DNA of 64,000 bases from a virus (Duplodnaviria > Caudoviricetes), in IMG/VR virus record IMGVR_UViG_3300013121_000047, positions 121,442 through 185,441 of that record; one strand, 5' to 3'. The notes beneath the pieces are model-generated. The model searched no databases. It saw only the letters and a program-made list of their open reading frames with translations, and was not told the origin of the DNA. Positions 1-64,000 of the stretch are shown here, one piece after another. The first letter of the stretch is position 1, and the number at the start of each line of letters is the position of its first letter. Position numbers and translations under genes: made by a program.

Positions 1-487
1 CGAATACTTTTGCACACGCATATGGAGAAGCTGGCATAAGTTTGGTATTTTCATTTTGTGGAAATTCTGGGTTGTCTCCAAACATTTCGCTGGAGGATGC
101 TTGATAAATTCTTGCGTTTGGAGCAATCTCTTTTGCTGCATTTAAGACGCGCAAAAAACCCATTCCAACAACATCGAGCGTTTCTTCTGAAACATCAAAA
201 GAAGTTTTCACATGGGACTGCGCTGCTAAATTGTAAATTTCATCAGGTTTATATTTTGCGAGAAGTCGATAAATTGAAGAAGCATCACTCATGTTTCCAT
301 ATTCTAGTATAAAATTTGGATTCGTATATATGTGGTCTATTCGAGAAGTTGAAATTATACTCGTTCTGCGTTTCATTCCAACAACTTTGTAACCTTTCTC
401 AAGTAGAAATTCTGCTAAATAACTTCCTGCCTGTCCTGTCACACCTGTGATGAAAGCACAAGGTTGTTTTGTTTTTTGGTTGTCCAT
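1..487 (-). CDS. gmd: GDP-mannose 4,6-dehydratase (runs off left edge of window)
   Basis: Manual translation from ATG 487: MDNQKTKQPCAFITGVTGQAGSYLAEFLLEKGYKVVGMKRRTS, later YQASSSEMFG and PASPYACAK; close to fcl. Not in the ORF track. Confidence 0.92.
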   Translation of the reverse strand, partial: MDNQKTKQPCAFITGVTGQAGSYLAEFLLEKGYKVVGMKRRTSIISTSRIDHIYTNPNFILEYGNMSDASSIYRLLAKYKPDEIYNLAAQSHVKTSFDVSEETLDVVGMGFLRVLNAAKEIAPNARIYQASSSEMFGDNPEFPQNENTKLMPASPYACAKVF

Positions 488-576
488 TTTTTTACAATTC
501 GTTTGAATTATATGAAAAATTTTATTGAATGTCACCCCTTCTTTTTGTAGAAAAACCTTAAAACATCTAACTTAAT

Positions 577-804
577 CTAAATTCTTTTCTTCCTTTTAAT
601 AGATCTTTTTGGCGCAGTGCAGTATATTCCGCCATATGGTGCCATAGAATTTTCTTTGCCTGACTGGCAACATGCCTCAAAATGCAAAATTCCTCCTGTG
701 CTATGGCATTCACAGTCACAAGATTGCACGCCGTCAAACCTTATCGAATTACAAGTTTCTTTATACGAATGTGGTTGTTCTTCTGAACAATCTATTATTA
801 TCAT
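577..804 (-). CDS. Small Cys/His-rich hypothetical protein
   Basis: Fills the gap in the minus-strand operon; CDCECH...ACC motif. Confidence 0.5.
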   Translation of the reverse strand: MIIIDCSEEQPHSYKETCNSIRFDGVQSCDCECHSTGGILHFEACCQSGKENSMAPYGGIYCTAPKRSIKRKKRI

Positions 805-821
805 TTTTAACTTTTCCTTTT

Positions 822-1262
822 TTAATTGAAAATGTTCATATCGATTTCTTCATCTATTTCTGTTTCCACTATGAGAAATCTGTCTTCTTTAAAATAATCT
901 CCAAGTAAAAAATTGAATCGATGATATAAAATATATTCATCATTTTCAGTATACACAAATGAAGAATAAGAAGAAACAGTGAAATTTTTAAGTTTTTCTA
1001 TTGCCGCCATAATATCTTTTATTGATCCAACACCACGAAATGATTCTAAGAATATAGAAACTTGATCATTAAGAATCTTTTCCTGTTTCTCTGATGCTTT
1101 AAACTTTAGTCTCTCTTTTAATTCTTCGAAAGTTTTGTTTTTAGCTTCGTAATATTTCCACAAATAAGAAACAATTCTATCAACAGCTAATAATTCTGAC
1201 GAAAATGATCCCCAAAAATTCAATTCATAATCCCCATAATAAAAAACATTATAAATTTTCAT
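822..1262 (-). CDS. Hypothetical protein
   Basis: 146-aa ORF packed in operon. Confidence 0.65.
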   Translation of the reverse strand: MKIYNVFYYGDYELNFWGSFSSELLAVDRIVSYLWKYYEAKNKTFEELKERLKFKASEKQEKILNDQVSIFLESFRGVGSIKDIMAAIEKLKNFTVSSYSSFVYTENDEYILYHRFNFLLGDYFKEDRFLIVETEIDEEIDMNIFN

Positions 1263-1265
1263 GTT

Positions 1266-2231
1266 TTATTTAAGGGAACCTCTTACATTTGGATAGTTTG
1301 TTAAAAACCAAGAAATGGTTTTTTCTAAACCTTGATTTAAATTGTGATAACTTGGAGTTTTTCCATGAATTTCACTATACGTTGATTCGAAAAGTTTTGT
1401 TGATGCAGTTTTTTTAAACTGTCCATTTGGTTTATTTGTATTCCAAATAATAGTTCCTTTATATTCCATTAATTCTTGAACCAACAAAACTAAACTCTTA
1501 ATAGAGTATTCTTCATAGTTTCCAACATTTACAGTTTCTTGACTTTTGTGGTGGGCCATACAAAACTCTAAATCTCTTGCAACATCTCTTGCGTAAGAAA
1601 ATTGTCTAAGAGGTGTTCCGTTCCCCCAAAATTCAACCTCAGTTAAATTATTTTGTTTTGCTAAAAATATTTTATGAATTACTGATGGTACAACATGACC
1701 ATTTAACAAAGAAAAATTATCATTTTCTCCATACATGTTATTTGGAGTTGCCGTTATAAACTTTACATATCCTAGTTTTTCATTTAAAGCTTTTCCATAT
1801 ATATCTAACATTCTTTTTGCATAAGCATATCCAAAATTTGATTTATGCGGTTCACCATTATGCAAAGTATTTTCTAATATTGGAAGTGCCACTTTATCTG
1901 GATATATACATGTGCTTAGAACCGAGCAAACTTTTTTAGTTTCTTGGCATTCTGCCGCGGCATTTAATACATTTGTGTTAATTTGAATATTGTCATCAAA
2001 AAAAACGGCATTACCAGACATGTTTGCACCTAAACCGCCTACTTTTGCTGCCAAGTGATAAACAAAAGTAGGCTTTGTTGATTTAAAAATTTGCTCAACG
2101 GCGGACCGATTACGAAGATCGGTAGATGAATCTAATAAGATTAAATTATCTAAATTACCGATTTCTTTTAAATGATGAACCAAAGCAGAACCAAGCAGAC
2201 CTGTACTTCCAGTTATTAGAATCTTATCCAT
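1266..2231 (-). CDS. fcl: GDP-L-fucose synthase
   Basis: ITGSTGLLG Rossmann motif, HLAAKVGG, STCIYP, YAYAK, WGNGTPLRQF. Confidence 0.92.
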   Translation of the reverse strand: MDKILITGSTGLLGSALVHHLKEIGNLDNLILLDSSTDLRNRSAVEQIFKSTKPTFVYHLAAKVGGLGANMSGNAVFFDDNIQINTNVLNAAAECQETKKVCSVLSTCIYPDKVALPILENTLHNGEPHKSNFGYAYAKRMLDIYGKALNEKLGYVKFITATPNNMYGENDNFSLLNGHVVPSVIHKIFLAKQNNLTEVEFWGNGTPLRQFSYARDVARDLEFCMAHHKSQETVNVGNYEEYSIKSLVLLVQELMEYKGTIIWNTNKPNGQFKKTASTKLFESTYSEIHGKTPSYHNLNQGLEKTISWFLTNYPNVRGSLK

Positions 2232-2234
2232 TTT

Positions 2235-2879
2235 TTACTCTTTTACAAAAACATAATTTTCATTATCGAGAACAAATTTAAGTTTGTAACCAATTTCATC
2301 CATAAAATTTAAAGCTTCTTGAACGTGATGATTTCTTTTTCCGAGGGCATGGTTTAATTCAACAAGTACCAAAGGGTTCTGTTCTGTTAAAACTTGTTTG
2401 CTGCCTAAAAGAACTTCATAATCATATGAATCAACATCAATTTTTATCAAATCAACTTTTAAATTATTTGTTTTTACAAAAGTATCTAAGGTAATAAAAG
2501 AAAATTGTTTATCGTCGACGATTCCTTGCGACCAAACTTTAAATATTCTATCGTTTTTTATTTCGTCTTTTTCACCAAGCGGCTGTGTTTGAAGTGAGAC
2601 ATTATCTTGACATGAGTTGTATGCCAAATTTTCTTTCAACATTTCAATTGTATCGGTTGGTTCAAAAGCATAAACCTTACCTTCGTAAGCGAGTTTAGCA
2701 AATGGGACGGTATACATTCCAATATTAGCCCCAGCATCAATTATAGTAAAATTTGGTTTGATATAGTTGCATAAAAATTCTTTTGTATTCCTTTCAGCGG
2801 ATGTAAACCACCCAGCATCAGATCCATAATATCTAGGAAAATTATATGAAACGCCTTGTTTATAGTTTATAGTTATCAT
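2235..2879 (-). CDS. FkbM-family methyltransferase
   Basis: IIDAGANIGMYT, YAFEP, LIKIDVD. Confidence 0.85.
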   Translation of the reverse strand: MITINYKQGVSYNFPRYYGSDAGWFTSAERNTKEFLCNYIKPNFTIIDAGANIGMYTVPFAKLAYEGKVYAFEPTDTIEMLKENLAYNSCQDNVSLQTQPLGEKDEIKNDRIFKVWSQGIVDDKQFSFITLDTFVKTNNLKVDLIKIDVDSYDYEVLLGSKQVLTEQNPLVLVELNHALGKRNHHVQEALNFMDEIGYKLKFVLDNENYVFVKE

Positions 2880-3454
2880 TCTTTACTTACCTCTGGTGTA
2901 AAAATTCCAACGCCCGCATCAACCTCTGCTTCTTGCAAACAATAATGTTTATAGTTTCCAGTACCATAAAGTTTATCAATACTTGGTTTTACAAATTGAT
3001 AATCCAAAGCTTGTCCTTTGTATTTGTCAAAACCAAACTTAGCTTTGCCGTCTGCATCTGGTACATAAAAATCATGAATTACAACAACTGGTTTTAATCC
3101 ATATTTTTTCATTGTTAAAATTTCATCATGAATTGGCCAATAGTCTCCCCAATGCGCATCAAGAAAAAACAAAACATTCTTTAAGTCTCTTTCTTCTAAA
3201 ATTTCATCTAACACATCTGGAGATGATCCAAAAAAGCGATATACATTTTTTGAGTCTTTTAAATAGTCGTTGGCTATTTCATAGTTTTCTTTATTTATTT
3301 CTATTGTAAAAACTGGCAATTCAAATTCAGCTAGTTTTTTAGCAGACCAACCACGATAGGTTCCTGTTTCTACAATAGTGTCTATTTTATATTCTTTTAT
3401 TAGTTTAGCAATTTCCTTGTAGACATACTTGTCTTCTATTGCACCTTTTTCCAT
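2876..3454 (-). CDS. Class I SAM-dependent methyltransferase-like protein
   Basis: IVETGTYRGWS, TIEIN, FFLDAH, VIHDF. Confidence 0.75.
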   Translation of the reverse strand: MEKGAIEDKYVYKEIAKLIKEYKIDTIVETGTYRGWSAKKLAEFELPVFTIEINKENYEIANDYLKDSKNVYRFFGSSPDVLDEILEERDLKNVLFFLDAHWGDYWPIHDEILTMKKYGLKPVVVIHDFYVPDADGKAKFGFDKYKGQALDYQFVKPSIDKLYGTGNYKHYCLQEAEVDAGVGIFTPEVSKE

Positions 3455-3455
3455 T

Positions 3456-4979
3456 TTAATCTCTTACCTCGTATTGAAATAAATCACCATATATTTTTTT
3501 CACTTCTTCAACCACATCTTTGCATTCGTTGATTACAACTTTATATCCTTCTTTAGCAAGACCTACCGCAAACAGTAGTTGCTGTGACTCTTCTATTAGA
3601 TTAGATTCTTGTTTGTATGTAACTGAATCAAATTTAACAGCTTTTAATTTATCTTGGTTTTCATTTTTGAAAAATTTAATTTGTTCTTGCAAATGAAGTT
3701 TGTTTGACTCATCTGCGGCATTACTTATTTTTGAAGGCATATCAAGGTCTTTTGCAAAAATGCCCAATGCTCTGCCATCTCGTGGCAAACAATTATGAAC
3801 TGTACAATTCTCCAAAACATAAGATTCGTCTTCATCAACTTCTAAATTATAAACCAATCCATTGTAATATTCTTTTTCTGCAAAAATTAGTTTGTGTTTG
3901 CTAAAAGTATTTTCTACCGTAATCGTTGGCATAACAATTTTATCAGTCGATGTTAGTTCATCGGCAACAATAAATAATTTCTTATTTTGTCTTTCAACTA
4001 AAACTGGGTGATTTGGAGTTAGTGGTGTACTTTTATTGTCAAATCCGCTAGATTTGATCACAATCATTTCTCCATCGTATGGTTTAGCATAATTTTTTAT
4101 TATTTTTCGATATCTTCCTTTATGTGTTAACACATAGTCTCCAACAGAAATTCTTACAATTGGCTTTAATCCATTTTTGGTTTGTACTAATTGATTTGGT
4201 TTTAAACACGGACCGCCGAATCCATATCCATGTTTCAAGAATTTATTTCCAACTCTAGAGTCGGAACCTATTGCACTTAATACCGTATCTGGATTGCCTC
4301 CTGCTTTTTTAACAATATCTCCGACCATGTTGGCATATGCAATTTTTGTTGTTAAAAAGCAATTTAAACCAATTTTTGTAATTTCTGCTTCCAACGGAGT
4401 CATTCTTGCAAATTTGGGCTTATTAACAGTATGGGTTTCATATATCTCTTGCAGTAAATCACCAGAAGCTTTATTTGCTTCGCCAATCAATACCATGTCT
4501 GGATTTTCTTGATCTCTTAAAATTGTACCTTGAGCAATAAATTCTGGATTATATGAAACAACATAGTTTAATTCGAGTAATTCATTTTTAATCGAATCAC
4601 AATATCCTGGCATTACAGTGCAGGTTATTACAAGATTTTTTTGAGTTTCTTGCCGTCCAATTTCTTTTAATTTCTGAATTACACTGTCTACCTGCGCGTG
4701 ACTGTATCGTCCGTCGGGCAGGGATGGAGTAGCAACAATTACAAAAAGTGTATCGGAATGTTCTACGGCCTCTCTCATTGAGGTTGTGGCACGAAACTGC
4801 CTAGACTTATCCAATAAATCATTTAAACCAGGTTCAGAACTACGATATTGTTTTGTGTTTATTAAATCTACATAAGATTGATGTAGGTCAACACCTAATA
4901 CATTATATCCATGTTTTTCTAAAGTTAGTGCAAAGCAAAGACCTAATTTTCCGATTCCTATGATTGATAGTTTTTTCAT
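3456..4979 (-). CDS. ugd: UDP-glucose/GDP-mannose dehydrogenase family protein containing a mini-intein
   Basis: IIGIGKLG, YNPEFIAQG, and GYGFGGP|intein|CLPRD, where the catalytic Cys motif is restored after splicing. Confidence 0.9.
   Translation of the reverse strand: MKKLSIIGIGKLGLCFALTLEKHGYNVLGVDLHQSYVDLINTKQYRSSEPGLNDLLDKSRQFRATTSMREAVEHSDTLFVIVATPSLPDGRYSHAQVDSVIQKLKEIGRQETQKNLVITCTVMPGYCDSIKNELLELNYVVSYNPEFIAQGTILRDQENPDMVLIGEANKASGDLLQEIYETHTVNKPKFARMTPLEAEITKIGLNCFLTTKIAYANMVGDIVKKAGGNPDTVLSAIGSDSRVGNKFLKHGYGFGGPCLKPNQLVQTKNGLKPIVRISVGDYVLTHKGRYRKIIKNYAKPYDGEMIVIKSSGFDNKSTPLTPNHPVLVERQNKKLFIVADELTSTDKIVMPTITVENTFSKHKLIFAEKEYYNGLVYNLEVDEDESYVLENCTVHNCLPRDGRALGIFAKDLDMPSKISNAADESNKLHLQEQIKFFKNENQDKLKAVKFDSVTYKQESNLIEESQQLLFAVGLAKEGYKVVINECKDVVEEVKKIYGDLFQYEVRD
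3792..4208 (-). other. Cis mini-intein (139 aa, no endonuclease) in ugd
   Basis: Starts CLKPNQLV, block B LTPNHPV, block F VYNLEVDEDESY, ends VHN followed by Cys. Confidence 0.93.
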
Positions 4980-5007
4980 TTGATGGATTGATTTTAACCA
5001 AAAACCA

Positions 5008-5457
5008 TTAAAATGTTTTTGGTTGGTTTAAAACCCAGACACATTCGGAAATAGGATTAATCCAAATCATAGATTTTCGTTTTTCCAACATTTGTTGAAA
5101 CACATTATGTGTGCCCCCTTTATTTCCATCAAAAACAACTATTCCACAATTTGCGTCTTCTACCATTTTAGAATTCTTTGCGTAAAAAATTTCTTTTGCA
5201 AATTTTAAACACTTATCCCTTAATTCTTTTTCTTCTGGATATAAGTCTCCTTGCTCTTTAAATGGAACATAGGCATAATATGGAATGTTTAAATTTATTA
5301 GAGTTTCACAAAAGATAAGATCTACTCCACCAGCCATGCCAGAAATTCCAATACTTGGATTTATTTCCAAAACCGCATCTTCTATTGCTTTTCTAATCCA
5401 ATCAATATTATAAGTTTTCAACTTATGCAAACGATGACCAGAAATTATACATTTCAT
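5008..5457 (-). CDS. SLOG-superfamily (YspA/DUF1273-like) protein
   Basis: ISGHR, ISGMAGGVD, VPF..Q, VFDGNKGGT. Confidence 0.8.
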   Translation of the reverse strand: MKCIISGHRLHKLKTYNIDWIRKAIEDAVLEINPSIGISGMAGGVDLIFCETLINLNIPYYAYVPFKEQGDLYPEEKELRDKCLKFAKEIFYAKNSKMVEDANCGIVVFDGNKGGTHNVFQQMLEKRKSMIWINPISECVWVLNQPKTF

Positions 5458-6192
5458 TTAGAGATCCCCTGTTTTATTATTATTGTTAATAAATAATATA
5501 TTTTCCCAAAGATCAATTGATCTTTGTTTTATAATTGCTGATGCGTTTTCAACAGAGAGTATATTTTCTTTTTGAATTTCTCCTAAGAAACATGTATAAT
5601 TATTAGATTTTAGCCAAAGGACGGCATCTTCTATTGTATAATTTTGTTCCTTAAAACAGTCACCATACTCAAATTGTCCCGCACTGACTTTACCGAGGCG
5701 AAACATAGTTTCAGCACCTTTAAGAACATTTATTTCATGTCCTTCAGTGTCAATTTTTAAATAATCTATATATTGTATTGAATGTTCTTGAACAAATATA
5801 TCCAATGTAGTAATTTCAACATCCATCATTTGCAACTCGCAATTTGTTATTTTTTCAAAAATTGGGCGTTTGTATAAACTAGCAAGTCTTGAAATATTAT
5901 CTTTTTCTTTAAATTCGTACGGAACATACAGTGTTCCTTTTTTTTCTGTATCTCCAAGCGCTATATTAAAAAAATAAACATTTTCAATATTTGGGTCTTT
6001 CGCATTTTTATTTGGTTCAAATGCAAAAAATTCCAGTTCCGACCCAAGGACTGAATAAGCATCTGCCAAAAATTCGCCACGGTTATACCCCACATCAATT
6101 ATTACTGGGATTGGATTTATTTTGTTTTTGTAAATGAAATTATAAGCACTTTTAAGACAAAGGTCATCTTGTGTAAACATTATGCTTAACAA
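5458..6192 (-). CDS. FkbM-family methyltransferase (start may be the ATG at 6180)
   Basis: IIDVGYNRG, AFEPN, YLKIDTEGHE, QFEYG. Confidence 0.85.
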   Translation of the reverse strand: MLSIMFTQDDLCLKSAYNFIYKNKINPIPVIIDVGYNRGEFLADAYSVLGSELEFFAFEPNKNAKDPNIENVYFFNIALGDTEKKGTLYVPYEFKEKDNISRLASLYKRPIFEKITNCELQMMDVEITTLDIFVQEHSIQYIDYLKIDTEGHEINVLKGAETMFRLGKVSAGQFEYGDCFKEQNYTIEDAVLWLKSNNYTCFLGEIQKENILSVENASAIIKQRSIDLWENILFINNNNKTGDL

Positions 6193-6253
6193 TATTAAGC
6201 TTATAGTTCAAAAATGTTTTTCTAACATTAAGCACTTTTCGAATAAAATATTT

Positions 6254-6970
6254 TTAAAGATCTCCTGTGCTATTATTATAACCAAGAGTATCTAAACTAT
6301 TATTAACAAAACGTAAATTTTCGCCAAGATTTGTGTAATAATTAAAATCCAAAGCTAATATTTGATTTATGATTTGCGAATTGTTTGGTGCGTTTTCATA
6401 TTGTCTTGTTGTGTCGCCTTCTACGTCAAGAAAAACAACATTCTTTAAGTGTTCCTTAAAACTTTTAACAATATCTAAATCTTTTCCTTGTGCATCAATT
6501 TTAACCATTTCAATTTTGTCATATTTGATTTTATCTAGCAAATATTTCATTGAAATAGTATCAACTTTAATGATATCTTGCAATTGACAACCGACAAAAT
6601 TTTCAAATTTAGGTTTTAATAAACTTGAACAACCGACATTTACAGTGGTACGGTAAAAATCACATTTTTCAGGTTTTTCTACATTATCTACTGCACAGCA
6701 TAGGTGATAATAGTTATCACTTTTTGGGTGACCTTCAAATGCTAATTTTATATTTGTAATTTTATTATTCCAAATATTTTGACCCTCATAGCAATCTGGA
6801 TTTGGATCTATTCCAATAACAAAAATATTTTCATCAATATTATCAAACCAGAATTTAGTTACTGGCGAACAAATTGAAGTTCCGATATCAATTCGAAATT
6901 TTGTTCCATTTTTAAGTTTTGAATTAATAAAATCAAAATCAATATTTTCAAGTGAGGCTGCGTACTTCAT
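6254..6970 (-). CDS. FkbM-like methyltransferase
   Basis: RIDIG, IGIDPNP, GCSSLLKP, VKIDAQGKDLDI. Confidence 0.75.
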   Translation of the reverse strand: MKYAASLENIDFDFINSKLKNGTKFRIDIGTSICSPVTKFWFDNIDENIFVIGIDPNPDCYEGQNIWNNKITNIKLAFEGHPKSDNYYHLCCAVDNVEKPEKCDFYRTTVNVGCSSLLKPKFENFVGCQLQDIIKVDTISMKYLLDKIKYDKIEMVKIDAQGKDLDIVKSFKEHLKNVVFLDVEGDTTRQYENAPNNSQIINQILALDFNYYTNLGENLRFVNNSLDTLGYNNSTGDL

Positions 6971-7049
6971 CTCCTGGATTTTATAAACAATAACAAGAAA
7001 ATGTAAAATTGCATTTCTTTCAATATTTATTTTTGGAGATTTATATTAA

Positions 7050-7508
7050 ATGTCTTTAGGAACACGTACAGATGAAACATCTGGCATAGTAACAACAAAT
7101 AACAGTTCTGGTTTTAGCGTAGCCAGAAGTACATCAAACGTAGGCTTTGGTCCATATAAAGTAGATTCAATTCAAGCTTTAACTGCTTCCTCTACTTTGG
7201 TTGCTGGAGATGCTGGCGTCAATACAGTTTCTGGTTCTTCGGTAATAACTTTGGTTATGCCGACAGTAGCAAGTGCACCAGGAGCAGAATTTATTTTTAG
7301 AAACCTTAGCGCTCATGCACACGTTTTAACTGCTTCTCAAGAATCACTGGGAACAAAATCTTTTCTTTCTATACAATCAGGATCAGTTGGTTTTGGTTCA
7401 AAACTAACACTTAGCAGTTCAGTTGGTTGCTCAGTTGTATTAAAATGTGATGGCTTAGTTTATCACGTATTGTCATACTCTGGCTCTATCGCAATCAGTG
7501 GAACATAA
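7050..7508 (+). CDS. Ser/Thr/Gly-rich putative virion structural or decoration protein
   Basis: Low-charge, beta-rich composition; GGAG RBS and TATTTA upstream; opposite strand to neighbours. Confidence 0.55.
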   Translation: MSLGTRTDETSGIVTTNNSSGFSVARSTSNVGFGPYKVDSIQALTASSTLVAGDAGVNTVSGSSVITLVMPTVASAPGAEFIFRNLSAHAHVLTASQESLGTKSFLSIQSGSVGFGSKLTLSSSVGCSVVLKCDGLVYHVLSYSGSIAISGT

Positions 7509-8339
7509 TTATATTAATCCATCATATCCAATAAACATCTTTAAGTTTTCATATGTTTTGTGATAAAAACCTGTTTTACAGTAAGTAATTTTATCTCTTA
7601 ACAAATGAACAATATAACTTAAAGAACTGTTTGCCATTACAAAAACATCAGAATATAACATCTTTTCAAATGAATCTAGAGGATACTCTTCAATAAAAAA
7701 AGAAGTATCTTCTGCTTTTAAAAAACTAAAGTCTTCAATAGATCCTTGTGAATATATTTGAAATTTTGGATTTTTTGATTTATATGTTTCTCGCAATCCA
7801 TCTACTAAATTTAGATAATAATCTTCTTTTTCTTTTGAGAAATAATCCCTAAAAGGAGAAGGGTCTAAATCTGTTTTTGTAAATTTTCTAATATGGACAG
7901 CGATGATAAAGTCATTTTTTCGATTTTCTTGTTTTAAATTAAATCTATTTTTTATTTGTTTGATAAAACCATGTTTTTCAAATTCTTGTAAATACTGCTG
8001 ACCTAATTTTGTTACCAATCCTGGGTCTAGTTCTAATTCAAGATTGAAATCCGATTGTCTTGATACAAACTTTTTAAATTCATCTTCTGATGAAACCGAT
8101 ATTTTTTCAGGCCGAACCGTTTCATTTTCATATAAATTAAAAAGATGATTTATGTCATCCATAAATCTTTCTTGTGTTATATCAAAATATTGGTAATGTG
8201 TAAAATTTTTAAAACCTCTAAAAATATAGTTACAATTAAAAAGTTGGCTTAAAGCTTTGGTAAACAGTTGTGATTGTACCATTACACCAATACCTTCAAT
8301 GTTGCCGCCATCGGGATTTGTCGAAAGATATATTGCCAT
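7509..8339 (-). CDS. Fucosyltransferase-like glycosyltransferase (GT11/GT23-like)
   Basis: IAVHIRK and SDVFVMANSSLSY motifs; close to GDP-fucose genes. Confidence 0.6.
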   Translation of the reverse strand: MAIYLSTNPDGGNIEGIGVMVQSQLFTKALSQLFNCNYIFRGFKNFTHYQYFDITQERFMDDINHLFNLYENETVRPEKISVSSEDEFKKFVSRQSDFNLELELDPGLVTKLGQQYLQEFEKHGFIKQIKNRFNLKQENRKNDFIIAVHIRKFTKTDLDPSPFRDYFSKEKEDYYLNLVDGLRETYKSKNPKFQIYSQGSIEDFSFLKAEDTSFFIEEYPLDSFEKMLYSDVFVMANSSLSYIVHLLRDKITYCKTGFYHKTYENLKMFIGYDGLI

Positions 8340-8419
8340 ATTTTATGTTTCCTTTTTTAGTTCCGTTAGTTCCTCAGTTTTTTTATTTTTCATAAAATGG
8401 GAAATTGATTTTCAATTTT

Positions 8420-9250
8420 TTAATCCTTTACTTTTAAATCTAGTTCAACATGAACTGTGTTGAATTTTTTTCCAAAGTAAAATTTTTCATCTAATCGTTT
8501 TCCATCTAAAAACAAATAGTTTAAATTGTCTGCGGTTTTTATATTTGCATGTCTATTCATAAATTTCGTTTGAACAATATTGGCAGGAATGTTAAAAAGT
8601 TTTGGTTCGTGTCTATAGCAAACATACAATGGATAACTTTGATCTGCTGTGGTAGCAAGCATTGCTTCAAGTTCATTCGGAGTGTTAAACACTACAGCTG
8701 CGATTTTAGTCAAAATATCTTCAGTTCTAAAAACATTACCATCAACTGACATAGGATATCCCCAATCTCCATTTAATCCGATCCAACTCCAAACATTATC
8801 ACCATCAAATGATGGTGGCGGAGTTTTTTGGTTTATCGAATAACAGAAATCAATCCCTTCCCAAAGTCTAAGCGAAGTTGCAATAATTTTTTGATTTTGT
8901 TTTAAAATTTGTATTTCTTTATCAGAAATTGACCAATTGTTCGAAAATATAATATCATCACACAAAAACATGGTAAAATATTTTTCAGAATCCAACACTT
9001 TAAACAGGGTTTGTTTAAATGATCCAAATTCTTTGTCTGTGTAAAACTTAACATTTTCAAATGTTTCTTCTTTTAAAATCTCATACCCTTCATAAAATTC
9101 CATATTTGTAAAATCATAGATTACACTTACAGTAGAATTGTCGAATTCTTTAAATGTAGTTTTTAAACTTTTCAACAAAAGATCTAATTGAGAAGCTCTG
9201 TTTCTACTAAAAACCACAATGTTAATTTTGTCGTTCATGTCGAAAGTCAA
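8420..9250 (-). CDS. Putative glycosyltransferase (GT-A fold)
   Basis: IVVFSRNRASQL...MFLCDDIIF, WGYPMSVDG. Confidence 0.6.
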   Translation of the reverse strand: MTFDMNDKINIVVFSRNRASQLDLLLKSLKTTFKEFDNSTVSVIYDFTNMEFYEGYEILKEETFENVKFYTDKEFGSFKQTLFKVLDSEKYFTMFLCDDIIFSNNWSISDKEIQILKQNQKIIATSLRLWEGIDFCYSINQKTPPPSFDGDNVWSWIGLNGDWGYPMSVDGNVFRTEDILTKIAAVVFNTPNELEAMLATTADQSYPLYVCYRHEPKLFNIPANIVQTKFMNRHANIKTADNLNYLFLDGKRLDEKFYFGKKFNTVHVELDLKVKD

Positions 9251-9272
9251 GTATAATACTTAGCATTATAAA

Positions 9273-10052
9273 ATGCTCAAAAAATTTATTTTTGAAACCA
9301 CTGCTAAGCTAATGGTTAAAGACACCTGGTATATTGATAAATTAAAAGATGAAATCCGTAAACTAGATCTCTCAGATGAAAAAGAAGAAGAATTTTATAA
9401 CTTTGCAATTTCTGGTACGGAAAAAGAACAAGAAAAAAATCTTCATTCTATTATAGAACCTGCGTTAAAAGAACTTTCGCATGAATGGAACGGTTCTAAT
9501 GTTTTCATTGCTCCAAATATGCAGTTCGGATACGAAAAATTTGCGACAGATCCTATGGAAGATTCATTTATCTATGTTACAGATTCTGAATACAGTCCAG
9601 ACTTGGACATTCCTAGTTTTACTATGTTTGTAGATTCTGAAACTAGAAAATATCTAATCGATGATATTTTGGAAGCTGGTGATAGAGACTTTTTTAAAAA
9701 TCCTTCTGTCGAAGCTGATTATTTTAATCTTGTCAACTTCTTAAAAAGTGGCAAACTGAAAAAATCGAAATCAGTTACAGTTTATACAGCTCGTCCTAGA
9801 AAAGATCGTGAAACTATACAGAATCTAGTAGATAAAGGTCTCTTTTTTAAGAATATATTTGTAACAACCTCATTTGAAGAAGCTGAAGGTTATGCCTACG
9901 AATTGGCCTCAAGTGAAACAAGAGATATTTGGTACTTAAAAATTGACCAAAAGCATTTAATTGAGACATTAAATGCAAATGGAGTGAGAAACTATCAAAC
10001 TTTCTCAAGCAAAGAAGAGTATGTGCCGATCATTGAAGGAAATTTAATATAA
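9273..10052 (+). CDS. Hypothetical protein
   Basis: 259-aa ORF. Confidence 0.7.
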   Translation: MLKKFIFETTAKLMVKDTWYIDKLKDEIRKLDLSDEKEEEFYNFAISGTEKEQEKNLHSIIEPALKELSHEWNGSNVFIAPNMQFGYEKFATDPMEDSFIYVTDSEYSPDLDIPSFTMFVDSETRKYLIDDILEAGDRDFFKNPSVEADYFNLVNFLKSGKLKKSKSVTVYTARPRKDRETIQNLVDKGLFFKNIFVTTSFEEAEGYAYELASSETRDIWYLKIDQKHLIETLNANGVRNYQTFSSKEEYVPIIEGNLI

Positions 10053-10054
10053 AA

Positions 10055-10687
10055 TTAAAATCTGACACCAGACCAAACCCGATTAAATTCTTTAATTTCT
10101 AATTCTGTTATTTCAGTTGCTGGAACAGAAGAAATTCGATTTATTTCATCAAATACACTTTGGTTTTCAAATGCATCAGTATAATCAAGTCCTGGGTTCA
10201 TTATTGAAATGCCGTGCACAATAGGAGAACAGTCGTTAATTTCTCCATCTCTTCTACAGATATGGCTTAATCCAAGCGCATGTCCGACTTCATGCATAAA
10301 AGTAGATTTAAATTCAGTTTCGGATGTTATACATGTTGGATAAAGAGTTATTACTCGCTGCGAGCGAAGGAAATCTCCAGCATAGCAATTTCTCGTGGAA
10401 GTTTGGTTTTGATCAATTAACACAATAACATCTCCACCAGAATCGACCAATTTTATCGTTGGGCCAATTCTGTTTAATTCTGGTAAAGTTTCTTCTACTA
10501 AACGACGGCGACCAACTTGCCCCCATGCCTCCCCATTTAAATTAATTTCAAAAACCCCATATTTGGTTTCGTTATGATTATTTGGTCTGGTTATATTATA
10601 AATTAAGGCAGATAAACCAGAAACCGCACCTAAAACTAATAAAGAGATTACGAAATATAGTAATGCTTTTTTTGCTGATTCTGTCAT
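10055..10687 (-). CDS. Membrane-anchored zinc metalloprotease (matrixin/metzincin-like)
   Basis: N-terminal hydrophobic helix, HEVGHALGLSH (HExxHxxGxxH) and SIMNP Met-turn. Confidence 0.8.
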   Translation of the reverse strand: MTESAKKALLYFVISLLVLGAVSGLSALIYNITRPNNHNETKYGVFEINLNGEAWGQVGRRRLVEETLPELNRIGPTIKLVDSGGDVIVLIDQNQTSTRNCYAGDFLRSQRVITLYPTCITSETEFKSTFMHEVGHALGLSHICRRDGEINDCSPIVHGISIMNPGLDYTDAFENQSVFDEINRISSVPATEITELEIKEFNRVWSGVRF

Positions 10688-10695
10688 ACTCTTAA

Positions 10696-11238
10696 TTAAA
10701 GAGTTATTTTTTTTATTTTAATTTTTTCGAATTCTCGCTTTGAAGGTTTTTCTGCTTGAGAGCCAATAAATCCATATGTTGAATACCCATAGCCTTCAAA
10801 ATAATATTTTTTTGAACTAAAATCTAAAATGTAATAATGTTTTATTTGAAAAAACATCATCTGAAACCAGTACTCTAAATTTAAATTATTTGAAAATAAT
10901 GACTTAAGACACCGTTTGAAACTATCTGTTGAAGACCTATCATAAAATGACTGTATTTCAAATGCTCCTTTTTCTTTTGCTCGATTTATATCAAATGTAT
11001 TAAAAAATATATCAAAAAAATTTGTGTATTCTTCGCCAAATATTTTTAAAATATCATCAAGCTCTTCTGATTTCGCAAAAAAATAATGTATTTTCACCTC
11101 TGCGGTGTAATCATGATGCCCTTTTAATACCACAATAGGTTTGTCTTTTTCAATAAAATCGTCAGAAATAGAGTATAGTAAATTTATAAATTGATTTCTG
11201 TAAAATCTTACAACATCTTCTGTTATCTTTTCTAGCAT
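10696..11238 (-). CDS. Hypothetical protein
   Basis: 180-aa ORF. Confidence 0.6.
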   Translation of the reverse strand: MLEKITEDVVRFYRNQFINLLYSISDDFIEKDKPIVVLKGHHDYTAEVKIHYFFAKSEELDDILKIFGEEYTNFFDIFFNTFDINRAKEKGAFEIQSFYDRSSTDSFKRCLKSLFSNNLNLEYWFQMMFFQIKHYYILDFSSKKYYFEGYGYSTYGFIGSQAEKPSKREFEKIKIKKITL

Positions 11239-11261
11239 GATATTTATCTTTTGAGTATATT

Positions 11262-11843
11262 ATGAAGCGCAGTTTTCGAATTTCAAAAAAAGAACTATTT
11301 GAATTTTTAAGAAGTATTAAGTTAAATGAAAATCAAATAACCGATCCAGTTTTGAAATCTTTTTATGAAGTTTTTCTGGAACTAAGAAGTTTTGTTGAAA
11401 ATGCAAATTATAGAGATCTTGGGACATTTTTAATTCAAACATATCGAAATGATCAAAATGTTAAAGTTTTTGGTGAAGAGGCTATAAAATTCGATACAGT
11501 TTTAGGTAATTTTCTCAAAACATTTTCCAAAATGTTTGGAACATATCGAGATGCTTTAGAAAATGGCAAATCTTTGGATAGCTTAAAAACACAAATAACT
11601 GAAATAATAGGAAAACTACAGCAATTATTAGCTGTACAGCAGCAAAAAAATTCTAAAATGTTTGGAGAATTACAAGAAAAAGTTCAGGCTCTCCCACAGG
11701 AAAATAAACAACAGTATTTGAATATTTTAACAAGATTTCAAAATTCAGTTAAACAAACATATAATTTTGTACAAAAGTTAAAGACAACAAACCTTGCAAG
11801 CGAACAACCGCAAGTTGCTAACCAACAAGTTCAAGCTTCATAA
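11262..11843 (+). CDS. Hypothetical helical Gln-rich protein
   Basis: 193-aa ORF with TATTTA upstream. Confidence 0.65.
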   Translation: MKRSFRISKKELFEFLRSIKLNENQITDPVLKSFYEVFLELRSFVENANYRDLGTFLIQTYRNDQNVKVFGEEAIKFDTVLGNFLKTFSKMFGTYRDALENGKSLDSLKTQITEIIGKLQQLLAVQQQKNSKMFGELQEKVQALPQENKQQYLNILTRFQNSVKQTYNFVQKLKTTNLASEQPQVANQQVQAS

Positions 11844-12171
11844 TCTCTGATTCTAAAATATCAAATTTATGAATATAAGGCTTGCCAGATTTAGTATCAA
11901 ATCCTTTTCTTGAAAAAGAATAGATTTTTTCAAATGGGTTAATTATTAACCCATTTTTTCTTTGATTTATTGCAATTAAATCACCTGAGAAAAATTTTAT
12001 CGTTTTGTCTATTTCAGACAGTCTACGATTATCTACTGATAATGCCCAATATACTCTATAAGTTAGACCAATTTCAAGAGTATTATTTGACTTGTTTTTT
12101 TCGACCAATTTTATTGTTTTTTTCGAAAATACCAAATAATATAATATTTTTAGCCAACTAAATAATTTCAT
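11818..12171 (-). CDS. Hypothetical protein
   Basis: 117-aa ORF in operon. Confidence 0.55.
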   Translation of the reverse strand: MKLFSWLKILYYLVFSKKTIKLVEKNKSNNTLEIGLTYRVYWALSVDNRRLSEIDKTIKFFSGDLIAINQRKNGLIINPFEKIYSFSRKGFDTKSGKPYIHKFDILESEIMKLELVG

Positions 12172-12188
12172 ATTGAATTTATTTTATG

Positions 12189-12665
12189 TTAAGGTTTCCA
12201 ATATGTTCCAAAAACACCATCAAAAAATGGGTAAACTACATTAAAAGAGTGTTCTTGATTTCCTTTTTGGTGATGTTCTACATGCCAAGGAATCCATTTT
12301 ATAGCCCAAGTTTGATCTAAATGAGATCTCATGTGAACAAAATAATAAAGAAAACCATAAAGAATAACACCTAGTGATACACTTGGAAATTTGTTTCCAA
12401 AAATTTTATAGATTGCACCCATTGCAGATGCCAAAGTTAAAAACTCTGGTGTAGAAAAAATATATTTCCAACCCATTTGGTAATCTGGATCTACCATATC
12501 TTTTCGGCATTGTTTATGGTGCTTATACCAATGAAAATTCCACATCGAATCTTTTTTCTTTCCTAGTCCGTGAAGAATATGTTTATGGAAATTCCATTCA
12601 ATAAAATTTCCAATTACCATTCCTGTTGTTATTTTAACCGCTTTTTTTATTAGAGATAAAAACAT
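12189..12665 (-). CDS. Fatty-acid hydroxylase/sterol desaturase family membrane protein
   Basis: His boxes HKHILH, HWYKHH, HMRSH, HVEHH; FNVVYPFFDGVFGT. Confidence 0.8.
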   Translation of the reverse strand: MFLSLIKKAVKITTGMVIGNFIEWNFHKHILHGLGKKKDSMWNFHWYKHHKQCRKDMVDPDYQMGWKYIFSTPEFLTLASAMGAIYKIFGNKFPSVSLGVILYGFLYYFVHMRSHLDQTWAIKWIPWHVEHHQKGNQEHSFNVVYPFFDGVFGTYWKP

Positions 12666-12677
12666 GATTCCCTTTCT

Positions 12678-12875
12678 TTAAAGTTTTTCGCATTGGAGCG
12701 GATGTTGTATATTATGGGCAATATCGTAATCCCAAACTAGATGCCAATCTTTAAGGCATTCATCGTAAGACGAATGGCATCTAAATTCCCGACGAGTTCC
12801 AACAAAACACCAAATATCCTGTGTCGAATAACAACCTACTAAAAACAACAGCACCAAAACTAAAATTTTTTTCAT
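12678..12875 (-). CDS. Small putative lipoprotein
   Basis: MKK, hydrophobic stretch, LVGC lipobox; additional Cys residues. Confidence 0.55.
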   Translation of the reverse strand: MKKILVLVLLFLVGCYSTQDIWCFVGTRREFRCHSSYDECLKDWHLVWDYDIAHNIQHPLQCEKL

Positions 12876-12901
12876 ATGTTAGTAACTACTAAAATTCTTT
12901 T

Positions 12902-13474
12902 TTAACCATCTTCTAAATCAAAAATTTTTTGTAGTAAAAACATTAAACAAAATGCATGTCCAAATTTCTTATTTGGATTTTCTATTATTTGAGAATTTGA
13001 TAAACCCGTGTGATCATATGCATCAAAATCTAAAAGGCAAACATTTTTATGTTCATTTACAAAATCAACAAGTTGTTCAAACGCTTTAGATAGAATTACT
13101 GCATTTGAATATAGTGGAATATAGACTTCTTTTTTACCCTCAATATAATCTAGGCGTTTATTTCCAAAGAGTAAAAAACATGGAATATTATCTTTGCCAA
13201 GCGGATATCTTAATGCTTGTTTTGTATGGTACACAGATCTTCTCCATTCAAAATATTCTGATTTAATTTGATTATTTTCATCTAAATGGCAAGGGTAAAC
13301 CTTAGATCCTTGATAGCCATTTTCAACATTTGTAGCAGTTTCTCCATTGATTTCTACTGGTCCATTGAAAAATGGAGAAAGTCCTTTTCCAAAGTCAGTA
13401 GAACGACTTGTGGTGTTTATTGACACAAACCCTTCTGGAATTGTATCCCAGATTTTACGGACTATTATTTTCAT
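12902..13474 (-). CDS. Conserved hypothetical protein (DUF6939-like)
   Basis: LSPFFNGPV...NVENGYQGSKVY...LDYIEGKKEVYIPLY...GHA pattern, recalled from memory. Confidence 0.55.
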   Translation of the reverse strand: MKIIVRKIWDTIPEGFVSINTTSRSTDFGKGLSPFFNGPVEINGETATNVENGYQGSKVYPCHLDENNQIKSEYFEWRRSVYHTKQALRYPLGKDNIPCFLLFGNKRLDYIEGKKEVYIPLYSNAVILSKAFEQLVDFVNEHKNVCLLDFDAYDHTGLSNSQIIENPNKKFGHAFCLMFLLQKIFDLEDG

Positions 13475-13965
13475 TATTCTTTTCCATGTAGTTGTTTCAT
13501 AGTCACAAATCCAATAATTTGAGGTAATTCAAGTTCAGGTTTATGTATATCTAAGTTTTCTGTTTGTATTATACTGCAAAATTTGTTCCAAGACTCTTGT
13601 GTTGAAAAATATTTGTATTCTGGATTAGTTGGTTCGATCCTTGTTCCATTTATATAACGGCAATGAGTTCCCGCCATTGATTCTAAAAGAGAGATATGTT
13701 TATCTACTCTTTCCCATTGCTCTTTTTTTAAATCGAAAATTATATATCCTCTATTTCCATTTTGATGCTCTTCACAAAAAAAGAAATAGCGAGCGCCTGA
13801 AACGGAATTAAGAGCAATTCCAGAACGAGGACCGTCATAAAATCCCAATCCATAAGAAATAATATAAGATTCTTTTAATTTATGAATTTTTTTTCGTCTT
13901 AGTCTTCCATTTTGATCTATCCAAGATACAAACATAATTTTTCTATAACTGAAACTTAATCCCAT
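13474..13965 (-). CDS. Hypothetical protein
   Basis: 163-aa ORF, translationally coupled. Confidence 0.6.
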   Translation of the reverse strand: MGLSFSYRKIMFVSWIDQNGRLRRKKIHKLKESYIISYGLGFYDGPRSGIALNSVSGARYFFFCEEHQNGNRGYIIFDLKKEQWERVDKHISLLESMAGTHCRYINGTRIEPTNPEYKYFSTQESWNKFCSIIQTENLDIHKPELELPQIIGFVTMKQLHGKE

Positions 13966-13967
13966 TC

Positions 13968-16151
13968 TTATTCTTCTTCTTCTTTTGATATTTCTTTTTT
14001 CATATATTCTTTAAATTCAAAGATTGTGATTGGTATCATTGTTTCAAGAATAGGAATTAAACTATTTAAAATTCTATAAAAAGTTACTTGAATTTCTCTT
14101 CTATCAAGAGAATTTGCATCTTTTTCGTATAAGATTTTTTTCGATTTTTCAATGTAGTCAGACGATAAATTATCAAAATAAATCATTAATTTTTTGTAAA
14201 ATTGATTAAACTCGAATTTTTCGAATTTATCTACATATTCCTTATGAATATCAAGAAGTTTTTCTATTTCATCTTTGTTTGGGTCAATATTTATATTTTT
14301 TGGCATATCATAAAGATTACTTAGCAAATATTTTAAAGTATTTCTGATTTTTCTATAATTTTGGCCCTGTTGCTCAAGCAATTCTTTTCCTATTGAAACA
14401 TCTTCGCCAACTTCTTGCGAAATTGCCCAAAGTCTTAAAATGTCAATTCCATTCTGATTTACTACTACCAATGGATCTACAACATTGCCTTCTGATTTTG
14501 ACATCTTTCTTTTATTTTCATCTAAAACAAATCCGTGAGAAACAACATTTTTTAAACAAGTTTCACCTTCAAGTAAGCACGATAATATATGTGAAGACTG
14601 AAACCATCCTCTGTGTTGGTCGCTTCCCTCAATAACAAAATCTGATTTTAGTTTTGGTAAGGTTTTATAAGTTAAACCAGAATCAAACCACACATCTAAA
14701 ATATCTTGATACTTTTTAGTATTTTGTGAATTGCATTCAGAACATGTTGGTTTATATAACTCATTGTACCATTCTTTAACTGAAGATACGTTAAGATCAA
14801 ACAAGTTTTTAGTATTACATGAGAAACACTCATATTGTGGAATAGGAACACCCCAAGCTCTTTGTCTTGAAATGCACCATTCTGTTCTTGAATTTAAGAA
14901 TGACTTAAATCTTGTTTTCGATTTTTTCGGAAAAAACTTAATTTTTTCTGCTTCTTCAAGAATTAAATTCTGTTTAAGTTTGTAATCAATAAAAACTTGT
15001 GATGTTGCATGTTGAATAAGTTCATTCTTACAACGCCAACAGTGAGGATATTCGTGTTCTATTTGCTCTTCTTTATAAAGATTATTTAGTCTATCTAATT
15101 CTTCAATGAAAGTTTTATTTGCTTTTTTATAAAAAAGATCCTCAATTTTACCATTTTCATCTGTATAAGATTCAACTAAAGAATTTGGATATTCTTCTAT
15201 GTATGCTACATAGTCTTCTTTTCCGCAGGACGGTGCAATATGCACAAAACCTGTACCAACATTTTCTGAAACATAATCCGCATGAAAAAGTGGATAAGAT
15301 TTATCTGAATGTTTAAATGTGTCGTAATATAATTGTTTAACTATTTCTTCTGATGAGATAATATTCATTGGCTCAATAACGTTTAAAACGTTACGAGCAA
15401 ACCATTTAGAAACAATGACATTTTTTCGCAAATCTTTTATTTTCAAAGAAGTATAAACATATTCAATATTTTTATTGAAAGCAATTGCTCGATTTCCTTT
15501 AAGAGTCCAAGGAGTAGTTGTCCAAATTAAAAAATTAAGATTAGGATCATTTGCCAACGGATATAAAACATAACATGAGTTTGATGTGATTTTTTTATAA
15601 TCTAATTCAGATTCAGCTAAAGATGTTTTACAACTATAACACCAATGAACTGGTTTAAAAGCTGTTTTAATAAAACCTTTTTTTACCAAAGTTTGAAACG
15701 CAGACAGTTCGTTATCCTCAAATGAGGAATCCATTGTCTTATAAAAATCCTTTATAAAAATTCCAAGTTTTTCAAACTGTTCTTTTTGATTTTTTATTTG
15801 ATTTTCCGCATAATGTCTAAATTTTTCTAATCCAGAACGCTCTTCTTTTAATTTATTGGCTGCTAATTCAATTGGTAGACCGTGGCAATCCCATCCACAT
15901 TTATAGTGGATGTTTTTCTTTTGAAAGATTGTAAATCTATAGAAAATATCTTTTAAAATTTTATTATATGCGTGGCCTACATGAATATTTCCGTTTGCAT
16001 ATGGGGGACCATCATGTAAAACTACATTGTAGTAATCCATTGGAAGATTTGTTGAAATCCAAGGATTTATTGCTAAAACTTTCTTTTGCAATTCTGGCAA
16101 ATTAGCCCTCATAGGAAAATTAGTTTTAGGCAGATTGGTTTTACTTGTCAT
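13968..16151 (-). CDS. ileS: Isoleucyl-tRNA synthetase (type 1-like, C-terminally shortened)
   Basis: HDGPPYANGNIHVGH, GWDCHGLPIE, WTTTPWTL, WCISRQRAWGVPIP, EGSDQHRGWFQS, KMSKS. Confidence 0.95.
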   Translation of the reverse strand: MTSKTNLPKTNFPMRANLPELQKKVLAINPWISTNLPMDYYNVVLHDGPPYANGNIHVGHAYNKILKDIFYRFTIFQKKNIHYKCGWDCHGLPIELAANKLKEERSGLEKFRHYAENQIKNQKEQFEKLGIFIKDFYKTMDSSFEDNELSAFQTLVKKGFIKTAFKPVHWCYSCKTSLAESELDYKKITSNSCYVLYPLANDPNLNFLIWTTTPWTLKGNRAIAFNKNIEYVYTSLKIKDLRKNVIVSKWFARNVLNVIEPMNIISSEEIVKQLYYDTFKHSDKSYPLFHADYVSENVGTGFVHIAPSCGKEDYVAYIEEYPNSLVESYTDENGKIEDLFYKKANKTFIEELDRLNNLYKEEQIEHEYPHCWRCKNELIQHATSQVFIDYKLKQNLILEEAEKIKFFPKKSKTRFKSFLNSRTEWCISRQRAWGVPIPQYECFSCNTKNLFDLNVSSVKEWYNELYKPTCSECNSQNTKKYQDILDVWFDSGLTYKTLPKLKSDFVIEGSDQHRGWFQSSHILSCLLEGETCLKNVVSHGFVLDENKRKMSKSEGNVVDPLVVVNQNGIDILRLWAISQEVGEDVSIGKELLEQQGQNYRKIRNTLKYLLSNLYDMPKNINIDPNKDEIEKLLDIHKEYVDKFEKFEFNQFYKKLMIYFDNLSSDYIEKSKKILYEKDANSLDRREIQVTFYRILNSLIPILETMIPITIFEFKEYMKKEISKEEEE

Positions 16152-16216
16152 TTTTTCTCCGTATTCGATTTAGTACACGGTTAACAGGAGAATAATCGTC
16201 ACTCTGCATTTTCGTG

Positions 16217-16615
16217 TCAAGAGGAAATTTCTAAACCAAAGAGCTCAGATAAATGCCGACTCTGTTCTTCTGGATTTTCTTTATATTGTTCAATAATCGC
16301 TCTAAGCTCTTGTTTTTTCTGTTCAGAAATTTTTTCTATTTCAACTGCGTGTTTTTCTTTTAATTCTTGTAACATAGCTTGATAGCGGGTTTCAATTTCC
16401 TGTTGTTTTTTTTGTTGTTCAAGTTCTATTTTCTTTAATTTTTCTAGTTCTTCTTCTCTCGATTTTAATCTACCATTAAGTAATTCAATTAATTCGTAAG
16501 CTTTTTTTTCTTTAAAAAACATAAAGCAAACTAAAATTGCTAATCCAATAGCGACCAAAATAATATATGTATATGCGGATTTAAAAAAATTTATAAATTT
16601 TTCCTTAAAAGACAT
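16217..16615 (-). CDS. Membrane-anchored coiled-coil protein (spanin-like architecture)
   Basis: Single TM helix followed by a charged coiled coil. Confidence 0.55.
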   Translation of the reverse strand: MSFKEKFINFFKSAYTYIILVAIGLAILVCFMFFKEKKAYELIELLNGRLKSREEELEKLKKIELEQQKKQQEIETRYQAMLQELKEKHAVEIEKISEQKKQELRAIIEQYKENPEEQSRHLSELFGLEISS

Positions 16616-16617
16616 TT

Positions 16618-16836
16618 TTAATTTTCATAACTCCCTTTTTTTGAAGATGGTAAAGACAAAAGGTTTTCAACCTTTTCTTGTTTTTCAACTTCTTGCAACA
16701 CTTCGCCAGTTAAAATACTTAACGCATCATTCATTTGGTCTATTATAGATAAATAATTTAAATTTATTTCTTCTAAATCGGCTATTTTTTTATCTAATCT
16801 TGTTATAGATCTTAACACCGTATCGAGTTTATCCAT
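16618..16836 (-). CDS. Small coiled-coil hypothetical protein (probable start 16836)
   Basis: The MDKLDTVLRS start avoids a 160-nt overlap with the upstream ORF. Confidence 0.5.
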   Translation of the reverse strand: MDKLDTVLRSITRLDKKIADLEEINLNYLSIIDQMNDALSILTGEVLQEVEKQEKVENLLSLPSSKKGSYEN

Positions 16837-16855
16837 CAAAATTTGATTTTCAAAT

Positions 16856-17311
16856 TTACTCAATGTCTTCTTTAGACTTGAACTTCGAGATAATTTCGAT
16901 ATATTTTTGGTAGTTGTTTTGCTCGGAGATGACTTCTTCGCTGTTTTGGTTTTCTTCGCTGAGCTTTTTTTCTTCATCATCACTGTTATAATAGTCTTTC
17001 CTATTCTTAAATGCATCAGAAGAATTTAATATTGAGTAAATATTTTTTTTATTTTTGTTTAAAGAATCTAAAATAGGTAAACTATCGGTGGTTTGTAACA
17101 ACCTAATCTCTTTTAAAATTAAGTCGTATATATTTTTATACTTTTCGTTATGTTCAACCATGTAAGATAAAAAGCTAAAAAATTCCTTCATTGAAATACC
17201 TTCCCGAAAAAGAATTTTTTTAACTTGGATCAAGTTCTCCAATGAAAATTCCAGTTTAATACTCCAACGTTGAGAAACATCTACCAAAGATTCAATAACT
17301 GTTTTTTTCAT
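16856..17311 (-). CDS. Hypothetical protein
   Basis: 151-aa ORF. Confidence 0.6.
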   Translation of the reverse strand: MKKTVIESLVDVSQRWSIKLEFSLENLIQVKKILFREGISMKEFFSFLSYMVEHNEKYKNIYDLILKEIRLLQTTDSLPILDSLNKNKKNIYSILNSSDAFKNRKDYYNSDDEEKKLSEENQNSEEVISEQNNYQKYIEIISKFKSKEDIE

Positions 17312-17320
17312 TTTGTAAAA

Positions 17321-18031
17321 TTATATACCGCCAGTTTCTCCTCCACCAATTCCTCCACCACCACTAGGAATAGAACCGCCATCTGCAAGATTTCCAACAG
17401 CAGAAAAATAAGAAGAACCTATTTGAGTTGAGCGCATTGTTTTCGAATTTGGTGTCAATTGGTAATATTTGTTTAGTGTTATCATGCATTCTTTGGCAGT
17501 TTGTTCATTATAATTTTTTAATAAATAAACATAAACACGATTTAAGATAACCGTTTTAGGATCAAGCATTACATCATAATTTCCAACAAGTCTAGCAACG
17601 TTTGCTGCAAATTTCTGAATATTTAACATGGTTTCTGGAATTTCTGGTTGCGGGGGAGCAGAATTTTCTTCGCTATCGCCACCAGAGGGAGAACTATCTT
17701 TACCTAAATCCAAACCTCCGCCAGCTGAATCATCGCCGCCAACTTCTCCGCCCAAATCTAATTCAGGATCTTTTTCGTCTGCCTCAAAAATAGCTCGAAT
17801 TAGTTTATATTCTTTTAATTGAGCTATGGCGTTTGGAATAGAAGGTCTTGGTGTATTATCCAACCCAGCAAACATTTGTGATTGTGGAATTGCTTCTCGT
17901 TCGTATTGAATAAGATATCTGTCCACTTTTTGATCTAAAGACATATCTTGTGGAAGAGTTGAAGCCTTTGTAGAAACAACAGGAATAGTTTGAACGTCTT
18001 TTTTCTTTTCTTCTTTAAGTTTCGTTTTCAT
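17321..18031 (-). CDS. Acidic, Gly-rich hypothetical protein
   Basis: 236-aa ORF with low-complexity G/D/E/P linker. Confidence 0.7.
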   Translation of the reverse strand: MKTKLKEEKKKDVQTIPVVSTKASTLPQDMSLDQKVDRYLIQYEREAIPQSQMFAGLDNTPRPSIPNAIAQLKEYKLIRAIFEADEKDPELDLGGEVGGDDSAGGGLDLGKDSSPSGGDSEENSAPPQPEIPETMLNIQKFAANVARLVGNYDVMLDPKTVILNRVYVYLLKNYNEQTAKECMITLNKYYQLTPNSKTMRSTQIGSSYFSAVGNLADGGSIPSGGGGIGGGETGGI

Positions 18032-18035
18032 TATT

Positions 18036-18950
18036 TTATTTTTTTTTACTTTCTTTTATTGAAACCAAAGGTGGTTGTGTGGTTGTCATTGGAGGCAATG
18101 TTGGGGTAATTCCTGGCATTGCTGGGACAGGTTCTATTGGCATTTTATTTATAGGTTCACTTGTTCCGACCAATGAACTTATGTCGGATGTTTGCACTGG
18201 ACGAATGCTGTAAAGCTGATCTAAATTTGCCCTTTCTGCAATCATCATTCTTTGTTCTATCACAGACCAATTCAACTCTTGAAGCATTCCATTTAAATAA
18301 CCTTTTTTGTCTCCACTATAATCTTTAAACCAAGCATGATGAAAAGTATCAACTGCAATAACTGGAATTCCCATAACAGGAATGTTTTCTGAATGTTTTT
18401 CCACAACACAGTTTGCGTATTTTTTAGAATACGGGTCATAGTAACAAATTGCCCAACCTTCAAGAGCAACCATTCCACAAGATCTAAAATCTAATTGCCA
18501 TTGTTCAAATGTTCCAAAATCTTTGGATAATCTAATAAACGGAAGGCTGTCTGCTCTTATTTGAGAATTTAAATCAGAAATATTAGAAAAATAAAGTTCA
18601 TGTAACTTAACTCCATTAAAATTGGATTGCTCATCAAGTTTAAGGCGTCTAAATTCAGAATTTGTAGGATTCAATGAATCCATAACTTTATTGACCGTAT
18701 CTATTTTTGGACTAATTTGGTTAAGCGATTCAATGTAATTTCTATACAAGGAAAAGTGATTATCTTTTGTGAATGCGCTTAATTTCTCTGTTTTAAGAAT
18801 AAAAGGTTTTGCAATCAAATAAACCGCTTCGGAAATAAAAGTTTTCGCTTCCGCAATTATTTTGTTTGCTGATTTACTTTCAGCAGGCAGCATTTCCTTT
18901 ATTTTTTGTTTAAGTTTATTTCTAGTTTTTTCATCAATAAAATCATTCAT
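18036..18950 (-). CDS. Fe/Mn superoxide dismutase-like protein
   Basis: NHFSLY, NGVKLHELYF, DFGTFEQW, GWAI, PVIAVDTFHHAWFKDY (variant of DxWEHAYY). Confidence 0.75.
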   Translation of the reverse strand: MNDFIDEKTRNKLKQKIKEMLPAESKSANKIIAEAKTFISEAVYLIAKPFILKTEKLSAFTKDNHFSLYRNYIESLNQISPKIDTVNKVMDSLNPTNSEFRRLKLDEQSNFNGVKLHELYFSNISDLNSQIRADSLPFIRLSKDFGTFEQWQLDFRSCGMVALEGWAICYYDPYSKKYANCVVEKHSENIPVMGIPVIAVDTFHHAWFKDYSGDKKGYLNGMLQELNWSVIEQRMMIAERANLDQLYSIRPVQTSDISSLVGTSEPINKMPIEPVPAMPGITPTLPPMTTTQPPLVSIKESKKK

Positions 18951-18987
18951 AACAACTTTTAATTATATAGTTTTTTGAAAGAAAAGA

Positions 18988-20361
18988 TTAGTTCTTTTCA
19001 GATTCTTCTTCAATTTCTTTTAAAAGAAATCCACCGTGGCCTGTTGCTAATTTATTTCCAAAATAACTTTTTTTAGCACTAAAATCAATCTCATTATTTT
19101 CAACAGTGTTAATTTCAACACCTAAGACTTGGAAGTCTCCTAATTTATTTGTTGTTGATACTAGTCTTGCTTGGATAAAATTTACTGTTTCTAAAACAAT
19201 TTTAGTCGCATCTTTAAACCACTTTGTCTGGTTGAGCAGCTCGTAAACTTTTAGTGCAAATTTGTTTAAACTTTCTATTTTCTGTTCGAAACTAAAATTT
19301 GGCGAACTTAAACTTGCTGTAAGATTATCTATCTGAACAGGATCGATATTTAATTTTTTTGCAATTAAAATTAAATTTCTATAAGTTTTTCTTTTTGTTA
19401 AACTTAATATCGAAGTAGTATCTTCAGTATCTTCTGAAGAATTTCCAAGTAAAATATTTAAAAGTTTTTCGAAAAGTTCAAAATTTTCAATCTTTTTTTC
19501 AAAAAGAGACCTTTTTTCAGAAATAAGTTTGGCAATAAATGCTATAGAACCATAAGCTCCATGCTTACTTTTATTGCCTCCTTGTTTTACACTTATCAAG
19601 TAAGTTTTACCTGTATCCAAATCTTTTATTTCTGCATCGTAACCAATTTGATTGGACTTTGATCCAATGTTTACAACAGGTTTTGAAAATTGGATATCGG
19701 TTCTATTCAATGCAATCATTAAAGGAACTATAAATTCAGAAACATAGATATTTATTTCTTTTCCAAAAATTGCGCCATTTGGAATAGTAATTGAATTGTT
19801 TTTTAATAACCCAGACAATATCTTCATTATAACAATTCCAAACTTACTCTTATCTGTTTTAGCTTTTTTTAATAATAATTGATATATCTTATTCGGATCT
19901 TGAAAACGGTCATTTTCAATCAGCATTTTTGTGTCTGAAAATAAATTTGTAAAATCGAACTTTGCTGGTTGATACAACGCTTGTCCTGCTAATGCTGATT
20001 TGAGCCTTGGATTTATTCCAAATGTAAAATCAAAATCTTCTTTAAAAGATATTCCTCCCCAAGCTGGGATATCATTTTTTGAGTTTAGTTCTCGATCAAA
20101 AAATCTTACAAGATTGTATCTTTGCTTTGTTTTATTTCTTGTTAGTTGAACAAATACTGCACTTTTTATTCGTTCTTTTGACTTAAAATTAACTCTATTT
20201 GCTATCTTGAAGTCACCACCTAGCAGATCGTCTAACTCTAGCTTTATTTCATCATATGAACCATTGAAAATTTTAATATCAGTCAGAGAATAAATTATTT
20301 GTTTATTTTTTTCATCGACGAATAGTTCTCCAATTTTTCTATTTTTTATTCCTTGAGCCAT
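18988..20361 (-). CDS. Hypothetical protein, possible restriction-endonuclease-like fold
   Basis: 457 aa; weak GYD...ISVKQG motif. Confidence 0.55.
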   Translation of the reverse strand: MAQGIKNRKIGELFVDEKNKQIIYSLTDIKIFNGSYDEIKLELDDLLGGDFKIANRVNFKSKERIKSAVFVQLTRNKTKQRYNLVRFFDRELNSKNDIPAWGGISFKEDFDFTFGINPRLKSALAGQALYQPAKFDFTNLFSDTKMLIENDRFQDPNKIYQLLLKKAKTDKSKFGIVIMKILSGLLKNNSITIPNGAIFGKEINIYVSEFIVPLMIALNRTDIQFSKPVVNIGSKSNQIGYDAEIKDLDTGKTYLISVKQGGNKSKHGAYGSIAFIAKLISEKRSLFEKKIENFELFEKLLNILLGNSSEDTEDTTSILSLTKRKTYRNLILIAKKLNIDPVQIDNLTASLSSPNFSFEQKIESLNKFALKVYELLNQTKWFKDATKIVLETVNFIQARLVSTTNKLGDFQVLGVEINTVENNEIDFSAKKSYFGNKLATGHGGFLLKEIEEESEKN

Positions 20362-20393
20362 TGCTGTTATTATAACTAGATTCTAAATAAATA

Positions 20394-22409
20394 CTAGTCA
20401 ATCTCCTCTGGGAAAAGAAAATCACAAACTTCAACAAGTGACGCTAAATTTCCAAGACTCGCAGATAATCCATATTTATTTTTCACAATTGTCCCACAAT
20501 ATACTTCATATAATGGAAATCTTCCTATCACATCTTCTGAAAATTCTCCCCAAATTTTAACAATCAAATCAGAAAATTTCTCTCCAATTACAGCAAGTTC
20601 TAAAAACGGCTTTCCATTTTTTGAGGTTTTAGGTTCCATTTTTCTTAAAATAAACCAAACTTGATCGGTAATTTTTGTATTTTCGCCCTCTTCTAAAAAG
20701 TCAATGTCGCGTATTCCATCTACACTTTTAAGTTTCATCTTTTCAATTGATTTTGAATATTTTTCACTTAAAATTAAGCTAAGGTCAGCGCTCCCAGCTA
20801 ATTCAACCCAATATTTTATTTTTTCGTTCTTGGTCCAATCTTCGGTGTTGGCCAATTTTTCTTTTTGAACCAATTCATCAAGAATAGGAACTATATCATT
20901 ATTTTTCTTTTTCGCAGATGTGCGTTTCAATAAATCAAAATTTTCAACGATAACGTTATACGCTTGTTTATAGTTTTGAACGCCATTTTCTTTATCTGAA
21001 ATAAAATTTAAACTATCGAGAGCTTCAAGACAAATTAGGTTTGTTAAAGCTTTTCTATTAAACTTAGAATGTTTCCATTTACCTTCTTCGTTAACCAATA
21101 AATCTTTTATATCCTTGTAGGGTTTGTTTTTATTAATTTCCTCAAGAGCAGCATCACCAATTCCATCAATTGTTGTTAAACCTGGGATGATAACTTTTTC
21201 CTTCGTTGGATGCATTTCATACCCAGCACTTGAAAAGTTAATATCTGGTTTTGAAAACTTATAACCTAACTTCTGGGCTTCCCTCATTGCAGTTGCTTTT
21301 GGATCTTCTTGACCAACAACCTTTCCTTTTTCTAAGGCGGCATAATCTAAACACGCTGTGATCCATTCATCTGGATAGTATGTCAAAAACCAACAACACT
21401 GATAAGTCGCAATAGAATAAGAAATTGCGTGGGACATGTTAAAGGAATATGATACCAAAGATTCCATTTTATCGAAAAAGATCGAAGATCTCGCCGAATC
21501 CATACCTGCAAATTGCTTTGTTTTTTCGATGAATTCAGTCTTTAATTTTTCGCGTTCCTTCGCTGCTTTTTCTTTATTATTAATTTCTTTTTTAGTAAAC
21601 GCTTTTCTAACCGAGTCTGTTTCATCTAACGGAACGCCACAAAGATGGTGATAAATTAGTTGTAATTGTTCCTGAAAAATAAGAAGTCCGCTTGTTGGTT
21701 CCAATACTTCTTTTAAGAAAGGGTGTTCATATTTAATTTTTTCTGGATTTGCTCTATTGTTCAAAAAGTCTCTATCTACTTTTAATCCCAAAGGACCAGG
21801 ACGGTGAATAGAAGTTGCAATTGAAATATCTTTCACGGATACAGGTTTCATTCTTCTCATAAAATCTTGAGTGTTTGGTTTTACAAACTGAAAAATAGAA
21901 ATAAAGTTTCCATTCCAAAAAACATGTTTATAGACATTAATATCATCCATTGGATTTTTATCAGGGGACAGGTGTTCATAAAACCATTTTTGAACTTCTT
22001 CAAAAGGTATTTCTGACTCAAGTCTTCCTGTTTGTTTTTTGAGAATTTTTCTAACTGTATTCTCAAAAATTCTTAAAGTACCTAATGCTAGGAAGTCAAA
22101 CTTTAAAAAACCAAAATGTTCTAACATACGAAAGTTAACACCCTCGGTCCACGGTGTCTGTAGCGACCTTTTGTCACCTTTGCCGCCAATCACCAGAGGC
22201 ATATTTTGTTTTTCGATCGGCGAGTCCGTGAGGACCACGCCGCCAGCGTGCCGACCGCAATTTGAAATTAATCCAGCTTCGGTTAGGATATTAGGCTGGT
22301 CGTCAATAAAAGCTCCTGTAGGAATATTGTGGTGAATATCATAGACCAGTTTTTTTCCTATTTTTTGTATAGATTTTATCTTGTTATATTCCATTTTATT
22401 AAAGCTCAC
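20394..22409 (-). CDS. dnaE: DNA polymerase III alpha, fragment 4 (split-intein C half plus C-terminal extein); probable start ATG 22394
   Basis: IntC KIKSIQKIGKKLVYDI...GLISN|CGRHAGGVVL; LKFDFLAL, IFQF, RPGP, GLLIFQEQL, YSFNMSHA, PDINFS. Confidence 0.93.
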   Translation of the reverse strand: MSFNKMEYNKIKSIQKIGKKLVYDIHHNIPTGAFIDDQPNILTEAGLISNCGRHAGGVVLTDSPIEKQNMPLVIGGKGDKRSLQTPWTEGVNFRMLEHFGFLKFDFLALGTLRIFENTVRKILKKQTGRLESEIPFEEVQKWFYEHLSPDKNPMDDINVYKHVFWNGNFISIFQFVKPNTQDFMRRMKPVSVKDISIATSIHRPGPLGLKVDRDFLNNRANPEKIKYEHPFLKEVLEPTSGLLIFQEQLQLIYHHLCGVPLDETDSVRKAFTKKEINNKEKAAKEREKLKTEFIEKTKQFAGMDSARSSIFFDKMESLVSYSFNMSHAISYSIATYQCCWFLTYYPDEWITACLDYAALEKGKVVGQEDPKATAMREAQKLGYKFSKPDINFSSAGYEMHPTKEKVIIPGLTTIDGIGDAALEEINKNKPYKDIKDLLVNEEGKWKHSKFNRKALTNLICLEALDSLNFISDKENGVQNYKQAYNVIVENFDLLKRTSAKKKNNDIVPILDELVQKEKLANTEDWTKNEKIKYWVELAGSADLSLILSEKYSKSIEKMKLKSVDGIRDIDFLEEGENTKITDQVWFILRKMEPKTSKNGKPFLELAVIGEKFSDLIVKIWGEFSEDVIGRFPLYEVYCGTIVKNKYGLSASLGNLASLVEVCDFLFPEEID

Positions 22410-22818
22410 GCTCTAGAGTTAGTTTCTCAACTTTTCCTTTATTTAGCTCTATCTTATAGGCAAATAATTCGATTCTATCGTATCCAATTCCATATGAGCA
22501 ATACAATGTAGTCTTTGTATTCTTTTGAAGTCCAGTAATCGAAATCCAAAAACTTTCGTAATCTCGAAGAATATCACATTGTTCTGCTAATAAAAATTCA
22601 TATCCTTCAACTATAGAGTCTTCCCCTAAAGATCTGCAAAGAATACCATATTCAATGGTATCGTTTTCAACATGAATATAGTAATCATCTAAATTTTCAA
22701 GGAAAAGTAGTTTGTTATTATAATGAATTTCTTTTTCTTTTAAGATTTCTAATTTATCTAAAAACAAACAATAAAGTTGTTCAATTTGAGAAATAACTAC
22801 TTTCTTACTTATATCCAT
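22399..22818 (-). CDS. Hypothetical protein between dnaE fragments 3 and 4 (paralog family B)
   Basis: Sits between the dnaE ORFs and overlaps fragment 3; NKLLFLE...RSLGEDSIVE resembles ORFs at 25352-27474. Confidence 0.6.
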   Translation of the reverse strand: MDISKKVVISQIEQLYCLFLDKLEILKEKEIHYNNKLLFLENLDDYYIHVENDTIEYGILCRSLGEDSIVEGYEFLLAEQCDILRDYESFWISITGLQKNTKTTLYCSYGIGYDRIELFAYKIELNKGKVEKLTLEREL

Positions 22819-23996
22819 CCTATAAGGGAATCCTTTTCAGTTAAATCTTTAACTTGTTTCCAACCTTTATCTGTTTGAACTAGATGATCTTCAGTAAGTT
22901 CAACAGTTTTACCATTTTCTACTTGAATTTTATAGACTTCTTTTTCTCCGTTTTCAACTTTAAAAAAGTCAGAACTATATTGAACTTCTCCAACATTGTC
23001 AACATAAGCAAGTTTATCCATTTCAGAAATATCTGAATATTTTTTCCACCCAGAGTTTGTTAACAATAAAGTTGCTTCTGTAAAACAAGACTTAATCTGT
23101 TTAAACAAGACCTTAATACTTGCTTCTAGTTGTGGATAATCTTCTAGCAATTGGTTAAATGTTGGTGAATTTTTCGCCGCACTTTCATAAGAAAGAAACC
23201 ACACACCACGATCAAATCCATCTTGTTTCTTGTCTTCGTCTAAAGTTTCTTTTTCAATTTTTTGAGTAATTGGATTAATAATTTCAAATGGAATTTGATA
23301 TAATCTCGCCAGGTCTTTTATAAGAGATTTTAATTGAAGTTGGTTGTAGTTTGAAACAGGAAGCACGGATTCTTCTCCAAAATGTTCAGTTAATATTTTG
23401 ATTGCCTCTTCTCTGTCTGCGCAATCGCTATTGTGACTCACGATTTCAGTTCCTACCGACGAATAAATAACAAAATAAGAACCATCGACGGTTATATCAA
23501 CAACGCTTACTTCTTCGCATGTAGATGGATTAAATCTTAATATATCTGATATAATACATCCTTTAGAAGAATCTGTATTCAATAACTGTGTATCTTTTTT
23601 AAGATCTTTAATCTTAATATCTACTCCAAATTCATTTGGCAATCTATGGTTTTCGGTTGCTATGATGAAATCATTTTTTGAATTGAAATAAATCTGAAAT
23701 AAAGGCTCATTATAATTTAATTTCCTTGTTTTCGTATACAATACTTTTCGTAAAAAACCTGATGGATCAATGATAAAATCACCAGGAATTAATTCTGATA
23801 TAGGAATTTTACCTTTAGGAGTTTTTACCAATGTCGAAGGTATTAAACAATCTATATCAGGCAAAGAATTATGTGTTAAAAAAAATTTACCATCAATTTT
23901 ATCACTGACATAAAATGTTTGATCATTCTCTATTCCAATATCTATTAAAAGAATAGGAGATTCAGATTCTATCACTTTTATTTTTTTGATCTTCAT
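22809..23996 (-). CDS. dnaE: DNA polymerase III alpha, fragment 3 (IntC, SLPDID, cis intein, extein, IntN)
   Basis: ...FFLTHN|SLPDID|CLIPSTLV...VSHN|SDCADREEAI...KDLARL...KQIKS|CFTEATLL...LTEDHLV. Confidence 0.92.
   Translation of the reverse strand: MKIKKIKVIESESPILLIDIGIENDQTFYVSDKIDGKFFLTHNSLPDIDCLIPSTLVKTPKGKIPISELIPGDFIIDPSGFLRKVLYTKTRKLNYNEPLFQIYFNSKNDFIIATENHRLPNEFGVDIKIKDLKKDTQLLNTDSSKGCIISDILRFNPSTCEEVSVVDITVDGSYFVIYSSVGTEIVSHNSDCADREEAIKILTEHFGEESVLPVSNYNQLQLKSLIKDLARLYQIPFEIINPITQKIEKETLDEDKKQDGFDRGVWFLSYESAAKNSPTFNQLLEDYPQLEASIKVLFKQIKSCFTEATLLLTNSGWKKYSDISEMDKLAYVDNVGEVQYSSDFFKVENGEKEVYKIQVENGKTVELTEDHLVQTDKGWKQVKDLTEKDSLIGWI
23430..23849 (-). other. Cis mini-intein (140 aa) within dnaE fragment 3
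   Basis: CLIPSTLV start, ATENHRL block B, VVDITV block F, VSHN|S end. Confidence 0.9.
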
Positions 23997-24897
23997 ATTT
24001 TACGACTAGTTCCTTTGATTTTTTATAGTTTCTTTGTTCAAGATTTGGAATCTTCAACCAAATTTCTGCTAATTTTAAGCCAGCAATAAATTCCTTCTGT
24101 GTTATTGTGATAATATTAAAATCAGCAGCAACAACGCTTTGTTTTGATAAATTTTTTGTCATTAAAATTTCAAAAGGTTTACCCGTATTTTCGACACCTT
24201 TTAATTCTACAAATAAATTCAAGTCTGGAAGAAAAAAATCTGGTGTATATGCTCCATTTTTAGTTGGAAACGTTTTAGATTCATATCGATATTTTATGTT
24301 AAAAAAATTAAGAACTCTTGCAAAATCTGCTTCTAGTGCACTTTTAAAATAATCACTAAATCCTAAATCAATTCTATATCCTGTTCTTCCATTTAAATGG
24401 ATTTTAATTTTTCCATTAGATTGATCAGTAAATTGACATTTTCTACTACAACGAATGATATGATTATCAGATTTTTTAACTTGAAATATTTTTTTACATG
24501 TTACACAAATTTTCGTTATTCTATTAGAATTATTAAAACATTCTCTTGAACAATATAATTTGTTAATTCGACTAGGTTTTGCTTTAAATGCTTTGTTACA
24601 ATTCAAACAAATTTTTATTATTGTTTTTATTTGGCTATTGTTTTTACAAATTATAGAACAAAATGTTCTATTGCTACTTGTATAGGTTACAAACTGTGTA
24701 TTACAATAATTGCATTTTTTATTAATTTTTCCCTCTTCTTTCTTTCTACCGAAAAGGTTTTTACATTTTTCTGTGCAAAATACTCTTCTTAAACAATTTC
24801 TGTTTCCGCGACTTTTTATTTCGGGTACAGTTATTAAAAACTGAGTTTTGCATTCTTTACAAGATTTCAATAAATTCGTCTGTATTTTTGATTTCAT
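23962..24897 (-). CDS. Free-standing putative homing endonuclease (four Zn-ribbon repeats plus PD-(D/E)xK domain)
   Basis: CxxC...FC/YCxxxC repeats; [10 protein letters not shown]...YE...YTPDFFL...FVELKG; overlaps dnaE fragments 2 and 3. Confidence 0.75.
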
Positions 24898-25348
24898 CTG
24901 CTCTTAATTCTTTCCGAATACCTTCACGAAGCACAATCCATAAATGATTTGGACTACTTTTTAAAATTGTACCATTGTCAAGTTCAAAAACTATTATTCT
25001 ATTATGAAACGAATTTTCTTTATGAACCACAGGTTTATAAGTTTGAGTATGTGTAAGAACCATATCTCCAATATTTACATTTTTTAATTGTTTAACTTCA
25101 TGTTGTGTTTTTATATAGGTATCAGGGGGTAAACACATTTTTTTCTTGCTCAAAAATCTTTCAAACAACAATCCATGTTTTATTGGGTCCACCTGGGTAA
25201 TTCCTAAGAGGTAACAAACTAAAGATCCTGCGCCTGAATTATGAACAGGGATTCCTTCAACATTGTAAGAAGACTTGTTTTCAACAGAAAGATCATATAC
25301 TTTACCAGTATATCTTTTATATGTTTTTGATTTTAGTTTTATTGTCAT
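24857..25348 (-). CDS. dnaE: DNA polymerase III alpha, fragment 2 (IntC, 34-aa extein, IntN)
   Basis: ...VYDLSVE...PVHN|[34 protein letters not shown]|CLPPDTYI...SSPNHLW. Confidence 0.93.
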
Positions 25349-25351
25349 TTA

Positions 25352-25834
25352 TTAGGATTCTCCATCTATGGTCCATGAACCCGATGAATAAAAAGTTAAT
25401 TTTGGAACTACGTTGTTCAAAGGAAGACTATAAATCTCCGATACTATCCGCGCTTCATATTTACACAACTCTTTAATTAACTTTTGATCAAATTTTGATA
25501 AAATCTTGGTGGAGACATCTGTGCAAAAATTATTTCTCGTAAAAAGATATGGTTGCGGGTTAAATTCTTCTTGAATTCCCGTTTCTGATAAAAAACGTAT
25601 TTTTTTATAAATTTTAGCAGTTGTTTCCGTTGAACAGACACAGCCGAAACATATATCAAGGTAATAATAATTCATTTCTTCTAAAAGAAGAAAATTAGAT
25701 TGATTTTCTAATACGAATTTTCTGTCGTGAAATTTAATATATTCTTCACTGCCAAGAATAGTTTCGCAAAGTTTTAAACTCTGTTTTTCTGTATCTTCAC
25801 TTATGGTAGGTACATATTTGAGATTTATTTTCAT
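25352..25834 (-). CDS. Hypothetical protein (paralog family B)
   Basis: NFLLLEE...RFLSETGIQEE. Confidence 0.6.
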   Translation of the reverse strand: MKINLKYVPTISEDTEKQSLKLCETILGSEEYIKFHDRKFVLENQSNFLLLEEMNYYYLDICFGCVCSTETTAKIYKKIRFLSETGIQEEFNPQPYLFTRNNFCTDVSTKILSKFDQKLIKELCKYEARIVSEIYSLPLNNVVPKLTFYSSGSWTIDGES

Positions 25835-26217
25835 GTTATTATTGGATCTTTTAAGCGAGCAGACCTATATTGAATTCCTATGTCTAACGAATAATATGCA
25901 TTAAATGCAATTGGGCTCGGACAATGAATCCAATGAGAAGGAAGCACTTTGTTATTATAGCCATGAATACCAAATTCGGTCAATGCGACATAATCAATGT
26001 GGCAATACGTTGTTTGCCACATTTTATTAGAATCAATAAATGATCTTGCCAAGAAATATTTTATTTCAAGTATAATTTTATCATTTTCGATATATTTTAA
26101 CATTTCGTCATAAGTCCGTTTTAACTTTGATTCGAGTAAGTTTAAATTTACCGATTTGGAGATTTTTTGATACTCAACTTTTGTTAATTTTTCGTTTGTA
26201 TCAATAATATCTTTCAT
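25831..26217 (-). CDS. Hypothetical protein (possible paralog family B)
   Basis: KIILEI...VALTEFGIHG. Confidence 0.55.
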   Translation of the reverse strand: MKDIIDTNEKLTKVEYQKISKSVNLNLLESKLKRTYDEMLKYIENDKIILEIKYFLARSFIDSNKMWQTTYCHIDYVALTEFGIHGYNNKVLPSHWIHCPSPIAFNAYYSLDIGIQYRSARLKDPIIT

Positions 26218-26603
26218 AACAGTTTAAGGTCTTTTGTAAGAGGGTCTATTTTTTCGTTTAAATGAGGCCCGATGCACAGACAGGTATTAGTAGGTTGCCC
26301 ATGAAACTCGGTCAATCCTGCATCGGTAATTAAACTAACAGTAAGTCCAGACTCTTTTGCAGAATTAAATAACTTTATCAACTCATCTTCATTCTCAACG
26401 TAAACAACAATTTTTTTAAAATTACCGTTGATCCAAGATTCTTCTTCTTCTGTTAGGAGTTCCGAAACTTTTTTGTCTAAATTCTTTTTTATTTTATCTG
26501 TTAGCCATTTTATACTTGCATGTGCAAGTTGCGCTGCAATTTTCCCTTTACGGACATTTAAATCTTTGCGCCATACCAAAACTTGTTTGTAGTTTGTATT
26601 CAT
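26214..26603 (-). CDS. pth2: Peptidyl-tRNA hydrolase, Pth2 type
   Basis: YKQVLVWRKDL..RKGKIAAQLAHA, KKIVV, DAGLTE, TCLCIGP. Confidence 0.92.
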   Translation of the reverse strand: MNTNYKQVLVWRKDLNVRKGKIAAQLAHASIKWLTDKIKKNLDKKVSELLTEEEESWINGNFKKIVVYVENEDELIKLFNSAKESGLTVSLITDAGLTEFHGQPTNTCLCIGPHLNEKIDPLTKDLKLL

Positions 26604-26618
26604 TTTTCACTTCCCATT

Positions 26619-27050
26619 TTAGATTTCTATCATAACTTTGTCGTTCACTTTTTCATTTTCTATTTCTATCCATAAACATAAGCTAGGAAATTTTAAAAGA
26701 TTAACTTCTTCCCATTTTATTCTTTCTTCTAATTCAAAATTATTAATATTACAGTTTTTAATTTCATTTTCTGCAAGAAAATAACATTTAAAATGTTTCG
26801 TAATTGAGATTTCTTTTATTTCAGTATCAAGCCACAACCTATATGAAGGTTCATAAGATAAAAACAAATAATTGTTATTGTATATATCAAAATATTTTTT
26901 TTGATTTATTTTTGCTTCTTCAAAAGTTCCTAAAAAAAATTCGTCTTTATTTTTCAAATATGAAATTACTGAGTCCACTGTTTTTTCTAACCAGGGGAAT
27001 TCTATTTTAAGAAGTTTATAGCTTTTGAATTCATATGGTATTAGTCCCAT
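26619..27050 (-). CDS. Hypothetical protein (paralog family B)
   Basis: NYLFLSYE...YFLAENEIK. Confidence 0.55.
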   Translation of the reverse strand: MGLIPYEFKSYKLLKIEFPWLEKTVDSVISYLKNKDEFFLGTFEEAKINQKKYFDIYNNNYLFLSYEPSYRLWLDTEIKEISITKHFKCYFLAENEIKNCNINNFELEERIKWEEVNLLKFPSLCLWIEIENEKVNDKVMIEI

Positions 27051-27051
27051 T

Positions 27052-27474
27052 TTACATTATCCATACAGGTTCATTTATAACCACAAGTTTAAATTCTGTT
27101 GGTCTTGTTTCTTGTGTAAACAAATTTGATCTTAGTTCATATCCATTGTCGCCATCTATAATTCTAAAATTTAAAAGATCTCTCACATTTAATCCATAAA
27201 CACGCTCTTCTATTCCTTTTTGTGTTAAAACAGAATATTTTGTAAGTAGTATCCTATTGTCATCATATTCTCCATATAATCCATCACTAAAATATATTCT
27301 AAATTCTACAAATGGCTCATTTAAAAAAAGATAATTTTTATTTTCTGGCCAAGAGCGAAATTCGACCTCTTTTTCTTTTAATTCAATTATCTTTTTTTCA
27401 AATTCTTGAGTATTTGCTATTCTTATAATTTCTTCATAAAGTTCAGAAGGGTTTTTTAAGGAAAACGTTTTCAT
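27052..27474 (-). CDS. Hypothetical protein (paralog family B)
   Basis: NYLFLNE...SVLTQKGIEE. Confidence 0.6.
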   Translation of the reverse strand: MKTFSLKNPSELYEEIIRIANTQEFEKKIIELKEKEVEFRSWPENKNYLFLNEPFVEFRIYFSDGLYGEYDDNRILLTKYSVLTQKGIEERVYGLNVRDLLNFRIIDGDNGYELRSNLFTQETRPTEFKLVVINEPVWIM

Positions 27475-28316
27475 ATTGCTATCTCAAGTTCTGATTGAAG
27501 TTTTTGTGGTTTATCGAAGTTTTCAAAACAAAAATCTTCAATTTTAAATTCATAAAAGGATTTGCTGTTGATTAATGAAATTAGCGGCTGGGATTCTAGT
27601 GGTTCTCTTTTGAAGATTTCATTTGCCGCGTTTAAGTGTCGATCATATATGTGAAGGTTATGAACATAATGACAAAACTTACCTACTTTATATCCCAAAT
27701 CCGAGGCAACCATTAACATTAGCCCATAATATTGGGCTTTGTTTATCCAATTTGCCATTACATAATCTGAACTTCTTTGTATTAAGGTCATATCCAGAAT
27801 GAATTGATCTTTTTCTTTTCTTACTGCCCAAATTGTTTCAAATGCACATGGATATAATCCATCTGATTCTAATAGATCAGACTCTTGATAAAGATTCATA
27901 ATATGCCGTCTCCCGAATGGATTATATTTTAATCCATGAAGAAGTTTGTTCATTAAATCCCATTTGCGAACTGTTGCTCCGTAACGCTGACCAATTGTTC
28001 CATTTCCAATTTCCCACTCATCCCACCAATTAATTCCAAGTTTTTTTGCATCTTCTAAATTAGAAGATTGTTGTTGATAAATCCAGAAAATTTCTTTTAT
28101 TCCAGATTTAACAGCTGTATTTCGTAACGAGGTAAAAGGATACTCATCTTTTTCAATATCATATTCTTCAAATACTTGAGTTATGAAAATACTATTAGCA
28201 GGTGTTCCGTCTTTATATTTTGGTCTTGGATTTTCATCCTTATTTCCCTTTGTGATGAGTTTATAAAGATTTTGTTTATAGTATTGGTCTGCTTTAGTTA
28301 CCATCTTTTTAGTCAT
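27471..28316 (-). CDS. thyA: Thymidylate synthase
   Basis: IGQRYG, GRRHI, LYPCAF (catalytic Cys), QRSSD, NLHIYDRH. Confidence 0.93.
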   Translation of the reverse strand: MTKKMVTKADQYYKQNLYKLITKGNKDENPRPKYKDGTPANSIFITQVFEEYDIEKDEYPFTSLRNTAVKSGIKEIFWIYQQQSSNLEDAKKLGINWWDEWEIGNGTIGQRYGATVRKWDLMNKLLHGLKYNPFGRRHIMNLYQESDLLESDGLYPCAFETIWAVRKEKDQFILDMTLIQRSSDYVMANWINKAQYYGLMLMVASDLGYKVGKFCHYVHNLHIYDRHLNAANEIFKREPLESQPLISLINSKSFYEFKIEDFCFENFDKPQKLQSELEIAI

Positions 28317-28372
28317 TTATTTTATTCTTCCCAGTAAAATGCATAGAGTTCTGCATTCTCTATTTTATTTAT

Positions 28373-29696
28373 TCTTCGTGAGCAGAAAACTTATGGCTTT
28401 ATGCCATGAGTTGAATGCGATTCATTTGTTTATTTTTCAATATAATTTCTTAATGCCTCATCTGAGACTCCAACTATCGATTATTATGTATCATTTTTAA
28501 TATTTTCTTTTATACTTGTAAATCATGATCCAAAGATCATTAAGAGTAAAACTTTCCTTGTCTCCAAAAGACAAGGAAACACTCCTTAAAACGATGGAAG
28601 AATATTCTAAATGTTTTAACTTTTACTCTAATTGGTCTTCTGTTAACAAATCAACCTCGAAAAAGGTTGCCCATTCCAATTCTTATCAAGAATCAAAAAA
28701 ACTATTTCCAAACCTACCAACTGCTTTAATTCAATCTGCAAGAGATTTGGCTCTTGAATCCAATAAAAGCAAAAGAAGTAAAATGGTTCCAATAAAGAAA
28801 AAACACAGTTCCATTCGTTATGATGTTAGAACTTTTTCCTTTCGAAATCAACAATTAACCCTTTCTTCTGTTGATAAAAGAATTAAAACAATCGTTTCTT
28901 TTTATCCTTATATTGAAAACTACTTCAAGAATTGGAAACTGCTGAAAACTGGTTATTTGTCAAAGGTTGGAAAACACTTTTATTTTACTTTTTTGTTCGA
29001 ATCTGATAAAACAAAAGAAACCCAAGAAACAAAAGGAACGGAAACTGTTGGTTTGGATCGAGGAATAATAAACGTTATCGCAACAAGTGAAGGGGAATTA
29101 GTTTCAGGAAAACCATTAAGAAAAAACAAGAGGAAGTATTTATATTTAAGAAGGAAACTTCAAGCAAAAGGCACTCGGTCTGCGAAAAGATTCTTAAAAA
29201 GAATAAGCAGAAAAGAGAAGCGGTTCAGTTTGGATTTTCTTCATTGTTTATCAAACAAACTTATCAAGAATGAAAACGTTAAAACATATGTTTTGGAGAA
29301 TCTTTCAAGAATTAAACCCAAAAAATACAACAAGAAATCAAATAAAGTAGTTTCAAATTGGGGATTCAAGTTATTTGAAGGATTATTAAAGTACAAAGCA
29401 AAACAAAAAGGAATTAATATTGAGTTTGTTGATCCCATGTATACTTCCCAAATTTGTTCTGGTTGCCAAAACCAGAACAAAGAAAGTAGAGATAAGGGAA
29501 TATATAGGTGTAGTGTTTGTAAACTAAAGATTCATTCTGATATTAACGCGGCAATGAACATAAAAAATAGGTTTTCAAAACCTCAAAAATTATCTTCAAG
29601 TTTGTCCTTGAAGCAGGTTGTAGTCAATCAACCAAACGCGAATAATGAGTAATTATTGTTTGCAAGCTCATAACATAAAAACTGTGAGCAGTTGAC
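28373..29696 (+). mobile_element. Non-autonomous IS200/IS605-family (TnpB-only, IS1341-like) element
   Basis: Left-end hairpin CTTATGGC-TTTAT-GCCATGAG (28390-28410); right end GCAAGCTCA...TGAGCAGTTGAC (ends 29696); removal restores an in-frame flanking gene. The left boundary is inferred. Confidence 0.75.
28525..29652 (+). CDS. tnpB: RNA-guided endonuclease TnpB
   Basis: RuvC triad GLDRG / VLENLS / HSDINAA; YTSQICSGC...CSVC zinc finger. Confidence 0.93.
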   Translation: MIQRSLRVKLSLSPKDKETLLKTMEEYSKCFNFYSNWSSVNKSTSKKVAHSNSYQESKKLFPNLPTALIQSARDLALESNKSKRSKMVPIKKKHSSIRYDVRTFSFRNQQLTLSSVDKRIKTIVSFYPYIENYFKNWKLLKTGYLSKVGKHFYFTFLFESDKTKETQETKGTETVGLDRGIINVIATSEGELVSGKPLRKNKRKYLYLRRKLQAKGTRSAKRFLKRISRKEKRFSLDFLHCLSNKLIKNENVKTYVLENLSRIKPKKYNKKSNKVVSNWGFKLFEGLLKYKAKQKGINIEFVDPMYTSQICSGCQNQNKESRDKGIYRCSVCKLKIHSDINAAMNIKNRFSKPQKLSSSLSLKQVVVNQPNANNE

Positions 29697-30285
29697 TCTA
29701 GACATTAAACCATATGCTAATAACTAAGTTCCATCTACTATTTTAGTAGGTCCATCTTTTGTTTTTACAATTAACGCACGATTTGTAGCCAACCAACAAT
29801 CGTTTGAATTCAAAAATTTATGACTTGCAATTTTTGCGTATTTCAGTGGTTTTTCTTTATATTTCGAATAATCTTTTTCAAGAGATTCCATTCTTTTCTC
29901 TACATCCTTAACTGCATCTAAGGATTTTTCCACATTATCTTTTTCTTTTCTTGTTATTGAAAACCCTTTGTTTGTAAGTTTTGAAATATGGTAGTTGTCT
30001 AAAAACTGTTCAAAACTTACAGCTGTATAACAAGAATTAAATTTTAATATTTCGTCAAATTTAAACTTTGCAATACAAACAGAGTTATCTTTCAACATTT
30101 CGTATATCCAATTTCTTTTTGATCTAAAAACCTCAAGCCTAAGTTTGTTTTCTAACTTTGAACTAAAATTTGGTTCTTTAATTAACTTTTGATCTAAAAA
30201 AGAAGTGTTCGCTTTCAAAGCGTGGTCCCCATCTAACATAGACCAAATAACAAAATTTGTATTTATTCCTTGAATTATTTCCATC

Positions 30286-30795
30286 TTATTTTATCCTTAT
30301 TTGACTTAGAGCAATCCTAAAACATACATTAGATTCCATTCCAGAAATGATTGGAAACTCTTCAATTCCTTTGTCTGTTAAAAACAATAGCCAATCGAGA
30401 TTGTATTTTCCATTTTGCTTCTTCTCAAGAAAAATTGAATTTTTTATTAACGAAAATAATTTTGTTGAATGAATTTTATCTCCTTCAATATGCCATGCCA
30501 CTTCTCCATTTGTTTTCTCGAATGATGGTCCGTCTATACGGTGACGTATTCCATTCTGAAACCATTCTTTATGCCCATCTGGGCATTCAATTGCAGGTCC
30601 GTCTATTCGATGCCTTAACCCTTCAAGATACCAAAACTTGGTTCCATTCTTGTATTCAATTGCAGGTCCATCAACCCGATGAAGTTTTCCTTCTTTAAAC
30701 CAATAAAAAGCCTCTCGTTTTAATCTTAAACAACCTGTAAATTTTTTACTTTCGGCGTAATCATTTAAATTTCGTGAATTACGGAATCTTCTCAT
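30286..30795 (-). CDS. HRxDGPA repeat protein (three 23-aa repeats) with family-B-like C-terminus
   Basis: LHRVDGPAIE, RHRIDGPAIE, RHRIDGPSFE; LFLTDKGIEEF. Confidence 0.75.
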   Translation of the reverse strand: MRRFRNSRNLNDYAESKKFTGCLRLKREAFYWFKEGKLHRVDGPAIEYKNGTKFWYLEGLRHRIDGPAIECPDGHKEWFQNGIRHRIDGPSFEKTNGEVAWHIEGDKIHSTKLFSLIKNSIFLEKKQNGKYNLDWLLFLTDKGIEEFPIISGMESNVCFRIALSQIRIK

Positions 30796-31343
30796 TTAGA
30801 CAAAACATACCTTCCATATGAAATGGGCGTTTTCTTTAAATCATTTTTGTAAAATGATTTTTCATCATAAACCCTATACGCTTCTTTTAAATGCCAATTT
30901 TTAGTAGATAAAAGTTTTTCTGGTGAAAAATCTATTTTCTTATCAAATTTATTATAAAGTTTTTGATTTTCGGTTTCATCTAATTCTGAAAAATATATCT
31001 CGGAAACCATATCGAAAAATTGATTATATATCTCTACTCCACCAATAACAAAAACTTTAACTTCCTTGTCTTCAATTAGGGCTTGATTTTTTTCTTTCCA
31101 TTCTTCAATCGAAGAGTAAATCTCGATTCCCTCTTTTTGATCTAAAGTTCTGCTAATAACGTGGTTAATTCTTTTTGGAAGAGGTTTTCCTATTGATTCA
31201 TAGGTTTTTCTTCCCATCACAACTATTTTATTTAGTGTCAAATCCTTAAACCACTTTAGATCAGAAGGAAGAAACCAAGAAAGGGCATTATCGTTTCCGA
31301 TATACCCTTCTTTAGTTGCTGCGACGATTAATGCTAGTGTCAT
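30792..31343 (-). CDS. folA: Dihydrofolate reductase
   Basis: LIVAA..GYIG..ALSW.LPSDLKWFK, VMGRKTYESIGKPLPKR, VIGG. Confidence 0.93.
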   Translation of the reverse strand: MTLALIVAATKEGYIGNDNALSWFLPSDLKWFKDLTLNKIVVMGRKTYESIGKPLPKRINHVISRTLDQKEGIEIYSSIEEWKEKNQALIEDKEVKVFVIGGVEIYNQFFDMVSEIYFSELDETENQKLYNKFDKKIDFSPEKLLSTKNWHLKEAYRVYDEKSFYKNDLKKTPISYGRYVLSK

Positions 31344-31352
31344 AGCGTTATG

Positions 31353-33062
31353 TTATGACTGGTTTTTTGTCGTGTCAAGTGTGAGCCGCGCGAGGGTGCC
31401 CATTACGATTAGGTTAGCAGTTGTCCAAACAAACATTGCAAACCAACCAAAAGGAGCGGAATGAAGACCTGAAACAAATGTTCCAAGTAAGTATCCTGCT
31501 GTACCGAGCGAGAACCCACCAATAGCAGGTCGCAAGTTTTTACGACTGTAGAACATTGCAGCTAATGCAATTGGCAGGAAAGCGCTTCCAAGCGGCAAGA
31601 ACTGGTGAATAAAACTATTTGTAAACATAGTCAAGTCACCAGGCGGTCTTGAAATTATTTCAAGACCAGGAATTGAACTTGGTAAGAACCAAGGAAGGAA
31701 AAACAAACCAACAGAAGAGATTAGTGCAGGAGCAATCCACTTTTGCGGAGATTCAAGTTTTCCTTTCTTTTGTTTGATTAACGTTGAAACAATTCCAAGC
31801 ATCAACAGAAGAGACAAACCTCGGTAAACAACTTGTCTGTTTTTAATTCCAGACAAAGCAGATTCTGCACTCGCAATTCCAGCACCATACAATTCGGGGT
31901 TTGAATCTCCATGTTGCGGAGTTTGTGCAGTTGATCTTAAAATACGTTCAACTGAATCTACGTTTGTAACACCTTGAGACATTATCAATGCTGCAATTCC
32001 TGCAACGTGCGGGGTAGCCATTGAAGTTCCAGACCATGCCGCAAATTGTTCGCAACCACCTGTTCCATGTTCGCAAATTGTTTGTTGGAGAATATTAACT
32101 CCAGGGGCAGCAATATCTACTTCTGGTCCTCTTGACGAGAATTGAGCAATTGTATCACCTTCGCCAATTGCACTTACAGCAAAGGCACCCTCTTCGTTTG
32201 CGGGAGATTCAACATATCTCCCATTGTTTCCCGCGGCACAAATTACAACCGTACCCTTTGAACGGGCATAAGCAATAGCTTCTGCCATTACTCGGTTTCT
32301 CGGGCCACCACCTAATGAAAGGTTGATAACATGGGCACCTTGATCGGCAGCGAATCGGATACCTTCCGCAACATCGACAAGCGAACCAGAACCTCTGTAG
32401 TCGAGGACTTTGACAGGAATAATTGTTGCACAGTGTGCAATTCCCGCTACACCAATTCCATTGTTTGTTGACTGCGCAATTGTTCCCGCAACGTGCGATC
32501 CGTGCCCTTGATCGTCATTTGCGTGTTCGTCGTCGTTTACAAAATCCCAACCAGCAACACAGTTTGTTGTTTTAAGATCGGAAAGTTGTGTAAACTCTCC
32601 GTATGTTTCACAAGCAACACCAGTATCAATTACGGCGACTCTAATACCTCGTCCACAGGTTGTATTCCACGCGCGTTCCACACCAACGCGATGCAATCCC
32701 CATTGACGAGAATATTGCGGATCATTTGGCGTGAAAAAAGCGTGCATTTCTTGGTTTTGATCTGCCGCTTGCACGTTTCGATTTGTTTGAAGTTGTCGCA
32801 CAATACGTTGTCCAACGTCCTGTGGAGCACTAAAAACATAAATTCGATCTTCTCCAACCATTCGAGGACTGTTTGCCCTCAAACTAATTCCATATTGGGA
32901 AGCGACTTCATTGACCGTTTCTTGAGAAACGGAATCGTTAAAGTCCACTACGAATTCGTCTTGCTGTGGATGATTTACTCCACCGAAAGTTTGAGCTTGA
33001 GCACTTACCGAAGCAAGCATTAGAGCCAAACCGCACGAAAGCATCACCGTTTTTGTTTTCAT
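31353..33062 (-). CDS. Secreted subtilisin-like S8 serine protease with C-terminal multi-TM domain
   Basis: Signal peptide; VAVIDTG, HGSHVAG, AAGN, GTSMATPHVAG; hydrophobic C-terminus. Confidence 0.93.
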   Translation of the reverse strand: MKTKTVMLSCGLALMLASVSAQAQTFGGVNHPQQDEFVVDFNDSVSQETVNEVASQYGISLRANSPRMVGEDRIYVFSAPQDVGQRIVRQLQTNRNVQAADQNQEMHAFFTPNDPQYSRQWGLHRVGVERAWNTTCGRGIRVAVIDTGVACETYGEFTQLSDLKTTNCVAGWDFVNDDEHANDDQGHGSHVAGTIAQSTNNGIGVAGIAHCATIIPVKVLDYRGSGSLVDVAEGIRFAADQGAHVINLSLGGGPRNRVMAEAIAYARSKGTVVICAAGNNGRYVESPANEEGAFAVSAIGEGDTIAQFSSRGPEVDIAAPGVNILQQTICEHGTGGCEQFAAWSGTSMATPHVAGIAALIMSQGVTNVDSVERILRSTAQTPQHGDSNPELYGAGIASAESALSGIKNRQVVYRGLSLLLMLGIVSTLIKQKKGKLESPQKWIAPALISSVGLFFLPWFLPSSIPGLEIISRPPGDLTMFTNSFIHQFLPLGSAFLPIALAAMFYSRKNLRPAIGGFSLGTAGYLLGTFVSGLHSAPFGWFAMFVWTTANLIVMGTLARLTLDTTKNQS

Positions 33063-33080
33063 TTTTCGACCTCGTGTGTC

Positions 33081-33108
33081 AGTATAAGGCGCGCAGGCGG
33101 GCTGTCAA
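33081..33108 (-). promoter_or_regulatory. Sigma70-like promoter for the S8 protease gene
   Basis: TTGACA-16 bp-TATACT, then GAGG RBS and ATG. Confidence 0.7.
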
Positions 33109-33138
33109 GTCGGCACCAAACACGAGATTTAAGGAATT

Positions 33139-33384
33139 TTACTCTTCTAATTTTTCACACTTATATAAACCCTTTATATAAGCATGAAAATATTTTCCTT
33201 TACTTTCTGAGTTTTTAAATTCTTCCCAAGTTTCTTCTGGAACACCTTTGTAAAGATATGCTTTACCAGTTGTTTTAAACCAAATTGTTAATTGGTGATA
33301 AAGTTGGCTATATTCTGCTTTTGTTAAAAGCTTGCTTGATTCTGAGTCTAGTTTTTCTGTTGTTAGAATATCGATCATTGACAT
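33139..33384 (-). CDS. KTSC-domain protein
   Basis: SSK...LTIWFKTTGKAYLYKGVPEETWEEFKNSESKGKYFHAYIKG. Confidence 0.85.
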   Translation of the reverse strand: MSMIDILTTEKLDSESSKLLTKAEYSQLYHQLTIWFKTTGKAYLYKGVPEETWEEFKNSESKGKYFHAYIKGLYKCEKLEE

Positions 33385-33408
33385 GATTAGTTATTGTCCT
33401 TTTGTAGT

Positions 33409-33814
33409 TTATAAAAAACTAACTTCTATTTTTGGTATGTCTATTACTTTTGGATAACCAGAGTATTTTACATATTTTTTGAAATAAGATTCAGGCATAT
33501 AAAAAGTTTCTATTAAATTTAGTTGAGCCATTTTTTTCATATAAAATATGATTTCTTGAGAAGAAAATCGTTGTGGAGACTTATTTACACAGGAAAAATA
33601 CTCAATCCACGGGACATTAAATTCTTTTTTAAAAAGATTACCAAACAATGACTTCATTTTTCTTGGAGAAAGAACTCTTTGAATCACAAACTTAAAACTA
33701 GGATTTATATTAGCAGATGTGGACATTTCATAATTTTCATATAAACAAAATTTTTTTTTTGGAAAAACTATAAAAAATAATCTCCGTTGTAAAATGTTTA
33801 TTTTTATTCACCAA
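33409..33814 (-). CDS. SPRK/IPKIEV paralog (family A), frameshifted at an A10 tract
   Basis: With A9 it reads MVNKNKHFTTEIIFYSFSKKKFCLYENYEMSTS..., collinear with neighbour 33808-34200. Confidence 0.7.
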
Positions 33815-34200
33815 GAAACCTCTATTTTTGGTATGTCTATTGCTTTTGGATAACCTGAATGTTTTATATATTGTCTAAAGTTTAATTCGGGAATATAAAT
33901 AGAATTTCCAACAAATTTTTTCGTATCAAATATAACTTCCTCTAAAAGAAATAATTCTGGATTATGGTTTTGAACATTTACCACTTCAACCCACGGTACA
34001 TCAAATTTTTTATCCTTAAAAATATTACCAAACAAATTTTTCATTTTTCTTGGAGAAAGAACTCTTAGAATAAGGAAACAAAAATTTGGATCTGTTATTG
34101 GAGATGTAAGTAAATTATAATTTTCAGATAAGAAAAATTTTTTTATATAAGAATCATAAGAAATAACATCTGTTATAATATGTTTGTTTTTATTCACCAA
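33808..34200 (-). CDS. SPRK/IPKIEV paralog (family A)
   Basis: RVLSPRK; PKAIDIPKIEVSW. Confidence 0.75.
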   Translation of the reverse strand: MVNKNKHIITDVISYDSYIKKFFLSENYNLLTSPITDPNFCFLILRVLSPRKMKNLFGNIFKDKKFDVPWVEVVNVQNHNPELFLLEEVIFDTKKFVGNSIYIPELNFRQYIKHSGYPKAIDIPKIEVSW

Positions 34201-34574
34201 AAAACCTCTATTTTTGGAATTTTAATCCAAGGACTAGGTTTAATAAACTTTATTATTCGTTTATAGGTTTGAAACGATACAAATAACGTATCTGCGGATT
34301 CTTCTATTTGATCAAGATCATGAAATAACCAAGCTATTTGGATCAAATAATCTTCATTTTTTAATGAAAATGATTTTTGAAATTTTCTAGGTGAAAAAAT
34401 TTCTTTTTCTTTAATTCCTGGTGCACTTGATTTTTGGTCAGAACAAAATTTCCAAATCCTAAGTTTATATTCTTTACAAAAATATGGATATTTCTCGTTT
34501 GGTTGTAACGCATATGCAGGAAAAGATATTCCTCGCTCTTCTGCCAACCAATTATTGACTCTAACATATTTCAT
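34194..34574 (-). CDS. SPRK/IPKIEV paralog (family A)
   Basis: EIFSPRK; IKIPKIEVFW. Confidence 0.75.
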   Translation of the reverse strand: MKYVRVNNWLAEERGISFPAYALQPNEKYPYFCKEYKLRIWKFCSDQKSSAPGIKEKEIFSPRKFQKSFSLKNEDYLIQIAWLFHDLDQIEESADTLFVSFQTYKRIIKFIKPSPWIKIPKIEVFW

Positions 34575-34942
34575 ATTAAACTTACCTCTATTTTTGGAAT
34601 TTGAATAAATAAATCTGGTTTTGCAAAAGAAATTAATTTTTCATATTCTTTAACAGACATTAAAAGGGGTTCGGTGTCAAATTCAATATCATTATTTTGT
34701 TTCGAATAGAGCATCTCTTTTCTTTCAGAGAATTTAAAATCAAACAAAATTAAAGGAAAAGGTTTGTTTGCAAGAAAATATTTCTTTTGCTTTCTCGAAG
34801 AGAAAATATCATATTCTTTCAATAAAAGATAATTTAGTTTATCGTACTCCGAATAAATTTTCACTTTTAAATCATTTTCAATGAATTTTTTTGTATAATA
34901 CGAACTTGAATATTCAAAAATTTTAAAGGTTTTTACTATCAT
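34571..34942 (-). CDS. SPRK/IPKIEV paralog (family A)
   Basis: DIFSSRK; IQIPKIEVSLI. Confidence 0.75.
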   Translation of the reverse strand: MIVKTFKIFEYSSSYYTKKFIENDLKVKIYSEYDKLNYLLLKEYDIFSSRKQKKYFLANKPFPLILFDFKFSERKEMLYSKQNNDIEFDTEPLLMSVKEYEKLISFAKPDLFIQIPKIEVSLI

Positions 34943-35336
34943 AACTCACTTCAATTCTCGGTATTTTTATATGAAAATATGGATCGACCAATTTTATGAA
35001 TTTATTATAGTCTTTACTTTTTAAAAAAAAGTCAGGGTAACTTTGATTCTTGAGTCGTTCGATGAATTCATTGAAGCAATCTTGCTCCATTTTTTTATGG
35101 AGATAAAACCAAGCAATCGAAATTAATGATTCATTAGAATGAAAATTGAATTTCTGTAAAATTTTTCTGGGAGAAAGAACTTCTTGTTCTTTCAGAATCA
35201 CAATTTCAGTTAATTTACCATAAACAAGATCTTGATAAGTGAATTTAGATTCAATTAATTTCTGATTATTTAATCTGTAATAAATGAAGCACTGTTTAGT
35301 TTTATTAGATGATTTAGTCATAGAAACTCTATCCAT
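34923..35336 (-). CDS. SPRK/IPKIEV paralog (family A)
   Basis: EVLSPRK; IKIPRIEVSY. Confidence 0.75.
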   Translation of the reverse strand: MDRVSMTKSSNKTKQCFIYYRLNNQKLIESKFTYQDLVYGKLTEIVILKEQEVLSPRKILQKFNFHSNESLISIAWFYLHKKMEQDCFNEFIERLKNQSYPDFFLKSKDYNKFIKLVDPYFHIKIPRIEVSYDSKNL

Positions 35337-35722
35337 TCTCCATTAGAGTTAAATAACTTATCACTATTAGTTTTAAATGATTTCCAAAGTCGTTTTGCCT
35401 CTTTTGACTGATTTTGAGAAGACCAAAGTTTTAGTCCATATTTTGTTTTCAACCAAATTGCCGCAATTTTATAAAGTTTTTTTCCATAGCCTTTTCCACG
35501 AAATTCTTTTTCGATAAAAGAAAAATCAACATATGGTTTGTATAACGCATTTTCTTTCCACCATTTAATATACGAAGGTCGTTCTTCTATTTTAGAAAGT
35601 CTTTCCAAACTCACTTCTGTTGGCACTATAACAGTAACAAAACCCACTTCTATTTGATCTAAAATTAAATGAAATGAATATTTTTCAATTAATGGAAACG
35701 CGCTTATAAATATTCTTTCCAT
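35318..35722 (-). CDS. GNAT-family acetyltransferase-like protein
   Basis: IEKEFRGKGYGKKLY (motif A); QSKEAKRLWKS. Confidence 0.75.
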   Translation of the reverse strand: MERIFISAFPLIEKYSFHLILDQIEVGFVTVIVPTEVSLERLSKIEERPSYIKWWKENALYKPYVDFSFIEKEFRGKGYGKKLYKIAAIWLKTKYGLKLWSSQNQSKEAKRLWKSFKTNSDKLFNSNGEWIEFL

Positions 35723-35762
35723 AGAGAGAATATTGCGTTTCCAAAAATGAAAGTCAATAAGA

Positions 35763-35798
35763 GAAATGCCTGGAGAGAAAATTCTCTCCAGGCATTTC
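35763..35798 (-). terminator. Perfect 16-bp hairpin, probable terminator after the Lys-rich KTSC gene
   Basis: GAAATGCCTGGAGAGA-AAAT-TCTCTCCAGGCATTTC; U-tract weak. Confidence 0.65.
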
Positions 35799-35824
35799 AG
35801 CCACCCAACTTAAAATCGAGTTAA

Positions 35825-36196
35825 TTAAACTCGTTCTGACTTCATTGGCTTAATGTATTTAACGAAGAAAGCTCCCGCAGATTCTCGTCTGCGCCAATTT
35901 TGAACAATTTGTTTTGGTGTAGATCGGTACAAATATCTAGATCCATCCTTCATGGTAACTGTTAAGTTACCAACATCGGAATTTGTTTTCGATGCAACCC
36001 AACGAAAATCGGTAACAACAGAAGATCCTTTAAAGGATTCTTGAATGAAAAGAGAAGCTCTTGTTCTCTTTGTATTTGTTGCTTTTGTTTTGGTTGAAGC
36101 CGTTTTCGCAGCTGGTTTATGCGAGGTTTTCGAAACCTTTCGCGAGGCAGACTTTGTTGTTGTTTTTTTTGCAGATTTCATATTTGTTTTCTTCAT
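35825..36196 (-). CDS. Lys/Ser/Thr/Ala-rich (histone-H1-like) tail fused to a KTSC-like domain
   Basis: KSAKKTTTKSASRKVSKTSHKPAAK; SSVV...LTVTMKDGSRYLY...ESAGAFFVKYIK. Confidence 0.7.
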   Translation of the reverse strand: MKKTNMKSAKKTTTKSASRKVSKTSHKPAAKTASTKTKATNTKRTRASLFIQESFKGSSVVTDFRWVASKTNSDVGNLTVTMKDGSRYLYRSTPKQIVQNWRRRESAGAFFVKYIKPMKSERV

Positions 36197-36220
36197 TTGT
36201 GCTGTCTTTCTAGGGCGAGT

Positions 36221-36248
36221 ATTGTAACCACCGCAGAGGCACCGTCAA
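36221..36248 (-). promoter_or_regulatory. Sigma70-like promoter
   Basis: TTGACG-16 bp GC-rich spacer-TACAAT upstream of 36196. Confidence 0.6.
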
Positions 36249-36272
36249 GCACGAATCGTTATTCCGAATTTC

Positions 36273-36512
36273 TTATTCTTCACCGTGCTTATACAAGTAC
36301 TCTTTAAACCTTTGGGAGACTAAGTTTAATTCAGCTTGAGTTAAACCAATCTCATCAGTGTTACCAGAGCCTATGTAAACAAAATACATCTCAGAAAATC
36401 TTTGTCTAGGATTACCAAAATCATCACTAACTAATATAGTTCTGGCTTTTATTATCATATTCTGTTTTTCAGCAATTACATCATCACGCAATGTTGTTTT
36501 CTTCATTAACAA
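36273..36512 (-). CDS. Hypothetical protein
   Basis: 79-aa ORF in operon. Confidence 0.55.
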   Translation of the reverse strand: MLMKKTTLRDDVIAEKQNMIIKARTILVSDDFGNPRQRFSEMYFVYIGSGNTDEIGLTQAELNLVSQRFKEYLYKHGEE

Positions 36513-36852
36513 TTTCCATTTCTTCTAAATTATTATCTTTAATTGATTCCTCTTCTAATGTCTTCTCATCTAGCATTTTTTTTATTGCTAAAAATGAGTA
36601 ACCGTTTATATCAAAGTATGCATCCAAGCATCCTTCTTCTGGAGGAAGTAAACTACTGTTTGCTATTCTTGAAAGCTTATCAAGGACTCTTATAATAAAC
36701 ATCACATGTTGATATTGGTCATCTACAATTCCATCAGGAAATAAAAGTTTTAAATGTTCGGATGTTTTATTAAAACTTCCGCCATATGCTCTATTCTTTT
36801 TTTCTAGTAATTCTGCTTGCTTTAGCGCAATCTCTCGAAAACTCTTGGTCAT
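36484..36852 (-). CDS. DUF1599/Nmad1-like (MazG-fold) nucleotide-modification-associated protein
   Basis: LLEKKNRAYG.SF...DKLSRI...DAYFDINGY. Confidence 0.7.
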   Translation of the reverse strand: MTKSFREIALKQAELLEKKNRAYGGSFNKTSEHLKLLFPDGIVDDQYQHVMFIIRVLDKLSRIANSSLLPPEEGCLDAYFDINGYSFLAIKKMLDEKTLEEESIKDNNLEEMEIVNEENNIA

Positions 36853-36858
36853 GTTGGA

Positions 36859-36887
36859 TATCTACAACAGAAAAAAGTGCACGTCAA
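36859..36887 (-). promoter_or_regulatory. Sigma70-like promoter, probably leaderless
   Basis: TTGACG-17 bp-TAGATA, 6 nt before ATG 36852. Confidence 0.5.
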
Positions 36888-36892
36888 TGGCT

Positions 36893-37246
36893 CTAAAAAT
36901 TGATGCAAATTGACGATTCTGATATTTTTATTCCGTTTCTTTTTAAGAAATTTAATGATTTTCTAGTGAAAAATCTAATATGAGAGTTATCTCCAAAAGA
37001 AACTTCGACGACGTAAACATGAGAAATACATCTTGTTTTTTTTATAGTATTTATAATTTCATCATATCTTTTCTTAGAAATCAGTTTTTGAGCCAATTTA
37101 TTGTTTGCAATCGAAATCCATTTTCGAATGGATAAAACTGATTTCACCGAAAGTGACATTTTTTTATTTAAAGGTACTATTAAAGTTTTTAACTTATCAT
37201 TCAAATATTCGTAGTAAGTTTTATTATTTTCAGATAATGCCTTCAT
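36893..37246 (-). CDS. Hypothetical protein (possible divergent family A)
   Basis: SVLSIRK. Confidence 0.55.
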   Translation of the reverse strand: MKALSENNKTYYEYLNDKLKTLIVPLNKKMSLSVKSVLSIRKWISIANNKLAQKLISKKRYDEIINTIKKTRCISHVYVVEVSFGDNSHIRFFTRKSLNFLKRNGIKISESSICINF

Positions 37247-37511
37247 TTTTTTTCAACTCAGGAAGATTGATGTATACTACTATTATTGTGTACTTGCCTC
37301 TCATTGTTTGAGATTCTTTCAAATAATCGCAAATTGCAATTTCGGCATCAGCCCAAGATTCAAACAGTGGATCTGTTTTACCGTTTATAGTAACGGCCTC
37401 AAAAAATTCATTAACAATTCTAAATTTCTTTTGTGGAGTAAGCTTAAAACTATGCGAACTAATTTTTCTTGGCGATAAATCATTCGATAGTGGTTTCAAC
37501 TTATTTTCCAT
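37230..37511 (-). CDS. Hypothetical protein
   Basis: 93-aa ORF in operon. Confidence 0.55.
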   Translation of the reverse strand: MENKLKPLSNDLSPRKISSHSFKLTPQKKFRIVNEFFEAVTINGKTDPLFESWADAEIAICDYLKESQTMRGKYTIIVVYINLPELKKNEGII

Positions 37512-37524
37512 TTATTTTTAAATA

Positions 37525-37923
37525 CTAATAGTTTACTTTAATTGTTGGTATAGGTTTTATTATTTTTTTAGACTCAAGAAAATCATAACATTCTGCAAAA
37601 ATAAAAAAATATTGTTTGAGGGATTTTAGTTCGTACATTATAGTTGGAAAATAAAAATCAATTATTTCTTTTTCATCTCTGTATTTTCCCATATCATTTA
37701 TTTGATAAACATCTTCGAAAAATCTTTTAACTTTTCTTTTAGAAATGACTTTAACAGGAACTAAATCTTTTATCTCATCTTTCGTTAAGGATATTATATT
37801 AAAAAAACATTCACTTTCATCTTTTATAATCTCAAAAAACATTGTATATGATGTTTCTTTACCAACTTTAGAAATACAACTTTTAATTTGTTGTCTAGTA
37901 AGCATAATAAACACCACCTTCAA
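37525..37923 (-). CDS. Divergent family A paralog
   Basis: KVISKRK...FF; C-terminal KPIPTIKVNY. Confidence 0.6.
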   Translation of the reverse strand: MKVVFIMLTRQQIKSCISKVGKETSYTMFFEIIKDESECFFNIISLTKDEIKDLVPVKVISKRKVKRFFEDVYQINDMGKYRDEKEIIDFYFPTIMYELKSLKQYFFIFAECYDFLESKKIIKPIPTIKVNY

Positions 37924-37942
37924 TAATAAATAATATCAAAAA

Positions 37943-38269
37943 TTATTTATCTGGTGCCATTATTGTGATAATATGTTTTGTAAAATCTTTTATGTTATTA
38001 AGAGCATCTGGTTTAAGACTTAATTCAAAACATACTATCGAAACTAACGCTTCAATATCAAAATAGATATTGAACATTGCTAAAGAAACTATCAAAGTAT
38101 AAAAAACTGTATTAAGATTAATCGCACTTTGCAACATTTTCTCACTGGAGAGTGAAACGCTCTTGAAATGGCTTTGAAGTTCTTTTATTTTTTCAATAGA
38201 AAAACTTTTCTGAAAGTCAGTTAAGTCATCAAACAGGCCAGATTCTTCAAGAAGTTCTATAGAATCCAT
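37943..38269 (-). CDS. Hypothetical protein
   Basis: 108-aa ORF. Confidence 0.55.
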   Translation of the reverse strand: MDSIELLEESGLFDDLTDFQKSFSIEKIKELQSHFKSVSLSSEKMLQSAINLNTVFYTLIVSLAMFNIYFDIEALVSIVCFELSLKPDALNNIKDFTKHIITIMAPDK

Positions 38270-39126
38270 TTCTTTGCCTCCGATAAAGTATTTTTATGAA
38301 CTTCAAGTACAGTTTCAAAATTTTTATGATACCCACCTGCAAGATTCCAGGCTACAGGAATTTTATTTTCTTTAGCAAATTGAAAAACAATTTCATCTCG
38401 CTTTTTAAGTTCTTCTGTTGTAAAATATCCTCCATACGGATCTTCTATATGCGGGTCTGCACCAGACTGGTAAAGTATCAAATCGCAATATTTTGCATAT
38501 TTATTTAAATCTTCCTTAAGAAGAACTTCAAATTCATAAAAAAGATTTTTTCTGTTTAAATTATCAACTATTCCACCAAATGTAAAATGGTGAATAAAAT
38601 CTCTTAAATTTAAGAGATTTATAATGTTATCGGTTCCATTTCCATAGTGGGCATCAATATCAATAATTGATATCAAAATATCAGGAAACATTTGCTTTAA
38701 TTTAATTGAACTTATTGCAAGTCCATTAAAAGTACAAAATCCCATACATTCATTAAATGTTGCATGATGAAATCCTGAAGTTGGAGAACAGGCAAATGTT
38801 TTGTTTTCGTATGCATATTTTGCCGCCGAAAAGAATGATGCATTTGTCCAGTATAGTGACTCCGCAACCTCTGTTAATTTATTTTCAAATCCATTTTGTT
38901 TTACGCAATCCAAAACATCGTTTACATGATTTTCATCATGAGCTAAGTAAAAATCTTTTCTAGATAGAGGTTGAAAATTATTTTCTATTTCAACATAATC
39001 AAAGTCTTTAACTGCTTCGATAAATTTTTTTGGTTTACCTGCCGAGGGAGATAAACTTGAGTTTTTTTCTACATTTTGTTTTTCGTTGTAGAATATTTTT
39101 ATTTGTTTATTCATTTGTGAATCCAT
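38257..39126 (-). CDS. Zn-dependent histone deacetylase family protein
   Basis: SGFHHA, GFCTFN, IDIDAHYGNGT, QSGADPHIEDP, LAGGY. Confidence 0.9.
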   Translation of the reverse strand: MDSQMNKQIKIFYNEKQNVEKNSSLSPSAGKPKKFIEAVKDFDYVEIENNFQPLSRKDFYLAHDENHVNDVLDCVKQNGFENKLTEVAESLYWTNASFFSAAKYAYENKTFACSPTSGFHHATFNECMGFCTFNGLAISSIKLKQMFPDILISIIDIDAHYGNGTDNIINLLNLRDFIHHFTFGGIVDNLNRKNLFYEFEVLLKEDLNKYAKYCDLILYQSGADPHIEDPYGGYFTTEELKKRDEIVFQFAKENKIPVAWNLAGGYHKNFETVLEVHKNTLSEAKKWIL

Positions 39127-39461
39127 TACAGAACTATGATTTGATCTTTTATCATTTCAATAATTTCTTTTAATAATTCCTGACTAGTATATTCATCTAT
39201 AACAAGTGATGCGGAAAGTTTTAGAAGTTCATTAATATCTGGAATTGAAGCTACAATTCTTATTGTCGCTACAATAGCCTCTCTGGCTGTTTTAAACTCT
39301 AATTTTTGTTTAGAAATCCAAGCTGAATATTTATAATTGTGTATTTTTAAACAATTTTTTGAACAACAACTAATGCTTGCAGATCGATCAGTAAATTTAT
39401 TTTCTTGGGATGGTAAAAACAACATTCCACAATTTGCACAATACGTTTGATAGAATATCAT
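39126..39461 (-). CDS. Zn-finger hypothetical protein (probable start 39461)
   Basis: CANC...CCSKNC; promoter TTGACA-15-TATACT at 39470-39496. Confidence 0.6.
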   Translation of the reverse strand: MIFYQTYCANCGMLFLPSQENKFTDRSASISCCSKNCLKIHNYKYSAWISKQKLEFKTAREAIVATIRIVASIPDINELLKLSASLVIDEYTSQELLKEIIEMIKDQIIVL

Positions 39462-39492
39462 TGGTCCCAAGTATAGATATATGGGGTCTATG

Positions 39493-41349
39493 TCAATGAC
39501 ATACTTTTTCTATTTCGTCTTCAATTTTTAGATCAGAAGCGGCAACCCAGCCGCGATTTTTAGTTAGGATTTTATGGTCCTTTGTGCAAGATATTACAGT
39601 GCCGTCATCAAACTCAAGCTCAACAATTTCTTCATTTTCAATTTCGTATTCCCAACATTTCAATACCTTTTGAACAGATCCATCATGAGTATAAACAAAA
39701 TTTTCTGATTTAGAGAAATCTTCTATTGATTTATAACGTTCTGTAAATGGAACAGCAACTTTTGTTCCAGGTAAAAAACATCCTCTACCTGCACCTAAAA
39801 GCATTTTTTTGCCAATTAAATTAAGACTTTGCGCACAAGTTAAAAAATATTTTTCTAATTTTAAGTGTTTGATAACATCAAGCTCTTCTGATGCTCGATC
39901 TACATATTTAGGATCTTCTGATTTAGCTTTACTTACTAATCCATCCATTACAAGATCAACTAATTCATTAAAACTAATACCTTCTTCAGAAAACCCTTCT
40001 TTTTTCAAACTAGCTAATTTGGTTTCTGGTATAAGTTTATTTAAACTTGGTAATTTTGGAGTTTTATCGTAAACGATTTTTTTGTCTATTAAATCAAATG
40101 CAATATCATGTGTTCTTTCAATCGCATCGCATACTAATTCATGATAATCATCTTTATAAATTTGCGGGTAATCTGCAACACAATATTTTTTATACGCTTC
40201 CCACATTTGTTTTGCATTTTTTGGGTACAACTCATGTTCTAAATCTTCTATTTTTTGAGGAATGATATTTGCATCGATATCCTTTAATTTATTCATTGTC
40301 ATTCTTGCAAGCGTTTTGTAAATAATTCGTTCTTTCCAATGTTCAGGGTTTGGATAATGACAATCTGCCGTTGCAATTAATTTTAATCCAGATGTTTTAG
40401 ATAATTCTATTAAGTGATAATTTAAGATATGCTGGTATGGAAGTTTGTTGAACTGAATCTCAAGAAAGAAATCATCTTTATTACCACCAAGAGCAAAAAT
40501 AAACTGGTCCATAAGAAGTTTTAATTCTTTTTGAATTTGATCGAATTTATATTTAATCAGCTTATCCATTTGAATGGAAAAATCTTCCTCTGTTAAATTT
40601 AAATCCATATAATGTTTTATTAGTATTTTGTTAGGTTCCCCCCCTAAACAAGCAGTACTTGCAATTAAATTACCGTTAGCATTTTGTTTAATTAAGTCAA
40701 AATCTAATCTTGGAAAAAAGTAAAATCCATCTTTGTAAGAAAGAGATGTAAGTTTAAATAAACTATTTAAACCAGTTAAATTTTTTGCTAACAAAACTAA
40801 ATGACTTCTAGATCTAAGAGGATCTCTTGTTTTTGCAGATTTTGTTTCTTCTTCGTCTTCAACAACAGTTGTCTCTATATTGCCTTCTTCAGTGTTTTTT
40901 GAATCTTTCAAAAGAACAACTTCTTTATTAAGAAGTTCATAATTTTTAATCTCTTCTTCAAATTCTTTTTTTCTTTTCTCTTCAATTTCATCGAAAATAA
41001 TAAGACCATCATCCTTAGTTGATTTTGGTTTTTTTATTTTTTTAATGGCTTTTTCTTCTTCTTTTCGTTTTAATGTTGCCTCTTTTAATGAAGACCATTC
41101 TAAAAGAGAAGGAATAAAATACGCTTCTATACCATATAGGACTTTAAAGTTCTTACCTTCTTTTGCAAGATTTTCAAAATATTTATAAGAATGAGAAAAC
41201 GTATTCATGTTTCCATGATCCGTTATAGCATGCGCTTCAAGTTCATTTTTTTGGGCAAAATCAAAATGGTCTGGTGGAAGTCCTATTGCGTCTCCAATGC
41301 TTCCATTGGAATGTGCATGTAGATTTACATATCGCTTGGGTTCTCTCAT
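39493..41349 (-). CDS. dnaE: DNA polymerase III alpha, fragment 1 (PHP domain plus split-intein N half)
   Basis: LHAHS, AITDHG, GIEAY, HLVLLAKN..G, TACLGG, ATADCHY; GAGRG|CFLPGTKV...CTKDHKIL..RGWV (95-aa IntN, 39496-39780). Confidence 0.94.
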   Translation of the reverse strand: MREPKRYVNLHAHSNGSIGDAIGLPPDHFDFAQKNELEAHAITDHGNMNTFSHSYKYFENLAKEGKNFKVLYGIEAYFIPSLLEWSSLKEATLKRKEEEKAIKKIKKPKSTKDDGLIIFDEIEEKRKKEFEEEIKNYELLNKEVVLLKDSKNTEEGNIETTVVEDEEETKSAKTRDPLRSRSHLVLLAKNLTGLNSLFKLTSLSYKDGFYFFPRLDFDLIKQNANGNLIASTACLGGEPNKILIKHYMDLNLTEEDFSIQMDKLIKYKFDQIQKELKLLMDQFIFALGGNKDDFFLEIQFNKLPYQHILNYHLIELSKTSGLKLIATADCHYPNPEHWKERIIYKTLARMTMNKLKDIDANIIPQKIEDLEHELYPKNAKQMWEAYKKYCVADYPQIYKDDYHELVCDAIERTHDIAFDLIDKKIVYDKTPKLPSLNKLIPETKLASLKKEGFSEEGISFNELVDLVMDGLVSKAKSEDPKYVDRASEELDVIKHLKLEKYFLTCAQSLNLIGKKMLLGAGRGCFLPGTKVAVPFTERYKSIEDFSKSENFVYTHDGSVQKVLKCWEYEIENEEIVELEFDDGTVISCTKDHKILTKNRGWVAASDLKIEDEIEKVCH

Positions 41350-41362
41350 GTTTTTTCTTTTT

Positions 41363-41641
41363 TTAGAGAATTTCTACTTGATCTAGAGACTCAATGTCAA
41401 TTTCTAAAATTGGTCTACCATTTTCATCTGTTCTAATATCAACTTTAACATCAATAAACCAAAATGTGTTTATCGGTTCTCTCTGCTGTTGCTCTAATTG
41501 TAGATTTTTTAAATATATATTCATTCCTTCTATTGTGGCTGGTGTCAACCGTTGATATTGAAATTTATCCCATAATCTACCTTGATAAAAGTCTAAAACT
41601 CTGCGAAGAAAATTTCGCTCTATTTTTATTTTACTGTTCAT
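41363..41641 (-). CDS. Hypothetical protein
   Basis: 92-aa ORF. Confidence 0.6.
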   Translation of the reverse strand: MNSKIKIERNFLRRVLDFYQGRLWDKFQYQRLTPATIEGMNIYLKNLQLEQQQREPINTFWFIDVKVDIRTDENGRPILEIDIESLDQVEIL

Positions 41642-42110
41642 TTTTTATTTTTTCTGTTATATACTGAATAAGTTCACTTAATGTGATAGGTTCGACATTT
41701 ACTTGAGAAAAAGTATCACAGTCGCAACTTTGGTTTTCGTCTTCGTAGTGAGGACATTTATAATTAAAATAATTACCCCAAAAATACATTTCTGGTGAAA
41801 AGTGTTTAAAACTATCTATTTTTGATGCGGTAAGATACTTTAATTCAATTTCTGCTTTAATAGCAAGCAAATTTCCAGCATATTTATACGCTTCATAAAG
41901 TTTAAAATTAACCAAACATTCATCTTCGTTTTCTAGTGGAATTCCCGAGTAAAACTGTTGCTGAAACTGTTTTAAACATAAAATATATTCTAAAAAATCT
42001 TTTTTTGATATAGGAGAATCATTATATCTGGAAATGGATAAGTGTTTCCCGTCAAACAGTATATCGACGAAACTTTTCGTTGAAAGTGTTATTTTTTGCT
42101 TAGTTTGCAT
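41631..42110 (-). CDS. Hypothetical protein
   Basis: 159-aa ORF. Confidence 0.6.
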   Translation of the reverse strand: MQTKQKITLSTKSFVDILFDGKHLSISRYNDSPISKKDFLEYILCLKQFQQQFYSGIPLENEDECLVNFKLYEAYKYAGNLLAIKAEIELKYLTASKIDSFKHFSPEMYFWGNYFNYKCPHYEDENQSCDCDTFSQVNVEPITLSELIQYITEKIKNEQ

Positions 42111-42112
42111 GT

Positions 42113-42859
42113 TTATTTTCCGTAGCGGAAAAATTTCAATTCTTCATCATGAAGAAGAGTACATTTTTCTTTATCTTTAAAAAGATCTGTTATTAGTGCC
42201 GATTTTCCGTTTAAAATACATTCATTTTTAATAAGCCTTAAACCATGGGAATAATCTACATATGTAATAACGTGATCTACGGCATTTAAATTTTGAATTA
42301 TAGACCCATCCGAATTAAACCACCCAAAAATTGCAACATTATTTTTGTACTTAGAGTTTGTTAAAATGTTTGTTAACACAACATCTTTTTTGTGTCCCGC
42401 TACTAAATCGCCAGGATTCCATCCACTTAATTTCATTTGCTCTTGAACTTTTTTTGAATGATCAAAATAACATTTTGTAGAATCTCTATTATATTTTTTC
42501 GATTCATTTTTATAAAGTTCACCCCAAGAAACTGCTCTTGGCTTTATTTTTGCAGCGGAATATATTTGCTTAACCATTTTTGGAGTTGGCAACAACAGGT
42601 TATGTGTAGCCATTAGTTCGAGCGCTGTCAAGGGGCTCATCGGACAGTGAATCCACTCTTGTTCATTTCCAAGACAAATATAATCACAAGAAACAAAATA
42701 TTCTAAAGTATTACTACCTTCAGAAACTATAATTTTGCAAAAATTTTGCAATAACCAATTTGGTAGAATTCCTTGCGTTAAAAATGATTTAATCTTCTGT
42801 TCCCTAACCGTTTGATTGGAAGCAGAAGATAATTCACTAAAAATATCTATTAAGTTCAT
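42113..42859 (-). CDS. Conserved hypothetical protein (putative enzyme)
   Basis: LPTPKMV, LVAGHKKDVV, AIFGW, H...YVDYSHGLRLI look like conserved motifs. Confidence 0.7.
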   Translation of the reverse strand: MNLIDIFSELSSASNQTVREQKIKSFLTQGILPNWLLQNFCKIIVSEGSNTLEYFVSCDYICLGNEQEWIHCPMSPLTALELMATHNLLLPTPKMVKQIYSAAKIKPRAVSWGELYKNESKKYNRDSTKCYFDHSKKVQEQMKLSGWNPGDLVAGHKKDVVLTNILTNSKYKNNVAIFGWFNSDGSIIQNLNAVDHVITYVDYSHGLRLIKNECILNGKSALITDLFKDKEKCTLLHDEELKFFRYGK

Positions 42860-42881
42860 GAAATTACATAGCTGTGTAATT

Positions 42882-44831
42882 TTATTTTAGATCAATAATA
42901 TCACAAGCGCCAGAAGTGCAAGCTAACTCTTGAATTCCTGTTGTACCATCTTCAGTTTCAAATAAACTAAAATCTTTCCAAGATATTTCTTTTGGAAATT
43001 GAGATAAAAATTCTTTATATTGAGTTTCTGTAATTTCTTGATATGGAGCTTGCCTGTATGTATGTTCTGATTTTGGCAAAAATGAAACTCCTCCAATGCT
43101 GTCAAAATTTTTGTAAACCCATGCTCCTACATCCATCCACTCATCTTCAGCAACCTGAATTGTAACGGACGGATTATGTTCCGTCCAATTTTCTCTGTAA
43201 GTTTTCCATAATTCAAGATGTTGGATCGCGGTTAATTCTTTAGAAGTTATAACATCTTTTGGAGCCTTAATTGGAAAAGAGAAAACTGTTGTATTTTCTG
43301 GTTTTAAAAAATCTGGTTCATTTGGTACGCCAGATGCCTTTAAAAAGGCAGTAAGTGGATCTTTGTTATCTGCCCTAACTGTTCTAATATAGTATTCGGA
43401 ATACCAAGGATGTATTCCGCTAGATACCCCTACTAATTGAGAAACTGTTCCAGATGGCTTAACACATGTAATTGCCGCACTTGTTTCAATGCCAATTTTT
43501 TCTGCTTCTAATTTATTTATTTCAACAGCGTACTCGCGCATTTTTATCAGTCTCTGTGCCAATTCTGTGCTATTAGTTGACATAAACTTATTTCCAAAAA
43601 TACCAGTTAAAGAAACACCTAAAAGTCTTTCTTCTTCACAGTTATTTTTCCATGTTTTTCTTATATATTTAAAATTTGTTAATGAAGACTGCCAAGTTCC
43701 AAGCAGTGTGGCTAGTTTTACTTTTCTTAAAAGATCTTTTTCTGTATCAAATTCTTTAACCACAATTTCTGTTAAATTGCAAAATTGTAAACTTCTCAAA
43801 ATGATTTCGGCACAAGGATTTGTTCCAAAAGATTTAGTGATATTTCTTCTACCAAATTTTTCCAAATGTTTTTTTACAGATTCAGCATTGTAAATACCAC
43901 GTTCTCCAGATTTTGATTCATATAAATTTCTCCATTCTCTCAAAAATTGAGCTATATTTGGCTTAGAATAATATGTTGCTGAATTGTTTGCTAGTGCTCT
44001 CTGTGGTTGAGATTCCCACCATTGACCACTTTTTGCTTTTGCCATTTCAAAATCATCTAAATTTGACAGTGAAATTAAAGCCGATCTACGGACTCCTCCG
44101 ACAACAACAACTTCTCCAATTTTGCACATAATGTCGTGGGCTTCAATTGGCTTAAGCTTTCTTCCTTTTGCGTTTTTAAATAATTGAACTGTAAACGAAA
44201 ATAATTCTTTCAAGGGCTCAGGGCCAGATGCCCTTCCACCAAAGGTTTTAAGTCTAGTGCCTGCTGGTCTAATTTTATGCATATCCCATTTTGGGATTTG
44301 TCCATTTGCTAATAAAGATATTAATTCTTTGTAAGCTTTAGCCCAGCCTATTTTACTATCCTCAACAACAATTGTCGTTTCAGTTTGTTCGAACTCATCA
44401 GCTATAATTGGCAAACTCTTTATATAGTCTTGTTCAACTGAAAATCCCACACCAGTGCCATTCATTAAAATATACATTGCTTCATCAAAAGCTCTTAACG
44501 AATCAACTGCAATAAAAGAACAATTATAAGCTGCAACATTGTCAATGTCCATTGCGTTACCCGCCGTCATCAAAGCTCTCATTGATGGCATAATATCATG
44601 TTCGAGTATTGCGGTTTTTATTTCATCAAATATTTTATCAGATGAATCGTATTTGTAATTTAAAACTAAATGTTTTTTCATAAATGAAATATATCTGTCA
44701 ACTGTTTCGACCCAATTTTCTCGACGTTGACTTTCTTCAATCCATCTTGCGTATCTACTGATATGTATAAAATTTTTATACGGATCAGAAATGTAGCCTT
44801 CTTCATTTATAATGGAATTATTTGTTGTCAT
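42882..44831 (-). CDS. nrdJ: Class II (B12-dependent) ribonucleotide reductase
   Basis: PSMRALM, YNCSF, GTGVGFSV, GGVRRSA, TNPCAEI, QFCNLTE, TCVKPSGTVSQL, C-terminal CTSGAC. Confidence 0.92.
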   Translation of the reverse strand: MTTNNSIINEEGYISDPYKNFIHISRYARWIEESQRRENWVETVDRYISFMKKHLVLNYKYDSSDKIFDEIKTAILEHDIMPSMRALMTAGNAMDIDNVAAYNCSFIAVDSLRAFDEAMYILMNGTGVGFSVEQDYIKSLPIIADEFEQTETTIVVEDSKIGWAKAYKELISLLANGQIPKWDMHKIRPAGTRLKTFGGRASGPEPLKELFSFTVQLFKNAKGRKLKPIEAHDIMCKIGEVVVVGGVRRSALISLSNLDDFEMAKAKSGQWWESQPQRALANNSATYYSKPNIAQFLREWRNLYESKSGERGIYNAESVKKHLEKFGRRNITKSFGTNPCAEIILRSLQFCNLTEIVVKEFDTEKDLLRKVKLATLLGTWQSSLTNFKYIRKTWKNNCEEERLLGVSLTGIFGNKFMSTNSTELAQRLIKMREYAVEINKLEAEKIGIETSAAITCVKPSGTVSQLVGVSSGIHPWYSEYYIRTVRADNKDPLTAFLKASGVPNEPDFLKPENTTVFSFPIKAPKDVITSKELTAIQHLELWKTYRENWTEHNPSVTIQVAEDEWMDVGAWVYKNFDSIGGVSFLPKSEHTYRQAPYQEITETQYKEFLSQFPKEISWKDFSLFETEDGTTGIQELACTSGACDIIDLK

Positions 44832-44852
44832 GTTATTTTCCCTATTATTTTT

Positions 44853-46286
44853 TTATTCGTTAAATACATCTTTTACTTCACTATCTAGTTCTTTGAGTTT
44901 TCGTTGTCTTTCTTTAAAGAAATTTTTTAAGTTTGGATTTGATGATCCGCCATTTGCAGCAGTTTTAACAGCCAAATCTTTGTTGGTTTCTGTGGTATTT
45001 TCTTCCAGTACAGCCAGTGTTGATTTTGCGGTATCTAAGAAAATATTATATGTTCTATCTTTTATACCCATTCTATTTTTTGCAACATGTAAAGTACCAT
45101 ACCCAGCTTTCTGGAAAAGACCAATTATAAAATCTGCTTCGGCGGCCTGTGCGTAAGATTCTGCTAAATTAGTTTCATCAACAACGCCAGACTTAGTTCC
45201 ATCTTTATTAGATTGCAATGCTGTCCAAATTGGACAAAACATTTCTTTTGCCATTGCTCTTAACTCTCTAATAATCAATTGAAGCTCAATTCTTGTGTGT
45301 TCGTGTTTTTCTGAACTCCTTAAAAGAGCTGCATAATCTACAATTATAATATCTGGTTTTAGGTTCTTATATGCCATTTTTTCGATAAAAGTTTTTAAAT
45401 TAGTTACAGTTGGAACTCCAGATGGAAATTCTTTGATTATTAATTTTCCTAATGTTCCTTTTTCTTTTAACTCATCGATTTCTTGTTTAACCGTATCTTT
45501 ATTTTCACCAAGATCTGAACAATCAATTTTTGTTATATATGAGTCGTATCTTAGTGCTACATATTCCTCTGGCATTTCCATTGTAAAATGGAAAACAGTT
45601 TTTCCTCTAAGTAAAGCTTCTGCTCCAAACTGGATTAACAAGTGTGATTTACCGTGATTTGTTGGGGCCACAACAATTCCAATTTCTTTTGGAGCCAACC
45701 CTCCATTTAAAATAACCTTTTGATCTAATTCAGGAATTCCAGTTGAAATTGGAAGTCTCGCTTCTTTAGAATATCTTCTTTCAAATTCTTCTGTGTAATC
45801 TAATCCTTGCGATTGTGTTATACCAAATGAAGCTACTTCTTTTATTTTTTGAACAACTAAATCATAGTTTCCTTGTTCAACAAAGGATGTTGCCTCTAAA
45901 ACAGTTTGATATGTTTTTTGCTTTTTACACCAATCAAGAGATTTTTCTTTTGCATATTTTAAATCTCCAAGATGTTCATTTTTTTTAACATCAGACAAAA
46001 ACATGTCTATTCTGTTTTGAAGTGGTTTATCACTATTAAACGTTTCCTTTGTCATTGAAGACAAAAGATCTAAAGAAGGAAATTCTTTATATTTTTCATG
46101 ATGTTTTAAATAAAGTTTAGAAACAGCTTTTAAATGATAACTGTCGTCATCAAAAAAATCTGGTGAGAAAACTTCTATAAATCCTTTCGCCCATTCTTTA
46201 TCTACAATCATAGCTTGCAAAATGCGTTCTTGCATTGCCTGATTCCAGTTTGCATCAGAGAAAGATCTAGCTATCGAGTCAGTCAT
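44853..46286 (-). CDS. Replicative helicase (DnaB/gp41-like)
   Basis: ISTGIPELD, APTNHGKS Walker A, TMEM, IIVDYA, WTALQSN, KNRMG. Confidence 0.9.
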   Translation of the reverse strand: MTDSIARSFSDANWNQAMQERILQAMIVDKEWAKGFIEVFSPDFFDDDSYHLKAVSKLYLKHHEKYKEFPSLDLLSSMTKETFNSDKPLQNRIDMFLSDVKKNEHLGDLKYAKEKSLDWCKKQKTYQTVLEATSFVEQGNYDLVVQKIKEVASFGITQSQGLDYTEEFERRYSKEARLPISTGIPELDQKVILNGGLAPKEIGIVVAPTNHGKSHLLIQFGAEALLRGKTVFHFTMEMPEEYVALRYDSYITKIDCSDLGENKDTVKQEIDELKEKGTLGKLIIKEFPSGVPTVTNLKTFIEKMAYKNLKPDIIIVDYAALLRSSEKHEHTRIELQLIIRELRAMAKEMFCPIWTALQSNKDGTKSGVVDETNLAESYAQAAEADFIIGLFQKAGYGTLHVAKNRMGIKDRTYNIFLDTAKSTLAVLEENTTETNKDLAVKTAANGGSSNPNLKNFFKERQRKLKELDSEVKDVFNE

Positions 46287-46404
46287 TTATTTATACCCGT
46301 TATATTCCTTTATTATTTAAACGTGCGAAATCTCAGCTAAAAATAGCCTTTTTCAAATTCAAAATCATTAGTATTACTAATGAGTATCCTTGAACAAATT
46401 TTTC

Positions 46405-47388
46405 TTATCTCACTAACTTTTTTAGTTCTATGAGGAAATTATCCCATTCTTGCGTATGCTGCATTTTTGCAGCACTTAAAATCTTCACAAATTCCATTCT
46501 TCTTAAAAGATTGTTTCGTTCAGAAACTTGTTTATCAATTTCTGCGATCTGTGAAGCAGATAGGACAGTTGTTGAAAGATACATCAACTGCCAATTTTTT
46601 TCAACAGTCTCGAAGTATTCATGAATATTTTTCAGAGCCTTGGTAGGCTTTTTTGTCTCATTTATCAGATTTTGAGTTTGTTCTTTTAACCATTTTAAAT
46701 CTTTTTCTTCTTTTAAAAGATCTGGAAAAAGTTTTACTGCGGTTTTTTCTCCAACTCCATCAATACCTTCAATTGAATCAGATTGATCTCCGATCATTGA
46801 CCTTAATAGGCAGACATTTTCTGGAACAACTCCAAATTTATCTTTTACATAATCAGTCGAAATAAACAATTTCTTTAATGGGTCATAGATCTGTATCTGT
46901 GGATCAACTAATAATTGATAGAAATCTTTATCTCCAGATAAAATCACTTTTTTGTCTGATAAAGATTTTAATTTAGAGCTTGCTAAATATGCAATGATAT
47001 CGTCACACTCAGTGTTTTCCACATATATTTGATATATTGGTAAACAGTCTAAAAGACTTAACAATAAACTAAGCTGTTTGGGCTTATTATTTTCATCATA
47101 AAATGGATTTACTCTTCCATCATCTCTATATTGATTATATTCTTTAATTTCATTTTGTTTTGAACTGTGTGCTTTATAGTTTGAATCAATAGATTTTCTT
47201 CTAGAAGAAGGGCCACCTTGCTCCCAAACTACAACGATTTCTTTTGGCTGAATTGTTCGATATGCATATTTTAAAGTATTTATAAACCCAACAACCCCGC
47301 CAACAAGATCTCCATTTGCAGTAACTGTTTGATTTGCTGCAAAATTTCGCATAAAATTATTAAATCCATCAACTAGAAGAATAGTCAT
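46405..47388 (-). CDS. 5'-3' exonuclease / T4 RNase H-like flap nuclease
   Basis: LLVDGFN, YKA, ECDDII, SGDKDFYQL, GDQSDSIEGIDGVGEKTA. Confidence 0.9.
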   Translation of the reverse strand: MTILLVDGFNNFMRNFAANQTVTANGDLVGGVVGFINTLKYAYRTIQPKEIVVVWEQGGPSSRRKSIDSNYKAHSSKQNEIKEYNQYRDDGRVNPFYDENNKPKQLSLLLSLLDCLPIYQIYVENTECDDIIAYLASSKLKSLSDKKVILSGDKDFYQLLVDPQIQIYDPLKKLFISTDYVKDKFGVVPENVCLLRSMIGDQSDSIEGIDGVGEKTAVKLFPDLLKEEKDLKWLKEQTQNLINETKKPTKALKNIHEYFETVEKNWQLMYLSTTVLSASQIAEIDKQVSERNNLLRRMEFVKILSAAKMQHTQEWDNFLIELKKLVR

Positions 47389-47389
47389 A

Positions 47390-47860
47390 TTAGTTTGATA
47401 ATTCTCCTGTATCCGAGAAAATGTTCGGATACTTCTTATTTTCCTGTTTCATACTCTTAAAAATTTGTTCTTTTTCTAACCAAGCTTGATATATTAGAAT
47501 ATACAAAAATAAAACATTTTTAGTTGCATCTCCGAGGTCATCTATATTAGTTTTATATTTGACAACTAACAAACGTTCAACCGCATCGAAAAATGGATAT
47601 GCAACATTTTTTCTAAATTCCTCTTCGTTTATTGAATAAATCTTATAAAATTCAGTGGTGGAAATATCCATACAAGATTTTATAAAATCACTAAAAGATT
47701 TATAATCTTCACCTTGAAGACCACATAAAACAATTTTAATTGCCTTTTCTTTATTTTCTAGAGAAAACGTATAATTTCCAGCAAGGAGTTTATGCTCTAG
47801 TGTTTTATTATCTTTTGATGTTATAAAAATATCAAATGGCATCATTGAATCTTTTACCAT
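47390..47860 (-). CDS. Hypothetical protein
   Basis: 156-aa ORF. Confidence 0.6.
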   Translation of the reverse strand: MVKDSMMPFDIFITSKDNKTLEHKLLAGNYTFSLENKEKAIKIVLCGLQGEDYKSFSDFIKSCMDISTTEFYKIYSINEEEFRKNVAYPFFDAVERLLVVKYKTNIDDLGDATKNVLFLYILIYQAWLEKEQIFKSMKQENKKYPNIFSDTGELSN

Positions 47861-47863
47861 AAT

Positions 47864-48328
47864 TTAAACTCCTGAAGAGCCAAATCCTTTTTGGCCTCGT
47901 GAGGTTTCACTTATCGAGTCTGTAAACGATAAACTTATTTCACTTGGGAGTGCATCAATTTTATAAATTATAAGTTGTGCTATTTTGTCGCCAATTTTAA
48001 ATGTATAAGGTTGATTACTATTATTGTTCATAATACATTTTATTTCTCCTCGATATGAAATATCAATAATGCCACCAGTTGGCACTATTCTTTTTAGTGC
48101 TAAACCAGAACGTCCCTCAATTTTTAAAAAACGAGAAATGTTGTCAGTTGTTTTAACATCTGCAAGTTGCAGACCAGTTGGAATTGCACGAGTTTCCCAA
48201 GGAAGCAATGTTATTTCTTCAGAAGAACATAAATCAAAAGCAGCATCATTTTCATGTGCTTTTTTTGGTAAAAAATTTAATTCAGGATTTGGATGTATAG
48301 CAGTTTGCTTGAACTGTATTTCTATCAT
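47864..48328 (-). CDS. dut: dUTPase
   Basis: AAFDL, GRSGLA, GIIDISYRGE, KIAQL, RGQKGFGSSG. Confidence 0.93.
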   Translation of the reverse strand: MIEIQFKQTAIHPNPELNFLPKKAHENDAAFDLCSSEEITLLPWETRAIPTGLQLADVKTTDNISRFLKIEGRSGLALKRIVPTGGIIDISYRGEIKCIMNNNSNQPYTFKIGDKIAQLIIYKIDALPSEISLSFTDSISETSRGQKGFGSSGV

Positions 48329-48337
48329 AGTTCAGCA

Positions 48338-48366
48338 ACTATAGCCCATGATTTCACGAAGAGCAA
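48338..48366 (-). promoter_or_regulatory. Sigma70-like promoter for dut
   Basis: TTGCTC-17 bp-TATAGT, 9 nt before ATG. Confidence 0.5.
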
Positions 48367-48384
48367 TTCTCGAAAGTATTTCCC

Positions 48385-49287
48385 TTAATCCACACTGTGC
48401 TCGTCAATTGCTGTTGCACTTGCAGCCGTTAATGTATCCTTTTCACTATCTTTTAAGATGTAACAACCATCGCAAAGCATAAAAATATACTGATTAAATT
48501 TTTCATCATTGATGATATTGCAAAAATCAGATTTATAGAAATTTTTATCTACTTTAATTTCACCAGTTAAACAGTCAACTAATTCAATTTTTTTCCAGGC
48601 ACCAGCTCCAGAAATTACCGCAACGATACCATTTATTGAATATTTTTCACGATTTTCTTTAAATTTTGGGGAATCACAAAACACCCTTAAGTCATCAAAC
48701 AAAATTTCGTAGTCATTTATTCCTTTATCATATATTATTTGCAATTCTGCTTGCCGATATGGTCTTGCAACTTTATTTTTTATTGTTGCAACCCTTACCT
48801 GAATACCTTTAATAATTTCTTGTTTGTCTATTGTTTCTTTGATTTTTTGAGGAGTATAGACACGCAATCTAACAGAAGCAGCAAAAGGAATTGCCATTCC
48901 GCCTGGGGTCGTTGTATTGTGGTTAATATGACCCTCTGCTATATAATTATGCGTATCTTCTACACATAAATCTAAAACTTCTATTGGCTCATTAACCAAT
49001 TTTGCCAATGGATGATCTTTTAATTTGACCCATTTATTTTTATAAAAAACTTTATGTTCAGCAGTTCCTTTTAAAGAACCTAGTCGGTAATGGGTTTCAC
49101 TTTTATTTTTAACAACTAAATCAGTTATTTTTTTCCAACATTTTGTTTTAGTTTTAATGTCATAACTTTCAATTTCGATTTCATTATCTTCAATATTAAG
49201 CATTCCAACTTCGTCAAATGATTGAAGGCCATTTTCTTGAAATAGTTGTTTAAATGTTACTGTTTCTTCTTTATATTTTTTTTCCAT
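48385..49287 (-). CDS. recA: RecA/UvsX C-terminal fragment fused to the 124-aa C half of an atypically split intein
   Basis: GTAEHKV block B, VLDLCVEDTHNY, INHN|TTTPGGMAIPFAASVRLRV, KNKVARPYR. Confidence 0.9.
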   Translation of the reverse strand: MEKKYKEETVTFKQLFQENGLQSFDEVGMLNIEDNEIEIESYDIKTKTKCWKKITDLVVKNKSETHYRLGSLKGTAEHKVFYKNKWVKLKDHPLAKLVNEPIEVLDLCVEDTHNYIAEGHINHNTTTPGGMAIPFAASVRLRVYTPQKIKETIDKQEIIKGIQVRVATIKNKVARPYRQAELQIIYDKGINDYEILFDDLRVFCDSPKFKENREKYSINGIVAVISGAGAWKKIELVDCLTGEIKVDKNFYKSDFCNIINDEKFNQYIFMLCDGCYILKDSEKDTLTAASATAIDEHSVD

Positions 49288-50275
49288 TTACAAAATCCTT
49301 TATTTTTTCTGTTGTATTTTCTTTTCTATTTATTATTTCGTCTTCCCAAAGAATTAATATTTCATATCCTAAATTCTCTAATTGTTGTTGTCTAGAGGCA
49401 TCTTTTTCTCTTATTTGTTTTACTGTGAGGTCTCTTTTTATTATTTCATTTTCATTTAGGTAAAATTTAGGATTTGCGTGCCAGTAATCTCCATAGCATT
49501 CGATAATTTGCTTGCAATTGTTTAGTATAAAATCAGGAAAAAAAGAATTTTCTAAATCAAAAATATTTTGTTCATAAACCCAATTTATTCTTAAATCATT
49601 TAAAATATTTGCTACAATATACTCAATTTTATTCATTTTAACATCATTGACAATATAATTTTTCGGAACATTTAAAGAAAATTTATTAGTTTTCCATAAA
49701 AATTTTGAGTGCTCAGATATTTTTTTTATTCGTTCTGGTTTATTACACGCAATTTTTAATTTTTCTTTTCCACCGTTATTTAGCCATTTTTTAAACGAAT
49801 TAATTCTCTTACTTTTAGTAAGTGGATTATGCATAATTTCATACATTTTCATTTTAAAAACAGGATCTTTATATCGCTCTTTTTTTAATTTAGAATGAAG
49901 TTCTCTATTGTAACTTTCCGACAATTTCTTTTTATATTCAGGTGAAGATATAGCTTTTTTATGATTTTCTTTCATTTTCTGATTTAAAATTTGAAGATAG
50001 TCTCTAATCAATTTTTGATCAAAATCAGAAACAGGAAATTCTTTTAAATAAAAAGAAAATCTATTTTCTTTATTAAAGAACTTTTTATAAAAATTATAAA
50101 TTTCTGATGCTTTTTCTTCGCCAAAATGAAAAATAAAGTAATCTATCGACGAAGTTGAAATAGGCATATTGGTTTTTCCAATAGCTTTCCCTTTCAAAAA
50201 TTCAGATTTTACTGTTATTTTAATTTTAGGAATATTATTTTTAATTTGAAATTTAAAATCAAAATATTTTTTCAT
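49271..50275 (-). CDS. Free-standing Vsr/DUF559-like homing endonuclease inside fractured recA
   Basis: FPDF...IIECYGDYWHANP...D..R...LGYEILILWE. Confidence 0.8.
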   Translation of the reverse strand: MKKYFDFKFQIKNNIPKIKITVKSEFLKGKAIGKTNMPISTSSIDYFIFHFGEEKASEIYNFYKKFFNKENRFSFYLKEFPVSDFDQKLIRDYLQILNQKMKENHKKAISSPEYKKKLSESYNRELHSKLKKERYKDPVFKMKMYEIMHNPLTKSKRINSFKKWLNNGGKEKLKIACNKPERIKKISEHSKFLWKTNKFSLNVPKNYIVNDVKMNKIEYIVANILNDLRINWVYEQNIFDLENSFFPDFILNNCKQIIECYGDYWHANPKFYLNENEIIKRDLTVKQIREKDASRQQQLENLGYEILILWEDEIINRKENTTEKIKDFVNGKKI

Positions 50276-50284
50276 TTTAAAAAT

Positions 50285-51073
50285 TTATTTTACGATTTTT
50301 CTTATTTTTATTTTAGTATCTGGGGATACACATGGATCTGATCCTATCACTCCAATTTTTTGTCTCGTTTGGTTAACTAAAATTAGTGTAACTCTTTTAT
50401 CTTTTAGAATTTGGTTGACCTTCATTATACCTTTGCTAAGGGCTCTAGCTTTAATTCCAATTTGCTGTTGTTCGTAAGTGGCTTCTAGCTCTGTTCTGGA
50501 AACAGAAGCCGCTATTGAGTCCCATACGATGATTATGGGCATATTGTTGTCTTGGTTTTTGACAGAGGTAATAATCTGCTCTATCATTTGAAATGTGTCT
50601 TCTATACATTGTTCTTGTACGAAAATTAATTCATTAACATCAACCCCAAGCATAGATAAATTTTCTATTGACGTTGCGTTTTCAGAATCAATATAAACTG
50701 CAATTGCACCATTTTTTTGAGCTTGAGCACAGATGGTTTGTGCTAGTGTAGATTTACCAGAAGATGGTTCTCCAAAAACTTCTATAATTCTACCTTCTGG
50801 TATTCCTCCATTTCTTTTATTCGAAATAATATAATCTAATTTAATTGCGGAAGTTGAAAACCAATTTTTTACGTATGTTGGAGCATCATCGTCTGTTTTA
50901 AGATTAAACGCGATCTTCTCTCCTCGGGTTTTATTTATCTCTTTTGTTATTCCAGAAATTATTGCCATTTTTTTTGAAGCGATAGCTGGTTGTGAATTGT
51001 TTGTATCAATAGTTTGACCTACTTTTGGAACGAGCGCTACTTCTTGCTTATTACTTTTTTTTATATTTGCCAT
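50285..51073 (-). CDS. recA: RecA/UvsX N-terminal fragment plus 15-aa IntN
   Basis: GGIPEGRIIEVFGEPSSGKST, YIDSENA, VWDSIA, VNQTRQKIGVIGSDP|CVSPDTKIKIRKIVK*. Confidence 0.92.
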   Translation of the reverse strand: MANIKKSNKQEVALVPKVGQTIDTNNSQPAIASKKMAIISGITKEINKTRGEKIAFNLKTDDDAPTYVKNWFSTSAIKLDYIISNKRNGGIPEGRIIEVFGEPSSGKSTLAQTICAQAQKNGAIAVYIDSENATSIENLSMLGVDVNELIFVQEQCIEDTFQMIEQIITSVKNQDNNMPIIIVWDSIAASVSRTELEATYEQQQIGIKARALSKGIMKVNQILKDKRVTLILVNQTRQKIGVIGSDPCVSPDTKIKIRKIVK

Positions 51074-51127
51074 TTGTTCTTTCTCTTATTATTATTTCTT
51101 TATTATGTTTTACAATAGATAAAAATA

Positions 51128-51154
51128 AAGCCAAGTAATTTTGTTACCTGGCTT
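51128..51154 (-). terminator. Rho-independent terminator after ssb
   Basis: AAGCCAGGTAA-CAAAA-TTACTTGGCTT followed by TATTTTT on the minus strand. Confidence 0.7.
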
Positions 51155-51182
51155 CAAAGTTAACACTTAGCTAAGTGTTTTT

Positions 51183-52079
51183 TTATTCGGTTGCAATTTT
51201 TTTAATTGCAGCTTTCGCTTTCAAAGCGTTAAGTTTTTCAATTGCTGCGGCAGTACTGCTAACCGATGTGGTTGTAAACTTTGCATTTTTCTGTTCGTCC
51301 GTTTCTATTACAACACCTTCTGATAAAGAGGTTTGCTCAACAGATTGTGAAGTCGCTCCATTAACTTCTAAGTTTTTTGCTTCATAAAAAGCATCTAAAG
51401 TTTTTCTTAAATTTTCCGCGGTTTTAACAAACCCTCTTTGAATTTCTAAAATTTTTGGAGCGCTTTCTAAAAGTTTTGTTCTTTCTTCTTCGGTTTTAGC
51501 CAACGGCGAAGGACTAATTCTTATATTAAAGGAATAAGCTCTTACTGGTTTATTATTCCATAATTTAGCTTTTCCAGAATTATCTGTTTTTGCAGAAACA
51601 GTGATTTCAAAATCATATCCATTAACAGGATCAAAAACATCTTTATCTTGGTAATCTTCAGCTTGAAGTGCATTGTAAATCATGTCCCGAACATCTTTCG
51701 AGAATTCGAATACCTGAATTCCAGCAGCTTCATTTCCTCTATCTAAGAGGCACCCAAAGTATGTTTCTCCAGCTTTTAAATCCTTTGCAATATTCCAATT
51801 ATCTTTTCTAATTGCATCATATTCTTCTTTTATAGGATCTTGTAAATCGAATTGATAAGGAGCAACAAATCGCTTATTTTTTTCTAAATTTCTATAAAAA
51901 AGAACTTCGTAAAATGGTTCATCTGTTACGTTATCAGATGGTTGAATAAATCGAACTTTATATTTTTTACCAATTTCAGGTTTCCATGATGGATAAGCAG
52001 GTATAAATTCTGTTTTTGTAAATCTTGGTTTTGGTGTAAGTTTATCTTTTATTGCTTGTAAGTATTTTGGTTGTGTCAT
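51183..52079 (-). CDS. Single-stranded DNA-binding protein (gp32-like)
   Basis: WKP...VRFI...PF...DPI...GIQVFEF...DVFDPVNGYDF; next to recA. Confidence 0.7.
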   Translation of the reverse strand: MTQPKYLQAIKDKLTPKPRFTKTEFIPAYPSWKPEIGKKYKVRFIQPSDNVTDEPFYEVLFYRNLEKNKRFVAPYQFDLQDPIKEEYDAIRKDNWNIAKDLKAGETYFGCLLDRGNEAAGIQVFEFSKDVRDMIYNALQAEDYQDKDVFDPVNGYDFEITVSAKTDNSGKAKLWNNKPVRAYSFNIRISPSPLAKTEEERTKLLESAPKILEIQRGFVKTAENLRKTLDAFYEAKNLEVNGATSQSVEQTSLSEGVVIETDEQKNAKFTTTSVSSTAAAIEKLNALKAKAAIKKIATE

Positions 52080-52102
52080 TTGTGTTATTTCCTTGTTCCC
52101 GT

Positions 52103-52131
52103 ATAGTAGCTCTTGATTTTTTGGTCATCAA
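52103..52131 (-). promoter_or_regulatory. Sigma70-like promoter for ssb
   Basis: TTGATG-17 bp-TACTAT, then AAGGA RBS. Confidence 0.5.
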
Positions 52132-52196
52132 TGCGAAAAAATAATGACAAGTTTTGAGCTTTGGGGGCTGATAATAAATAGGTATTTACATTAATT

Positions 52197-53225
52197 TTAC
52201 GCATTAGATCTTTCTATTTTTGCATATATTTTGAATATATCAAACTCTAAAAATAGAGAGTTTTTTAGTTCAAAACTTGGTTTGGCATAAAACAATAAGG
52301 CATCATGAATTACAAAAAGTGGATTGATATTATGTACATTTTTTTCTAAAAAAATGCTTAATAACATTAAAGATAAATCAGCAGCAGTGCTCTGTATGTA
52401 ATAGTTTACAATCATATAATCCTGAAAATTAGAATTTTGTATTTGGTCTTTTGAAATTATAGGTTTTCCGAAAAAATTATATAGTTGTCCATTGGTGTAA
52501 AGCTGATTGTGTAGATCTTGTTTGAAATTTATAAACTTATCATTCAAAAGAAAATTTTCCAAACATAAATTTTCTTCTAAATTAGTTTCTTTTATATGAT
52601 CTAAATTTGATCCATATAAAATTTTTAGAACTGCTAGTTTAATACTCGCTCTATCAGTTGCTTCTAATTTTAATTTATGTTTAATTGAAGAATAAAGATC
52701 TGAATAATCTAAGTCAGAATAACCTAAAATTTGAAATAAAACACTTGGTTCTAAGGCCGAAAAATCCAAAAGATTTAGATTTTTATCCGAAAATATTTTT
52801 TTTCGATCTTCTTTTTTTAAAGTTAAAATTTGTGGTCCATGATTAATTCTCTGTCTGCCAGTTGTGGATAAAATTCTGTCATATTGAGGAATATCAACAT
52901 TTGTTGAAAATGAATCAATTATATTATAATTTCGTTTATCTTCGTTAAGTTTGTATATTTCCAGAAGTTCTTTTAAACTATCTTTATCTACAAATTCTTC
53001 GGCGGATTCCAAATGCTCTAAAATAAAATTAGACTTTTTATAAAAGTCAAAGTAATAGTTTTTGCATTTTTCATAGGTGGGAATAGATTCTAGAATTTTA
53101 GAGAAATTCAAATTCTTTAGTATGAAATGTTCAACCTCTGAGTCGGAATCTAAATTTAGATCATAGCAAATCTTTTCTATTTTGTCGGCAACTGGTGTTC
53201 TCAACAATCTCAAAAAAGTAAACAT
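52197..53225 (-). CDS. Minimal family A DNA polymerase domain
   Basis: TTGRQ, motif A LDFSALEP, motif B R..IK...ILYG, NYYIQSTAAD, motif C VIHDAL. Confidence 0.8.
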   Translation of the reverse strand: MFTFLRLLRTPVADKIEKICYDLNLDSDSEVEHFILKNLNFSKILESIPTYEKCKNYYFDFYKKSNFILEHLESAEEFVDKDSLKELLEIYKLNEDKRNYNIIDSFSTNVDIPQYDRILSTTGRQRINHGPQILTLKKEDRKKIFSDKNLNLLDFSALEPSVLFQILGYSDLDYSDLYSSIKHKLKLEATDRASIKLAVLKILYGSNLDHIKETNLEENLCLENFLLNDKFINFKQDLHNQLYTNGQLYNFFGKPIISKDQIQNSNFQDYMIVNYYIQSTAADLSLMLLSIFLEKNVHNINPLFVIHDALLFYAKPSFELKNSLFLEFDIFKIYAKIERSNA

Positions 53226-53227
53226 TT

Positions 53228-54022
53228 TTACTTATTTTTCCTGGTTTCAACTAAAATTTTAAACATATTTGAAAGTGCAGCTGGATATTTACTCGAATAC
53301 CTTGGATTATTTGATATATTATATAGTAATGCATTATCCTCTAAATTAGACATTTCAAATCCAGCTAATGCTGCTTTATACCAAAACCACATATCTTCGG
53401 TAAGAGGTAGTAAGTCTTCATACATTCCTATTTTATACAGGATATTTCTTTTGTATAAAACAGAGGCATTGCCTATCGGATTTAATCCTCTAAAAAGCCA
53501 TTCTAAACAGGAGTCGTTATCTAACGGCCTTCTTTCTAAGACCACATAATCTTTTGGTTCCGTTTTTTGATTTTTAATTCTACCAATGTATTGAGTACCT
53601 AATATGTCAACATCAGGATATAATTTCATATAATCTATCTGTTTTTGAAGTTTGTTAGTATCTATCCATACGTCATCCGCATCATTATATGCAATATAAT
53701 CAATTGTACAGCTATTTTGTTTTTCATACGCAAAAACTTGTTGCAATAAATAATTTCTTGTCGGTGTGGTTCCTTGAAAAAGGGTTTGTTTATCAAGTAT
53801 AATTTTTTGACCTTTATATTTTTCGTTATTTAAAATATGTGTGTCGATTTCTTTTTCTGTGTTATCTGTTGAATTATTCAACGTAACAAATACTAAGTTT
53901 TGTATCGAACTTTTTAAGTTCTGATCTAAAACAGATTTCAAACTCTCTACGATATAATCTTCATCGTTATACGATGGAATACATGTCGCTATTTTTATTT
54001 GTTTATCCATTGATTTAAACAC
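53228..54022 (-). CDS. Glycosyltransferase family 2
   Basis: CIPSYN, SVLDQ, STDNT, YNDADDVW, EDMWFW. Confidence 0.85.
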   Translation of the reverse strand: MFKSMDKQIKIATCIPSYNDEDYIVESLKSVLDQNLKSSIQNLVFVTLNNSTDNTEKEIDTHILNNEKYKGQKIILDKQTLFQGTTPTRNYLLQQVFAYEKQNSCTIDYIAYNDADDVWIDTNKLQKQIDYMKLYPDVDILGTQYIGRIKNQKTEPKDYVVLERRPLDNDSCLEWLFRGLNPIGNASVLYKRNILYKIGMYEDLLPLTEDMWFWYKAALAGFEMSNLEDNALLYNISNNPRYSSKYPAALSNMFKILVETRKNK

Positions 54023-55002
54023 TCAGGATGAGTGACTCCTGTATTTTCTACATCTAGACCATAAACGGAGGAACCATCCCAAGGTTGGTGAAAAATCCAT
54101 CCTGCTGTTTTATCTTCAATTTCAATTGAGTATTTTTCAATCATTTCTTCAGTTATATCTTCATTTTTAATTGAAGGGAACATTGGATTTGTTTTTTCTG
54201 ATTCATCTCCATATAAAGAAGACCATGAATTTGCCCAAAAATTTTTATAAGTAACAAGTTTTCGTTTTATATTAAACCAAGAGTAATGGTAAACACAAGG
54301 AAATTTTTCGTTATTTATAATGAATTTTTTATACCAACTTTCATAAACTTCTTTATTGTTTTCATCATATCTTGACTCCTCTCTAAGAGACCAAGAAAAA
54401 TCTAAACTTGGCATAAATTGTTTTATTGGCAATAAAGTTTGAGAGTCTATTAAATTACATCCATCAGAGCCTTGTTTTGAGTACAGCAAACCATTTTTAT
54501 AATATCTTAATTGCCCAGGAATTCCATGAGTAATATTTGGCTTATTTTTAGTTAAGCGTTCTTTTGTTGGCCCTATATCAATTCTTATTTTCTTTTTGCC
54601 CCAAAATTCTATTACAGGAAGATGTAAAACTTCTATGTTTCCTGTCGAAAACTCGACGCAAAGCTTTTTCCATTTTTCAATATCTTTTTCGTGAAAAATT
54701 TCATCAACATCAAATTGAATTAAAACAGTTCCAGTGCAATGGCTTCTTGATAAAGCTTTTGCTAGTCCATCATTAATTCCATGATTTCTTGCAGTCCAAT
54801 CTAGTTTATCGTCGTGGATAACCTTTATTTTTTTATGTAATTTTTCAAGGTTACGAAGTTCTTCTAACGTTCCATCATTTTCTCTAGAAGAGTCATAAAC
54901 TATAATTTCATCAGCAATCGGTAGAATAGAAGTTATAGATTCTATAAATGGGTACTTTCCTTTATTGCAATCTTTTGTTGTTGTGTAAGCTGATATTTTC
55001 AT
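53995..55002 (-). CDS. Glycosyltransferase (GT2-like)
   Basis: YPFIESITSILPIADEIIVYDS, QFDVDE, YHYSW. Confidence 0.75.
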   Translation of the reverse strand: MKISAYTTTKDCNKGKYPFIESITSILPIADEIIVYDSSRENDGTLEELRNLEKLHKKIKVIHDDKLDWTARNHGINDGLAKALSRSHCTGTVLIQFDVDEIFHEKDIEKWKKLCVEFSTGNIEVLHLPVIEFWGKKKIRIDIGPTKERLTKNKPNITHGIPGQLRYYKNGLLYSKQGSDGCNLIDSQTLLPIKQFMPSLDFSWSLREESRYDENNKEVYESWYKKFIINNEKFPCVYHYSWFNIKRKLVTYKNFWANSWSSLYGDESEKTNPMFPSIKNEDITEEMIEKYSIEIEDKTAGWIFHQPWDGSSVYGLDVENTGVTHPECLNQWINK

Positions 55003-55400
55003 GGTATTCCTATTTCTATTTCTTGAAAATTATTTTTCAGAGAAGACAAAAAATTTTTCAATTCCGTCACACAAGACGATCTATATTCTATTTTGAATAT
55101 TTTATTCATATAAAAACCCCAAGACAACTGAGGTTCTTCTTTTTGTGGAGAATTTATACTCACAACAGCCATTGTTTCTTCGAGTTTCTCTTCCGAAAGA
55201 GAAGAAACATAAAAATATGCCAAAATTTTTCCTTGAAACTCTTGTACTAATTTAGATGGATCGATGACTAGCAAATTAAGCTTGTCTTCAAACTCTTTAT
55301 TAAGAAATAGAGTTTCAGAAACTGAAACTTCAATTTTCAATTTAGATTGTAAATAATCTTCTTTAAGGATTTTACTCAAATAAGCAATCTCTGGCGTCAT
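54999..55400 (-). CDS. Hypothetical protein (probable start 55400)
   Basis: The MTPEIAYL start avoids overlap with the upstream gene. Confidence 0.55.
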   Translation of the reverse strand: MTPEIAYLSKILKEDYLQSKLKIEVSVSETLFLNKEFEDKLNLLVIDPSKLVQEFQGKILAYFYVSSLSEEKLEETMAVVSINSPQKEEPQLSWGFYMNKIFKIEYRSSCVTELKNFLSSLKNNFQEIEIGIP

Positions 55401-55407
55401 TATTGTT

Positions 55408-56304
55408 TTAGCCTTTGCAAAATTCAGTTCCGTAATAAACACAAAATCTACAACTTGATCTATTTTTTGAATAGAAATGTTTTCTAACATTAACAAAGAA
55501 TTTTTTAATTAAATCTTCTGCTTCTTTAAGCTGTTTTTCTTCAATTTCAATTGGAATATATAAACAACGATCCTTGTTTGATTTCGGGGTTTTTCTTCTT
55601 AAAACAATAAATCCACATTCAATGTCATTTAATGGAATTCCATTTTTAATAGCAAAAAAATGCTTATATAGTACTAATTGTAAATATTTTTTTGGATCAG
55701 ATGATTTTGACTTATCCCACCAATCTTTCGAACCCTTCCAGTCTATGATATAGTATTTTCCATTAGATTTAATAATTCCGTCTACAAATCCTTTGAAAAA
55801 ATAACCAGTTTCATTTTCAATTGGTTCAAACATTTCATACTCAGCCGCAACATATTCCCAATTTGGGAATTTCTCTTCCATAAATAATGGAACTTGTGAA
55901 CAAATTGGCTCAAGTACATCTTGCCACATCTCTCTTTGTTCTTCTAATTCGTTAAAGTTTTTTAACTTAGAAAAAGCCTCTGTTAATAAATTTTTCTGTT
56001 CTTCCATATTTGGAAGAGTTTTTGTTTTTAAAAAATTTTCAAGGATATCATGTAATATTTGTCCAAATTCAGTATTTTCATTTGGACCATCTAATTGTAT
56101 TTGATCAATATATTTTAACTTGTGTTTGAAATGGCATTCGTACCAAGTTAATAGCTCAGAAAAGCTAATATAGTTTTTCTTTTTCTCCATAGGGAGAGTG
56201 GAGACATTTCCTTCAAATATTTTTTTTAGTGAAAATTCATTATTTTCTGTTGTTTGTTCAAAGTAAACAATTGGTAGTACCTTTTTTTTTGGTTCAACTG
56301 ACAT
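55408..56304 (-). CDS. PD-(D/E)xK nuclease (RecB/Cas4-like)
   Basis: ISFSEL..W.EC, FG..LH, GFVDGI..IIDWK, QL.LY, C-terminal CRFC...C. Confidence 0.85.
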   Translation of the reverse strand: MSVEPKKKVLPIVYFEQTTENNEFSLKKIFEGNVSTLPMEKKKNYISFSELLTWYECHFKHKLKYIDQIQLDGPNENTEFGQILHDILENFLKTKTLPNMEEQKNLLTEAFSKLKNFNELEEQREMWQDVLEPICSQVPLFMEEKFPNWEYVAAEYEMFEPIENETGYFFKGFVDGIIKSNGKYYIIDWKGSKDWWDKSKSSDPKKYLQLVLYKHFFAIKNGIPLNDIECGFIVLRRKTPKSNKDRCLYIPIEIEEKQLKEAEDLIKKFFVNVRKHFYSKNRSSCRFCVYYGTEFCKG

Positions 56305-56310
56305 AACTCA

Positions 56311-56339
56311 AGTCTAAGACCGAATTAGTCGGTAGGCAA
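56311..56339 (-). promoter_or_regulatory. Sigma70-like promoter, probably leaderless
   Basis: TTGCCT-17 bp-TAGACT, 6 nt before ATG 56304. Confidence 0.55.
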
Positions 56340-56341
56340 CA

Positions 56342-57451
56342 TCAGGCATATATTGAAGAATTATGCCTTACCCCAAATTCTACATTATTTTGAAATTCTT
56401 TAATTGTTCTGGCATTTGTATAGCTCATTGCAGAACGAAGACCTCCTGCGATTAACTCTATTATTTCTTTAACACTTCCTTTTACTTTAACCTCAATTTC
56501 TTTTCCTTCTGGTGTTGCTCTCATTATTGAAGGATCTTTTAATAAATCACTTTGAAGTTTCATTGAACCAAATGAAGCCATTCCTCTATACTTTACAATA
56601 CCTTCATTTGGTATAATATTTTTTTTCAAAGTTTGAATAAACTGTGCGGTAGATTCATTGTAAGAATGAATTAATAAATTATTAAGCCGTTTAATTTCTT
56701 CTATTACTCTAACAACTGGAGGTGTTTCTTGACACCCAGCGAAAAAACTTCCGCTCATTACTAATGAAGCCCCTGCTCCAATCGCTTTGGCAAAGTCACC
56801 TATTTCTTTACAACCTCCATCAGCAATTATTGGAATATTTAATTCTGGATGTTCACATGTGTCAGCAACACATGAAAAGGTTGGAGAATTGACTCCCGTT
56901 GTGTTTTTTGTCGTACAAATGCTGCCCGATCCAATCAATGTTTTTACAGCGTCTGCCCCCATTTTTTGCAGTGCAATTGCTCCTTCTGGTGTTCCTACAT
57001 TTCCAAGAACTAATTTAATCTCTTTTCTGAAAGAGAGATTATTAATATAAACCATCATAGTTTCAACGTGACAACACCATGCATTTGCTATATCTACAAT
57101 GAAATATTTAGCCCCTGCTTTGTATAAAGCATTTATTCGTTCTTTATAATCTTTAACACCCAAACTGCAAAAACATTCAGCTCCCGCTTCTTTTACTTTT
57201 TCATACTGTAATACATTTTCTTCAATTGACATAAACCTGTGTAATGCACTAATTGCACCAGCTTCGTAGGCTGCAATAGCCATTTCTTTTTCGCAAACAG
57301 TATCCATGTTTGATACTATAATAGGAATTTTTATTTTTAAGCCTAAAAAATCTACAGACGTATCGGCACACCCCCTAGATGTTAATGAAGAATATCCAGG
57401 TTTAATAAAAACATCTTGGTAGCTATATTTTGGTTTATTATCTATACGCAT
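56342..57451 (-). CDS. GMP reductase / IMP dehydrogenase family protein (no CBS domains; probable start 57451)
   Basis: SNMDTV, LHRF, GNVGT, IGSGSICTT, IIADGG, YRGMAS, GLRSAMSY; promoter TTGACT-17-TATCTT at 57461-57489. Confidence 0.88.
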   Translation of the reverse strand: MRIDNKPKYSYQDVFIKPGYSSLTSRGCADTSVDFLGLKIKIPIIVSNMDTVCEKEMAIAAYEAGAISALHRFMSIEENVLQYEKVKEAGAECFCSLGVKDYKERINALYKAGAKYFIVDIANAWCCHVETMMVYINNLSFRKEIKLVLGNVGTPEGAIALQKMGADAVKTLIGSGSICTTKNTTGVNSPTFSCVADTCEHPELNIPIIADGGCKEIGDFAKAIGAGASLVMSGSFFAGCQETPPVVRVIEEIKRLNNLLIHSYNESTAQFIQTLKKNIIPNEGIVKYRGMASFGSMKLQSDLLKDPSIMRATPEGKEIEVKVKGSVKEIIELIAGGLRSAMSYTNARTIKEFQNNVEFGVRHNSSIYA

Positions 57452-57565
57452 AACGCAAACAAGATAATGCAACTATTACAGTCAGTCAACGCAGTCGAAA
57501 TAATAAACTAAAATGAGGTAAATTAAGATTTGTCTGTTAATATTTAAATTTAGAAATTAATTGCA

Positions 57566-57940
57566 ATGGATCTGACACAAGAAAATAAAAAAATAATACA
57601 AAATTTTTTAGAACACTGTAAAAGAGAGCTTGGTATTGTATCTAAATTTAAAGTAAAGTTTGTTAAAAAAGGACTTGAAGATCCTACTGCTGGTGTTTTT
57701 AATCCAAGTACAAAAGAAATTACTGTTTGCTGTAAAAACCGTGCTATTGCAGATTGTCTCAGAACATTAGCCCATGAACTTACTCATCTTCGTCAATTAG
57801 AAACTGTTATTGGTGAAGATGGATTTCCTACAAATGATGAAGATTTACAACCTTATGAAGATGAGGCCAACGTACTAAGTGGCAAACTAGTACGCTTTTG
57901 GGGCAGAAAACATAGAGAAATATATTCAGATTTAACTTAA
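57566..57940 (+). CDS. Small zincin-like metallopeptidase (HExxH)
   Basis: RTLAHELTHLRQ...EDEAN. Confidence 0.7.
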   Translation: MDLTQENKKIIQNFLEHCKRELGIVSKFKVKFVKKGLEDPTAGVFNPSTKEITVCCKNRAIADCLRTLAHELTHLRQLETVIGEDGFPTNDEDLQPYEDEANVLSGKLVRFWGRKHREIYSDLT

Positions 57941-57951
57941 GAGCAAAGACA

Positions 57952-58569
57952 ATGAATTTATTTAATTTTATTTTTGAAAATTCTACCCCTGATTTAAAAA
58001 AACTTTCGTTGTTTAAATCAAATAAAGAAAAACTTTCTTATTTAAAGAAAAACTTTAAATATTTAGGAAAAGGGACATCGAGAATAGTTTTTGAAATTGA
58101 TAACGAAAAAGTTTTAAAATTCGCTTTAAACGAAGCAGGAAAAGTTCAAAATGAAAATGAAACAAGTACTGCAAAAAACTATAGTCATGTTACATCAAAA
58201 GTATTTAATTTCGGCCCAGATTTTGAATGGATACTAACAGAAAAAGCAAGAAAAGCCAAAACCGCAGACTTTAAAAAAATTACAGGTATATCAATAGGAT
58301 CTTTTTTACTTCTTCTTTCTCAAGTAGGGGACGAAATTATGAATTTCAAAACTCCTAATTTCGCATATGAAGAAGATAAAATCAGATACTATAATTTTAG
58401 AGAAATTCAATTAGTAAAAGATCTTGAGCAACTTATGCTAGATAATGACCTAATCAGCGGAGATATAGCTAAGCCAAATTCTTGGGGAGTTGTTGAAAGA
58501 GATGGAAAAGAACATTTAGTTTTAATAGATTTTGGATTAAATTCTCAAACATATGAAACATATTACTAA
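57952..58569 (+). CDS. Protein-kinase-like fold protein
   Basis: YLGKGTSRIVF, VLKFA, QNENE, GDI...NSWG, LIDFG. Confidence 0.7.
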   Translation: MNLFNFIFENSTPDLKKLSLFKSNKEKLSYLKKNFKYLGKGTSRIVFEIDNEKVLKFALNEAGKVQNENETSTAKNYSHVTSKVFNFGPDFEWILTEKARKAKTADFKKITGISIGSFLLLLSQVGDEIMNFKTPNFAYEEDKIRYYNFREIQLVKDLEQLMLDNDLISGDIAKPNSWGVVERDGKEHLVLIDFGLNSQTYETYY

Positions 58570-58580
58570 GTTTTAGACAT

Positions 58581-59507
58581 TCAACTTATATTTGACCAAA
58601 AAAAGTCAACTCTATTATTAAGATAACTCAACATTTCTTCTCTGTTGCCAATAAACCAAGCTTCATCCTTGTGTTGAACATTTCTATTCATAAGTAAATT
58701 CAGACCTAAAAGTTTTGCTTCGATTACAATTCGAGGACAAGTGTCTTTATCGGATGGTCTAAAACAAAATGTTTCATATTTTGAAAGCTCTTTCAAAAAC
58801 TGATTATATGGTAATTTTGGTAAATGAATATATTCTTTACCTTCAACATTCAAATAAGCAATTGTACTTTCAATACCTTTTATCCAAGTACTTCCTTCTT
58901 TCGAAAGAATTGCTACCTTTTTTACCTTTTCCTTGTCTTTAGTTTCTATAAATAATTTGTTAATAAACTGCAATGTTTCTTTATCAAATACTGACGACAA
59001 TATCTCAGAACTCAGATCCTGCAATTCTGGGATTCTATTTAAGTAATGTTTTCTCTGAGCTTCACTCATCCAAAATACTTTTTGTGCATTTTTAAAAAAT
59101 GGAACAATAATATCTTTTATTGCTTTGTTGGCAGCACAGTCACAGGGTTTTTTTGCTTGCATCAAATGCAAGCCTTCTGATCTAAATTTACAGTATTTAT
59201 AGTCATATTCTATAATATAATATTTAACACCACTTTCAATAAGTTCAGAAAGTGCCTCTGTTGTGGCTGTTACAAAATTTGTAATAACAAATAACTTATC
59301 TTTATTATCTTTTATTAGCTTAGGCGTTAAAGAGTTCGCGTGAAGTTTAAATATTTTTTTTGAAGATGGAGCCTCTTTTATTAGAGCTTCTGTTGTTAAC
59401 TCTGCGCCACCTTGAATGTCGTCAATAAAAAAGTCGGCAACAAAAACTGTGTTATACAGTTTTGGGATATGAAATTCCATTGGAAGATTTGAAAAAGCAT
59501 TTTTCAT
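58581..59507 (-). CDS. Glycosyltransferase (GT-B fold)
   Basis: GGAELT, EYDYKYC, WIKG, DTCPRIVIEAKLLG. Confidence 0.7.
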   Translation of the reverse strand: MKNAFSNLPMEFHIPKLYNTVFVADFFIDDIQGGAELTTEALIKEAPSSKKIFKLHANSLTPKLIKDNKDKLFVITNFVTATTEALSELIESGVKYYIIEYDYKYCKFRSEGLHLMQAKKPCDCAANKAIKDIIVPFFKNAQKVFWMSEAQRKHYLNRIPELQDLSSEILSSVFDKETLQFINKLFIETKDKEKVKKVAILSKEGSTWIKGIESTIAYLNVEGKEYIHLPKLPYNQFLKELSKYETFCFRPSDKDTCPRIVIEAKLLGLNLLMNRNVQHKDEAWFIGNREEMLSYLNNRVDFFWSNIS

Positions 59508-61525
59508 TTTGTGATTTCCTTTTTTTCTGTTTCGTTATCTTGATCATTTTGGTTATCATAGATTTCATATGTTACATACTTTTCATTTTCATTATCGGAA
59601 AATATTGTACCGTCACGATATAAAACCTCCAAATGTTCAAGATCAAAATTTTTATTTATTAAACTAAGCGGAATATCTATTGGACTAGAAATTTCTAGAG
59701 GTTCACAATCTTTTAAGATAAAAGATTTAAAACATCTAACTTTTTGAGACTCTTTATCATAAGAATCATAAACATATACATTTATACCAATCCCAAGAAC
59801 ATCACCTTTTTTCCAAGAAGAAATTATTTCTTCCATTTTTTCTTTATCTCTCAGTAAGCCGTTTGGATCTGACGAAATATCAAATACATATTCCATATCA
59901 TTTTGGGTATAAAAAATATTTCCCATTGAATTATATTTTGACAAATGTTTTTTGTTAATTTTGTTTTTAACTTTAATTTGTTTAACAAGAGTTTCTTTTG
60001 TTTTACTTGGAGTTTCTGATTTTTCCGTTTCCATTTTGGGTCTCCGCAACATATACACGCGGATTTGCGGTGTCAAACTCATTTTCTTAAAAATTTCAAT
60101 TGCATTGTTTACTCTTAATAAATTTTGTCTAGAATTAAATGAAAAAAAAGTTAAAATTTTCTCGTCTGTTTCTTTATGAATTTTTTTCACAATATTTTTT
60201 CTATTAAGAGTTTTGTTTAAAAACTTAAATAAAAATCGTCCAAATTTTAAACAGAGCAAATTAACGACTTCTTTTTTGGGAAGAAAATCTATTCCAAACC
60301 CAACTTTCTCTTGCTTTGAATTACCTTTTCCAAAATATTTACAACCGCGATATTTTTTCTTATCGAAATTTAAATTATTGAATACTGACGCCCAATTTTG
60401 ATATTGAATATTCACATAGTTCCACAATGGAACCTCAAAAAAAAGTTCTTCCATTACAGAATTTCTGTAGTCGATAAATTCAGAAACTGATTTTCCTGTA
60501 TAAGTTTCTGTCAATTCTTTTTTAACAATTCCATGTTTTAGTATGAAATTTTCTAAATTATTAAAAAACTTTATATGTTTTAAGAACTCATCTTGAGAAT
60601 TTTCTATAAAACCTAAATTTGTAAGCTTTCTTGTCCACAGTTCAGAAGCTTTCTCCAAAGAAAACGTTTTACCAACTAAAATATTATTTGTTTTTTTATA
60701 TCCAAAAACCGAACTGACAACTTTTTCAAGTTCTATATTTGAAAAAGAAGTTTTATCTTCCATGTTTTCTCTAATTTGAAGAGCTTGATTTTTTATTTCA
60801 GAATAACCTACAAATTTATTATTTTTTACATAAGACAAAAGAGAAGAAAATAAAATTGAATTGCGTTTTCCTTTTGGAATAAAAGAAAAAGTTTTAACTT
60901 TTGAAATTTGAGGAACGTTTTGCTGAGTTGTTTTTAGTAACTTTTCAGTTTCCACATCCAAAGATACCAAGTAAGAATAAAGCCACTTAGGCATCTCTTT
61001 TACTTCTTTTTCATTCCATTGATAAAAACCACCTGATTTATGCACAGAACCAGCAGAAACAGCGTATCTACCATCTGACAAAATATCGAAACCACGAGAC
61101 TGAGGTTTTATTTTTGCTTTCAATTCCATTTCAGGCGGAAGATAAAAATAAAAATGGATTCCTTTTCCTGTTTCAATTTCACAAGAATTTTCTTTTTTTA
61201 ATTTAGTTATAAATTTTTCTTCTGTTTTAATTTCATCAAAATCTAAAATAATAAGTCTTTTGGTTCCAGTTCTATTTAATCCAGTTTTAATTCCAAGGTT
61301 TAAAAATCTGTCGTTTAGTAACTTAAGATAAAAATCTAAATTAGATTCTGAAACGCTTAAATCTTTTATAAAATCTTTATTTTTCCATTTTCCTTTTGGG
61401 TGTTTCCCTTTACTTTCGCATATATTAGATCCACAAGTACATAAACCTTGTGCAGTTATCGAATTCAGTAAAACTAAGACAAATTCATCTTTAAAAGCTA
61501 ATCTCGAATAAAACGGGTGAACCAT
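59504..61525 (-). CDS. Bifunctional DNA primase/polymerase domain protein with PriCT-like region
   Basis: CTCG...KGKHP, NLGIKTG, ILDFD, TGKGIHFYF, YAVSAGSVH.SG..Y.W, IPKGKRNSILF. Confidence 0.8.
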   Translation of the reverse strand: MVHPFYSRLAFKDEFVLVLLNSITAQGLCTCGSNICESKGKHPKGKWKNKDFIKDLSVSESNLDFYLKLLNDRFLNLGIKTGLNRTGTKRLIILDFDEIKTEEKFITKLKKENSCEIETGKGIHFYFYLPPEMELKAKIKPQSRGFDILSDGRYAVSAGSVHKSGGFYQWNEKEVKEMPKWLYSYLVSLDVETEKLLKTTQQNVPQISKVKTFSFIPKGKRNSILFSSLLSYVKNNKFVGYSEIKNQALQIRENMEDKTSFSNIELEKVVSSVFGYKKTNNILVGKTFSLEKASELWTRKLTNLGFIENSQDEFLKHIKFFNNLENFILKHGIVKKELTETYTGKSVSEFIDYRNSVMEELFFEVPLWNYVNIQYQNWASVFNNLNFDKKKYRGCKYFGKGNSKQEKVGFGIDFLPKKEVVNLLCLKFGRFLFKFLNKTLNRKNIVKKIHKETDEKILTFFSFNSRQNLLRVNNAIEIFKKMSLTPQIRVYMLRRPKMETEKSETPSKTKETLVKQIKVKNKINKKHLSKYNSMGNIFYTQNDMEYVFDISSDPNGLLRDKEKMEEIISSWKKGDVLGIGINVYVYDSYDKESQKVRCFKSFILKDCEPLEISSPIDIPLSLINKNFDLEHLEVLYRDGTIFSDNENEKYVTYEIYDNQNDQDNETEKKEITK

Positions 61526-61645
61526 ACCAAGTATCTAAGTCTTTTTTTCTTCCTAGCAACTCTAGAAACTAACCCGTCTCTCCCAAACCCTCTTAGTGTA
61601 GTGACCACAAAACAGAGATTAACTCTCTACCTATTTAAAAAAGTA

Positions 61646-62353
61646 ATGTCAAGTTATTTAAATAAAAGTAGAATAAAAAAGGTTTATGGTTATGAACGTT
61701 ATCAGCCACAATATGTTCAAGTTGCAATAAACGAACTTGGAACAACTGAAATAATTGAAATTTCAAGACGAAAAATCGATAGACAATTTTATTTTCTTCC
61801 TGGAAAAAAAGAATATTCAACAATAAACACTGCTTCATATTACACTGGAGAATATGAAGAAAATATTTCTTTAGTTTCTTTGAATGTTACTCAATCTACA
61901 GTTACTTTCGCTACACCATTTTCATTTAAACCTGTTGTAACAATAGAAATTTTAACAAGTTCAAATGATTTGTATAATGTTAATAACTTCATTAAAAATA
62001 TTACTATAAATGGATTTGACATTAATTTCTCTTCACAGTTTTCTGGATCTTTTAAATATCGCGCTATTTACGCCGCAAATTATCCAATCATAGCAGAAAG
62101 ATTACCTCTTTTACCAAGCAGTTATTATACCGCTTCTGCTGGATCTACTTCTTTAAATAATTCTTCCACAGCAACGATAACTTATAGTAATTTATATGAA
62201 ACCCCTACTGAACTATTCTTAGGTGTTGAGGATAGTGGAAATAATATGGGTCAAGTATTTCCGCAACTATCTAGTTCATTAACTTTGACTTCTACAGTAG
62301 TAGATATTTCATCTCAAACAGATTCTATATTAAATTTTATAGTTGTTAAATAA
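61646..62353 (+). CDS. Putative virion/tail protein (probable start 61646)
   Basis: Ser/Thr-rich beta-type sequence with VTFATPF..KPVV; TATTTA at 61632. Confidence 0.6.
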   Translation: MSSYLNKSRIKKVYGYERYQPQYVQVAINELGTTEIIEISRRKIDRQFYFLPGKKEYSTINTASYYTGEYEENISLVSLNVTQSTVTFATPFSFKPVVTIEILTSSNDLYNVNNFIKNITINGFDINFSSQFSGSFKYRAIYAANYPIIAERLPLLPSSYYTASAGSTSLNNSSTATITYSNLYETPTELFLGVEDSGNNMGQVFPQLSSSLTLTSTVVDISSQTDSILNFIVVK

Positions 62354-62381
62354 CGATTGCCTCTTAATTATTTAAGAGAAA

Positions 62382-64000
62382 ATGGCAATAGATTTTAGGG
62401 CAAACCAAATTAGGGTTGAAAAAATTATCTCTTCGGGATCTTCAATTATCATATATCCCTCTGGAGCTGCGGAAAACTTAATTGGGACAATCAACACAGC
62501 AGTATTTCCTCAAACTGGATTTGGCTCCGATGTTTTCCTTTTTGTTTCTGGTGGTGTTACCCGCGGTGGGTCATCAAGAAATGTAAGTTTATTTGGAGGA
62601 ATTCTAGTTTCTTCTGGAGCTGTTTATGGTTTGGCGGGGTTTAGTGGTTCATTAACCAAACTTACAGACGGAACATCTTATTTGGTTGCTTCAAGTGGTA
62701 TATCTATCGTTACTAACTCAAATGGTAGTATTACAATATCTACATCTGGATCATTAGGAAATAGTTTTTCTTTCAATTCTGCTTCAGTTGCTTTCTCTGG
62801 TTCATCTGGACTTTCTGGTTCTACAGCTTTAGTATTTGATAATAATTTGAATGCATTGAAACTTTTTGAAGTTGAAGAAGGAGTTGAAGTAACCAAAAAT
62901 AAAATAAAATTTATTGACCCAACATCAGAAACAGGATATCGATCACTGAAAATTGAAAGTGCCAATGCTATTGTATCTGGTGCAGGCGGACATATTGAAT
63001 TAATAGCAGGAAATTCAGGATTTTTAGATGGAATTCCTTCTAGTGGTGGTAGCATTTCCATAACCGCTGGTTCTGGTTCTGCTGTTGATACGACTTTTAT
63101 TCAAATTGGCGGAACTGGTGGAAGTCTAACTTTAACCCCTGGTGCTGGTGGTTCTTCTATTGGAACAGCTAGAGGAGGACAAGGTGGTTCATTACTATTA
63201 AACGGAGGAACTGGAGGAAATAGTATTTCTGGAATCGGGGGTAACGGAAGTAATATTTATATAACCGCAGGAACTGCTGGGTCAGGTTCTACAAGTTCTG
63301 GTTTGGGCGGCAATGTCGAAATTACAGCAGGACAACCTTATTTTGGATTTGCAAGTGCTGATTCTGGTTATGTTAAAATTAACGTTAGTTCTTATACTTT
63401 GTCGAGAGCTTTAAGCAGTGCATCCATCAGAATTGATTCTGATGGATTTGCTAGAAATATAATTTTTGGATTCGACCATGTTTCGGTAGGTGGAATAACT
63501 GATTCATATTTTATTGTTTCTGGAAGCCCTTCAAGAAATGCTCTTTTTATTAGCGATGTTGTTTCTTCTGGTTCTATTAAAGCAATAGCAGGATTTAGTG
63601 GTTCTTTAACAAATCTAACTGACGGCTCATCATATTTAATAGCTACTGGTGGAATCTCAATAGCAACACAATCAAATGGATCTGTTGTTATTTCTTCCAG
63701 TATCGGTGGAAGTAGCTTACCCGCAGGAACAAATGGTGGCGTTTTAGCTTATTCTGGAAGTAACTGGGTTTCTACCAATTCTGGATCAATTTATACTCCG
63801 CTTGTTGCTTCTGGCTCTGGTCTTCCATTTTATTCGAATAGGGTTGTTCCTCTGCAAATTGGAACGGATACTGCGCTAGATGCCGATATGGGGCTCGGTT
63901 TTTCTGCCACGTATAGATCTATTGCTGTGAGAGATGGCGGTGGGGCAAGTTGGTTAGATATATGGAGATATGATGGATCAAACTATTGGGCTTATGGTAC
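62382..64000 (+). CDS. Gly/Ser-rich tail-fibre-like structural protein (runs off right edge)
   Basis: Manual translation MAIDFRANQIRVEKIISSGS...; Gly-rich repeats and a duplicated GFSGSLTxLTDGxSYL block in the same frame. Not in the ORF track. Confidence 0.7.
   Translation, partial: MAIDFRANQIRVEKIISSGSSIIIYPSGAAENLIGTINTAVFPQTGFGSDVFLFVSGGVTRGGSSRNVSLFGGILVSSGAVYGLAGFSGSLTKLTDGTSYLVASSGISIVTNSNGSITISTSGSLGNSFSFNSASVAFSGSSGLSGSTALVFDNNLNALKLFEVEEGVEVTKNKIKFIDPTSETGYRSLKIESANAIVSGAGGHIELIAGNSGFLDGIPSSGGSISITAGSGSAVDTTFIQIGGTGGSLTLTPGAGGSSIGTARGGQGGSLLLNGGTGGNSISGIGGNGSNIYITAGTAGSGSTSSGLGGNVEITAGQPYFGFASADSGYVKINVSSYTLSRALSSASIRIDSDGFARNIIFGFDHVSVGGITDSYFIVSGSPSRNALFISDVVSSGSIKAIAGFSGSLTNLTDGSSYLIATGGISIATQSNGSVVISSSIGGSSLPAGTNGGVLAYSGSNWVSTNSGSIYTPLVASGSGLPFYSNRVVPLQIGTDTALDADMGLGFSATYRSIAVRDGGGASWLDIWRYDGSNYWAYG

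Follow-up and report, generated by a model that had tools for sequence, protein, structure and literature searches.

Two inteins six residues apart bracket catalytic aspartates in a fractured phage DnaE and are probably independent mobile elements

The fractured dnaE locus and its predicted product

The window analysed here is a stretch of 64,000 nucleotides. It makes up the final 64 kb of an IMG/VR virus record that is 185 kb long and was estimated to be ~51% complete. The source is a large (jumbo) phage from sewage sludge. DnaE is encoded in this window by four co-oriented fragments (F1–F4), and all of their parts are located on the minus strand. F1 lies upstream, at a distance of 14 kb from F2. 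Within F3, IntC2 (residues 1–43), the segment SLPDID (44–49), a cis intein (50–189), extein 4 (190–303) and IntN3 (304–395) follow one another. The features of the locus, from F1 to F4, are the following.

39493..41349, minus strand: F1, with the PHP domain and the start of the palm (523 aa, ending GAGRG), followed by IntN1 (95 aa)
24857..25348, minus strand: F2, composed of IntC1, the 34-aa extein 2 and IntN2
25238..25348, minus strand: IntC1, the C-half of split intein 1, 37 aa, ending PVHN and followed by S
25136..25237, minus strand: extein 2 (in F2), 34 aa, SGAGSLV..FLSKKKM, corresponding to E. coli S364-V397
24860..25135, minus strand: IntN2, 92 aa, CLPPDT.., block B SPNH, at the end of F2; partner of IntC2
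23962..24897, minus strand: gene for a free-standing nuclease, 311 aa, flanked by the two parts of split intein 2 (F2/F3)
22809..23996, minus strand: F3, an ORF of 395 aa
23868..23996, minus strand: IntC2, 43 aa, ending ..LTHN with Ser+1, at the start of F3
23850..23867, minus strand: micro-extein SLPDID, F3 residues 44–49, codons TCT TTG CCT GAT ATA GAT
23430..23849, minus strand: class 1 mini-intein (the cis intein), 140 aa, without an endonuclease, directly after D403, CLIPSTLV...EIVSHN
23088..23429, minus strand: extein 4, 114 aa, SDCADREE..KQIKS, corresponding to E. coli ~V404-N507
22812..23087, minus strand: IntN3, the N-half of split intein 3, 92 aa, CFTEAT...GWI, block B TEDH
22399..22818, minus strand: passenger ORF, 139 aa, flanked by the two parts of split intein 3 (F3/F4)
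20394..22409, minus strand: F4, with IntC3 (about 45–50 aa, ending ISN and followed by C) and extein 5 (621 aa)

The five extein pieces were joined in silico into a 1298-aa DnaE, and this spliced product was aligned to E. coli K-12 DnaE (locus L005). The alignment (E 2e-74) covered residues 82–892, with gaps at none of the four junctions. In E. coli numbering, the inteins are inserted at G363|S364, V397|S398 (site 2), D403|V404 (site 3) and N507|A508; the spacing between sites 2 and 3 is therefore 18 bp (six residues). The Pfam domains PHP, DNA_pol3_alpha, DNA_pol3_finger and HHH_6 were matched across F1–F4, and the NCBIfam DnaE models matched as well. Extein 5, which starts with CGRHAGGVV, contains KFDFL, the fingers and the HhH. 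The conceptual spliced product is assigned, from its sequence, as a C-family replicative polymerase (DnaE/Pol III alpha).

Cys1 and a block B of the form [TS]xxH are present in all intein elements of the locus, as is a terminal Asn with Ser or Cys after it, and all frames are open. An exception is IntC3, where the terminal Asn is preceded by Ser instead of His (SN, not HN). IntN3 matched Pfam Intein_splicing and Hint, and also the DnaX mini-intein 7cfv. The passenger ORF between the halves of split intein 3 had no family match in the comparisons with Pfam, PHROG and NCBIfam, and unrelated ORFs occupy its position in L017, L006 and L008. When the region 20300–25900 was scanned, promoter-like sites were no more common than in shuffled sequences and no terminators were found. 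This is consistent with co-transcription of the fragments, without supporting it.

The micro-extein and the two inteins that flank it

Direct reading placed SLPDID exactly at 23867..23850, between an IntC ending ..FFLTHN and the cis intein starting CLIP.., as the original prediction had stated. The segment corresponds to S398–D403 of E. coli DnaE and holds the catalytic D401 and D403, i.e., two of the three residues of the triad. Its PDID aligned with P400-D401-F402-D403, and KFDFL in F4 aligned with the third catalytic Asp, D555. The same arrangement had been proposed before the alignment was made, namely PDxD as the D401/D403 motif and the third Asp in fragment 4, and it agrees with the position of T466 of Thermus aquaticus Pol III alpha (2hpi, 3e0d). 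This residue matches the first residue after the cis intein, and D463/D465 lie just before it. The alignment was also checked for a placement of the catalytic aspartates elsewhere; their positions were as claimed, and no junction carried a gap. The mature loop ..KKKM-SLPDID-SDC.. would be formed only by two splice events six residues apart. The further claim, that no active site exists until splicing is complete, thus follows from the architecture.

Intein-free alleles carry exactly the predicted junctions (..GLPDIDSDCADREE..), and the intein-free junction of P0008 reads ..FLAKNKKGLPDIDSDCADREE.. / ..AKNKKGLPDIDSDCADREE... The ligated junction peptide that would be expected is ..FLSKKKMSLPDIDSDCADR... 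Over the region of the micro-extein, intein-free alleles show GLPDIDSD. The codons of SLPDID differed among loci only by synonymous changes.

The cis intein at site 3 contains Cys1, block B TENH (65–68), block F VVDITV, block G IVSHN and Ser+1. It was modelled by AF2 with a pLDDT of 75–92 (F3 residues 50–189), and the solved inteins matched by this model in Foldseek include gp41-1, MchDnaB-1, Npu DnaE and Ssp DnaB. The match to the gp41-1 intein 6qaz had an E of 1e-8 and a TMt of 0.85; 6qaz, 6rix, 4kl5, 1mi8 and others were matched with a probability of 1.00 and a TMt of 0.74–0.85. We assign the contiguous element as a class 1 intein with a predicted HINT fold. Cys1 was conserved in all eight aligned site-3 inteins (8/8), while among these eight no non-catalytic Cys was conserved and no sensor features were shared. 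In L007/L009, P0005, P0006 and P0008, site 3 is empty and PDID|SDCADREE is contiguous.

On the other side of the micro-extein, intein 2 is split. Its IntN closes the upstream ORF and its IntC opens the downstream ORF on the same strand, with exteins colinear to DnaE. IntN2 aligned over its full length with the N-terminal region of those contiguous inteins that occupy site 2 in P0006, P0010 and P0011, and its break falls where these contiguous inteins run on into an IntC2-like part. IntC2 is homologous to the C-terminal region of these three inteins and weakly matched the IntC of gp41-1. In AF2, unpaired IntC2 with the micro-extein was disordered (pLDDT <50); a split half that lacks its partner is expected to behave in this way. 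IntN2 and IntC2 are assigned as the putative halves of one naturally split intein in a fractured gene.

The free-standing gene between these halves encodes a 311-aa protein with zinc-ribbon repeats and a C-terminal T7 endonuclease I-like PD-(D/E)xK domain. T7 endonuclease I (PDB 1m0d) was matched with an E of 2.6e-4, and YTPDF..FVELKG aligned to its active-site region. The match to Pfam Phage_endo_I was weak, and PHROG endonuclease families also matched. Homologues of the nuclease are present at the same place in L006 (69% identical) and L017 (98% identical). The protein is presumed to be a homing endonuclease.

Occupancy of the two sites among relatives

Relatives were collected from IMG/VR loci, by a search of 5.8 billion proteins, by an exhaustive HMMER search with the intein-free allele and by a degenerate DNA pattern. 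The HN-SLPDID-C pattern, applied to metagenome contigs, returned L019 and L020, which were rejected as chance matches outside DnaE, and L021, which is real. In this phage DnaE clade, all occupancy states of sites 2 and 3 were recovered on near-identical exteins, as follows.

Neither site occupied: P0008 and P0017 and, at a greater distance, about 125 DnaE representatives
Site 2 only, contiguous intein: P0005 (= L007/L009), P0006, P0010, P0011 and P0014–16
Site 2 only, split intein: P0019 and P0022–24
Site 3 only: P0009, P0033, P0081, P0084 and L008
Both sites, split and cis inteins separated by SLPDID: the window, P0002, P0003 and P0004/L006
Both sites, both inteins contiguous in one polypeptide: P0007 and L021
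Both sites, contiguous and split inteins: P0176

Every occupied allele has Ser as residue +1 of site 2, where empty alleles often have Gly, and Ser or Thr as residue +1 of site 3. This is the footprint expected of functional splicing, as read from the aligned alleles. A tree of extein 4 (114 aa) scattered the occupancy states, which changed many times over very short extein distances; the tree is based on only 114 columns that adjoin the insertion site, where homing co-conversion can distort it. One well-supported clade of 17 rows contains all four states within <0.1 substitutions per site. At the DNA level, the window and L014 (the contig of P0006) are 93.5% identical as far as 7 nt past site 2, where the homology is lost. 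It returns 2 nt before extein 4, at 82%. Because the homology breaks and the identity shifts at the insertion points, the locus is a mosaic.

Since relatives carry either intein, both or neither, the pair is best read as two selfish elements side by side and not as a built-in switch. The explanation that we favour, with good confidence, is that two independent mobile class 1 inteins occupy neighbouring points in the palm active-site loop of DnaE and have been repeatedly gained and lost.

The original prediction had gone further and proposed that each of the two inteins is flanking context for the other, so that their splicing may be ordered or conditional and, by gating the polymerase active site, could serve as a post-translational switch on replication. 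The architecture itself speaks for such a switch, as no active site is possible before both events, and so does the persistence of a doubly occupied allele in nature for 10 years. Precedents for conditional protein splicing in replication proteins are given in passages on the M. smegmatis DnaB inteins (PMC6195587, PMC7360933). In addition, the cis intein directly follows a catalytic Asp, and insertion at catalytic residues is rare according to passages of Novikova et al. (PMC4760082). However, each intein was found alone on near-identical exteins, and intein-free alleles belong to the same clade. The six proximal extein residues (+1..+6 or -1..-6) are SLPDID whichever state the neighbouring site is in, i.e., they are not altered by the neighbour. 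Mutual dependence is therefore not required, because the inteins occur singly with the same six proximal residues. The regulatory part of the proposal fared no better. The changes in occupancy have the pattern of mobile elements, and Cys1 is the only cysteine that the site-3 inteins have in common, with neither a shared extra Cys nor a sensor. A conditional switch would be marked by a conserved sensor or by lineage-wide retention; instead, the inteins are sporadic on near-identical exteins. The same genome and its relatives also carry many other inteins, which fits an accumulation of parasites. We consider the switch very unlikely.

Occupancy bears also on whether the pair moves as one unit. 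The 140-aa type of site-3 intein was found alongside the split site-2 intein and its nuclease in all four of its alleles (4/4), which could mean that the mobility of the two is not fully independent. In its full form, this alternative states that the nuclease-less site-3 mini-intein hitch-hikes by co-conversion with the split intein, so that the pair with the micro-extein constitutes one composite cassette. The restriction of the 140-aa type to a place beside the split site-2 intein and nuclease (window, P0002, P0003, P0004/L006, X14 variant) argues for it. So does the comparison with L014, in which the entire block between a point 7 nt past site 2 and a point 2 nt before extein 4 lacks homology. 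Exactly these breakpoints, at 25129 and 23431 in window numbering, recurred in one metatranscriptomic library (which may contain DNA), where contigs of the window allele and of an allele joined at the L014 breakpoints, i.e., of both cassette forms, were present. Co-conversion and interference between neighbours are documented for haloarchaeal MCM inteins (PMC10643990). Against a cassette, the identities between the window and L006 are unequal: 47% for the cis intein, 74% for IntC2 and IntN2, and 69% for the nuclease. Other alleles with double occupancy combine other subtypes; L021 pairs the site-2 intein of P0014 with that of P0009 at site 3, and the exteins are identical. Such mixed subtypes imply that double occupancy also arose from independent events. 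The sample is also small. A composite cassette is thus an alternative with an appreciable but minor chance of being correct.

The strongest form of coupling, in which the six-residue spacing would tie the inteins to a strict order with the cis intein first, as two folded HINT domains may not fit at both ends of SLPDID at the same time, and in which the mini-intein would spread only by co-conversion as part of a composite element, seems unlikely to us. If it were true, the last splicing step would create the metal-binding site of the polymerase, and the phage could exploit this step for timing.

Predicted splicing, persistence of the gene and known systems

Under the favoured reading of two independent inteins, four post-translational reactions, one of cis-splicing and three of trans-splicing, would restore the mature 1298-aa polymerase. 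Each reaction would be self-contained, with its own Cys1, block B His, terminal Asn and Ser/Cys+1. The cis intein would fold as it is made and excise first or independently, leaving IntC2-SLPDID-SDCADREE..-IntN3; this course is the most likely one, because the cis intein needs no partner. IntN2 of F2 would dock on IntC2 and join ..KKKM to SLPDID, and the other two split inteins would attach F1 and F4. Whichever of the two neighbouring events came first, the product would be identical. A kinetic or purely steric order of splicing is possible. In the AF2 model of P0007, where both inteins are in cis, the mean pLDDT was 64, with a linker of <50 and a second intein of moderate confidence.

All four inteins are predicted to splice. 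Each intein family appears to work without the other, since it has persisted in a gene that seems to be essential. The importance of the gene is suggested by a complete relative (390,884 bp, direct terminal repeats), which has the same four-piece DnaE, with F1 located ~16 kb upstream. No PolB was found in this complete genome, and a PolA-like match stayed below the threshold. As the relative has no other clear replicative polymerase, its fractured dnaE is probably essential. A search of the window's own record (~51% complete) also returned no PolB, a result of little weight by itself.

The locus could also be viewed as a decaying, non-functional dnaE or as an assembly artefact, in which case the micro-extein would be biologically meaningless. 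The SN ending of IntC3, the incompleteness of the record and the fact that splicing is predicted from sequence leave some room for this view. Nevertheless, the frames are all open and the catalytic residues of the inteins are intact. The dN/dS of exteins 2 and 4, compared with L006 and L007, was 0.02–0.06, at a dS that is saturated (>1.2), and the exteins are thus estimated to be under strong purifying selection. The first 270 codons of extein 5 were left out of this estimate, as an indel shifted their alignment to L006 and L008. The same architecture was repeated in independent contigs, across several studies and years, and the complete relative that lacks another clear replicative polymerase shares it. 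The window allele itself was recovered in independent sludge and wastewater assemblies from 2015–2025. An independent sludge run differed from it at 3 positions in 3101 nt, and a 2015 activated-sludge run differed by ~4% across the stretch with F2, the nuclease gene and F3. Decay or artefact is hence extremely improbable.

Fractured phage genes of this kind have precedents. Passages of Dassa et al. 2009 (PMC2677866) describe fractured genes of phages from ocean metagenomes. Three DnaE loci are among them, in which split inteins are accompanied by free-standing genes for Vsr-like or GIY-YIG endonucleases. The window resembles the loci described there in that a split intein interrupts a phage replication gene, its halves enclose a free-standing nuclease gene, and all parts share one strand. 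DnaE is a host in both cases, and one of the DnaE loci described in those passages had part of an additional in-frame intein. Unlike these loci, the window has four pieces plus a cis intein, with one piece 14 kb off, its nuclease is T7 endonuclease I-like, and its inteins are six residues apart around the catalytic aspartates.

Several inteins per protein are likewise known. In T. kodakaraensis Pol, neighbouring inteins are 85 aa apart, and in P. abyssi CDC21 they are 48 aa apart (PMC8966425); haloarchaeal MCM-a/MCM-d (PMC10643990) and M. smegmatis DnaB i1/i2 are further examples. As in the window's clade, inteins in these hosts are present sporadically on the extein tree and in all occupancy states, and interference between neighbours has been raised for them. 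The window differs from all of them in its spacing of six residues instead of tens, in that one of its two inteins is split, and in the insertion directly after a catalytic Asp. For Pol III alpha, the insertion points a–g and a clustering of inteins in the catalytic core are described in parts of the survey by Novikova et al. 2016 (PMC4760082). DnaE with multiple inteins is known from the same parts of this survey, and the two sites of the window fall in the palm, at the PDxD motif. A limited full-text search of the literature found no account of two sites occupied at a distance of six residues, and none of an intein that directly follows D403 of DnaE. Multi-intein proteins and fractured phage genes are thus known, and sites with a spacing of 18 bp that bracket two catalytic residues are a new extreme variant.

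The natural allele series, in which both sites are empty, either one is occupied, or both are occupied in three split/cis permutations, makes two questions directly testable. One is whether neighbouring inteins affect each other's splicing, and the other is how homing endonucleases invade targets that overlap the insertion site of another element. The apparent tolerance of Asp at -1 and of a very short extein is relevant in practice to the ligation of proteins from several fragments.

The host protein is also shared with the split DnaE intein of cyanobacteria (Ssp/Npu), a canonical class 1 intein whose trans-splicing reconstitutes Pol III alpha (Wu et al. 1998, cited in PMC2677866). The split inteins of the window are of the same class, the cyanobacterial halves being ~100 aa (IntN) and ~36 aa (IntC). 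In contrast to the window, the Ssp/Npu system has a single intein and no nuclease gene, and its halves are encoded at distant loci. Its insertion site, which we take to be near E. coli Y754|G755, before FNKSH, also differs from the sites described here. At the corresponding YSFNMSHAISY, DnaE of the window is uninterrupted.

Intein arrangements around the catalytic aspartates

The micro-extein SLPDID was also found between other pairs of inteins. In two relatives, the DnaE protein P0007 (L022:3864-5732) and the locus L021 (L021:~2860-4086), two contiguous inteins flank SLPDID within a single polypeptide. In the DnaE protein P0176, one neighbour of SLPDID is a contiguous intein and the other is the IntN of an S11-type split intein. 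P0007, L021, and P0176 are three permutations of the arrangement in the window. Inteins homologous to the site-2 family were inserted one residue further upstream in four other DnaE proteins (P0031, P0116, P0103, and P0158; ..R/S-G-A-P-D-I-D, where the slash marks the insertion point), leaving seven residues if the counterpart of E. coli D403, the second of the catalytic aspartates, is counted as the last. The insertion point of the site-2 family has moved by one codon between lineages.

F/G-split inteins at site 3

The intein at site 3, which follows E. coli D403, is broken between blocks F and G in several relatives:

L024:1-1560 (ENA contig of 255,832 bp), F/G-split site-3 intein
L008:10019-10558, F/G-split site-3 intein
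P0012, P0013, P0018, P0032, P0043, P0081, and P0176 (DnaE proteins), F/G-split site-3 intein

These inteins pair an IntN of ~150 aa with an IntC of just 16-21 aa; the IntC and junction MIHSCRTSNKTIVSHN/SDCADRD are one example. The two halves are separated by a 350-aa Vsr/DUF559-like ORF in L024 and in the P0018 locus, and by a gap of only 30 nt in L008. The natural atypical split inteins listed in a 2025 review all have a short IntN, and the S11-type splits in that review are synthetic (PMC11766414). Natural site-3 inteins with the F/G (S11-type) split may represent an undescribed natural class.

A fifth insertion point and coexisting cassettes

Relatives carry a split intein in DnaE at a fifth site, between the positions of E. 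coli K758 and S759 (YSFN[QA]/SHAISY):

L006:12600-13496, fifth-site split intein
L007:12119-12660, fifth-site split intein
L008:12614-13960, fifth-site split intein

An additional ORF lies between the halves in L006 and L008. With this intein, the DnaE of L006 contains five inteins. In the window (20394..22409), the fifth site is empty and reads YSFNMSHAISY.

In run X9, a wastewater metatranscriptome library, one contig corresponded to the window allele and another was joined exactly at the breakpoints of the P0006/L014-type allele (window 23431 and 25129), so two intein cassettes coexist in one sample.

Passenger ORF, additional intein domain matches, and a TnpB/IS605 OrfB-like gene

The 139-aa passenger ORF in split intein 3 (window 22399..22818, minus strand) had no family match. 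In L017, L006, and L008, its position is taken by unrelated ORFs of 151-165 aa, with the flanking intein halves conserved. A sigma-70 promoter match of 11/12 (TTGACA-17-TATAGT; window 22974..23002, minus strand) lies upstream of the passenger ORF, within the sequence that encodes IntN3. Across the whole region around IntN3, sigma-70-like sites showed no excess over shuffled sequence.

The intein content of this phage genome is unusually high. Pfam matches and a further gene in the window were as follows:

3792..4103, minus strand, Pfam intein splicing domain match in ORF 3456..4979
48916..48993, minus strand, Pfam intein splicing domain match in ORF 48385..49287
28525..29652, plus strand, TnpB/IS605 OrfB-like gene (Cas12f1-like TNB and OrfB_IS605 domains)

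The TnpB/IS605 OrfB-like gene is located within the 14-kb stretch between DnaE fragments 1 and 2, on the strand opposite to the DnaE fragments.

Follow-up and report, generated by a model that had tools for sequence, protein, structure and literature searches.

A recA gene of a very large uncultured phage is fractured within an intein around a Vsr-like nuclease gene

The only detectable recA of a very large uncultured phage, known from a metagenome-derived record, appears to be a fractured gene in which a class-1 intein is cut by a free-standing Vsr-like nuclease gene and whose halves are trans-spliced into RecA, a reading to which we assign a probability of about 85%. In the window, that is the whole 64,000-nucleotide stretch that was analysed, the open reading frames (ORFs) reveal three tightly packed genes on the minus strand that form the broken recA locus (48385-51073). 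The gene anatomy is established as follows, a slash marking the junction of intein and extein here and below:

50285-51073, minus strand: first ORF, 262 aa, RecA residues 1-247 plus the 15-residue IntN; C-terminus ...KIGVIGSDP/CVSPDTKIKIRKIVK and stop
50333-51073, minus strand: recA N-extein, 247 aa, with Walker A GEPSSGKST and C-terminus ...NQTRQKIGVIGSDP; matches Pfam RecA and PHROG 97
50288-50332, minus strand: IntN, 15 aa, CVSPDTKIKIRKIVK, read from the sequence, net charge +4, followed by TAA at 50285-50287
49271-50275, minus strand: second ORF, 334 aa, Vsr-like nuclease, a free-standing homing-endonuclease-like gene; Pfam DUF559, PHROG 13076 endonuclease
49274-49573, minus strand: Vsr-like (EDxHD-type) catalytic domain, nuclease residues ~235-334, from the phmmer match to Vsr and invariant columns
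48385-49287, minus strand: third ORF, 300 aa, IntC (124 aa) plus the last 176 residues of RecA; N-terminus MEKKYKEE..., TAEH inside, junction ...AEGHINHN/TTTPGGMAIPF...
48916-49287, minus strand: IntC, 124 aa, with block B T75-A-E-H78, block F VLDLCVEDTHNY and block G H123-N124; matches Pfam Intein_splicing
48388-48915, minus strand: recA C-extein, 176 aa, first residue Thr+1 (TTTPGGMAIPFAASVRL...), stop at 48385-48387; matches Pfam RecA

The ORFs read as the original prediction had described them, with a RecA N-terminal piece that ends in GVIGSDP and runs into a 15-residue IntN (50285-51073) and a 124-aa IntC that contains TAEH and ends in NHN before TTTPGG (48385-49287). RecA matches in the 185-kb record are confined to these two pieces. 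The N-extein matches the Pfam RecA model at positions 7-203 (E 1.3e-38) and PHROG 97, UvsX-like recombinase (E 1.6e-51), and the ORF of the C-extein matches the Pfam model at positions 199-262 (E 7.6e-13). In protein alignments with P0004, an intein-less RecA allele of 422 aa from another assembly (Logan only), the N-extein is 90% identical to residues 1-246 and the C-extein 94% identical to residues 247-422. On this allele the exteins abut exactly, with no residue lost or gained at the junction, which establishes the junction as seamless and agrees with the spliced length that had been proposed (247+176 = 423 aa vs 422 aa in P0004). Moreover, a second intein-less relative, P0038, reads GSDPTTTPGG across the site.

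Aligned to E. coli RecA the break corresponds to ...KIGVMFGNP/ETTTGG and falls inside the DNA-binding loop L2, which we take to be residues 195-209 in standard numbering, and the claimed insertion in L2 is thereby upheld. The intein sits between Pro and Thr of GSDP/TTTPGG, so that residue -1 is Pro, as it is also in several relatives. Pro at this position is unfavourable for the first splicing step in several characterised inteins. A candidate intein at the same site in mycobacteriophages was rejected; the tblastn matches (Bask21, Kostya and others) began 20 residues inside the intein, the annotated gene encodes a 320-aa intein-less RecA and the overhang is due to chance.

The intein itself carries the residues of a class-1 element. 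Cys1 directly follows the last extein residue (GSDP/C), and Cys comes first in every homologous IntN tail seen; these tails measure 14-18 aa in 13 related split loci (14 residues in close relatives) and all start with C-[VL]-x-P-[DE]-T. The C-terminal end, ...VLDLCVEDTHNYIAEGHINHN/T, comprises blocks F and G with the terminal His-Asn and Thr at +1, and the end of the Pfam Intein_splicing model matches residues 99-124 of the third ORF. Conservation of the catalytic residues is established by an alignment of 30 IntC-RecA-C homologues (A1, mean column identity 51%), in which T75, H78, D106, H123 and N124 are invariant and Thr follows HN in every sequence, and by a further alignment of 15 intein sequences (A2), in which T75 and H78 of the block B motif T-x-x-H are again invariant. 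The proposal of a new member with Thr at +1 holds. The databases contain about 55 proteins that are likewise fragments of the IntC-RecA-C type. Within the 185-kb record, a possible second intein of the RecA-L2 family was discarded, as the lone weak family-HMM match (genome 96173-97063, E 0.002) is devoid of intein motifs.

It could be imagined that the nuclease gene destroyed an intein-containing recA and left decaying pieces that are never joined. Homing-endonuclease invasions can inactivate genes, and degenerate relatives do exist: in L013-15 the break keeps only a 55-aa remnant of an HNH gene, and L034/35 have the appearance of a plain frameshift. In addition, since the record is only about 51% complete according to CheckV, a second, intact recA may lie elsewhere. 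However, all three ORFs are intact, and every splicing residue is kept both here and in some 30 homologues whose identity has dropped to about 40-70%. The exteins, moreover, share 90-94% of their residues with an uninterrupted allele in which all RecA motifs are present, and split forms that have no nuclease gene (L005, L011 and L020) still retain both intein halves. A dead gene is therefore unlikely.

Where is the intein cut? IntC and the contiguous intein of a relative, L006, share 65% identity. The AlphaFold model of the L006 intein (pLDDT 96.2, for the homologue and not for the split pair) adopts a HINT fold with strands at residues 7-14 and 18-25 and a helix at 26-33. The stop and restart of the intein in the window align to the turn at 15-17 between the strands, and IntN is equivalent to the beta1-beta2 strands of this fold. 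The S1 split is defined as lying directly after strand beta2 and before helix alpha1 (PMC13014065). By the L006 model, the intein is broken at the hairpin that follows strand beta2, which is also the split site (S1) of VidaL and PolB16. A Foldseek search with the same model returned 36 PDB matches at E<=0.001, and the 40-odd entries listed comprise nothing but inteins and intein-like domains (BIL, Vint), with VidaL (6vgv) at rank 2 and a probability of 1.00.

The two intein halves are encoded in separate ORFs, a 15-aa IntN being set against a far longer IntC of 124 aa that has its own ATG. IntN has a net charge of +4 and the first 45 residues of IntC one of -7; homologues are alike (+3 to +4 for IntN, -4 to -11 for the IntC head), which supports the earlier remark on a basic IntN and an acidic IntC start. 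How could RecA be restored from these pieces? Briefly, a class-1 mini-intein would have inserted in the codons for the L2 DNA-binding loop, and a free-standing Vsr-like (EDxHD-type) homing-endonuclease gene would then have cut it in two at the turn of the S1 hairpin. Translation would yield RecA(1-247) with the basic 15-residue IntN, and IntC with its acidic head followed by the 176 residues of RecA. IntN would dock as strands beta1-beta2 onto the nearly complete IntC, opposite charges helping, and the reconstituted HINT fold would undergo an N-S acyl shift at Cys1, trans-esterification to Thr+1, cyclisation of Asn124 and finally an O-N shift. The predicted product is a seamless RecA of 423 aa and about 47 kDa with the junction peptide IGVIGSDPTTTPGGMAIPFAASVR.

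Association of the pieces might also be the whole of their function, the intein halves serving as dimerisation handles that hold RecA together with no peptide bond formed. Fragmented phage enzymes that assemble and do not splice are documented, the split NrdA of Aeromonas phage Aeh1 being an example (PMC3045599), and the opposite charges would support binding alone. But the L2 DNA-binding loop could hardly accommodate an additional 139 residues, and Cys1, His78, His123-Asn124 and Thr+1 are invariant although mere binding does not need them. These considerations make a non-covalent complex quite improbable and favor trans-splicing.

As in a fractured gene, the free-standing Vsr-like ORF lies between IntN and IntC on the same strand. 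The anticipated Vsr/DUF559-like character of its 334-aa product is borne out by a match to Pfam DUF559 at 27.3 bits (gathering score 20.6 bits), by a match to the endonuclease family PHROG 13076 and by phmmer matches of residues 246-326 to the E. coli Vsr structures 1vsr, 1odg and 1cw0 (E 2-3e-4). D248, E259, D263, H266 and D292 are invariant in 7 homologues (alignment A3). In the alignment with Vsr, D248 falls on the Asp in RPDF (Vsr D51), E259 on a Phe that precedes the catalytic His by seven residues (F62), H266 on the His in FWH (H69) and D292 on the Asp in ERD (D97), the Vsr residues being numbered according to PMC2677866; for the EDxHD motif we follow the definition in PMC2677866 and PMC3239194. 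DNA binding is presumed to fall to the N-terminal 240 aa, where NUMOD-type modules would be expected in an EDxHD homing endonuclease. This region shows by eye three repeats of a motif resembling 'NPE-x-KKIS' or 'xPE-x-KKKxS' (SPEYKKKLSES, NPLTKSKRINS and KPERIKKISEH), and a Pfam scan gave no profile match for them. Homologues of the nuclease at 34-48% identity occupy the same break in L003/4, L009, L012 and L026-29. The nuclease presumably takes no part in splicing and would spread the element by cutting alleles that do not have it. As to its target we can offer a guess, the contiguous-intein allele most likely, since nuclease-less contiguous mini-inteins share the RecA site in close relatives, or else the empty recA allele, which the original prediction had put forward.

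The nuclease gene starts 9 nt past the stop codon of IntN and in the same frame, and the ATG of IntC, in the +1 frame, falls within the nuclease gene, 17 nt from its 3' end. Because the spacers are thus 9 nt and -17 nt and a terminator is absent between the genes, the three are almost certainly co-transcribed. Promoter-like matches in the region do not exceed chance (22 observed vs 17.4 +/- 4.5 expected), and no tRNAs were found in the window.

A joining of the halves at the level of RNA or translation could also be imagined, be it by a nuclease-bearing intron, by read-through of the TAA after IntN or by a shift on an A8 run. Either of the two recoding routes would yield a cis-splicing precursor. 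In line with such routes, IntN and the nuclease ORF share a frame and are separated by one TAA and three codons, the overlap of the nuclease and IntC genes holds GGAAAAAAAATA with its A8 run, and L003/L004 have a nuclease ORF that continues into IntC in frame. However, Rfam families including group I and group II introns gave no match in 47500-52000 at E<=1, and a shared frame is expected by chance in one case out of three. Nuclease and IntC each have an ATG of their own, that of IntC being preceded by AAGGA 8 nt upstream, and relatives in which the nuclease gene is missing are still split. Joining before protein splicing is accordingly very unlikely. That a contiguous intein was broken by an assembly or sequencing artefact, as a metagenome-derived record might suggest, is hardly credible given an intact 1-kb nuclease gene in the break and an architecture that recurs on many independent contigs from different samples.

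Several known systems resemble the trans-spliced recA proposed here. Dassa, London, Stoddard, Schueler-Furman and Pietrokovski described fractured genes of environmental phages in 2009 (PMC2677866), and these have in common with the locus in the window an enzyme of DNA metabolism encoded in two ORFs, a break in an intein, a free-standing homing endonuclease between the halves, a phage setting and tightly packed or overlapping ORFs. The Vsr-like nuclease family is found in half of their loci (PMC2677866). The fractured hosts listed there do not include RecA, UvsX appearing only as a neighbouring gene, and the later-characterised split inteins of that set (gp41-1, NrdJ-1 and IMPDH-1) have the canonical split site whereas the nuclease gene in the window occupies the N-terminal S1 site.

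RecA-type hosts are not new for S1-split inteins either, as the widely used VidaL stems from a phage recombinase of the UvsX/RecA type ('VidaL UvsX-2', PDB 6vgv; Neugebauer et al. 2017 and Burton et al. 2020, as cited in PMC13014065; sequence in Suppl. Table 5 of PMC11923092). Both inteins are natural and atypically split, have Cys1 and the S1 break, and reside in a RecA/UvsX-type recombinase of an environmental phage; the IntN of VidaL has 16 aa vs 15 aa here, both IntN are basic and both IntC heads acidic. Sequence identity between VidaL and the present family in the structural alignment is 18%, and 6vgv was not reached at E<=10 by phmmer with the single IntC sequence or by the family profile, so that the link is one of fold comparison only and the RecA-L2 intein represents a sequence family separate from VidaL. 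Splicing of VidaL has been measured, whereas that of the intein in the window is predicted. PolB16 OarG, with 15 aa the shortest IntN characterised (PMC10189870), is likewise S1-split, of metagenome origin and hosted by a DNA-metabolism gene, and the IntN described here ties with this record and does not fall below it. PolB16 differs in its host, a B-family polymerase, and in having Ser1/Ser+1 and a dispensable block B His, in contrast to Cys1/Thr+1 and an invariant T-x-x-H. The statement in the original prediction that atypically split inteins with very short IntN were already known from phage metagenomes is correct. AceL-TerL, GOS-TerL and Cat (Thiel 2014; Bachmann and Mootz 2015; Stevens 2018, as cited in PMC13014065 and PMC11766414) are, by these citing accounts, also natural split inteins of phage-like metagenome origin with a short IntN and a long IntC. 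Unlike the intein in the window they are described there as S2-split after helix alpha1, with an IntN of 25-37 aa, a terminase large subunit as host and Cys at +1.

The nuclease has a parallel in I-Bth0305I (PMC3239194), in which a long N-terminal DNA-binding region precedes a Vsr-like catalytic domain with the conserved residues E, D, H and D. A phage recA gene is the home of I-Bth0305I as well, but it is encoded there within a group I intron, whereas the nuclease in the window, the activity of which is predicted, is encoded between intein halves; the structure of I-Bth0305I gave no direct sequence match to this nuclease in a PDB search at E<=1.

The split recA is hence a real but ordinary case of an already known layout and introduces no new principle, adding a further well-preserved example to the fractured genes of phages. 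Protein engineers would find in this family natural S1-split inteins with sequences unrelated to VidaL, with an IntN of 14-18 residues and Cys1/Thr+1, and in the present member with a putative tolerance of Pro at -1. They could be candidate pairs orthogonal to VidaL with an IntN that is within reach of peptide synthesis.

The IMG/VR phages present several states of this RecA site. It may be empty or hold a contiguous mini-intein; where the intein is split, the break contains a Vsr-like nuclease gene, an HNH nuclease gene or neither, and in the last case both intein halves are kept. In addition there is the fusion of nuclease and IntC. As all states are available at one site, the nuclease-capture model of Dassa can be tested on natural sequences. 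Vsr-like and HNH nucleases, which belong to unrelated families, are found in exactly the same break, and in the intein tree split and contiguous forms interleave. Tentatively, it could be imagined that the S1 hairpin of the RecA-L2 intein family provides free-standing homing-endonuclease genes with a second site at which they land recurrently, beside the canonical endonuclease site, and that the nuclease is a parasite of the intein and not of recA, a reading that we consider possible but rather doubtful. The interleaving would then mean that breaking or re-joining happened several times, and the fused L003/L004 would be a snapshot of a bifunctional intein arising with its nuclease in a non-canonical position. 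Synonymous sites are saturated at the distances of the homologues compared.

The recA gene of the window is divided over the outer two of three consecutive open reading frames, a layout identical to that of the fractured genes described by Dassa and colleagues (Dassa et al., 2009; PMC2677866), and this arrangement exceeds chance.

50285-51073, minus strand: ORF1, 262 aa; RecA part up to ...NQTRQKIGVIGSDP, then the N-terminal intein fragment (IntN) CVSPDTKIKIRKIVK and a TAA stop
49271-50275, minus strand: ORF2, 334 aa; nuclease, beginning 9 nt past the ORF1 stop and sharing the frame of ORF1
48385-49287, minus strand: ORF3, 300 aa; ATG 17 nt within the ORF2 3' end in the +1 frame, AAGGA 8 nt upstream; 124 intein residues (IntC; TAEH ... 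VLDLCVEDTHNYIAEGHINHN), then TTTPGGMAIPFAASVRL... through the RecA end

The original prediction, that recA is broken at an intein, is borne out by the Pfam RecA model, of which positions 7-203 are found in ORF1 (E 1.3e-38) and positions 199-262 in ORF3 (E 7.6e-13), and by an uninterrupted 422-aa allele, P0004, present in another assembly. The N-extein is 90% identical to residues 1-246 of this allele and the C-extein 94% to residues 247-422, and the exteins abut with no residue lost and none added. The insertion had also been placed correctly in the L2 region, as the break aligns between KIGVMFGNP and ETTTGG of E. coli RecA, which by standard numbering is within loop L2. A proline at -1 (codon 50333-50335) precedes Cys1 in the window and in the related viral loci L006, L013, L017, L018 and L020-22; in other relatives the residue is Ala, Ser, Thr or Met. 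Several characterised inteins cope poorly with proline at this position, and a natural tolerance of it here may interest engineers.

A database search found about 55 proteins of 295-345 aa that share the IntC-RecA-C build. Thirty of these were aligned, with a mean column identity of 51%; T75 and H78 of block B, D106 of block F and H123-N124 of block G are invariant, and Thr directly follows HN in 30 of 30. Among viral contigs 257 relatives were confirmed, and the best 80 of these, examined by script, contain 13 distinct split loci with IntN tails of mostly 14-18 aa, all starting C-[VL]-x-P-[DE]-T. In L006, L007, L010 and L024 the corresponding position of RecA is filled by a contiguous mini-intein of 133-165 aa. 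The basic IntN and acidic IntC start recognized earlier recur in the relatives, with net charges of +3 to +4 and, over the first 45 IntC residues, -4 to -11 in the seven members computed. The contiguous L006 intein, 65% identical to the window's IntC, was folded with the family alignment (pLDDT 96.2); its top Foldseek matches are inteins only, VidaL (6vgv) being second. In the model residues 7-14 and 18-25 form strands and residues 26-33 a helix, and the window's stop and restart align to the turn that joins the two strands. This position, after strand β2, is defined in PMC13014065 as the S1 site, where VidaL and PolB16 are split as well.

How could the pieces of RecA be joined? Protein trans-splicing is the reading with the best support; what is shown are its prerequisites at the sequence level, and association and chemistry are inferred. 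The basic 15-mer IntN would give strands β1-β2 to an otherwise complete, acidic-headed IntC, class-1 chemistry through Cys1, Thr+1 and Asn124 would yield the 423-aa RecA, and the nuclease gene would be a selfish passenger. That the gene is instead dead, that the halves assemble non-covalently, that they are joined at the RNA level or by recoding, or that the break is an artefact is improbable even when these are taken together. RNA-level splicing had been named as the alternative, and the recA region is without any match to RNA families, introns included. As to recoding, IntN and the nuclease share one frame, parted by TAA and three codons (ATT TTT AAA; window 50276-50287, minus strand), and the nuclease/IntC overlap (49271-49290, minus strand) holds eight consecutive A (GGAAAAAAAATATAA); fusion proteins resembling that of L003 (see below) would arise from read-through or slippage there, but shared frame and A8 run may well be due to chance in a genome of 31% G+C.

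ORF2 matches DUF559 over the Pfam gathering score, a PHROG endonuclease family and, over residues 246-326, E. coli Vsr structures (E 2-3e-4), in agreement with the Vsr/DUF559-like nuclease originally proposed. Residues D248, E259, D263, H266 and D292, invariant in seven homologues, correspond in the alignment to the active-site positions of Vsr that Dassa et al. (2009; PMC2677866) listed, and form the EDxHD signature of the I-Bth0305I family (PMC3239194). The N-terminal 240 residues matched no profile; three lysine-rich repeats within them are NUMOD-like by visual impression only. Outside the window the genome encodes a second Vsr-like ORF of 341 aa (C1:115259-116284, minus strand; ...EFLGDFWHGN...GYNVVYILEND; phmmer E 1.2e-4 against the recA nuclease), adjoining an NAD-dependent epimerase-like gene; at a distance of 0.6 kb the 3' end of this gene is found again as a 76-aa duplicate (C1:113440-113670), such as partial gene conversion driven by a nuclease would be expected to leave. 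A 311-aa ORF (window 23962-24897, minus strand) shows a weak match to the recA nuclease (E 0.015); it contains numerous CxxC zinc-ribbon repeats and, at its C-terminus, a PD-(D/E)xK-like motif.

Among the best 80 of the 257 relatives the RecA site is empty in most loci. A Vsr-like gene, 34-48% identical to the window's nuclease, lies in the split in L003/4, L009, L012 and L026-29, and in L005, L011 and L020 the halves are only 51-117 nt apart without a nuclease gene. In L003 (3002-4888) and L004 (a 391-kb contig) a Vsr-like ORF lacking a stop codon is continuous with IntC-RecA-C in one frame, which makes a nuclease-IntC fusion, with IntN still separate as a 17-aa tail in another frame. An HNH-type gene of about 265 aa, unrelated to the Vsr-like one, occupies the identical S1 break of the identical intein family, with weak Pfam HNH/HNH_2 matches and the motif ...QADHIKPF...NGRTLCKxCH.

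L017, 1645-2433: HNH-type gene
L018, 3216-4013: HNH-type gene
L021, 833-1630: HNH-type gene
L022, 896-1717: HNH-type gene
L013, 3133-3300: short remnant only, as also in L014 and L015

Contiguous and split forms interleave on a tree of 15 inteins built by maximum likelihood: the window is sister to contiguous L006 (support 99/97), contiguous L010 to split L009 (98/94), nuclease-less L005 to fused L003 (95/96) and nuclease-less L020 to HNH-bearing L022 (95/93). The S1 break has accordingly been made or mended at least twice, in a direction that a tree with few rows and no outgroup does not fix.

A second intein, unrelated to the window's, is inserted six residues upstream in the same L2 loop (KIG/C...SHN/T[ML]YGDP, the TMYGDP form included). 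It is contiguous in L031 and L037 and S1-split in L030, L032/33 and L042, with IntN tails of 14-16 aa (e.g., CVSPETVVQYRKIQ); in L030 and L032/33 the break holds a Vsr-like gene whose product has a zinc ribbon at its N-terminus. L009 and the protein P0010 carry both inteins, separated by a 6-residue extein. The RecA N-terminal ORFs of L011 (2035-3897), L018 (1394-3199) and L045/L046 (2246-4570) are over-long by about 350 residues, and their similarity to RecA does not begin before query residue ~102-106, which points to another intein close to the Walker A motif; in these phages RecA seems to offer three intein sites or more.

Natural split inteins with short N-fragments were known, as had been stated: IntN has 25 aa in AceL-TerL and 37 aa in GOS-TerL (PMC13014065, PMC11766414), 16 aa in VidaL (PMC13014065) and 15 aa in PolB16, 'the shortest characterized' (PMC10189870). 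VidaL appears as 'VidaL UvsX-2' in a supplement of PMC11923092, so its host is also a phage RecA-type recombinase; its sequence relationship to the RecA-L2 family is undetectable, with 18% identity in the structural alignment. No paper describing this family was found, which is weak evidence as the literature searched lacked key primary papers. The observation is confirmed and its interpretation supported; the split recA would not surprise a specialist, but it is of use as a candidate intein with a short fragment and within a natural series on how inteins capture nucleases.

The window is the final 64 kb of a 185,441-nt IMG/VR virus record (G+C 31%; CheckV completeness estimate 51%), from a very large phage, since same-locus relatives lie on contigs reaching 391 kb. 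The genes around the split recA are a replication/recombination module: DnaB-like helicase, 5'-3' exonuclease, dUTPase, gp32-like SSB and a family A polymerase fragment. A 342-aa ORF (window 52197-53225, minus strand) matches positions 155-343 of the family A DNA polymerase model only, the C-terminal half (E 4e-5, under the gathering score); no N-terminal polymerase part is adjacent, two glycosyltransferase genes come next, and the ORF could be a stand-alone or fragmented PolA.
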